DNA of 32,114 bases. Source: a virus. Its lineage: Duplodnaviria; Caudoviricetes. The translations under genes were made by a program, and so were the position numbers. The stretch is from the IMG/VR virus record IMGVR_UViG_3300037420_000387, positions 1 through 32,114 of that record. The stretch is one strand, 5' to 3'. The notes beneath the pieces were generated by a model. That model did no database searches, was not told the origin of the DNA, and saw only the letters and a program-made list of their open reading frames with translations. Below, piece by piece: positions 1-32,114 of this stretch; the first letter of the stretch is position 1, and every line of letters starts with the position of its first letter.

Positions 1-2038
1 TTAGATTAGCCTCGATCAACGTTTGTGTTTCCCGATCGGCGTAGTCTTTATTTAACTTTGCCTTGTCGTGCTCGTACTTCGCGTCCAGCGCCAATGATTT
101 ATCCTGATTGATACCCTGCAGGTCAAGCAACTGGTTTAAATGGTCTTGCAACGCTGTTTTTTCAGAACCTTGCGCCGTTTTGATGCTTTTTCTTACTTTG
201 GCGATATCCTCGCTTAATAAGTTTTGCTGTTTGGTATATGCTTGCCTTTCAACTTCGTGTTGTTGATCTAATGCCGCTATCTCACGCGATTGAACATCCC
301 TAATATTGGCAATCTGTAGCTGCGTTAACTCATCCTGTCCTTTTTGAACAAGGTCAGCCTGTTTTTTAAAGTAATCGGTGACTAACTTCTCCTGGTTGGC
401 TGCGTGTTCGTCTTTATCCGTTCCCCTCAAAGCGTTGGCAGATGCGATATTCTTGGTAAACTGCGCTTTAGCCTCGGGGGATTTGGTTTTGTTTCTAAGC
501 TGCTCTTGTTTTTTAATGAAGTCCTGTAACTTAAAAAGCTTCTGCCGGTACTGCTCGTCGTTCATCGAAAGCTCTCGTGCAAAGCCTTCCATTTCGTCTT
601 GCAACATCTTAGCAATCGCATTTCTGCGCTCGTTCTCTATTTCTTCACCGGCGCGTTTAGCTTCGATAAGGTCGTTCTTTGCTTTTTCGGCAGCGGCCTC
701 TGCTTTTAAATCCGAAGCATCAAGCCTGTTTTGTGCGCGGTCGCGGACGGTTTCCATCTCGCGTTCTGTGGCAATCTGCTTTTGCTGGGCATCAACAATG
801 GCTTTAATGTCATCGGCTCCGTTTACCAACCCCTTTTGCTTGTCCAATTGAATAGCATAGGCGACGCCCAATCTTCTTAAGTTATCAATCTCTTGCTGTG
901 TAAACCTATTACTGTTAGTAGCGGTCCTTACAGCTAATTCATATTCCTTATCGGCTAATTCTTTATTCCCTTTATACTTATCAACCGATATTTTCTGAAT
1001 TTCATTGAAATACGCTCGTTCCTGCTCGGGTGTGTTGCGCCTGTTACGCATTTTGAGCATCAAATCGGCTATTTGAGCGTCGGCTTTAGCATCATCAACC
1101 AGATCCTGCGCCTGGGAGCGGTTTAAATCCTGCATCGCCTCTTTTATGTTGGCAGCTTCCTGGGCCACTTTATGCATACTGGAAGCCCAATCGCCAAAGG
1201 TTTGATCCATATTATCTTCAGCAAGTGCCCGTAAAAGTCCTTTCAAATAAGCAAATCGCTGGCCTAGAGCATCCGCATTTGGTGTTAAATCAGCAAAATG
1301 CTTGGCTATAGCTATTATTAATACAGCAACAATCGCTAGACCGGATGCTAATGCACCCAATCCGGCTCCCAGACCTTCAACTCCACCGCCTGCTGCCTCT
1401 GCGCCGGTTGCAGCTTCACCCATACCTTCAGCGGCTCCCTTACTGCCGACTTTAACCGCATTGAACCCCTGTGCGGCAATTTTTAACGCTTCGGATGCCT
1501 CGTTGAAACCGGGGATTAACGATCCTAGCTTTGACCCAAGCCCGCTTAACGCGCTTTCATAGTTGCCGACATTACGCTGGTGGTTACCCATTTGCGCGTC
1601 GAACTTCTTAAGTTGGTTATTAAGTTGGTTATATTCCTGAATCTGTTTTTGGATGGCAGGGTTAGAACTATTAAACCCGTTTTCAGTGTTTTTAATAGCT
1701 TTACCTAACGCGGTAAGTTTCTGCTGTGCTTCTGCATAAGATCCGTTAGCGGCTTGTGTTGCTTGCTTTGAAGCTTTAAGTGCCTGGTTAGCCTCTAAAA
1801 TAGCGGTACGCTTCTTTTGGTATTCAGTCCGCGCGGCCTGGGTTGCCACTTTTTCTTTAGCATACTCGGCGTTGGCATCTGCCATAGCGGCTTTAGCTGC
1901 GGAAACTTGTGCTTTGAGGTTTTTAAGTTCGTCGGCCGTCTTTTTTACGTCAACAGCCAATTGCTCCATTGCCGAGTTGGCCTCGCTATTAGCAAGGTCA
2001 ATGGATACGAGTACTTTTTTTTCGATATTGTCACTCAT
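1..2038 (-). CDS. Tail tape measure protein (5' part; runs off the left edge; absent from ORF track)
   Basis: Hand translation from ATG 2038 (MSDNIEKKVLVSIDLANSEAN...) is open to position 2. It is Ala/Lys/Gln/Glu-rich coiled coil with a 'GNHQRNVGNYES' motif and a hydrophobic GLGALASGLAIVAVLIIAIA segment typical of tape measures. Confidence 0.88.
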   Translation of the reverse strand, partial: MSDNIEKKVLVSIDLANSEANSAMEQLAVDVKKTADELKNLKAQVSAAKAAMADANAEYAKEKVATQAARTEYQKKRTAILEANQALKASKQATQAANGSYAEAQQKLTALGKAIKNTENGFNSSNPAIQKQIQEYNQLNNQLKKFDAQMGNHQRNVGNYESALSGLGSKLGSLIPGFNEASEALKIAAQGFNAVKVGSKGAAEGMGEAATGAEAAGGGVEGLGAGLGALASGLAIVAVLIIAIAKHFADLTPNADALGQRFAYLKGLLRALAEDNMDQTFGDWASSMHKVAQEAANIKEAMQDLNRSQAQDLVDDAKADAQIADLMLKMRNRRNTPEQERAYFNEIQKISVDKYKGNKELADKEYELAVRTATNSNRFTQQEIDNLRRLGVAYAIQLDKQKGLVNGADDIKAIVDAQQKQIATEREMETVRDRAQNRLDASDLKAEAAAEKAKNDLIEAKRAGEEIENERRNAIAKMLQDEMEGFARELSMNDEQYRQKLFKLQDFIKKQEQLRNKTKSPEAKAQFTKNIASANALRGTDKDEHAANQEKLVTDYFKKQADLVQKGQDELTQLQIANIRDVQSREIAALDQQHEVERQAYTKQQNLLSEDIAKVRKSIKTAQGSEKTALQDHLNQLLDLQGINQDKSLALDAKYEHDKAKLNKDYADRETQTLIEANL

Positions 2039-2098
2039 TGTATTACGGAATTATTTCGTATATTTATTTCCGCAATCCTGAAAGAAACTTCCCCTAAT

Positions 2099-2130
2099 AG
2101 CGTCTGGCCTGAGAAACTTGACGCTTTTTT
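2099..2130 (+). terminator. Hairpin with plus-strand T-tract (intrinsic-terminator-like, antisense to the operon)
   Basis: AGCGTC-N15-GACGCT followed by TTTTT. Confidence 0.45.
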
Positions 2131-2134
2131 ATTT

Positions 2135-2707
2135 CTATTGCTTGTAGTAGGTATATGGGTGCCGATTGCACGTATCAGAGTTGGGCATTACATATTTTTC
2201 ATGAATGCCATTGTACCAAATCTCTTTAATGCATAGGGTCGGCACAATAACCTTATCTTTTCCGATGTGACCAGATATACCAAGCCAATACACTTTGTTC
2301 TTTATAGGCCCGTACTTGGCCGCTAGTAATCTGACCTGAGTTTCCAGTGCAAGCCATGTAATTCTATTGCAGTTCGGGCGTTGCGGAAAGGTGTTTACAA
2401 AATCGAATGAGTTGTATTCGTCTGTAGCGTTTCCATTTTCATCGCTGGCATCGCAATTATGCCCGATGTCATATCCCGAATGAGCGTAGTCTTTCGTTTG
2501 GTTTATACGGCCACCTGTAGAATGAAACCCCGTTGCTCTGTCTGCCACTTTAGAATGCGGTGTTTCAACCCAAATCACACTATCGGGTATAAGGGTGTCG
2601 GGATTATAATAGCTTATATAGCCCGGATATTTAACTACCTGTTGCTGTGAAAACGCTGAACTACAGCCCCCAATCAGCGTAATGATTATATAAACGATCT
2701 TTTTCAT
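2135..2707 (-). CDS. Secreted DNA/RNA non-specific endonuclease (NucA/EndA/EndoG, His-Me finger family)
   Basis: GYDIGH (DRGH-like) and N-x2-PQ-x4-N-x3-W-x3-E motifs. Signal peptide MKKIVYIIITLIGGCSSAFS/QQQ. The ATG at 2707 overlaps the upstream stop (TAATG). Confidence 0.88.
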   Translation of the reverse strand: MKKIVYIIITLIGGCSSAFSQQQVVKYPGYISYYNPDTLIPDSVIWVETPHSKVADRATGFHSTGGRINQTKDYAHSGYDIGHNCDASDENGNATDEYNSFDFVNTFPQRPNCNRITWLALETQVRLLAAKYGPIKNKVYWLGISGHIGKDKVIVPTLCIKEIWYNGIHEKYVMPNSDTCNRHPYTYYKQ

Positions 2708-3480
2708 TATCTCCACTTTGGTGATTCAAATAACTTTGTTTTCCTTCCGTTCCAGTTTTTACCCATATCATTATGCCCTAAAGCCTCGCTATCTAAGTGA
2801 ATAGCTATGATCTCAGGTAAGAAACCACGTTTACTTCTCGGCCAGTTCTTTGCATGTAATACATCCGACCTGTCAATATCACCGTGTTTAGCGGGATATT
2901 CTTTAACATTTGAGGTGTTCGGGTGCCATAGCTGAAAGAATCCGATAGGCAGGTAACCATCTGACTTGTACGCCGCGATTCTTACGCCCAACGGGAAAAT
3001 GTCGGGGTAAATGAATACATGTCCCTGGTGCGTGTGTTTAGGCTGCTCAATAAACTCCGTCCATGCCTTGTGATCTGGACACATCATACGGTCAATGCCG
3101 TAAATTGAATCTTCGTCTAAGTTCAGATTGTCTAATATGGTTCTCGTTAATGGTGGCAACCATATATCAGCGTCCAAATGAACCACCCATGCATCTTTAT
3201 CTAAAGCCTTTAACCCTTCGTTAATGCCGGCGGCTTTATTGATCGTAAATCCATCTTCATAAAACACATCGGTCTGGATGCACTGGACGTTATAAAACTC
3301 GCATAGACTGTGTGTCTTTTCGTCTTTGGTGTCCGTTACGACCACGTATCTATCGAAAAACTGCTTGTTATGTGGTAAAGTAACGGCTAAGAAGTCGGAA
3401 TAATTTACACATACGGTAACAGCCTCCAGCTTAAATTTGTGGTGATGCTTATGGTTTGATGGGTGCGGCTCGCGGTACAT
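2707..3480 (-). CDS. Glycosyltransferase, GT-A fold (GT2-like)
   Basis: VTVCVNYSDFL, VVVTD, NKAAGINEG, WVVHLDADI (DxD), GFFQL motifs; His-rich N-terminus. Confidence 0.8.
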   Translation of the reverse strand: MYREPHPSNHKHHHKFKLEAVTVCVNYSDFLAVTLPHNKQFFDRYVVVTDTKDEKTHSLCEFYNVQCIQTDVFYEDGFTINKAAGINEGLKALDKDAWVVHLDADIWLPPLTRTILDNLNLDEDSIYGIDRMMCPDHKAWTEFIEQPKHTHQGHVFIYPDIFPLGVRIAAYKSDGYLPIGFFQLWHPNTSNVKEYPAKHGDIDRSDVLHAKNWPRSKRGFLPEIIAIHLDSEALGHNDMGKNWNGRKTKLFESPKWR

Positions 3481-3509
3481 TTGTTAAATTAATAGGGGTG
3501 ATTGGGGTA

Positions 3510-3752
3510 TTATTTTACTTTTCTTTTTAGCTTATCAATAGATATGTATTTAGGTGACCTCTCGTCAAAAACTAATATTGTGTCGCCGTTATAATTTTGA
3601 ACAATCGGCAACTGAGTTATTTTATAACTTTTAGCCTTAGTAACTTTATTGGCTTGTTTAATCCATTTAGCAAAGTGGTAAACACCTACACCAATGATCA
3701 AAGTCCAGCAAACGCAATCGACTGCCAGAAATACATTTTTTACCGTTTCCAT
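3510..3752 (-). CDS. Hypothetical single-TM protein (start revised to METVKNVF)
   Basis: ATG 3752 with A-rich leader and a hydrophobic N-terminal segment. Confidence 0.6.
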   Translation of the reverse strand: METVKNVFLAVDCVCWTLIIGVGVYHFAKWIKQANKVTKAKSYKITQLPIVQNYNGDTILVFDERSPKYISIDKLKRKVK

Positions 3753-3958
3753 TTTAAATTGTTTAAATTCTGTGATAGGACTACAAATACAAGAATGAGC
3801 GAACCCGCCCCGGAAATACACTTTGCAACAAACTGGCAACTTACTTCATTGCTTCCCTGCGGAATATCATGTCCGAAGTACCAATAAGAGACATAAGCAA
3901 ACAGGCAACCGCCCATTATCAGTATCATTGCCACGCATAAAAGAAAGAAGTGTTTCAT
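3740..3958 (-). CDS. Hypothetical two-TM membrane protein
   Basis: Two hydrophobic stretches; ATGA overlap with the upstream gene. Confidence 0.65.
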   Translation of the reverse strand: MKHFFLLCVAMILIMGGCLFAYVSYWYFGHDIPQGSNEVSCQFVAKCISGAGSLILVFVVLSQNLNNLKWKR

Positions 3959-4290
3959 ATCTCGTCGTTAAAAGCAAGTTCTTTGTTTGGTATGATTTCC
4001 AACACTGGTGTATTTTCGACCACCTTTAGTTCTGCCGTCATCAGTAAGTATATTGTGCCGTTGGTGTTGCGGTAATAGTACTCCGTGTAATTCTTTTTGT
4101 GTGGCAGGTTAACGGGCTTAATCTTGGAATAATCCATTACCTTTTTATACTTGATGCAGTAACGGATAAACACAGCGTCGAGCTTTTCCCGTTCTTTAGC
4201 AACCACCTGGTTTATTAATTGCTCATAGGCCTTGTCCAAAGATTCAACTTCGTTCAATACTTCTTCCGGTTGTTTTTCGCTTAATTTCAT
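3955..4290 (-). CDS. Hypothetical protein
   Basis: ORF tiles the operon. Confidence 0.7.
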   Translation of the reverse strand: MKLSEKQPEEVLNEVESLDKAYEQLINQVVAKEREKLDAVFIRYCIKYKKVMDYSKIKPVNLPHKKNYTEYYYRNTNGTIYLLMTAELKVVENTPVLEIIPNKELAFNDEI

Positions 4291-4300
4291 AATGTTAAGT

Positions 4301-4318
4301 AGCCCCGGTTAAGGGGCT
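4301..4318. other. Intergenic GC hairpin
   Basis: AGCCCC-GGTTAA-GGGGCT, no clear U-tract. Confidence 0.5.
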
Positions 4319-4323
4319 GTTAG

Positions 4324-4962
4324 TTATGCTTGTTTAATAGGGAATTCTCCAATATCACCGACTTTTAAACCGCTTTCAGGGTTGGCGTCGATATCTTCCT
4401 GTGTTGCCGCGCGTTCTTCCAGCCCTGCCTCTCTTAACCGCTTTGCTTTGGCTTTCCAGTGTTCTTTTGCTTCGGGCGTGTCATTTGCTGTGTCGGTTTC
4501 TGTATCAGTTTGATCGCCCGCATTTTCTTCGTTTTTGGTGGCGTCTGCTGGGTTTTCGGTACTGGAATCGTCCGTTTTTGCCTCTTTTTGATCAGGGGTT
4601 TGTTCGGTGCTTAAAAATGGGGCTAACGCCTGTACTTTATTCAAAAGTTTCGGATTAGACTGTTCTGTAACCGGGCCTATGTAGTTTACCAAAGCGGTAT
4701 AGTACTCATTGGGTGTGCTTTCGGTAGTGATACTTAAAACATCCATCAACTGCTTTTCTTCATCCTCTGTAAGATATTCAGATTCGATGGTGTCATCTTC
4801 CTGATCTTCATCAGATCCCGGCTCACCCGGATAAATAATTTCCTCGTCACCGCCATTATGTGATGCTTCACGGATAAGCGGGGCAAACTCTTGTGCCTCC
4901 GCTTTTGAAAGGACAAACCCGCTCTTTTTCAGGTCTGCCAGTGTTATGTATTTTGCTTCCAT
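4324..4962 (-). CDS. Acidic, low-complexity phage protein
   Basis: D/E-rich; C-terminal ATQEDIDANPESGLKVGD motif resembles other Bacteroidota phage proteins (from memory). Confidence 0.75.
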   Translation of the reverse strand: MEAKYITLADLKKSGFVLSKAEAQEFAPLIREASHNGGDEEIIYPGEPGSDEDQEDDTIESEYLTEDEEKQLMDVLSITTESTPNEYYTALVNYIGPVTEQSNPKLLNKVQALAPFLSTEQTPDQKEAKTDDSSTENPADATKNEENAGDQTDTETDTANDTPEAKEHWKAKAKRLREAGLEERAATQEDIDANPESGLKVGDIGEFPIKQA

Positions 4963-4964
4963 GA

Positions 4965-5327
4965 TTAAAATCCGTTTCTAAAGTTTCCGGCCATGTGTTC
5001 GTTATCGAAGGCGTCCGATTTCATTTCGACAATCGGGCGCGGGTGGTAGATAGCACTTAACCTCGCGTGGCTTTCAATCAGCTTTTGATCGTTTGCCAAA
5101 ATGGTTTCCTGCTCTTTGCGAAGTTCCCGCAGTTGTGCCGTTGCTTGCTGTGCCGTTTTAAGGTCAATCTGCTGCTGTGTGACTGCTTCGTATTGCGCGG
5201 CGTTCCAGGCATTCAATTCATAATCAAATTCAGCCTGTGTTAGCTTTCCGCTTTGTAAATGGATAGCTATTCGTTTAGCGAACTCCAGTCCGCCGTCACG
5301 GTAGTCAATAGTGTTTGTTTTTGCCAT
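4965..5327 (-). CDS. Hypothetical coiled-coil protein
   Basis: ORF tiles the operon. Confidence 0.7.
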   Translation of the reverse strand: MAKTNTIDYRDGGLEFAKRIAIHLQSGKLTQAEFDYELNAWNAAQYEAVTQQQIDLKTAQQATAQLRELRKEQETILANDQKLIESHARLSAIYHPRPIVEMKSDAFDNEHMAGNFRNGF

Positions 5328-5333
5328 GATTGT

Positions 5334-5696
5334 TTATTTATTAGTTGATTTCTTTGCGGTATCAGCCTGCCATTTAAGTTTATCCTTTGCAAGCAAGCTG
5401 TCTAACTGCCCTTTCAGGTAGGATGAGATGGTAAAATAATTCTTAGTGATTTCAGTTGCTTGCTTTGCGCTGATACGGTCGCTGTTGCCGATTGCTTCCG
5501 GGCCGTTCTGCGTATAGATAACCCAATCGTTTAACTGTTGGATGCTTATTCCTTTCAGGATAACATCGTGCTTTGAGGCTAAATCCGGTTGATATACTGG
5601 CGCTGGTTTGACTTTGGTTGTGTCAGGTTTGGTTTGCCCCTGTGCGGAGAATACGGTGGTAATCGCCGCAAAAATAATGAGAATCGTTTTTTTCAT
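5334..5696 (-). CDS. Exported hypothetical protein
   Basis: Signal peptide MKKTILIIFAAITTVFSAQG/Q (Bacteroidota Q-rule). Confidence 0.75.
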   Translation of the reverse strand: MKKTILIIFAAITTVFSAQGQTKPDTTKVKPAPVYQPDLASKHDVILKGISIQQLNDWVIYTQNGPEAIGNSDRISAKQATEITKNYFTISSYLKGQLDSLLAKDKLKWQADTAKKSTNK

Positions 5697-5920
5697 ATTT
5701 GCTTGTTAGTGTTTATATAGTTTTCAATTCTTAACAGTTTTATGCTATAAAGCATTTTATCATAATCCGGCAATTGACGGTAAATATCATAATGACTATG
5801 AAGCATTCTAACCCTAAACCTGTACACTAACTCATTCCTGATTATAAAATAAATCGCGGCTATTAAAGCCAAAAACAATATTCCAAGCAATACAAAAAGG
5901 AAGACAGTTAGTAAGTTCAT
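5693..5920 (-). CDS. Hypothetical single-TM protein
   Basis: N-terminal hydrophobic helix; ATGA overlap. Confidence 0.7.
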   Translation of the reverse strand: MNLLTVFLFVLLGILFLALIAAIYFIIRNELVYRFRVRMLHSHYDIYRQLPDYDKMLYSIKLLRIENYINTNKQI

Positions 5921-5945
5921 AATATTTGTTTGTTTTTAGTTGTTT

Positions 5946-8042
5946 CTACTGTGTCTGTACGTTGATTTCCGGCAACCCAATTGTTAAACTCACGCTGTAA
6001 GCATCCAAATAGGTTTCCCTTTCGTTAAATGTCCCGCTCGCAACACTAACCGTTTGCCATGTTGGTGGCATTACTCCCGGTTCAGATGTTAAAATCTGCA
6101 CTTTGGGGCTGTATTTAATCGACTGCAGTCCTTTAATATCATCGACTGATACGTTTTCAGCCCACACGGTAACCTTTTCTCCCGCGTTCTTGCTAATCAC
6201 GTCAACGATAGTGTCCTCATTCTGCCAGTCAACCACGAATCTTTTTATCGTAACAGGTTCGGCAACGTCAAGGGAAACAAGTTGGTTATATACGAAGCGA
6301 TAGTATTCCCATGACCCGCTTAATCCAATCCATCGCAGATAAACCGGCCTGTCGGGGGTGTTCTGATCGATACGGCAAGTGATCGGCTGAGTGAGGTTAT
6401 AAGTTGTCCCGCCCGCCGTGTACTTAATCTGTACAATGAAGTAATAACACAGCGCGGGAATGTCAAAGTTTATCAGTAGCCTGTTTAACCCAACGTGTTC
6501 AACGATCGGCTGGCTTACCAAAGCAGATGAAGCGATAATAAATTTGCTTGCATCCTGGTTGAGTGAATAGCTGCCGTCCTCGTTTAAAAGAAAGCCATTA
6601 GCAACGCTCTGATCGGTTAGCGGGTTCATGTTAATGTCAAGTAGCGTCACGTTGTAGAACGGCGCCAAACCAACCATATACTCAGAGAAAATGAATCCTA
6701 TGTCAAAAGGGAACCCGCCGTTGTAAACGGGCATCTTAAAATCTGTCATCCATTTGGCGGGCTGAAATCCTAAAGGGTAGGGGACATACTCTGCGAGGTT
6801 ACCGCCGTACTTTGTACCCAGTTGTTTAGCTGAGAACACCACGTAATAAGGACGTGTTACCGTTGTCCAGCTTATTAATCCATCCGTCCACACCTCGGCA
6901 TACTTAAGCGTGTATGACGCCGACAACTGCATGTCCCGGCAATTGACTAAAGTATAATTCGAAAGGTCTTTAGCAACGAGCAGTGTTTGCAGCAAGGTGC
7001 TTAGATCGGCCTCAATATATCCCGTGCTGTTCGGACTGAAGTTCATTTGTGACGTGGTGAACTTCCCCGTAATCGGGTCAACATACGCTAATACAGTCTG
7101 TACTTGATAATATGGCTTTATCGAGTTTATATTGATAAATCCTGTCGTATCGTTTGCGGTGTACGTGCCGTCCAGTGTAAGCGTTCCTGCTGTTTTTGCC
7201 AGCACTTCAAATGTTCCCTCATATAGTGCCGTTTTGATGTAAACAAAGTCTCCTGCGGCCTCTGTGGTGGTAAAATTACCCAACTGTCCCGATACGGTGA
7301 CGGTGGTTCTTGGCGTTACGGGCGTTAGGTCAGCGTTAACAGCCACTACAATACTGGTGCCGGGGCCAGAGGTGATACCGGTTATCTCGAAATCTTTTCT
7401 TTGAAACCTGAACCATATCGGATTAAATGCCGCGTTCCATTGGCTTATATTGCCGTTCCCGAGGTTGACGCCGGGATCTTGTGCAAGAACATTCCCCACA
7501 AACCCTACCGTGTAAGGACCTGAAACTAAACCTCCGTTCGCGTCTTTAGCATAACCTGTTCCTGCGCCGCCCGGTTGTCCGTTGAATATCGGGCTTGTCT
7601 GCCAGGTAGCATTGTCTAATGAGTATTGTATTGGGCCGTAAGACGAGGTAGCAATAATTTCAACCGTTCCATCCCCCGCACCAATGGCACTTTCAGGCGT
7701 GGAGTCGATCGCAACTAAAACAAGGTCGTCTGTTGACGGCGTTGGTGTTCCGCCCCCGCTTGGCATTACCGCTGAAACGACGGTGAAATTGGTAAAGAAA
7801 TAACTTGACGGGTTGGTATCGCTTAACTCTCCGGTGTAAACGGGGTAAGTTGTCCCTAATACACTCGACTGGATGTTGTTCGTTACCGTCCCGTTTATGT
7901 TCTGGTCATACGTTACAATAATACCGTTTCCGTTAGCGGGTAGTCCTGTTGCTGAATCATAGATAACAATGGACATTTGCCCGAAGGTTTGAGTACCTAC
8001 GACACCACCGGATGTACGTTCTATTTGTGCGTATAATGACAT
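5946..8042 (-). CDS. Virion structural (tail/baseplate-like) protein with a SprB-like repeat
   Basis: T/G/S/V-rich beta-type sequence. GDGTVEIIATSSYGPIQYSLDNATWQTSPIF...KDANG resembles a SprB repeat. C-terminal YLRWIGLSGSWEYYRF resembles Bacteroidota phage tail proteins. Confidence 0.7.
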   Translation of the reverse strand: MSLYAQIERTSGGVVGTQTFGQMSIVIYDSATGLPANGNGIIVTYDQNINGTVTNNIQSSVLGTTYPVYTGELSDTNPSSYFFTNFTVVSAVMPSGGGTPTPSTDDLVLVAIDSTPESAIGAGDGTVEIIATSSYGPIQYSLDNATWQTSPIFNGQPGGAGTGYAKDANGGLVSGPYTVGFVGNVLAQDPGVNLGNGNISQWNAAFNPIWFRFQRKDFEITGITSGPGTSIVVAVNADLTPVTPRTTVTVSGQLGNFTTTEAAGDFVYIKTALYEGTFEVLAKTAGTLTLDGTYTANDTTGFININSIKPYYQVQTVLAYVDPITGKFTTSQMNFSPNSTGYIEADLSTLLQTLLVAKDLSNYTLVNCRDMQLSASYTLKYAEVWTDGLISWTTVTRPYYVVFSAKQLGTKYGGNLAEYVPYPLGFQPAKWMTDFKMPVYNGGFPFDIGFIFSEYMVGLAPFYNVTLLDINMNPLTDQSVANGFLLNEDGSYSLNQDASKFIIASSALVSQPIVEHVGLNRLLINFDIPALCYYFIVQIKYTAGGTTYNLTQPITCRIDQNTPDRPVYLRWIGLSGSWEYYRFVYNQLVSLDVAEPVTIKRFVVDWQNEDTIVDVISKNAGEKVTVWAENVSVDDIKGLQSIKYSPKVQILTSEPGVMPPTWQTVSVASGTFNERETYLDAYSVSLTIGLPEINVQTQ

Positions 8043-8043
8043 T

Positions 8044-8499
8044 TTAAACTAGTTCTAACTGACTGAATATATCAGATACCTGCTGGGCTATGTTGTTGCC
8101 TATTTCATTAATAGCGGGGTTTAATCGCCTTGAAATATTATCTTCTGATGTTGGCTCGCTAATTACCCCTTCTATTCCCGCGTATCCTTCCTTGTCTATT
8201 TTATTTTTGATTGCCCATGCAGCTTTTTGATCTATTCCCTTTGCGTCACACCATGCTTTTATTCGTTCAATCATTGGCGGATCGCCGGGAATAGCATCTG
8301 GTGACGTTGGCCCACGTCCATCTTCTAAAATATTTACATAACCTGCCGCTAAAAGCTGAACTGCTGTTTCTGTGGTTACCACCTCAAAACTTTTGACTGT
8401 CTCTCCGGTAGCATACCGACCATTTGCCTGTAATGAGTTAGTCGTATCGATTAATATCAATCCAACGGCATCAGCAATGATTTGAATAGGGTCTTGCAT
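8044..8499 (-). CDS. Putative neck/tail-completion protein (HK97 gp10-like)
   Basis: ATGETVKS, YVNILEDGRGP, PP..IKAWC.AKGI motifs; size and position fit. Confidence 0.6.
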   Translation of the reverse strand: MQDPIQIIADAVGLILIDTTNSLQANGRYATGETVKSFEVVTTETAVQLLAAGYVNILEDGRGPTSPDAIPGDPPMIERIKAWCDAKGIDQKAAWAIKNKIDKEGYAGIEGVISEPTSEDNISRRLNPAINEIGNNIAQQVSDIFSQLELV

Positions 8500-8972
8500 T
8501 ACGGCAATGGTATATTTTGATTATTCATTGTTCCTACGGTCAGGGCTAAACTTATTCCTGTTGAGTTTGCCTGAAACTTATTATAAACTGGCAATGCTTT
8601 TCGTCCTTCGCCTTCGTGAATTTTAAAGTAGCGTGAGGCGTATTGTGTTTCCCGGTAGTTTTCCATCTTGACTAGGAACTCATTACACATCTGGTTTGCC
8701 ATATCAATGTACGTCTCGTTGTCGCTTGTGTACTGATCGAACTCTGTTTTAAACAGGAACTCCATGTAAATAGAGAACTTATCGCTCACAGCATTACTCA
8801 GGGTTGTTGACTTGTCGATAGGCTTAAGTGTGTAAAGCATTACCAAAGGAAACTGGTTGTTGTCGGCGAAGTTGTTTAACTCGTTAGCCGTTCCATACAA
8901 AAAGCCGGGCTGGTTAAACCCCGGCGGCGCGGTAAGTGTTTTTACAATGGCTTCGAGCTGGTTTCTGATCAT
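8499..8972 (-). CDS. Putative tail terminator-like protein
   Basis: 157 aa, FPLVMLY, adjacent to the gp10-like gene; inferred from size and position. Confidence 0.45.
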   Translation of the reverse strand: MIRNQLEAIVKTLTAPPGFNQPGFLYGTANELNNFADNNQFPLVMLYTLKPIDKSTTLSNAVSDKFSIYMEFLFKTEFDQYTSDNETYIDMANQMCNEFLVKMENYRETQYASRYFKIHEGEGRKALPVYNKFQANSTGISLALTVGTMNNQNIPLP

Positions 8973-9049
8973 CTCTTATTTAACAATGATATCCATAGTA
9001 AAAACTTGATTAATAACCCGTTAAAAGCCTTGTTGAAATTGCTTACGCG

Positions 9050-9109
9050 AATTTATGAATTATACTCTGAATATTCCTAATAAAAATGAATTATATTCTG
9101 AAAATTATT
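9050..9109. repeat. Dispersed 60-bp non-coding repeat, copy A
   Basis: 51/60 ungapped identity to 25576-25635 (counted by hand). Confidence 0.85.
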
Positions 9110-9112
9110 AAG

Positions 9113-9247
9113 TTAGTTCGCTGAAAATTCTTTGTGCTTATAAATAATTCGGTATCCGTCCCACGTTGTTTTATTCCATACGTTAACAGCACAGCAAAAC
9201 CTCAAAGGCTTGCTCCGGGCTGATCGGTATAGTTCAATAGTGGTCAT
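9113..9247 (-). CDS. Possible 44-aa protein (MTTIELYRSARSKPLRFCC...)
   Basis: Hand-found ORF that fills the gap in operon orientation. Confidence 0.4.
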   Translation of the reverse strand: MTTIELYRSARSKPLRFCCAVNVWNKTTWDGYRIIYKHKEFSAN

Positions 9248-9294
9248 GTTATAGCTTTACTTATTTTAGTTCGCTGTCAAGGTATTGCTTGACT

Positions 9295-9513
9295 TTAATA
9301 TGCTGGTATGAATTCCCTAACAGTAGGTTTCGGCCAAACTTGTATTATATAAGCGATCGGCAAAACCAATAAATCGTTATTATTATTATACACTCTGTAA
9401 GCGTAACTTAGATTTCTTTTCTCTCCGTTCCACAACTCAATCCAATCTCTAACATGATCGCGGGTGATTACCTGATCACTACATGTTAATTCAGGGGTTG
9501 CGCTTTCTTCCAT
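9295..9513 (-). CDS. Hypothetical protein
   Basis: ATG 1 nt after the upstream stop. Confidence 0.6.
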   Translation of the reverse strand: MEESATPELTCSDQVITRDHVRDWIELWNGEKRNLSYAYRVYNNNNDLLVLPIAYIIQVWPKPTVREFIPAY

Positions 9514-9514
9514 C

Positions 9515-9787
9515 TTACTTCTGATTTTCTTTCAAACTTAATTCCTGGTACTTCTTATTGAATGCCGCCTCAACCTTGTTCATTCGCATCTTAATAAAAA
9601 ACTCATCGTAGGGCAGGTTCATTATTGCCCGCCATTTTAATACGTCTCCGCCGGCGAGGCTGTTTACCGAGTTGTAGAACCCGAATTCCGCAAATTTCGT
9701 AATACCCGCTCTCTTTTCAATCTCAGTCGGAACGCTACCCAAAAGCTCATTTTCTGTTGAAGCAAATTTGGAAATTGTAAAAAAAAA
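9515..9787 (-). CDS. -1 frame extension ('T' part) of a tail assembly chaperone-like protein
   Basis: This frame is open from the T9 run (FFTISKFASTENELLGSVPTEIEKRAG...LAGGDVLKW..LPY) and has no ATG near its 5' end. Confidence 0.7.
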   Translation of the reverse strand, partial: FFFTISKFASTENELLGSVPTEIEKRAGITKFAEFGFYNSVNSLAGGDVLKWRAIMNLPYDEFFIKMRMNKVEAAFNKKYQELSLKENQK

Positions 9788-10389
9788 TGACGCCCAACCG
9801 GCAGTGCCTCCTGCACTGAAAGTTTTAGCACTTCACTTTTGAATTCTTCTGCCTTTTGTTCAACGTAGGGTAGTCCTGTTGCCCTGCAATAAAAATAATG
9901 AGCCAGCACCGTAGCAATCGCATCCAATGACGGCTGAAAATTAGCTTTCCAGTTGTCTTCACCGAAAGCTTCTATGTGTTTATTGATCTCGTCCGCGATA
10001 ATGTCACGTGAGGCCAGAAACGCGCCAGCTGGTTCAACTGATAGATTGGTTGATACCTTGACCCTGTTTTCTTTTTTAAACCGGATGCCAAAGCGTTTAA
10101 CGTACTTAAACCCGAAGCTTACATACTCCGGCACTTTGTCGCCCTGATAACAATAGGTGATCTGGTGGGATAAGGAAAGAATCCGGTTCGTGAACTTATC
10201 CAATTCCAACTGTGAGATGTTAGCTAAGTCATCTTCCGGCACTCCTGAAAGTATGGCAAGCGGTTTTAGGTCGGATGCGTTTTCCAGTGATTGAATCTCG
10301 ATCAGCTGCCCAACGGTTAACTCATTGAGGTTTTCCGGTATCGTTACTTTTAGCTTTCCGGTTAGGGTGCGCAGTGTTTCAGTGTGCAT
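9664..10389 (-). CDS. Tail assembly chaperone-like protein ('G' part)
   Basis: IPENLNELTVGQ N-terminus; ...ALPVGRHFF at the slippery run; overlaps the downstream -1 ORF. Confidence 0.6.
   Translation of the reverse strand: MHTETLRTLTGKLKVTIPENLNELTVGQLIEIQSLENASDLKPLAILSGVPEDDLANISQLELDKFTNRILSLSHQITYCYQGDKVPEYVSFGFKYVKRFGIRFKKENRVKVSTNLSVEPAGAFLASRDIIADEINKHIEAFGEDNWKANFQPSLDAIATVLAHYFYCRATGLPYVEQKAEEFKSEVLKLSVQEALPVGRHFFLQFPNLLQQKMSFWVAFRLRLKRERVLRNLRNSGSTTR
9779..9787 (-). other. Slippery T9 run (T TTT TTT / T TTT TTA), candidate -1 frameshift site
   Basis: CAT TTT TTT TTA CAA in frame 0 becomes TTT TTT ACA ATT in the -1 frame. Confidence 0.7.
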
Positions 10390-10712
10390 AAGTGAATACA
10401 GGATTTGAGTTTTGTTATCAGTCTTTCTATATCTTCATTATCATAAACCGCAAAAAGCTGATCTTCATGAAATAAACCGTCTCTTTGAGTAGCTTCCTGA
10501 TCAAAACGAAATTCCGGCGTTGTTTCGTGATCCCATTCACAACACCCAAAACCTTCAATAAATCCGTATGGATAATCTACCACCCAATCATTATTCCAAG
10601 TTCCCGGTTCATTAACTTTTATTTCAAGTTCGCCAAACCAATCAGGTTCGTACTTATGATATAAAGTATTGGCCGGTAATTGAAGAAACGTTTCCCTGTT
10701 GACTATTTTCAT
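10362..10712 (-). CDS. Hypothetical protein between TerL and the chaperone-like gene
   Basis: ORF with ATG, acidic and aromatic. Confidence 0.75.
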   Translation of the reverse strand: MKIVNRETFLQLPANTLYHKYEPDWFGELEIKVNEPGTWNNDWVVDYPYGFIEGFGCCEWDHETTPEFRFDQEATQRDGLFHEDQLFAVYDNEDIERLITKLKSCIHLCTLKHCAP

Positions 10713-10749
10713 GTAACTAATTGATTAACGCTAATTTAAGTATAATATA

Positions 10750-12000
10750 CTATTTAACAAAGTCAAAATCTGTTTTTATTCTTTGGTTGCCCGTGTAGGG
10801 TAAGCTGGTTTTTGCTTTGCCAACGTTAGCTATTTTAAGCTTATTCAGAGCCACGTATCGTAACGGGTCAATTAGGTGGTTGTAAGCATCAATAGGCTTG
10901 TTCAACGTCTCTCCCGATCTGTTTTTATCCCAACAATACGACCGTAATTCTTTTATTAGATTAGTGCTGCGTTTCGTTACGTGCATCTTGTAACGCTGCA
11001 GGATATCTAACCCGTTTGTTATACTATCCTTGCCTTTCATTGACGGCTCAATGTTCCATCCAAGCCGGGAAAGTTCTTCTATACTTTTTGGTTCGGCGCT
11101 ATCTGCAACGATTGACCTGTTTTTGATAATCCCCGCACTAATCATTTTGGCTGAAATATCAGCATTGGTCAACCCGGTTTCGTAGATTAATTCATTTATC
11201 CAAAGCTCGCCGTTGTGTTTGTAGACTTCAACTAAACCTGTTTCGTCGTTTGTAAAACCAAAGTCAAGGCCATAAGCGATAAACTTGGCATCTACAGGTA
11301 TCTGATCGCACAGTTCCCAATTGGAAAGAATAACACCTTGAAGTGATCCCAACAATCCCAGACCGTAAACCTTCCACCAATTTGCCCAATAATCGGACGT
11401 TTCTGCTTTATCCCTGGCTTTCTCGATCTCCTTTACGATAGATTCAGCTAACGCCTCGTTATCTTTGTAGGTTAACGTACACCATTCACAATCTTCATCG
11501 GCCGTAAGCTCTGTATAGGCCCAGAATTCATTCGATGGGTTAAAGTCCAACCATATTTCACGGTCGGTACGGATGGCTAACTGATGATAGGTGTCAAACT
11601 GGATATTATTACACTCGTTGATGTAGAGGATATTCCTTCGCGGGCCGCGCACCTTTTCTTCCTGGTCGGCGCTAAAGAACTCGATATAACTATGATTAGC
11701 AAATGTATATGTAAGCAGGGTTTTATTGTAATGCTTGTCGATATATCGCCCTGTGGCTTTCATGATCTTTAGAAAGTCCTTCAGTGCGCCCTTTCGCAGA
11801 TGTGGAACTGATTCAGAAACTACCGATATTTCGGTTAATGGATTATTTATAGCCTTATCAATTAAGATCGGAAGTATACCATATGTTTTGCCCGCACTGG
11901 TTCCACCTGGTATTACTTTGATGCGCTTTTTTAGCTTCTGCATCTTTTGTATACCAGTAGTGTAGGTAAAACCTTCAATCTTCTGAATCTTCTTTTCCAA
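10750..12000 (-). CDS. terL: Terminase large subunit (PBSX/Terminase_3 family)
   Basis: Walker A GGTSAGKT, Walker B LYINEC, DFNP, nuclease motifs GLDFG, ADSAEP, NHLIDPLRY; exact start uncertain. Confidence 0.95.
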   Translation of the reverse strand: MEKKIQKIEGFTYTTGIQKMQKLKKRIKVIPGGTSAGKTYGILPILIDKAINNPLTEISVVSESVPHLRKGALKDFLKIMKATGRYIDKHYNKTLLTYTFANHSYIEFFSADQEEKVRGPRRNILYINECNNIQFDTYHQLAIRTDREIWLDFNPSNEFWAYTELTADEDCEWCTLTYKDNEALAESIVKEIEKARDKAETSDYWANWWKVYGLGLLGSLQGVILSNWELCDQIPVDAKFIAYGLDFGFTNDETGLVEVYKHNGELWINELIYETGLTNADISAKMISAGIIKNRSIVADSAEPKSIEELSRLGWNIEPSMKGKDSITNGLDILQRYKMHVTKRSTNLIKELRSYCWDKNRSGETLNKPIDAYNHLIDPLRYVALNKLKIANVGKAKTSLPYTGNQRIKTDFDFVK

Positions 12001-12415
12001 AGAGCGGTTGTTCTATTTTAACGTTGGTATCAACTTGGGAATTTTCCTTTAATCCCAATTCGCGGGCTATAAAGTTGTCTTTTAAGATGCCAATTGCGGC
12101 AAGTTCAAACTTCTGCTGATATATCGTATCCTCTATATCTTGTATGATAGTAGAGAAATCATTTGAACAAACCTCTTTGAATTGCCGAAAATAGGCTGTA
12201 TTACAGCGTAAATAAAGACATAAGCCTTGCATTGTGAACGGTCGTTGAATCTTTTGCTTACCACCAAATGAACGGGTATCTGTTATAGGATTATCTTCGC
12301 ACCATTGGAAATATTCACAGGCGGCCTTCCAAAGTAGTTCAGGTGTGGCAAAGAGTTTATCCCTTCCATGCTTTGATCGTAGCTTCCAAAATTGATTCCC
12401 CGCGGGCGCTCCCAT
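11975..12415 (-). CDS. terS: Terminase small subunit (P22 gp3-like)
   Basis: MGAPAGNQFWKLRSKHGR..FATPELLWKAACEYFQW and NFIARELGL; start revised to ATG 12415. Confidence 0.92.
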   Translation of the reverse strand: MGAPAGNQFWKLRSKHGRDKLFATPELLWKAACEYFQWCEDNPITDTRSFGGKQKIQRPFTMQGLCLYLRCNTAYFRQFKEVCSNDFSTIIQDIEDTIYQQKFELAAIGILKDNFIARELGLKENSQVDTNVKIEQPLFGKEDSED

Positions 12416-12421
12416 AATGAG

Positions 12422-12453
12422 TAAAATTACCAAATATTATTTACACTCCCAAA
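12422..12453 (-). promoter_or_regulatory. Putative late promoter for terS
   Basis: TTTG-N20-TAATTTTA, one mismatch from the Bacteroidota TTTG-N19-21-TAnnTTTG consensus. Confidence 0.5.
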
Positions 12454-12462
12454 ATGATTTTT

Positions 12463-12487
12463 ATTTATGAATTTTATTCGGAATTTT
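12463..12487. repeat. Single-unit copy C of the dispersed motif
   Basis: 21/25 identity to 9051-9075. Confidence 0.6.
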
Positions 12488-12656
12488 ATTTTTCCTTTTC
12501 GGGTGGTTTAACTTCGACAAAGTAATCGCATTTCTTTTCCCCTTTCGGCGGCGCGAAGTCTGCGTAACTCTGATAAAGCCCTGGAGTAGCTTTGTATCTA
12601 AAGCAATCTTCTTTTGAAGGGCATGAATGATTACTACACATTGATATGTCTGGCAT
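12486..12656 (-). CDS. 56-aa Cys-rich phage protein (missed by ORF track)
   Basis: MPDISMCSNHSCPSKEDCFRYKATPGLYQSYADF...KCDYF, a common small phage protein pattern. Confidence 0.8.
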   Translation of the reverse strand: MPDISMCSNHSCPSKEDCFRYKATPGLYQSYADFAPPKGEKKCDYFVEVKPPEKEK

Positions 12657-12669
12657 GGCTTTAAAGGTT

Positions 12670-12849
12670 TTACTTTATCAAAATATAAAATATCTCGCCG
12701 TCGGTCTTGCCCGTTTTGAATACTCCACTTTGCACCGCCATTTCGCAGAGCGTCCGCGCCTTTATCCTGGTTAATCCGAATACCCGGCAAATATCATCCA
12801 CTGTTATGAACTCAGGGTTTAGCTCTTTTATTTTATCGAAGGCATTCAT
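12670..12849 (-). CDS. 59-aa winged-HTH-like protein (missed by ORF track)
   Basis: MNAFDKIKELNPEFITVDDICRVFGLTRIKARTLCEMAVQSGVFK...; ATGA overlap with the upstream gene. Confidence 0.7.
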   Translation of the reverse strand: MNAFDKIKELNPEFITVDDICRVFGLTRIKARTLCEMAVQSGVFKTGKTDGEIFYILIK

Positions 12850-13223
12850 AGGTTTACTGTTAGTTCTGATCCGGTTAATGCGAAGTAGAGGTTTTGTAGT
12901 TGGTGAAGGTATTTAATACTTACTCCGAATCGCTCTGTGCCGTAAAGTAGTCGCAAATCATCGATGCCAGATTGTTCCTCAAGTTGAAAGTCAAATCCAT
13001 TCTTTTGAAATTTACTTCGATATTCAAGATATTCAAACCCTGCCTTCTCCATTATATCAAGGGTTAAATGGATTGGTTGTAATTCATTGCATTCAGTTTC
13101 AGGGTCCCAAAAGTCAGGCTGGGTGAGTAGCACTACATTGCCGCCTACCTGAGCTATTATTGATTTCCTTCCCTGATGGTTAAGCACAAAGTTTCCAATT
13201 CTCAACTCGTTTTGACTTATCAT
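12846..13223 (-). CDS. Conserved Bacteroidota phage protein (YopX-like)
   Basis: ELRIGN, PIHLT..I.EK.GF, IKYLHQLQNLYFALTG motifs. Confidence 0.8.
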   Translation of the reverse strand: MISQNELRIGNFVLNHQGRKSIIAQVGGNVVLLTQPDFWDPETECNELQPIHLTLDIMEKAGFEYLEYRSKFQKNGFDFQLEEQSGIDDLRLLYGTERFGVSIKYLHQLQNLYFALTGSELTVNL

Positions 13224-13330
13224 TCCTTTTTGTTTAAGCTGTTAATACACTTTTATTGCGAGATTTTTTATCCAGCGCGTGACGAAAGTTGCCTCGTCAT
13301 AATTTATCAGGCGATTTTTTGCCATTTTAA

Positions 13331-13579
13331 TAAAAAACAAATGGGCGGTAACTCTCCCGTTGGCCTCTCGGCTGTTGGTGTCTGCCAACTCCGCCACCTA
13401 CTGTTTCCCGGCAACCCGGACTGATCATGAAGCTTATAGCCTCGGAACTGTTGCTGCGCTATCAGAAGGGCTCTTATGTGCCGTAGCTATCGGACTCCAA
13501 ATTTCGGCGATTATCGCTGGCTTCATCTTTTATCGGCCAGCTACGCTTCGTCCCCCAGCGGTACTTCATTTGTTTTTTA
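13331..13579 (-). ncRNA. Candidate structured RNA (or MITE-like element) closed by a perfect 13-bp inverted repeat
   Basis: TAAAAAACAAATG / CATTTGTTTTTTA flanking a GC-richer interior with several hairpins. Confidence 0.5.
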
Positions 13580-13608
13580 GTCTTTCAATATAATAATATT
13601 ACCTCAAA

Positions 13609-13953
13609 TTATTCCAATCCTAAGAATGTTTGATGTTTTTCAAGCATATCAGATAGCTCCTCATCTGTTATATCCTTTGGCTCTTTGCGTGTGAAATAAT
13701 CATCGCCTACCGTGTTGTAAAACAGTTTACGGGTGTCCTCGACTAAATCCAAGTACATCTTACGCTTTTTCTCAAACCGCTCATTGACAGTGATCATTCT
13801 TTTTAGCAGATCAATATTCTTTTGGGAGATAGCATCAGAAAGCTCTTTATATTGTTCAAAAGATAGCGTTAGAGTTGCGCCGTCGGTAATTTGAATGTGA
13901 ATAGAATCCAAAGCAGGCTGCCCGTTTAAATATTCAGCGTTAGTAATTTTCAT
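13609..13953 (-). CDS. Hypothetical protein
   Basis: ORF in operon orientation. Confidence 0.7.
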   Translation of the reverse strand: MKITNAEYLNGQPALDSIHIQITDGATLTLSFEQYKELSDAISQKNIDLLKRMITVNERFEKKRKMYLDLVEDTRKLFYNTVGDDYFTRKEPKDITDEELSDMLEKHQTFLGLE

Positions 13954-13977
13954 GTTATTTACTTAAATATAAGCATT

Positions 13978-14505
13978 TTAGTGTTTATTTACGATAGCTT
14001 TTTTAATTAATTCTATAGTTTCTGCCGTTAAAAGCTGGCTCGGGGTGACCTGTATCAAATACCACCCGTTTGCAGTTAAAAGGTTAAGCTTAGCCATGTC
14101 CCGACTGATCCCCTTTCCTGAGCTGTGACCGCTTAAACCTTTTTTCCAGATCCCGCCCTGACATTCGACTGCAACCTTGACCGAGGGCAGGGCGTAGTCA
14201 AGTTTATAGCCTTTCTCTTGACTAAAACGATATTCCGGCCATACCTCTATCTTTAACTCAATTTCAAGCAGCCTGGTAAACTGATCACAGTGCTTTGCTT
14301 TGTTTGCTATGTTTAAATGATCGTTGGTATCATAAGTCCTTTTTAAGCCCTTAGAACGATTTTGTTTCTTTTTGGTACTATGTGCCGTCTGATCCTGTAA
14401 TCGTTTAGCCTCGTTTGAATTTGGCGGGTAATAGGTGCCGTTATGCTCCTGCCATCCACGATCAATGCAGTCTTTTATTATTGCCTTTGCCTGGGCGGTC
14501 TTCAT
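13978..14505 (-). CDS. PD-(D/E)xK endonuclease (DUF559/Vsr-like)
   Basis: EYRF, LDYALP, VAVECQGG, GH, RDMAKLN...GW motifs. Confidence 0.8.
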   Translation of the reverse strand: MKTAQAKAIIKDCIDRGWQEHNGTYYPPNSNEAKRLQDQTAHSTKKKQNRSKGLKRTYDTNDHLNIANKAKHCDQFTRLLEIELKIEVWPEYRFSQEKGYKLDYALPSVKVAVECQGGIWKKGLSGHSSGKGISRDMAKLNLLTANGWYLIQVTPSQLLTAETIELIKKAIVNKH

Positions 14506-14506
14506 T

Positions 14507-15049
14507 TTACTTTTTTATACTGTTCAAGGCTTCGTCTACGCAGTCTCTTAGCTTCATAAGATCAACTCTGATGTGATCGGCAACTCCGTTTTTGGTATGC
14601 TCCAATATGTAAATTTTATTTTGCGCATATTCCAACGCCTTAGTCAACCTTTCGATGGTGGTGGATTGGGCGGAGGCATATACTTCCATACACTTAACCA
14701 GTGTAGCCCGTTGCCGTTCGGTAAAGTTTGCCCACGATGCAGGATATTGTTTCCAATAAAAGCTACTAAGGATTTCCTCCGCCGTACCTGTTACTGCCAT
14801 CTGCTGTTTTTGCCATTGTACACCTGCTATGAAATAGTCTGTTAATAGCGTTTTGGCTAATGGGTTGCTTTTCTGAAACTCTTTTGCCGCTTCATCTACA
14901 TCGGCTGTTACTAGTGGGGACTCGCGGTCAAGGTTGTAGGCCATATCCATTAGGTTCATTGTGCTGTTATAAAACTCCTTTACCGTAATGGGATAACGCT
15001 CTTTAGCTAATTCCTCAAATCGCTTGTATAACTCTTGTTTCTTTTCCAT
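14507..15049 (-). CDS. Hypothetical accessory protein
   Basis: ORF tiles the operon; FIAGVQWQ motif of phage accessory proteins. Confidence 0.7.
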   Translation of the reverse strand: MEKKQELYKRFEELAKERYPITVKEFYNSTMNLMDMAYNLDRESPLVTADVDEAAKEFQKSNPLAKTLLTDYFIAGVQWQKQQMAVTGTAEEILSSFYWKQYPASWANFTERQRATLVKCMEVYASAQSTTIERLTKALEYAQNKIYILEHTKNGVADHIRVDLMKLRDCVDEALNSIKK

Positions 15050-15064
15050 GTTAGGGGGTGGGGA

Positions 15065-15280
15065 TTAAATCCAAACTTCGAGTAGGCAATTATCGTCATC
15101 TGCTGACCTGCCCAAGTTGACAAACGTCTCAGGTATACTTTTCCTTGCTTCTGATAAGGTATCTGTCACGCAAGATGGTTCATCTTCTGGAATAACTTGA
15201 CCGTTTTTAATTTCAAATCCTCTCACAACAAATTTACCGGGATAGTCCGTCGGGCTTTTGTAAACAGCATATTGTTTCAT
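15065..15280 (-). CDS. Hypothetical phage protein
   Basis: VYKSPTDYPGKFVVR...DD..LLEVW. Confidence 0.75.
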   Translation of the reverse strand: MKQYAVYKSPTDYPGKFVVRGFEIKNGQVIPEDEPSCVTDTLSEARKSIPETFVNLGRSADDDNCLLEVWI

Positions 15281-15383
15281 ATCATTTTTCCTTTAAGTGT
15301 TACTTTTTATTGGGTGGTTAAAATGGCAATTCGTGTATCCAATCATGGAGTACTGATTCTATTGGTTGTGTTTTCATATCCTT

Positions 15384-15719
15384 TTACTTTGCTGTTGGGG
15401 TTAATAATCTCTTGCGTTTAGGTTCATTGGCATTGCCGGGGAAACATATATCACGGCTTATAATTTCAGTATACCCACAATAGCCGGTTTCGTCTGACGC
15501 CGCCCTAAGATTATATGATTGCTTGCCTAATAATATTTTAGCAGGGTCAAATGAAGTCCCTGAATGAATAGCAACCCATCCCCAATCAGGCAACAAATAC
15601 GCTATCTTCCACATGTAGTAATTCCGCTTTCGGCTTCTGAAATGAGGAACTTTAAGGATGTCTCCATTTCGGATTTCCCAACCGTTCTTGTCGTAATATG
15701 TATCGATTTTGTCTTTCAT
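15384..15719 (-). CDS. Hypothetical protein with a YopX-like motif
   Basis: DKNGWEIRNGDILK. Confidence 0.65.
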   Translation of the reverse strand: MKDKIDTYYDKNGWEIRNGDILKVPHFRSRKRNYYMWKIAYLLPDWGWVAIHSGTSFDPAKILLGKQSYNLRAASDETGYCGYTEIISRDICFPGNANEPKRKRLLTPTAK

Positions 15720-15751
15720 ACTTCTTTCTCCATTTTAACCCACCCTAAACA

Positions 15752-15976
15752 TTAAGCAACAAGTCGTTGCAATGGATGAGTTAGGGGTGAATTGTGATTT
15801 AACTCTGATACTTTCGAACCGCACTTAGGACAATACCAGTAATAAAACCACCTACCAAAGTCAGTATCTCTAATGCGTTTACACTCTGATAAATCGCCTG
15901 TCCAATCGCATTGAACTAATTGTGTAGTCGATGGGCATTTTGAAATTATATATCCCGTTTTTGTTGGTGTGTTCAT
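15752..15976 (-). CDS. Small zinc-ribbon protein
   Basis: C..CDWTG and CPKCG. Confidence 0.65.
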   Translation of the reverse strand: MNTPTKTGYIISKCPSTTQLVQCDWTGDLSECKRIRDTDFGRWFYYWYCPKCGSKVSELNHNSPLTHPLQRLVA

Positions 15977-15985
15977 TGGGTGGGG

Positions 15986-16243
15986 TTATTTTATGAATTG
16001 TTCGATGTCCACTTTGTTGATTTCAGTTATGCCACGCTTGATACCTTGTTGAAACAGATCGTCATCGGTAGTTTCAGGATGCTCTATATAGTCAGCTATT
16101 GCCGCTCCACATTCTATTTTCACCGCTTCAGCTACTTGCCGGGCGTATTCCTGCATGGCTTCAATAGTTAATGGCCTTTTACTGATAGCTTCTTCTTCGG
16201 TGTATTTTAATTTTGAAGCTATAATTTGTGCTGCTGTTTTCAT
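15986..16243 (-). CDS. Hypothetical protein
   Basis: ORF tiles the operon. Confidence 0.7.
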   Translation of the reverse strand: MKTAAQIIASKLKYTEEEAISKRPLTIEAMQEYARQVAEAVKIECGAAIADYIEHPETTDDDLFQQGIKRGITEINKVDIEQFIK

Positions 16244-16247
16244 GGTA

Positions 16248-16442
16248 TTACTTTATAGGGTGATTTAATTTCTCACAATCAGAAGCCGCTATAAACATGA
16301 AGGGCTGTCCCTGGTCTATTGCCACGCACCTATCACCAAAATTATCTATCTGTTTGGTAACGATAAATCTTTGACCTCTGTAATCTGAGTACTTTTTACC
16401 GTTTGGAATGGTCGGATTTATTCGAATTTCAAGTACTTTCAT
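16248..16442 (-). CDS. Hypothetical protein (start revised to MKVLEIR)
   Basis: ATG 16442 with A-rich leader avoids a large overlap. Confidence 0.55.
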   Translation of the reverse strand: MKVLEIRINPTIPNGKKYSDYRGQRFIVTKQIDNFGDRCVAIDQGQPFMFIAASDCEKLNHPIK

Positions 16443-16473
16443 ATCTTTTTTGGTTTTATCCCTTGAGAGGGGG

Positions 16474-16668
16474 TTAATCTTCATCTTTTTCAGGGAAATC
16501 ATCATTACCTGCAAATTCTTCGTCTTGAAGGTCTGCCGATACAAAACTGCTACACATTTCTGCAATATCCGCTTTGGTTACCTTATGATTTTTAGGATAG
16601 CCATAGTAATTTCGGTAGCAAGTTTTTAGCGTTTCGAAATCCTGATCTGTTTCAATTGTTATTTTCAT
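16474..16668 (-). CDS. Hypothetical protein
   Basis: ORF tiles the operon. Confidence 0.65.
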   Translation of the reverse strand: MKITIETDQDFETLKTCYRNYYGYPKNHKVTKADIAEMCSSFVSADLQDEEFAGNDDFPEKDED

Positions 16669-16695
16669 TTTTCTCCCCCTTTTAATTATTGTTAC

Positions 16696-17052
16696 CTATG
16701 CTACTACCTCTAAAGTTGCTGATTTGTGGATGTCGGAGATGTTGATTTTATCAATGATTTTATCGGGAACTTCTATGACAAATTCTATTTCAGGCAACCC
16801 AAGTCTTGCTTTAGGTCTATCTGATAAGTCATCAAATTCTTTTATAAATTCTTGCGCCACTTCTGGTAACGGTATGGGTTTCGTAATTAGATCAATTCCC
16901 ATAGGATATAAATTCCATGCATGAGTTTCGCTATCCGGGAAAATATCCCTTACCGCTAAGGCTATTGCGCAATTTTTAAAAACATCTTTATCTCTTTTAC
17001 ACCACATCGCCTTGCGAATGATGTCTTTGGTTACTTTGATTTTAAGCTTCAT
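16696..17052 (-). CDS. Hypothetical phage protein
   Basis: IKVTKDII..CAIALA..LP.VA..FI..FD pattern. Confidence 0.75.
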   Translation of the reverse strand: MKLKIKVTKDIIRKAMWCKRDKDVFKNCAIALAVRDIFPDSETHAWNLYPMGIDLITKPIPLPEVAQEFIKEFDDLSDRPKARLGLPEIEFVIEVPDKIIDKINISDIHKSATLEVVA

Positions 17053-17104
17053 AATTTTGGTCTGTTGTTACCTATTGAATAGGATGTGGTTAAACTGATT
17101 TTAA

Positions 17105-17296
17105 TTATTCGGTATCAATAATGGTGCTATCAAGATATCTGTAAGCATTGTTTTCGTCTCTAAAATACATTTCTGACGGATCGTCTTGCTTTAACTCACA
17201 CCAAGTCGAATGAAATAGAACGTGAGTTTTTTCGTCATTTACTTGGAACGACTTGCCACCTATATGGCACATATAATTTTTAGTTACTTTCATCAT
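17105..17296 (-). CDS. Hypothetical protein
   Basis: ORF in operon orientation. Confidence 0.6.
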   Translation of the reverse strand: MMKVTKNYMCHIGGKSFQVNDEKTHVLFHSTWCELKQDDPSEMYFRDENNAYRYLDSTIIDTE

Positions 17297-17333
17297 CTTT
17301 GGTGTTTTACTGTTTTATATTGATTGGGGGGTT

Positions 17334-17514
17334 AAATAGCTGAACGGGGTATCGCGCCCCGTCATGGATTGGCATTCTTACTGCGAGCTGTCGGCATTTC
17401 CAACACGTGGTGAGCGGTAGTAACTCCTTCCCGGCTTACGTAAAAGAGGTTTAACCGCTTAACTTGACCTTTTGCCTTTTACTTTTTTCCATGATTCTAA
17501 AGATTCAGCTATTT
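17334..17514 (-). ncRNA. Candidate tRNA-like (tmRNA-TLD-like) structured RNA
   Basis: 11-bp terminal stem AAATAGCTGAA/TTCAGCTATTT, 7-bp stem TCATGGA/TCCATGA, and a T-arm-like CGGGG-CGCGATA-CCCCG abutting the 3' strand. Confidence 0.6.
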
Positions 17515-17567
17515 CTTAAGTTTAGTTTCTCTTAATACCCCGGCTGTATTTAAGCTATGCCTGGATT

Positions 17568-17879
17568 TTATAACTGAATAACTTTTACAGTCTCAGCATC
17601 TATTCTATCTTGCTCATCTGCCGCTAATTTTGCCATTAGGAAACCGGCACATGGCTTATCCGCACATTTATAGTCTTTCGTATGGCACATAAATTCGCCA
17701 CCGTTCATAAGCTTATCGGCGGCATTATCGGCTGCAAGAAAGTAAAATAAGTTTCGTTCCTGCTCCCATTTACACGCGCACTCGCTGCACATCTTGCCGC
17801 AGTCAATACCTTTCTCTTTTGCAATCTTAGCGCCCTTTTTAGCTAAGTCGCTTAATGGCTTTGCGTAACTGACTATCAT
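17568..17879 (-). CDS. Cys-rich putative metal-binding protein
   Basis: CSECAC, FMCH, PCAG. Confidence 0.7.
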   Translation of the reverse strand: MIVSYAKPLSDLAKKGAKIAKEKGIDCGKMCSECACKWEQERNLFYFLAADNAADKLMNGGEFMCHTKDYKCADKPCAGFLMAKLAADEQDRIDAETVKVIQL

Positions 17880-17880
17880 T

Positions 17881-18090
17881 TTATTGCCAATGATTAAAAA
17901 TCAATTCTCCGTCACACTCTGAATAATTCACTTTTACTCTCGCTGCGACATGGTCAGGTGTTATATGCCCATCACTCTCAGAAACCTGCTCCAACTCAAT
18001 TGTTGACGAAAGGCTGCTGTTGTTTTTGATAGCCTGCTTTGCATTTTCGATAATTCGCTCCATCATACTGATGCTGATTTGAATTTTCAT
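17881..18090 (-). CDS. Hypothetical protein, first gene after the internal promoter
   Basis: ATG 18090 lies downstream of a consensus promoter. Confidence 0.7.
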   Translation of the reverse strand: MKIQISISMMERIIENAKQAIKNNSSLSSTIELEQVSESDGHITPDHVAARVKVNYSECDGELIFNHWQ

Positions 18091-18109
18091 TTCCGTTTGA
18101 TTTTATATT

Positions 18110-18185
18110 CAAATGTACAATTAATTATTTATACAAACCAAATATTTTGTATAATTTTTTATTTATGCATTTAATAGTATATTTG
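18110..18185. promoter_or_regulatory. Divergent promoter pair with palindromic operator
   Basis: Minus strand TTTG(18142-18139)-N21-TACATTTG(18117-18110); plus strand TATATTTG (18178-18185); inverted repeat TTATACAAA-N8-TTTGTATAA (18129-18154). Confidence 0.7.
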
Positions 18186-18188
18186 TAC

Positions 18189-18407
18189 ATGGATTTCAAA
18201 GAATATCTACTTACACAAACCGACTTTTCATTAAAGGCTCTCGCTTTTCGTATGTGGCCGGATAACAAAACCGCCGATCATTATCTTAGCGTTAAACTTC
18301 ATAACCTTAATAATCGCTCATTTACTGAAAAAGATGAGAAGCTCGCCCGAAAGGCTCTTGCCGAATTAGGAATTCATTTAACTAAGGTCGCCAAGCAAAA
18401 ACCCTAA
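18189..18407 (+). CDS. Small HTH-like regulator/antitoxin-like protein (start revised to MDFKEYL)
   Basis: SLKALAFRMWP..ADHYLSVKLH..RSFT pattern; the only convincing plus-strand gene besides cI. Confidence 0.65.
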   Translation: MDFKEYLLTQTDFSLKALAFRMWPDNKTADHYLSVKLHNLNNRSFTEKDEKLARKALAELGIHLTKVAKQKP

Positions 18408-18434
18408 TCCCCATTCTCCATAGTCCATTGAGCT

Positions 18435-18632
18435 TCAATTTTCATGTCCGGGGCAGCCTTTTACGGGGTCAAATCCATCACAATCGGCACTGGGAATAAG
18501 CTTCTCTCCGCGCGCTTGACGTTCCAATAATTCCTTTCTCGCCTTTCTGCCGTCCATCTCTACTAACTTACCTAACCGATAGTTTGATAATCTTAATAGC
18601 CCTTCAATACTTGCTGACATGTGTCTTTTCAT
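18435..18632 (-). CDS. Hypothetical phage protein
   Basis: GEKLIP..CDGFDPVKGCPGH. Confidence 0.75.
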   Translation of the reverse strand: MKRHMSASIEGLLRLSNYRLGKLVEMDGRKARKELLERQARGEKLIPSADCDGFDPVKGCPGHEN

Positions 18633-18832
18633 GGCTTTAATTCACTATGCTCTACTATCCAGTTAGCTGTATCAACCTTCATTACTTCGTTCTCCAGTTT
18701 TAGCCGGGCGATCTCTGCTGATTGCTCCCTTGCTATTTGTTCGTAATTAGGTTGGTGTAAAGAATAAAGTGCTAATGCTGTTGAGCTTATTAGTACCCCG
18801 AAAATAAGCCCGAAGGCGAAATGTGTTTTCAT
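18629..18832 (-). CDS. Single-TM coiled-coil protein
   Basis: Hydrophobic N-terminus followed by heptads; ATGA overlap. Confidence 0.65.
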   Translation of the reverse strand: MKTHFAFGLIFGVLISSTALALYSLHQPNYEQIAREQSAEIARLKLENEVMKVDTANWIVEHSELKP

Positions 18833-18843
18833 GTCTTTAGTTT

Positions 18844-19182
18844 TTAAAGTAGTTCTATTTGAAAAGCTGATGAATTATAAAAACTGATTGAATAGCGAGC
18901 ACCAATTTTTACCCGGAATAGTTGCCCGTTGTTATCAAAATAAATACTCCTTAATTTCCCGTTCCTCCTGATTCCATGTTTCGCTCTTATTTCGGGCGGT
19001 ATCATGTATTTATCAAGCTTACCAATGCCACCAAACATCCTGTTCAACTCGGATAAGTCTGCGTATTCTTGGGTTTGCTTAAATTCCTCTGCGGCCTTGT
19101 TATGATCGTAAGAGGGATAAGTGAATTTACCACCCGCTAAATGATGGTTTAAAATCTCGGTAAGGTTCTCAGCAAATCTCAT
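18844..19182 (-). CDS. Hypothetical protein
   Basis: ORF tiles the operon. Confidence 0.7.
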   Translation of the reverse strand: MRFAENLTEILNHHLAGGKFTYPSYDHNKAAEEFKQTQEYADLSELNRMFGGIGKLDKYMIPPEIRAKHGIRRNGKLRSIYFDNNGQLFRVKIGARYSISFYNSSAFQIELL

Positions 19183-19203
19183 TTTAGATTGATTTTAATT
19201 TAC

Positions 19204-19416
19204 TTATTGTAGTGTATAATCCTTAATATTTTCAAATGGCACTGAATACATCTCAACCCAGGCTGATACCTGTATTCCTATTTTCTCTGATCTGTAGAAG
19301 TCTGTTTCCTTCCATACTTCAAAGCTTAGGCGCAGGATCTTTATTGTTCTCTTTTCAAAAAGTCGCGCTTCTTTTATTCCTAAATAGCGGGAATGAGTTA
19401 TTTCGATTTTGTGCAT
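19204..19416 (-). CDS. Hypothetical protein
   Basis: ORF tiles the operon. Confidence 0.6.
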   Translation of the reverse strand: MHKIEITHSRYLGIKEARLFEKRTIKILRLSFEVWKETDFYRSEKIGIQVSAWVEMYSVPFENIKDYTLQ

Positions 19417-19418
19417 GA

Positions 19419-20324
19419 TTAGAATAATTTAGTTTTTGCAAATACGCCCTGCCCATTATAAAATATCTTCTCTATAGTCTGTTTTTTATTGTTTGTTGCA
19501 GAAAGTGAAGACCGATGCCTAAATGCGTGAACTTCTTTAAATGGAGTTGAATATTCGCTTATATAAACCGGATATGGACAGTCGTTTGCCCATTCATAAA
19601 AACGCTCATGATCAAATCCTGATTCTTTATATTCTTTAGTTCCTTTGTATGGAATATCACAATATATAACAGGATCGTTACCTGTAATCACTACGTTTTC
19701 ATAGGATTTATTCGTAATTTGCAGGTTTTGCAGGTTTTGCAGGCGAGATAGTGACTCTATATATTGTAGACTTTCAAGGTTCTGCAAATCAAAACGTGTG
19801 GTTAGTAGCTTTTCGATATGCTTACAAAATAATACACGTCTTTTTTGCATGTCCTTAACAGCCAAAAGCCCGGCCAAATCTATATTTAAAGCCTCCATAG
19901 CCTCTAAATCACCAAATACCACAAACTGGTGCGCCAACCTTTTCAATTCCTCAATATCTGCCCCGTAGATATATGAACACTGTTTATTCCCAAAACTCCA
20001 GCATGACATAACAAAACCGGAATACCAATCCGCATCCTGCCTGGAGCACTGCTTAAAGAACTCTTCTCGAGTTACCCATTCGTAAAACTTTTGCTCCAGG
20101 GTTTTATTGGTTTTCAGATATTCAACAAGGCTATATATGTGAGGGTTTAGTTCATTATAATGCACTGGAAACCGATAATCTTGAACCGCTGTGAAACTTA
20201 TAGATCCGCCCCCACCAAACAAATCATAAAAGTCAGTTAGAGTAGGATGACGTGAGGTTATGAAATGTAATATTTCGGATGCAAGTTTCCTCTTACTGCC
20301 CATGTACGGTATACCTAAGCCCAT
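19419..20324 (-). CDS. N6-adenine DNA methyltransferase, Dam/D12-like (orphan)
   Basis: PYMGSK, DLFGGGGS (motif I), YCDIPY (DPPY variant), ISEY. Confidence 0.85.
   Translation of the reverse strand: MGLGIPYMGSKRKLASEILHFITSRHPTLTDFYDLFGGGGSISFTAVQDYRFPVHYNELNPHIYSLVEYLKTNKTLEQKFYEWVTREEFFKQCSRQDADWYSGFVMSCWSFGNKQCSYIYGADIEELKRLAHQFVVFGDLEAMEALNIDLAGLLAVKDMQKRRVLFCKHIEKLLTTRFDLQNLESLQYIESLSRLQNLQNLQITNKSYENVVITGNDPVIYCDIPYKGTKEYKESGFDHERFYEWANDCPYPVYISEYSTPFKEVHAFRHRSSLSATNNKKQTIEKIFYNGQGVFAKTKLF
19718..19743. repeat. In-frame 9-bp tandem repeat (TTTGCAGGT, about 3 copies) encoding LQNLQNLQ
   Basis: Direct reading. Confidence 0.8.
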
Positions 20325-20641
20325 GTTTCGATGCTCCTATATTCAATTTTACGCCCATCTTTTTCAGCGTTCTTAATGCCGTATTCCATACCCTTAGAAA
20401 TTCCCATATCGGTGTACACAGCGGTTAAATCAGCATTAACACCCTAAACAAGACCTGCATCAATTCCTAATGCTCGCTCATGGTGTAATGTATCATCCAG
20501 TACGCCGGGCTGCGTGTAAAGCAAGTGACTTGCAAATGGCGCTTCGCCTCTTTCAAAACAATCACGCATACAGGCACGTGCATACTTCTCATTTCGTTCA
20601 ACATCCCCGGCATACGGCGATTCAATAAGAACTTTCTTCAT
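20315..20641 (-). pseudogene. DUF4406/nucleoside-deoxyribosyltransferase-like gene with an internal TAG
   Basis: IESPYAG...PFASHLLY...GIDAGLV*GVNADLTAVYTDMGISKGMEYGI...IEYRSI; the frame continues 42 codons past the TAG at 20444-20446. Confidence 0.8.
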
Positions 20642-20681
20642 TTTTATGTCTGGTCTTTTAATCCTTTTTAACTAATAGAGG

Positions 20682-21683
20682 TTAATATTTTAGTCTTTCT
20701 GCTATTGCCTGGACTACAGGGATGCTTACACCGTTGCCACATAGCCTATAGCGTTGTAAATCGCTTATTTCTTTAATTTCACCGGCATAATTCCCGTACT
20801 TAGTCCAGTTGTCAGGTAAACCTTGTCCTCGTTCATATTCAAGTGGGGTTAAATCCCTGAATAAATCCTCTCCTAAAAAAACACACTGATTTAAGCTCGT
20901 TTGGAAGGTTTGCGCTATTTGTTTACCTACCCTGCCTCTACGCGTTTCACTGTAGGGAAATGATGTGTTTATGCTGTCTCCTATTTCTGCAATTTCATAC
21001 CCCGAACTTGTTGCGGATTTAACTTTTATAATTGTATAATCACTGCCTAAGCGGCTTTTGGCTGACCGGGTGCCGAATGTACATGCAACTCCTTCTTTCG
21101 AATATTCGCCCTTCGTAGCATCGACTGATATTGCTTCTCCGATAGGAAATATTTGTCTGCTACCTGATCCTCTAAGATGTCCGACAAAGAATAACCGCTC
21201 TCTATTTTGGGGTAAAAACCAGCGTGTATTAAGAAGCTGCATTTCAATGTCGTATTGTGGCATACTTTCATTAAGGTAGGAGAGTACTTTAAAGCTTTCA
21301 ACGATGTCAATGCCTTTGTTGACACTGAGCAACCCGGCCACGTTTTCAGCAACGAAATTCCGAGGTTTAAACTTGTCGATAATGTTAACTGCTTCGTAAA
21401 GTAAGCCGCTTCGTGTACCTGACTGTTGTCCTTTGCGTTTTCCAGCAATAGAATTATCCTGGCAAGGCCATCCGAAAGTAAAGAGGTCAAGGTCGGTGAT
21501 GATTCCGCTTTGGCAAATAGTGTCAATTGATCCTGCATAGATTGAGTTTGGAAAATTGTATGAATAATTAGCTATTGCGTGTTTGTCTATCTCTGAGTAA
21601 TAACATTTATCGAACTTCCATCCGGCCCGTTCAAAAGCAAGGTGAAAACCGCCATAACCTGAAAATCCGTCTAAGTAGTTCAT
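20682..21683 (-). CDS. dcm: DNA (cytosine-5)-methyltransferase (orphan)
   Basis: Motifs I FSGYGG, IV GWPCQ, VI ENV, VIII QNRER, IX RDLTPLEYERGQG, X GNGVS. Confidence 0.95.
   Translation of the reverse strand: MNYLDGFSGYGGFHLAFERAGWKFDKCYYSEIDKHAIANYSYNFPNSIYAGSIDTICQSGIITDLDLFTFGWPCQDNSIAGKRKGQQSGTRSGLLYEAVNIIDKFKPRNFVAENVAGLLSVNKGIDIVESFKVLSYLNESMPQYDIEMQLLNTRWFLPQNRERLFFVGHLRGSGSRQIFPIGEAISVDATKGEYSKEGVACTFGTRSAKSRLGSDYTIIKVKSATSSGYEIAEIGDSINTSFPYSETRRGRVGKQIAQTFQTSLNQCVFLGEDLFRDLTPLEYERGQGLPDNWTKYGNYAGEIKEISDLQRYRLCGNGVSIPVVQAIAERLKY
21047..21538 (-). CDS. Candidate overprinted +1-frame gene inside the C5 methyltransferase
   Basis: 163 stop-free same-strand codons; begins MQDQLTLF; contains SLSDILEDQVADKYFLSEK..MLRRA. 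Confidence 0.6.
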   Translation of the reverse strand: MQDQLTLFAKAESSPTLTSLLSDGLARIILLLENAKDNSQVHEAAYFTKQLTLSTSLNLGISLLKTWPGCSVSTKALTSLKALKYSPTLMKVCHNTTLKCSFLIHAGFYPKIESGYSLSDILEDQVADKYFLSEKQYQSMLRRANIRKKELHVHSAPGQPKAA

Positions 21684-21704
21684 ATTGCTTTTAATAATCG
21701 TGAT

Positions 21705-21947
21705 TCAATCCCTAAAACTGTTTTTAGCACCCTCACTTAATCCATATACCTCACAGCCTAAAACTGGTCGCTCAACTATTTTTATTAAGTTGTATCGGCT
21801 TAAAGCGTGAAACGTAGTTGATCTGAAAGGGAGTGTGTTATTATCTACATCATCCAGTCCGTAACTACCGTCATCCCAAACGAATAACTTTCCGCCTGCA
21901 TTAAGAATTTCAAGTGTGTGAACTTGAGTTCCTGATAATTTTTTCAT
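21705..21947 (-). CDS. Hypothetical protein (winged-helix-like)
   Basis: KLSGTQ..LE.L, TFHAL.RYNLI; ATGA overlap. Confidence 0.65.
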   Translation of the reverse strand: MKKLSGTQVHTLEILNAGGKLFVWDDGSYGLDDVDNNTLPFRSTTFHALSRYNLIKIVERPVLGCEVYGLSEGAKNSFRD

Positions 21948-22423
21948 ATTGCTTTACTTAATCTACTTTCTGAAAAACCTAATGCTTTAGCTTGTTCGGG
22001 TGATGTTTCGATGAAAATGTGGCATGCTCTACAAACCGGCAGCCATGTACTTTGATCTAACAAATACTCTCCGCGGCCTTTTTTATGGTGCACGTCCGTA
22101 GTTGGCGATCCTATGCACTTAATCCGCGCCTTGCAAACTGGGTTGTTCTTTTTGAAAAGCTTCGCCGCTATGTTGTAAACTGATAATCTTTGCTGCTGCC
22201 TGGTCGAAACCTTTTTTATTTCAGATGTCTGGTATTTAAAAACTTTAGCTTCTTTCCCGTCTTCTGATGCTGTTAATCCTTTATGATTATGTTCTCCTTT
22301 TGATCTTTCTATAGCTTCAGTAGTAGCTTGTTTCCTGGCGCAAGTGTGACAGGTCTTTGGCGAAGATTTCCAGAGCACCGATAGTTTTCCGCAGAAGGAA
22401 CAAAGCTTTGGTTTAGCTTTCAT
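21944..22423 (-). CDS. HNH endonuclease with zinc-finger motifs
   Basis: CSFCG, CHTC, DVHHKKGRG, VCRACH. Confidence 0.8.
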   Translation of the reverse strand: MKAKPKLCSFCGKLSVLWKSSPKTCHTCARKQATTEAIERSKGEHNHKGLTASEDGKEAKVFKYQTSEIKKVSTRQQQRLSVYNIAAKLFKKNNPVCKARIKCIGSPTTDVHHKKGRGEYLLDQSTWLPVCRACHIFIETSPEQAKALGFSESRLSKAI

Positions 22424-22465
22424 GTCAGTTCAAAGTTTAAGCCATTAATAAAGTCTGTGCTCATA

Positions 22466-23986
22466 TCAAAATGGTTGATCATCGTTCTTATCCCAATCCG
22501 ATGAAGGTTTAAGGATAAAATTATTCGGCCTTTCGGCTATCTGAGTTGCTATAAAACCTAAGTCAAGGCTGGTAAACTTCACGTATTTACCAACGAACCT
22601 TAATCTTACTTTGCCAGTGTCTCCGTTCCTGTGTTTAGCTATAATAACCTCACCAACGCCAGCGGTCGGGTTGCCTTCCTCATCTTCGGTTAAACCGTAA
22701 TATTCAGGTCGGTAAAGAAATAACACCATGTCGGCGTCCTGTTCTATAGACCCGGATTCCCTCAAATCTGATAACATTGGGCGTTTTGCTGCTCCGGTCC
22801 TATTTTCTACTGCCCGGCTCAATTGAGATAGGGCTATAACTGGCACGTCAAGTTCTTTAGCAACAGCCTTTAAGGCCCTGGATATAGTGCCGATTTCCTG
22901 TTCACGGTTTCCGTTGTTCTTGCCATCGGTTTTACCGTGCATCAACTGCAGGTAATCAACAACGATCATTTGTATGTCATGCTTAGCTTTAAGGCGGCGG
23001 CATTTAGCCCTGAACTCGAATATGGAAAGTCCTGGCGTGTCGTCCATGATCAATTTACATTGATCAATAATGACGGTTTTCTCGTGTAGCTTTTGCCATT
23101 CCCAATCTTCTAATTTCCCTCTTCGCATTCTGTCCTGTTCAATTTCAGCCTCACCGGAAAGTAAACGGTTTACTAACTGCTTTGAAGACATTTCAAGGGA
23201 GAAAACCGCTACGGGTTTATCAAAATCAATCGCTGCGTTTCTGGCGCACGAAAGAACAAAAGCCGTCTTTCCCATAGCTGGCCGAGCCGCAACAATCACC
23301 AGGTCTGACTTTTGCCATCCGCAGGTTATTTTATCCAAATCATAAAATCCTGAAGGCACACCGGTTAAAGCATCTTGTTTGTTTTTAAGCGCGTCAAGTT
23401 CCTTTAGTACTTCGTAAGCTATATCTCCTACTTTTCTAAAGTCCCTACGGGTATTGTTTTGACCCAAATCAAACAGCTTCTTTTCGGCTGAATCCAACAA
23501 CTCTAAAACATCGGTTGTGTCCTCATAAGCGAAATTTATAATGTCGGTTGATACCCTTATTAACTCTCTTTGGATAAACTTTTGAAGAACTATTCGGGCA
23601 TGAACTTCTATATTTGCGGCTGATACAACCCGATTTGTCAATTCTGTAATGTAGTATGCTCCGCCTATCATTTCCAGTTCACCTTGTTTGCGTAGTTGGT
23701 TGGTAACCGTCAGAATATCAATCGGTGAAGAATCATCAAATAATTTCTTTATTGCCGAAAATAATTTTTGATGCGAGTCTTTGTAAAAAACCTCGGGCTT
23801 AAGAATATCTATAACCTCCGACAAAGCATTTTGATCCAACATTAAGGCTCCAAGAACTACCTCTTCCATATCAATTGCCTGCGGAGGAAGTTTACCTAAT
23901 CCGCTATACGGCGTAGGGTTGGATATTCTACCGCGACGTTCTGAAAAAGTCGGTTTGTTGTCTTGAGAATCGTTTTCGAGTATCAT
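22466..23986 (-). CDS. dnaB: Replicative DNA helicase
   Basis: LPPQAID, AARPAMGKT, FSLEMS, VVDYLQL, LSQLSR, DLRESGSIEQDAD, IIAKHRNG; start revised to ATG 23986. Confidence 0.97.
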   Translation of the reverse strand: MILENDSQDNKPTFSERRGRISNPTPYSGLGKLPPQAIDMEEVVLGALMLDQNALSEVIDILKPEVFYKDSHQKLFSAIKKLFDDSSPIDILTVTNQLRKQGELEMIGGAYYITELTNRVVSAANIEVHARIVLQKFIQRELIRVSTDIINFAYEDTTDVLELLDSAEKKLFDLGQNNTRRDFRKVGDIAYEVLKELDALKNKQDALTGVPSGFYDLDKITCGWQKSDLVIVAARPAMGKTAFVLSCARNAAIDFDKPVAVFSLEMSSKQLVNRLLSGEAEIEQDRMRRGKLEDWEWQKLHEKTVIIDQCKLIMDDTPGLSIFEFRAKCRRLKAKHDIQMIVVDYLQLMHGKTDGKNNGNREQEIGTISRALKAVAKELDVPVIALSQLSRAVENRTGAAKRPMLSDLRESGSIEQDADMVLFLYRPEYYGLTEDEEGNPTAGVGEVIIAKHRNGDTGKVRLRFVGKYVKFTSLDLGFIATQIAERPNNFILKPSSDWDKNDDQPF

Positions 23987-23993
23987 TTTTTGA

Positions 23994-24926
23994 TTAGTTT
24001 GGCGTTGCTTTTGTTCCATTTTTTAGGTACCATCCCTGATCGCTTTTCTTTCCGTCTGTTACCAGGTAGTGGCCCTGTATCTTCCACTTATCGCGGGCTT
24101 CTTTCTTCTTTTCTACACTCAATGAGCTGTAAATTTTATCATCTGGCACATCGGGGATGCTTATATCGTCGGGTGGTTTACCGGTCTTTTGATATTGAAT
24201 TTTCAATTCTTCATTCAGGCGTTGCTCCCAATTTTCTAAACACCAAGCGCCGTCTTCAAACTTTTCTTCCTGTTTACCTAAGAATTTGATGAAGTTGTGC
24301 TTAAACCCCGTCATTAGTTTCAACTTTCGGTAATTTTCGAATTGAACCTTAAAATTCTCTAGGCGGTCAGACCCGGCCAAAGCATGACAAAATTCGGTGA
24401 GAAGTTTATAGTTAGAGAAGTTGCTTATCTCGCTAAATCCGAAAAATTCTAAAACTGATTTAAAAAATTCCTCGCGTGTATAATCTCTTCTTTCTTTTAC
24501 TTTACTTTCTTTTACTTTACTTTGTGTCGTATCTGTGACAGATTCAATACTTTTTTGCTCTTTCTGTGACAGATATCTAGCTTTTGCGTTGTTTCTCTTG
24601 TCGATAACAGATTTTAACCTATGTTTTAGACCCAGACTAAAAATTACTGTACCTTCACGTATAAACAAACCTATATGGCATGAATAAGCTATTATTTCCT
24701 GTAAATTATTAGGTTCTAAATCAAAGTCACCGGCTATGATTTCAGTGTTTATGTCGTTAAAATCATATTCGAAATTTGCCGAATCAGTAAGTAATTCAAG
24801 TATCATACAATAAGCCGAATAACCCTCATGCCTGAATTTTCTTCTTAGCGCCTTAACCTTAGGGTCGTTACGCATACAACTATCGTGTGAAAAATATTCA
24901 GCATTATTTTTTTCAGGCTTTGCCAT
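23994..24926 (-). CDS. Phage replication initiator (DUF4373/Lin1244-like N-terminus)
   Basis: YFSHD..RNDPKVKALR..GY..Y..ILE and a QSKVKESKVKE linker; directly upstream of dnaB. Confidence 0.8.
   Translation of the reverse strand: MAKPEKNNAEYFSHDSCMRNDPKVKALRRKFRHEGYSAYCMILELLTDSANFEYDFNDINTEIIAGDFDLEPNNLQEIIAYSCHIGLFIREGTVIFSLGLKHRLKSVIDKRNNAKARYLSQKEQKSIESVTDTTQSKVKESKVKERRDYTREEFFKSVLEFFGFSEISNFSNYKLLTEFCHALAGSDRLENFKVQFENYRKLKLMTGFKHNFIKFLGKQEEKFEDGAWCLENWEQRLNEELKIQYQKTGKPPDDISIPDVPDDKIYSSLSVEKKKEARDKWKIQGHYLVTDGKKSDQGWYLKNGTKATPN
24490..24523. repeat. 15-bp tandem repeat (CTTTCTTTTACTTTA, 2+ copies) within the initiator gene; possible ori region
   Basis: Direct reading; lambdoid origins lie within the initiator gene. 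Confidence 0.6.
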
Positions 24927-24964
24927 ATAACGGTTTGTTCAATAATTATAAAAAGGTGTTTTAA

Positions 24965-25180
24965 TCAAAACCAACCCCTGAAGTTATCCTCGATAACAGG
25001 TCTTTCAGGAAGCATTTTAAATGCGGGATATCTTATAATTTTCTTAGCGCCCAAGCCTAACTCTTTAGCTAATAGCTGTAAAGAACTCTTATTAGACTGC
25101 AACTCAACAGCTAGTTCAACCATAGATAATCTGTGGTAATTCTCTTTAAAGAACTTAATCCGTTCGTCTGTTAATTTCAT
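24965..25180 (-). CDS. Small HTH protein
   Basis: LTDE.IKF.KENY..S..ELA.EL...LA.ELGL. Confidence 0.7.
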   Translation of the reverse strand: MKLTDERIKFFKENYHRLSMVELAVELQSNKSSLQLLAKELGLGAKKIIRYPAFKMLPERPVIEDNFRGWF

Positions 25181-25191
25181 GTTAATTGGCC

Positions 25192-25539
25192 TTAAACAGC
25201 TATTTTATAGTCCGTATTGAGTTTTTTTATTCTCCTATTAATCGCCCAACGCATGTTCATTATTGAGTTTTTTGACCGGTAGCCAAAGACTAATTTTAGT
25301 TCTTTTATTGGGCGATCCCTTAATTCAAATAACTTAAGCCTTTCTTCCTGGGACCAAAAGCTATATCTTGCAAATTGGCCTAAAACCAGCGCCTGGTCAT
25401 TAGTTTTTGCCGCCATAGCCTGGCAGTAATAACAATCCGGGCTTTTACACTCGTAGGTATAAGTGCCTTCACCCTGAAGTTCAACAGGTACAAGGCCGGG
25501 CTTTTCAATAGCTGGATATAAAACGATTCTTTCGCTCAT
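25192..25539 (-). CDS. Hypothetical protein with a Myb/HTH-like C-terminus
   Basis: CKSPDCYYC and WSQEE..L...RSKNSI. Confidence 0.65.
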   Translation of the reverse strand: MSERIVLYPAIEKPGLVPVELQGEGTYTYECKSPDCYYCQAMAAKTNDQALVLGQFARYSFWSQEERLKLFELRDRPIKELKLVFGYRSKNSIMNMRWAINRRIKKLNTDYKIAV

Positions 25540-25575
25540 TTAAGCGGGTTTTAAATAATTTTAATAGGGATGACC

Positions 25576-25635
25576 AATTTATGAATTTCACTCTGAATAT
25601 TTGTTATAAAAATGAAAATTAATCTGAAAATTATT
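25576..25635. repeat. Dispersed 60-bp non-coding repeat, copy B
   Basis: 51/60 ungapped identity to 9050-9109. Confidence 0.85.
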
Positions 25636-25795
25636 TTCCACCTATAGCCAGATGGTTCAGGTGCAGGTAAAGCAAATAAAGTCCGTAGCCAAAACACATA
25701 CCTAGGATAACAACACCCAACAGAACTACGCTTAACAAAAGCGTCACAATCGCTTTATGAACCCATAATGGCCGGTTGTTAATGTCTAATCTCAT
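25631..25795 (-). CDS. Small single-TM protein (start revised to MRLDINN)
   Basis: Long hydrophobic segment. Confidence 0.55.
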   Translation of the reverse strand: MRLDINNRPLWVHKAIVTLLLSVVLLGVVILGMCFGYGLYLLYLHLNHLAIGGK

Positions 25796-25903
25796 GGCTT
25801 TAATTTTTGAATTGTTAAAAAATAGCCTTTCCGCTCGCCGTACTCGGCTATTCAAACCTAAACCTTAAACTATTTCACATGTATTGGCCTTTAACCAATT
25901 TCT

Positions 25904-28000
25904 TTATACTGTCACCAATTCTTTTGATGGCTTATAATAAGCCTGGAAACGAACAGTGTCTTTATATTCGGGTGATTTAATCAAAGCGTCTCCTGCGCCA
26001 GCTAATGACTCAGCTCCGGCCTCATCCAGCACCACACGGCTATCCGCTTCTTTTGGTACTCTGAAACAAATCTGAACAGGAAAGTTAACCTTTGCATCAC
26101 CAGTTATCACTTTAACAGAGGCGCGTTGTGTTGCTGAAATAATCCTGAAACCGGTTGACCGGCCTTTCTGTAATAACACCCGCAGATTTTCCTCCAATGA
26201 TTTCATTTCGCCGGTATTTTTGAGGCTCATCTTTGGATTTCCGTTCGCATAGCATCCGGTTTCAACCATTTCAAAGGTCTTTAACTCTGCGCCCTTCCTT
26301 GACATTGCTACTGCATCGGCGAACTCATCAAATACAATTAGCGTTTTTTGTTTTTTTCCTGATTTAACAAGGTTATTCATGTCTTCAACCAGATTAGCCA
26401 TCTGAGTTTCGATTTCAAGTATCTCATTATAGACCTCGACGCCGCTGCCTTCGTATTCTGTAAATTCATATTTTGGGTCGAAAATAACTATCTTATCAAC
26501 CCTGGCGTGTTTGGCGTACTCAATGGTAGATTTGATAGATACAGACTTTCCGCTACCGGTAGCGCCGCAAATAAGCACGTGAGGGGTAGAATGATTATCC
26601 AGGTCCCAAATGATTGTATTATCGTAGTTATCCTTACCAAGTGGGATTCTCATGCCCTGCAAAGCGGATGGGTCGAATATCAAATCCTTTTCACGCTTCT
26701 TAGCAAACTCGATGCTTACATAAGATTTGCCATTGTGAACTACCAGGTCGCTTGTGATACGCACCGCTGAAACGTCCAATGCATTTGCTATGTCCAGTTT
26801 GTGAGAGTGTACAGAAGTGATCTTTACGCCAGCAGACACTTCCAATAGGTAAGTATTACTTGAATAACCGTCAAATTTATACGCCACTTTAACAATTATG
26901 CCGAAGCTGCGTAATATATGCTCAATTTTTTGTTCTTGTGTCATGTCTTTATTGCTTAGGTCGTACTGAATAAATTCAGCAGCATTCTTTTGAAACTCTT
27001 TAATTACTTTCGGGTTGATCGCCGCTACCGAGGCGTCACGGATCTTCTTAAGCCGCTTTTGTATAAGTTCTTTTTTAGATGGCGCTATGTCGAACTCTTC
27101 AACCTCTGCCATCATTGTTTTTGCCCAGAACTCGTATATCTCTGACTTATCGATAAAGTTATCCGATTCGTTGATCAGGTAAACATAATCCGGGTTTTGA
27201 ACCGCTTCCAGCATCCGCTTTAATGGCTCGTATAAAAGAGCTTCGTAAAGGCGGCGAACATCTTTATCGATCTTAATTTTGAAGTTGTTAAGCTGCGCTG
27301 ATCCGTCTCGGTTAGTTGATATTTTATTCTCTACAAACCAAACCTCATCGATTTCATATCCGGTCTTTGCCTCGTAAAGATTAACGTAGGTGATTGCCTG
27401 AATGCCAATCGATAATTTAAGTTCTTCCTCATCAGAGAATTTAGTTTTCGATTTATGATCAATTATGGCCAGTTTCCCGTTATTTAACTGGACTACAAGG
27501 TCTATTTGCCCGTGACACGGCATAGGGATATCTACTCCGTTAATACTTAGCCATTCGTCGCAATAAACCTCTACGTCAACTATTTCTTTTATCTCGTCAA
27601 TATAGGTCCCAATCTCACCACAGAAGTTATTCAAAAGAGCGGTAGCGTCCTTATACGCTTTCTGACGGCTATCTTCAACCGTTGGTGTGGTCTTTTGAAG
27701 TTTCCAATAGTTGGCCGGGAAATCTTCTATGTAACCAAAAGCAATCCTTTCCAAATCGGGCAACTCCAAAGTTGTTCCTGCTTTTTTATCGTTGAAATAA
27801 GCTTTTAAAGCTTCATGGTACGCGGTACCGGCCACCGATGAAGCCGAACTTTTGCCTTTGATATTGTAGATATACCGCATTTCAAAGGCTTTCTCATGCC
27901 TGGCAAACTGTGAGAGTTTTGAATAACTCCAGCTTGTTATCAGGAAGTTTGAAAGCAGGTTATCTACTTGGTCTGGTGTATAGGTCTTGTATATACTCAT
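25904..28000 (-). CDS. PD-(D/E)xK (RecB-like) nuclease fused to an FtsK/SpoIIIE motor domain
   Basis: N-terminus: SYSKL, GTAYH, GQIDL, IIDHKS, QAITY. C-terminus: FtsK-alpha-like segment, IPLGKD, PHVLICGATGSGKS, FDEFAD, GRSTG..ATQR, DSRVVLD..GAESL.G.GD. Confidence 0.9.
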   Translation of the reverse strand: MSIYKTYTPDQVDNLLSNFLITSWSYSKLSQFARHEKAFEMRYIYNIKGKSSASSVAGTAYHEALKAYFNDKKAGTTLELPDLERIAFGYIEDFPANYWKLQKTTPTVEDSRQKAYKDATALLNNFCGEIGTYIDEIKEIVDVEVYCDEWLSINGVDIPMPCHGQIDLVVQLNNGKLAIIDHKSKTKFSDEEELKLSIGIQAITYVNLYEAKTGYEIDEVWFVENKISTNRDGSAQLNNFKIKIDKDVRRLYEALLYEPLKRMLEAVQNPDYVYLINESDNFIDKSEIYEFWAKTMMAEVEEFDIAPSKKELIQKRLKKIRDASVAAINPKVIKEFQKNAAEFIQYDLSNKDMTQEQKIEHILRSFGIIVKVAYKFDGYSSNTYLLEVSAGVKITSVHSHKLDIANALDVSAVRITSDLVVHNGKSYVSIEFAKKREKDLIFDPSALQGMRIPLGKDNYDNTIIWDLDNHSTPHVLICGATGSGKSVSIKSTIEYAKHARVDKIVIFDPKYEFTEYEGSGVEVYNEILEIETQMANLVEDMNNLVKSGKKQKTLIVFDEFADAVAMSRKGAELKTFEMVETGCYANGNPKMSLKNTGEMKSLEENLRVLLQKGRSTGFRIISATQRASVKVITGDAKVNFPVQICFRVPKEADSRVVLDEAGAESLAGAGDALIKSPEYKDTVRFQAYYKPSKELVTV

Positions 28001-28947
28001 GGCAGTATGGTTGCTTGTTGACCGGCCTTTAGTTGATCTTTCTTGTTGCTAACTTTTAACGCGGTAAGCTCCTCCTCTTTTAATAAATACAGGTCGGTTA
28101 ACTCCGGCGCGTCAGTGTCCAGATGAGGGCCAAGCGCTTTCAACTCTTCCAGTGATTTAGCCTCGGTGATAGACTTAGCCAGCGCATCCAAATCAATTGT
28201 GTTATCAACATAGCTGATATCTTCCGTCTCGGCATCATTAATGACGGCCTGATCAGATACGATAGCGCGCTGCATTTCTATTGAAAGAGGCGCATCTTTT
28301 GACAGGTTGAGTTTTGTAATGGTCTTTCTTGCCATACCGTCGAAATCATCTTTCCACAGACCATATCCTTTTTTATAGGTTTGGCTGTACTTCATACCGT
28401 GCTCCCTTAGTTCTTCGACGGTTTTATAAAGCGTCTTGCTAAAGCCATTCAAAAGCTCGAAGTAAGAAGCATACCCGATAATTGGAGTTTTTAGCCGGGC
28501 TTCCGGGTCTTCTATCCATTTGAATTTTATATCTCCGGTCAGGCGGTCGTATTTTTCAATCTCTCCCTGGCGCACATCTGTTTCATTTATTTTTCTGAAT
28601 TGGCCAGTACGGAAAGCCAATTGCTTAAAGCCCTTAGCGCCTACCTGGAATTGAGCAACCACCTGCCATGTATCCGGCTGGCCGTTAGTTCCCTTAATTT
28701 TGTTGTTATAGGGTACGATCCATGCAAAGCCAAGATTATTATTTAAAGGAAGGTCCAGCGTTGCTGCAGTTGCCGCTGCCTGAAATACACTGTTAGGGTC
28801 GGCATTTGCCAGCATAGCGTTTTGTGAAACGATCTGCAAGACCGATGTAATAAATCCCTGCGCCCTCTTCCCTAAAAGTTCCGAGAACTTTTGCTGGACA
28901 TTTTCCTGCGCGAACAGGGCTTTTGCTGTTAATTGTTGTTGTGCCAT
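27997..28947 (-). CDS. recT: RecT-family single-strand annealing recombinase
   Basis: LPLNNNLGFAWIVPY, AQFQVGAKGFKQLA.RTGQ, W..DFDGMARKT. Confidence 0.93.
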   Translation of the reverse strand: MAQQQLTAKALFAQENVQQKFSELLGKRAQGFITSVLQIVSQNAMLANADPNSVFQAAATAATLDLPLNNNLGFAWIVPYNNKIKGTNGQPDTWQVVAQFQVGAKGFKQLAFRTGQFRKINETDVRQGEIEKYDRLTGDIKFKWIEDPEARLKTPIIGYASYFELLNGFSKTLYKTVEELREHGMKYSQTYKKGYGLWKDDFDGMARKTITKLNLSKDAPLSIEMQRAIVSDQAVINDAETEDISYVDNTIDLDALAKSITEAKSLEELKALGPHLDTDAPELTDLYLLKEEELTALKVSNKKDQLKAGQQATILP

Positions 28948-28976
28948 TTGAATTTAAGATTTGTGGTTTTAAGATT

Positions 28977-29117
28977 TTAATTGATAATGTTTTTACCGGC
29001 AAAAGCCAGTTGATATTCCGCATAGGCGCAATAAAGACAGCCTATTAAAACAATACTTGATATAGCAATAAGTGCATATAATATGCCCGTATTTAAACTA
29101 AGTTCGCTAATTTTCAT
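28977..29117 (-). CDS. 46-aa single-TM protein (missed by ORF track)
   Basis: MKISELSLNTGILYALIAISSIVLIGCLYCAYAEYQLAFAGKNIIN. Confidence 0.6.
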   Translation of the reverse strand: MKISELSLNTGILYALIAISSIVLIGCLYCAYAEYQLAFAGKNIIN

Positions 29118-29126
29118 CGCTTATGA

Positions 29127-29402
29127 TTAAAGTATTCTGCTTATTATTAAACCAATTACCGCAAGTCCCATAACCCCGAGAATAGACCCTGTGGTTATTT
29201 TTTGCAGGCGGTGAAGCCTCTGTTTTTCTTTTCTCAGGATGGCATCGTACATGCCCTGTGCCTGGTCTTTTTGATATGCCATTTTAAGTTTTACGTGGTT
29301 GTAGATTGCCATTTCCCTTTCAGAGATCAATACTTCTTCTTTTTTGTGAGCCACTTTTAAAGTCTGTTTAAACGTGTTCTGTAGTTTCGGGGCCGCGTTC
29401 AT
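29127..29402 (-). CDS. Hypothetical protein with a C-terminal TM helix
   Basis: ATGA overlap; hydrophobic tail. Confidence 0.7.
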   Translation of the reverse strand: MNAAPKLQNTFKQTLKVAHKKEEVLISEREMAIYNHVKLKMAYQKDQAQGMYDAILRKEKQRLHRLQKITTGSILGVMGLAVIGLIISRIL

Positions 29403-29803
29403 GCTTTCGCTCCTTTCTTCTCCAGATAGTCACGGATTAAATTATTCAAGTCAATGGAATCCATTTCCATCAAACACGTTTCGGCGTCCTGGTCGATAAG
29501 TTCGTTGGTTATCTCGCCGTTGCTTACTGAAAGACGTTCCCATTTATTTAGCTCATTAGCGACCATATAACCCACTAAATCGTCTTTGGATATCTGAATA
29601 TCCATCCAGTCCGGGTTGCCTTCGTCAAGCTTGTATTCGTGGCAGTAAGACACGTGAAACTCTTTACCGATCAGTTCGGCGTCGTCAACGTACAGCGCTC
29701 GGGTGTTAGTGAATAATTCCTTAAAGAATTTATCCATCGCATCATTCATGTTTGCGCCAATCACGTTTGGTTTTCTGGTTTTAATTTGCGTATTTTGCAT
29801 CAC
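29399..29803 (-). CDS. Hypothetical protein
   Basis: ORF tiles the operon. Confidence 0.7.
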   Translation of the reverse strand: MMQNTQIKTRKPNVIGANMNDAMDKFFKELFTNTRALYVDDAELIGKEFHVSYCHEYKLDEGNPDWMDIQISKDDLVGYMVANELNKWERLSVSNGEITNELIDQDAETCLMEMDSIDLNNLIRDYLEKKGAKA

Positions 29804-29827
29804 ATTGAAATTTAAGATTTAAGGATT

Positions 29828-29856
29828 GCCAGTTTGCCGACTGGCTTTTCTGTTTT
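29828..29856 (+). terminator. Intrinsic-terminator-like hairpin with plus-strand T-tract
   Basis: GCCAGT-TTGCCG-ACTGGC-TTTTCTGTTTT. Confidence 0.55.
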
Positions 29857-30166
29857 ATGATCTTTGTAGTTTTAGTAAGGTCTTGTTGATCTTTGGTTTA
29901 ACCGACCGCAATTCCATAAACTTAATAAGGTCCGGTTTCCAAAATCTCAAATCTTTGCCGTCCTGGAAATAACCGATGTCGTGTTTGCGCATCATTAGCC
30001 ACTGTCTTGAAAAACCAGTGAATTGCATCACCTCGGCAACCGACATCCATTTGTTATCCTTTGCTTCTTTGAGTTCTTCTACAGTGTCTAAAAACAACTT
30101 GCGCAGAAGATTTAAAGATTCCTGTTGAGCTTTATAAGCTTCGCTCTCTATAGTGTAAACTTCCAT
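29855..30166 (-). CDS. Excisionase-like HTH_17 DNA-binding protein
   Basis: MEV.TIESEAY, KWMS..EV....GFSR, GYFQDGK..F...DL.KFME. Confidence 0.8.
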   Translation of the reverse strand: MEVYTIESEAYKAQQESLNLLRKLFLDTVEELKEAKDNKWMSVAEVMQFTGFSRQWLMMRKHDIGYFQDGKDLRFWKPDLIKFMELRSVKPKINKTLLKLQRS

Positions 30167-30167
30167 T

Positions 30168-30356
30168 TCAGTTGAGTATTAATTCGTTTTCAATTATACC
30201 GGCCAGTTCAAAGCGGTGAATGTTTAACCGCCTTGTCATGCCTTCCTTCTCCATCTCCGACTTTCTGATATCTTCCATTAGAAACTCGTTGTCTTTGCGC
30301 AGGCGGGCGTTCTTTTTAAGTTCAGCCTCATATAAGGCTTTATAGTCAGGCCGCAT
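30168..30356 (-). CDS. Small coiled-coil protein
   Basis: ORF tiles the operon. Confidence 0.6.
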   Translation of the reverse strand: MRPDYKALYEAELKKNARLRKDNEFLMEDIRKSEMEKEGMTRRLNIHRFELAGIIENELILN

Positions 30357-30588
30357 CCTGAATCCTCCACACCCTTGATTTTGTTTTTGGACATTCGGGG
30401 TCAGCCGATATGTGAAAGCGTTTCTTAGTCAGCTTGTGAAAATATCCCGATACTGAGTTTGCTACTACAGACCTCAAAGAATTCTCGAATGAAAAGCTTT
30501 CTTCAAAGTTTAACTTGTCTAGCGGTTTTCTCCACTTGTTCTTTTCCTTTACTGGTGCCGGAATGTTGTTTTCGATAGTTACTTCCAT
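30346..30588 (-). CDS. Small putative DNA-binding phage protein
   Basis: IENNIPAP, LDKL..ESF, RVWRI pattern. Confidence 0.7.
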   Translation of the reverse strand: MEVTIENNIPAPVKEKNKWRKPLDKLNFEESFSFENSLRSVVANSVSGYFHKLTKKRFHISADPECPKTKSRVWRIQDAA

Positions 30589-30589
30589 A

Positions 30590-31153
30590 TTAAATGATCC
30601 CCTTTTGTGTGGCCCAAATAGCCATTTCTATTTTGTTGTTTAAACCTGTTTTTAATCTGATGTTCTGAAAGTGCTTTTTAACCGTTTCGACCGAAAGGAA
30701 AAGCTTATCAGCAATGAGCTTATCCGGCAGCATTACAAGGCGGAACACCGACGTTTCGCATTTACTTAATACTACCGATCCTATTTTTATCGTGCAGCAA
30801 ACCAATCCTTCATAAGGGCAATTCCCGCGCAATGAACAAGGCACATACTCCGGTTCTGAAATATTCCCTTCGCTGTCAATGTCGGCCTCGGTATTTAAAG
30901 CACCGTATCGGCACATGATATACTTCTTTAACTTTTCTACCTCATCACTCCCCACCATTGACTCGACGCCTTTTTCAATTTCGGGGCGGGACTTCATATC
31001 ATGGTAAACAATAGCTTTTATGGCTGAAGGGGTATCGTTAAATGAATAAGTAACACCTGCATGATTACAGGCCGGCTGTAACTCGTTGTTGATTACCGCA
31101 GTAAAAAACTCCGTGTTATTTTCGATTAAGCCACCTGGTATTCTGTTCTGCAT
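30590..31153 (-). CDS. LuxR-type C-terminal HTH regulator in the cro position
   Basis: LSKCE, DKLIADKLFLSVETVKKH..NIR.K.G..NK; Cys cluster C..RG.C..EG..C. Confidence 0.85.
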   Translation of the reverse strand: MQNRIPGGLIENNTEFFTAVINNELQPACNHAGVTYSFNDTPSAIKAIVYHDMKSRPEIEKGVESMVGSDEVEKLKKYIMCRYGALNTEADIDSEGNISEPEYVPCSLRGNCPYEGLVCCTIKIGSVVLSKCETSVFRLVMLPDKLIADKLFLSVETVKKHFQNIRLKTGLNNKIEMAIWATQKGII

Positions 31154-31188
31154 TTTACTACTTATTAGGTATTGGACTGTTTGTTGTT

Positions 31189-31278
31189 TATATGCTATAT
31201 TTGTTTGTTAGATAATTAGCATATACAAATATATATAGAATTTTCTATTAATCAATAGAAACGTAAAGATTTTTCGAT
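31189..31278. promoter_or_regulatory. Lysis/lysogeny switch: opposed -7 boxes and putative operators
   Basis: TATATTTG on plus (31196-31203) and on minus (31233-31226); near-palindrome ATAGAATTTTCTAT (31235-31248) and variant AAAGATTTTTCGAT (31265-31278). Confidence 0.65.
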
Positions 31279-31290
31279 AAAATCCCCTAA

Positions 31291-32073
31291 GTGACTGAAA
31301 ATCAAAGATTAAAAATTATTAGAAATAGTTTAGGCAAGACTCAAACCGAATTCGGAAAGGTTTTCGGCCTGAAACAGGGGAGCTATGCAGACATAGAACG
31401 AGGCAAGGTTCGGGTATCAGGTGACATAAAAATCGCTCTTGAAAAAGAATTTTCTATAAATATAGAATGGCTCGAAACCGGCGAGGGTGATATGGTTATG
31501 ACGGGGAAGCTTGGTGAACGGAACGCCAAGTATGGCAAATCTGAGGATAACACCATACTAATAGGCCGCGTACCCGCCCCGGGCGAAGAAACGCAGATGG
31601 TCCCGCTTGGAAATAATCAATTCGGCTTAACTGTTCCCTTAATACCCATAAGAGCATACGCCGGATATATGGATAATTTCGGCGATCCTGAATATTTAGA
31701 AACCCTCGATAAACATACTGTGTCTGTTATAGGAAATTTTGCCGGAAGATATTTCGCCTTTGTAGTGAAGGGAGACAGTATGGAAAACTGGTCGTCGGAA
31801 GAAATGGCCCGGAAATCTATCCCCGAGGGAACTATAGTGACGTGCCGGGAAATACAGCGCCACCACTGGATGAATAAGTTACACCTGCACCGCTTTCAAA
31901 ACTATGTCATAGTTACCGACGACGGTATTATTACTAAGGAAATCACCGAACACAATACAATTGAGGGTTATATTATCTGCCATTCACTGAATCCTAAATA
32001 TAAGGACCGCAAAATAATGCTCGACGATTGTAAGCAAATATTGAACGTAGTAACAAAAACAATTCCTGAATAA
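31291..32073 (+). CDS. cI: CI-like repressor (XRE HTH + S24 peptidase)
   Basis: RLKIIR..LGKTQ.EFG..IERG, AYAG cleavage-site-like, VKGDSM catalytic Ser, IITKEI Lys; divergent from the lytic operon. Confidence 0.92.
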   Translation: MTENQRLKIIRNSLGKTQTEFGKVFGLKQGSYADIERGKVRVSGDIKIALEKEFSINIEWLETGEGDMVMTGKLGERNAKYGKSEDNTILIGRVPAPGEETQMVPLGNNQFGLTVPLIPIRAYAGYMDNFGDPEYLETLDKHTVSVIGNFAGRYFAFVVKGDSMENWSSEEMARKSIPEGTIVTCREIQRHHWMNKLHLHRFQNYVIVTDDGIITKEITEHNTIEGYIICHSLNPKYKDRKIMLDDCKQILNVVTKTIPE

Positions 32074-32114
32074 CTTAAACACTTATCACAATGGGCGCAC
32101 CTGAATTAATAATC

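Follow-up and report, generated by a model that had tools for sequence, protein, structure and literature searches.

Genomic setting of the element

The window, by which we mean the whole 32,114-nt stretch of DNA that was analysed, is a linear viral record. Its genes include a repressor (at 31291), RecT, methyltransferases and terminase genes and, for replication, an initiator and DnaB. The stretch from the methyltransferases to the terminase holds consecutive small ORFs without assigned function, and among them, on the minus strand, is a tRNA-framed RNA element (17510-17337; 174 nt when read in the 7/5 register). In genomes, the small terminase subunit has its best relatives in Pedobacter, Mucilaginibacter and Chitinophagaceae records (70-62%), and the host of the window phage is therefore likely a member of the Sphingobacteriaceae; the carriers of the element are soil phages, likely of Mucilaginibacter-type bacteria. 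About 600 nt upstream of the RNA there is a promoter-like site of the Bacteroidota type on the same strand (18110-18141, at 18117; TAnnTTTG with an upstream TTG). It lies within an inverted repeat shared with a divergent gene at 18147-18407. Between the divergent genes, this region (18111-18172) has paired promoter-like sites and a 27-nt inverted repeat, and it is possibly a second regulatory switch; the 86-aa gene at 18147-18407 has six relatives and no Pfam or PHROG match. Elsewhere in the window, a 698-aa fusion of a PD-(D/E)XK nuclease and an FtsK-type ATPase (25904-28000, minus strand) adjoins RecT, and a cytosine methyltransferase gene (20682-21683, minus strand) is overlapped in another frame by a 163-aa ORF (21047-21538, minus strand) that itself matches a methyltransferase family.

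The element occupies a slot with boundaries that recur in related phages. The upstream boundary (17514-17546, minus strand) is common to four relatives, in three of which a protein gene comes next, and the downstream boundary together with the leader of the next gene (17297-17335, minus strand) is common to the same relatives. A search with the flanks found three further phages with both boundaries, in which the slot is filled by an ORF of 89, 117 or 72 aa that begins a few to some tens of bases past the upstream boundary and stops at the downstream one. Among five records with both boundaries, the RNA is found in two and a protein gene in three. The same exchange was seen in soil and rhizosphere contigs (runs X6, X10 and X2, of which X2 is possibly the sample that the window came from), with joints from 17323-17339 to 17514. 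Because the slot swaps the RNA for a protein gene in the records as well as in these contigs, we concluded that the RNA is a cassette which a phage may have or lack and which ranks as a gene. The ORFs downstream differ among the four carriers, no gene was found that co-occurs with the RNA across carriers, and a search of genome contigs with the slot leader gave no match. The surrounding region (12400-18100, minus strand) is an array of small ORFs with short boundary sequences (e.g., 17094-17065 and 16699-16667) that are common to relatives while the genes between them change, as in a cassette-shuffling region.

Structure of the element

The sequence motifs named in the original prediction are all present in 17514-17334 on the minus strand, and the fold proposed there was recovered: the minimum free energy and centroid structures of 17334-17514 concur on the acceptor stem, the TCATGGA/TCCATGA helix and a hairpin with a 5-bp stem and a 7-nt loop. 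The region folds at -54 kcal/mol (z -3.34), a stability equalled by 1 of 200 shuffles, and in a 291-nt context the pairing probability of the frame helices is mostly 0.9. In tRNA numbering, the predicted mature RNA begins with the 7-bp acceptor stem and the 9-nt linker, continues with helix P2 (strands P2 and P2') around an insert of 119 nt, and ends with a T arm, the acceptor 3' strand and A73 (all coordinates that follow are on the minus strand). The acceptor stem is formed by 17504-17510 and by 17337-17344, the latter including the discriminator A73, and CCA is not encoded. A D stem is absent; the linker that replaces the D arm (17495-17503) forms no stem, and it keeps U8 and one G in the three members of the family (the window copy and two homologues, G410 and G326, described below). 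We infer that this G is the partner of C56 in a G-C56 elbow contact. P2 (17488-17494 with 17362-17368) stands at the anticodon-stem position and closes the insert with 7 bp. The T arm (17345-17361) has a 5-bp stem and the loop CGCGATA.

Within the insert, hereafter the cargo domain (17369-17487), helix P3 closes a multiloop with hairpins P4 and P5. P3 pairs 17473-17476 with 17374-17371; its GGC/GCC pairs are invariant and it extends to 5 bp in G410. P4 (17413-17459) carries the invariant loop motif TAAGCCG at 17438-17432, and P5 (17389-17405), with five invariant pairs and the loop AAAYG, is preceded by the invariant linker CACCACG. The insert stems AGCGGT/ACCGCT and TGTTGG/CCGACA that had been predicted were seen in the single-sequence fold; the GGCA/TGCC stem was missing from that fold but is present in the three-sequence consensus. 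The predicted outer AAAT/ATTT extension is found in the window copy, whereas the homologues keep only the pair between positions -1 and 73. This pair is present in all three members (U-A, U-A and C-G), so the acceptor stem may have 8 bp, with the RNA then starting at 17511 instead of 17510. The 13-codon ORF reported in the insert is also there (17451-17492). It is kept in G410 with altered residues and lost in G326, and we judged it incidental, being lost in one of the three members. Only one pseudoknot candidate, of 5 nt, was found in the window copy.

How often such a structure arises by chance was gauged with locally shuffled windows. A perfect 7-bp acceptor stem plus a 5-bp T stem with C56-R57-A58 occurred in 37 of 1000, and the same pattern with an inner helix in 1 of 1000, both with a descriptor drawn up after the element had been seen. 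In relaxed form the acceptor-plus-T pattern by itself is not rare. A looser fold of this kind lies antisense to RecT at 28754-28899 (plus strand); it was judged to be a chance occurrence and gauges the false-positive rate of the pattern. Taking these results together with the homologues and covariation described below, we regard the element as almost certainly a real, conserved phage RNA gene.

Homologues and covariation

The original prediction had proposed a search for homologues and for compensatory changes among them, and two diverged homologues were found. A model built from the single window sequence picked out the G326 copy: among 151 genomes from the genus to which a Mucilaginibacter record belongs, one matched (78 bits, E 2e-17). 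This copy is 65% identical to the window copy. It lies in a prophage-like region of a single-contig genome of the genus Mucilaginibacter, with an exonuclease gene on one side and genes for a Holliday-junction resolvase, a replication initiator and DnaB on the other; in a blastn comparison of this region with the window, DnaB was the only match. G410 is a complete 71.6-kb phage, the copy in which was found with a motif common to the window and G326 copies. When the 32-kb window was compared with G410 by blastn, the RNA was the sole match (86% over 175 nt), and the match stops at the acceptor stem. A further record, G001, has an identical copy with other genes on either side. Each record holds a single copy, and no variant letters were seen inside the element in the DNA sequencing runs that were mapped (8 of 11).

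Other searches returned little. Blastn against 50,697 annotated phages gave 6 short chance matches, and one scan of viral sequences gave the identical copy only, another the identical copy and one chance match. A viral motif scan gave four matches (the known copy, G410 and two chance matches), and a viral hairpin scan gave no new member among the matches listed (119 of about 160). In metagenome contigs a T-arm pattern had 6 matches and no homologue, although this pattern would miss both known homologues. Model R1 found 3 matches in 151 genus genomes, one of them real (G326), and in 151 family genomes 2 weak matches, both plain hairpins; model R2 found nothing in 151 genomes from the genus to which a Pedobacter record belongs or in a set of 41, and model R3 nothing in 151 class genomes. 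A pattern search gave 22 places in 20 of 229 genus genomes and matches in 3 of 401 family genomes, with G326 the only real one in each case. These genome searches are samples, and their outcome reads as 'not found' rather than 'absent'. No RNA sequencing run holding the element was among the matches listed. Within the material searched, members of the family are few, and those known so far all come from phage or prophage DNA. We found no description of it in the literature, of which the viral structured-RNA catalogue PMC10690425, covered in part, may yet include it: five motif spellings gave no match in six of its supplementary files. The portions of PMC4810235 and PMC7609411 that were consulted hold nothing on phage RNAs like the element.

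All 19 frame pairs hold in all three members, and 11 of them are compensatory (4 of 7 in the acceptor stem, 4 of 7 in P2 and 3 of 5 in the T stem, where G52-C62 and G53-C61 are invariant). Counting every helix, both partners differ in 14 of 41 pairs, versus 0-4 in controls with the partners slid by 1-3 columns; one of the 14 (P3, columns 38/137) is a gap-placement artefact and is to be dropped. In the three-sequence alignment 96% of the cells pair. The basal stem of P4 has two compensatory pairs, and its upper stem is weak, with 83% paired, three broken pairs and no compensatory one; the pairs of P3 and P5 are invariant and are neither supported nor refuted by covariation. These counts come from three distinct sequences, two of which are 86% identical, in an alignment fitted to the model and with a test that is not tree-aware. 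Folded alone, the G326 copy is no more stable than its shuffles (z -0.49), and the fold inside its cargo differs.

The T loops of the three members are CGCGATA, TGCGATT and TTCGATA, all with C56, G57, A58 and U59, and they form a ladder from the window variant to the canonical loop. The window loop is without U54 and U55, and the window linker is without GG. G55 does occur in real T loops: among the 119 viral hairpin matches listed (of about 160), 51 are tmRNA 3' ends by pattern, and all 8 of those tested were confirmed by Rfam as alphaproteobacterial-type or permuted tmRNA. The loop CGCGATA is also present in a viral tRNA-like gene at L249:239-324 (plus strand), which has G3-U70, an Ala anticodon, a long variable arm and an encoded CCA; this gene scores just below the Rfam cut-off and was missed by ARAGORN.

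Frame and cargo are conserved differently

In the three-sequence alignment 22 of the 56 frame columns (39%) are invariant, compared with 81 of 119 in the insert (68%; 64 of 85 in its core), and identity between the window and G326 copies is 46% for the frame but 73% for the insert. The difference has a Fisher p of 0.0005, a value that treats the columns as independent and overstates the case. Unpaired and paired positions of the insert are conserved alike (50 of 75 and 31 of 44), and the invariant unpaired motifs include TAAGCCG and CACCACG. In the frame, even the positions that serve for amino-acid identity vary, the pair 3-70 being C-G, C-G and U-A and the discriminator A73 or G73. Since the frame drifts in sequence and the insert is conserved, the pattern indicates that the frame is selected for its shape and the insert for its sequence. 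The contrast suggests that the insert is what functions, and it tells precisely which positions to mutate.

Comparison with known RNA classes

Rfam and ARAGORN, both proposed with the original prediction, gave no match for the window copy (Rfam with E up to 10) or the G326 copy. The prediction had described the topology of a tmRNA tRNA-like domain in an RNA that is no tmRNA, and this description holds. As in the tRNA-like domain of tmRNA (RF00023, RF01849), the element combines an acceptor stem with a T arm, does without a D stem and has a helix that opens into a large domain; alphaproteobacterial-type phage tmRNAs also have a G55 loop, TGCGATA. The hallmarks G3-U70, GGAC connector and TYGAC D-loop end were nevertheless found in none of the three members, against 29 of 29 sampled tmRNAs; we take the GGAC/TYGAC region to be the SmpB contact region. 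No tag frame ending in Ala-Ala is conserved, there was no tmRNA call by Rfam or ARAGORN, and the element has about half the length of a tmRNA. The absence of an encoded CCA, which had been counted against a tmRNA, was borne out but says little, as only 4 of 29 tmRNA genes sampled in the phylum encode it. The GAC preceding the T arm of the window copy is not conserved. Reading the element in an 8/4 register, with a GAC connector like that of tmRNA, was rejected since it suits the window copy but neither homologue, and descent from tmRNA by way of GCTGA/CAGC at the ends was rejected, this pair not being kept in G326.

With tRNAs (RF00005, allo-tRNAs included) the element shares a 12-bp acceptor-T helix, a 7-nt loop, G53-C61, C56, R57 and A58, and the D stem and the 7-nt anticodon loop are missing in all members. 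ARAGORN found no tRNA genes in the window, in G410 or in the 80 kb around the G326 copy. The closest resemblance is to the phage tRNA-like stable RNAs, which are likewise phage-encoded, with an acceptor and T frame, an oversized middle and no anticodon. T4 species 1 (rnaC, 139 nt, NC_000866 70908-71046) is similarly oversized, with a 5-bp T stem and 7-nt loop followed by an acceptor-like strand, but its loop is the canonical TTCGAAT and it lies in a tRNA cluster, whereas the present RNA stands alone in an array of small-gene cassettes. The function of species 1 is unknown, and in the part of PMC9697503 consulted T4 species 1 and 2 are given as annotated stable RNAs without known function. RNA1 and RNA2 of T5 (annotated as 'tRNA-like stable RNA with unknown functions' in AY543070) also have a tRNA frame in which a large domain replaces the anticodon arm; they differ in having a D-arm hairpin, an extra arm before the T arm and canonical loops, and the present RNA has neither arm. 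Model R3 found no homology in the T4 and T5 regions with E up to 10. The present family is D-armless, with frame and cargo under different constraints; it is new and resembles the T4 and T5 RNAs in shape only. In it the two halves of a T4/T5-type RNA are split, the frame being free to change while it keeps pairing and the inner domain being conserved.

The CI RNA of phage P4 is, like C4 RNA, a phage RNA cut from a longer transcript. The C4 antisense RNA of P1 and P7 resembles the present element as we propose it, in being released from a longer transcript by host RNase P (a title cited in PMC4919922); it differs in that the present RNA has no Rfam match, no complementary target that we could find in the window or in 15 stretches of related phages, and a position outside the immunity region. 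In the engineered tRNA scaffold, as presented in parts of PMC3753655, a foreign RNA domain is carried on the anticodon arm, and the cell processes and shields the tRNA frame. That scaffold is artificial and has a D arm, whereas the present RNA is natural and D-armless and its processing is predicted. A MITE or other non-autonomous DNA element was rejected, as neither sequence-conserved terminal repeats nor multiple copies were found.

Proposed function and alternative explanations

The best explanation that we can offer, held tentatively and with slightly less than even confidence, is an accessory phage RNA gene in which the frame drives excision and protection and the cargo acts in trans, likely as a decoy for a host protein. 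Excision as a discrete RNA is the firmer part and is probable. The RNA would be transcribed within the operon from the upstream promoter-like site; its 12-bp acceptor-T helix would then fold, host RNase P would cut the 5' side at 17511/17510 or one base upstream, and trimming of the 3' end after A73 would be followed by CCA addition. We propose these processing steps because of the conserved shape, the non-tRNA substrates of RNase P (tmRNA and phage regulatory RNAs, in the sections of PMC4919922 covered) and the engineered scaffolds, which protect an RNA inserted at the anticodon arm (PMC3753655, in part). The G326 host encodes a type A RNase P RNA. The cargo displayed by the resulting stable RNA would serve during infection as a decoy, acting in trans by binding to a host protein. 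That the cargo acts in trans on a host protein is close to a toss-up, leaning slightly towards no; we favour it because the conserved loops have no pairing target, the neighbouring genes change and the RNA swaps with small proteins. A counter-defence or host-takeover role would be our best guess, from genomic position and analogy. A more specific version is a natural tRNA-scaffold cassette, exchanged with small proteins in one gene slot, in which a D-armless, shape-only frame delivers an RNA that inhibits an enzyme of host defence or RNA processing, possibly RNase P itself; it is rather unlikely as it stands.

An RNA excised in the same way might instead base-pair, through its invariant single-stranded motifs, with a host RNA or a phage mRNA, which we consider unlikely. 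Beside the invariance of TAAGCCG and CACCACG, this explanation can draw on the P4 loop, which is complementary to conserved sequence in the 3' region of the G326 host's RNase P RNA (over 10 nt in the window copy and 9 nt in G410, with a 7-nt core invariant in the three members), but 12, 35 and 49 of 200 shuffles do as well, placing the match within chance, and the target was picked post hoc. In the window and 15 stretches of related phages no complementary target above chance was found, the longest antisense matches being 11-12 nt with E of 2 or more; this speaks equally against the C4/CI-type antisense RNA of the original prediction, and the three phages have almost no other common sequence, which makes a common phage target unlikely. 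The whole tRNA shape could also be the function, the RNA acting as a mimic to sequester a tRNA-handling protein (SmpB, EF-Tu, a synthetase or a defence nuclease active on tRNA ends), with the cargo only structural. Such a mimic would fit the topology of tmRNA's tRNA-like domain as well as the other aberrant tRNA-like RNAs of related phages, some of them D-armless and without cargo, and a precedent is available in mycobacteriophage DS6A, the TLD-only tmRNA of which is proposed, in the consulted part of PMC4131195, to titrate SmpB. It is quite unlikely here, as the three hallmarks seen in every sampled tmRNA are missing from every member, the pair 3-70 and the discriminator vary, and conservation is higher in the cargo than in the frame. 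The tRNA decoy suggested earlier, taken as a target for anticodon nucleases, is not supported, given the same varying identity positions and the lack of an anticodon loop.

A cis element would act on the downstream genes as a processing mark where the transcript is cut, as a ligand sensor or as an antitermination structure. The RNA is always in the sense orientation inside the operon, no minus-strand terminator is nearby and excision would divide the mRNA anyway; against these points, it replaces an entire protein gene in the slot and is missing from close relatives, the downstream ORFs differ in all four carriers and no riboswitch family matches. The pure processing signal of the original prediction fares no better, the insert being more conserved than the frame, and punctuation alone would not keep 119 nt of insert. 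We rate a cis role improbable. An interrupted tRNA gene, the insert being an intron or self-cleaving element that leaves a small tRNA, would account for the insert at the anticodon-loop position, and is very improbable with no D stem, no conserved anticodon that could be reconstituted, varying identity bases, no group I, group II or ribozyme family match, and a blank ARAGORN intron search in the window, G410 and the G326 prophage. Equally far-fetched is a last group of readings, in which the element is a small mobile piece of DNA bounded by terminal inverted repeats, a tRNA in decay or a product of chance folding. The window copy does have a perfect 11-bp terminal inverted repeat and the RNA moves between unrelated phages, but each record has one copy, the repeat is only 8 bp in both homologues, and the ends differ in sequence among the members and still pair; the compensatory changes largely refute all three possibilities, and the shuffle control (1 of 1000) points the same way.

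Returning to the accessory RNA gene, the RNA behaves as a selectable gene in that it is exchangeable with protein genes and is the sole sequence common to two otherwise unrelated phages. As one copy sits in a prophage of a single-contig genome of the genus Mucilaginibacter, induction may offer a way to test how the RNA is expressed and processed and what its partners are. Should the cargo prove to be a decoy, RNA-based counter-defence would extend beyond the CRISPR-repeat mimics, which are the form of it described in the part of PMC10651486 consulted.

Other tRNA-like RNAs and modules in related phages

Further tRNA-like RNAs were observed in the relatives. A distinct tRNA-framed RNA of 146 nt with G3-U70 and a canonical T loop is found at L098:8369-8224 (minus strand), which equals L017:2934-2789; it immediately follows the promoter region that in a close relative corresponds to that of the window, and it has a z of -3.3 and a weak tmRNA score (E 0.034). 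The RNAs at L100:14593-14430 (minus strand, 164 nt) and L030:100-227 (plus strand, 128 nt) have an expanded anticodon domain in a layout like that of T5 RNA1, with a D-arm motif that we presume to be of the Leu type. Shorter D-armless RNAs of 68-75 nt, with canonical T loops and no cargo, are present at L036:3457-3524, L038:10988-11055 and L028:4749-4823 (all plus strand); against the frame of model R3 the L036 type reaches 25 bits, and these three may be frame-only relatives. In run X7, a 155-nt contig on window positions 17526-17568 has a tRNA-Leu-like 5' start after a slot-like leader, a weak observation with a depth of 3 and four mismatches. A second, short tmRNA-like gene of about 305 nt lies near the terminase genes of a Mucilaginibacter record (L108:18248-18550, plus strand; G008:C39); it is above the Rfam cut-off and was missed by ARAGORN.

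A non-coding module of about 125 nt occurs at L011:1925-2050, L014 (minus strand, about 340-210) and L098 (minus strand, about 8090-7970); it ends in a hairpin with a TTTCGAC loop, lies just upstream of the slot in three relatives and has no Rfam match. A recurrent hairpin followed by TTTGGCAGTA-like letters was also observed in intergenic positions of six phage records (L011:1918, L014:352, L098:8100, L100:9088, L028:4656 and L284:8288), in one case directly after the G326 copy of the RNA, and is possibly a terminator, an antitermination site or a processing site.
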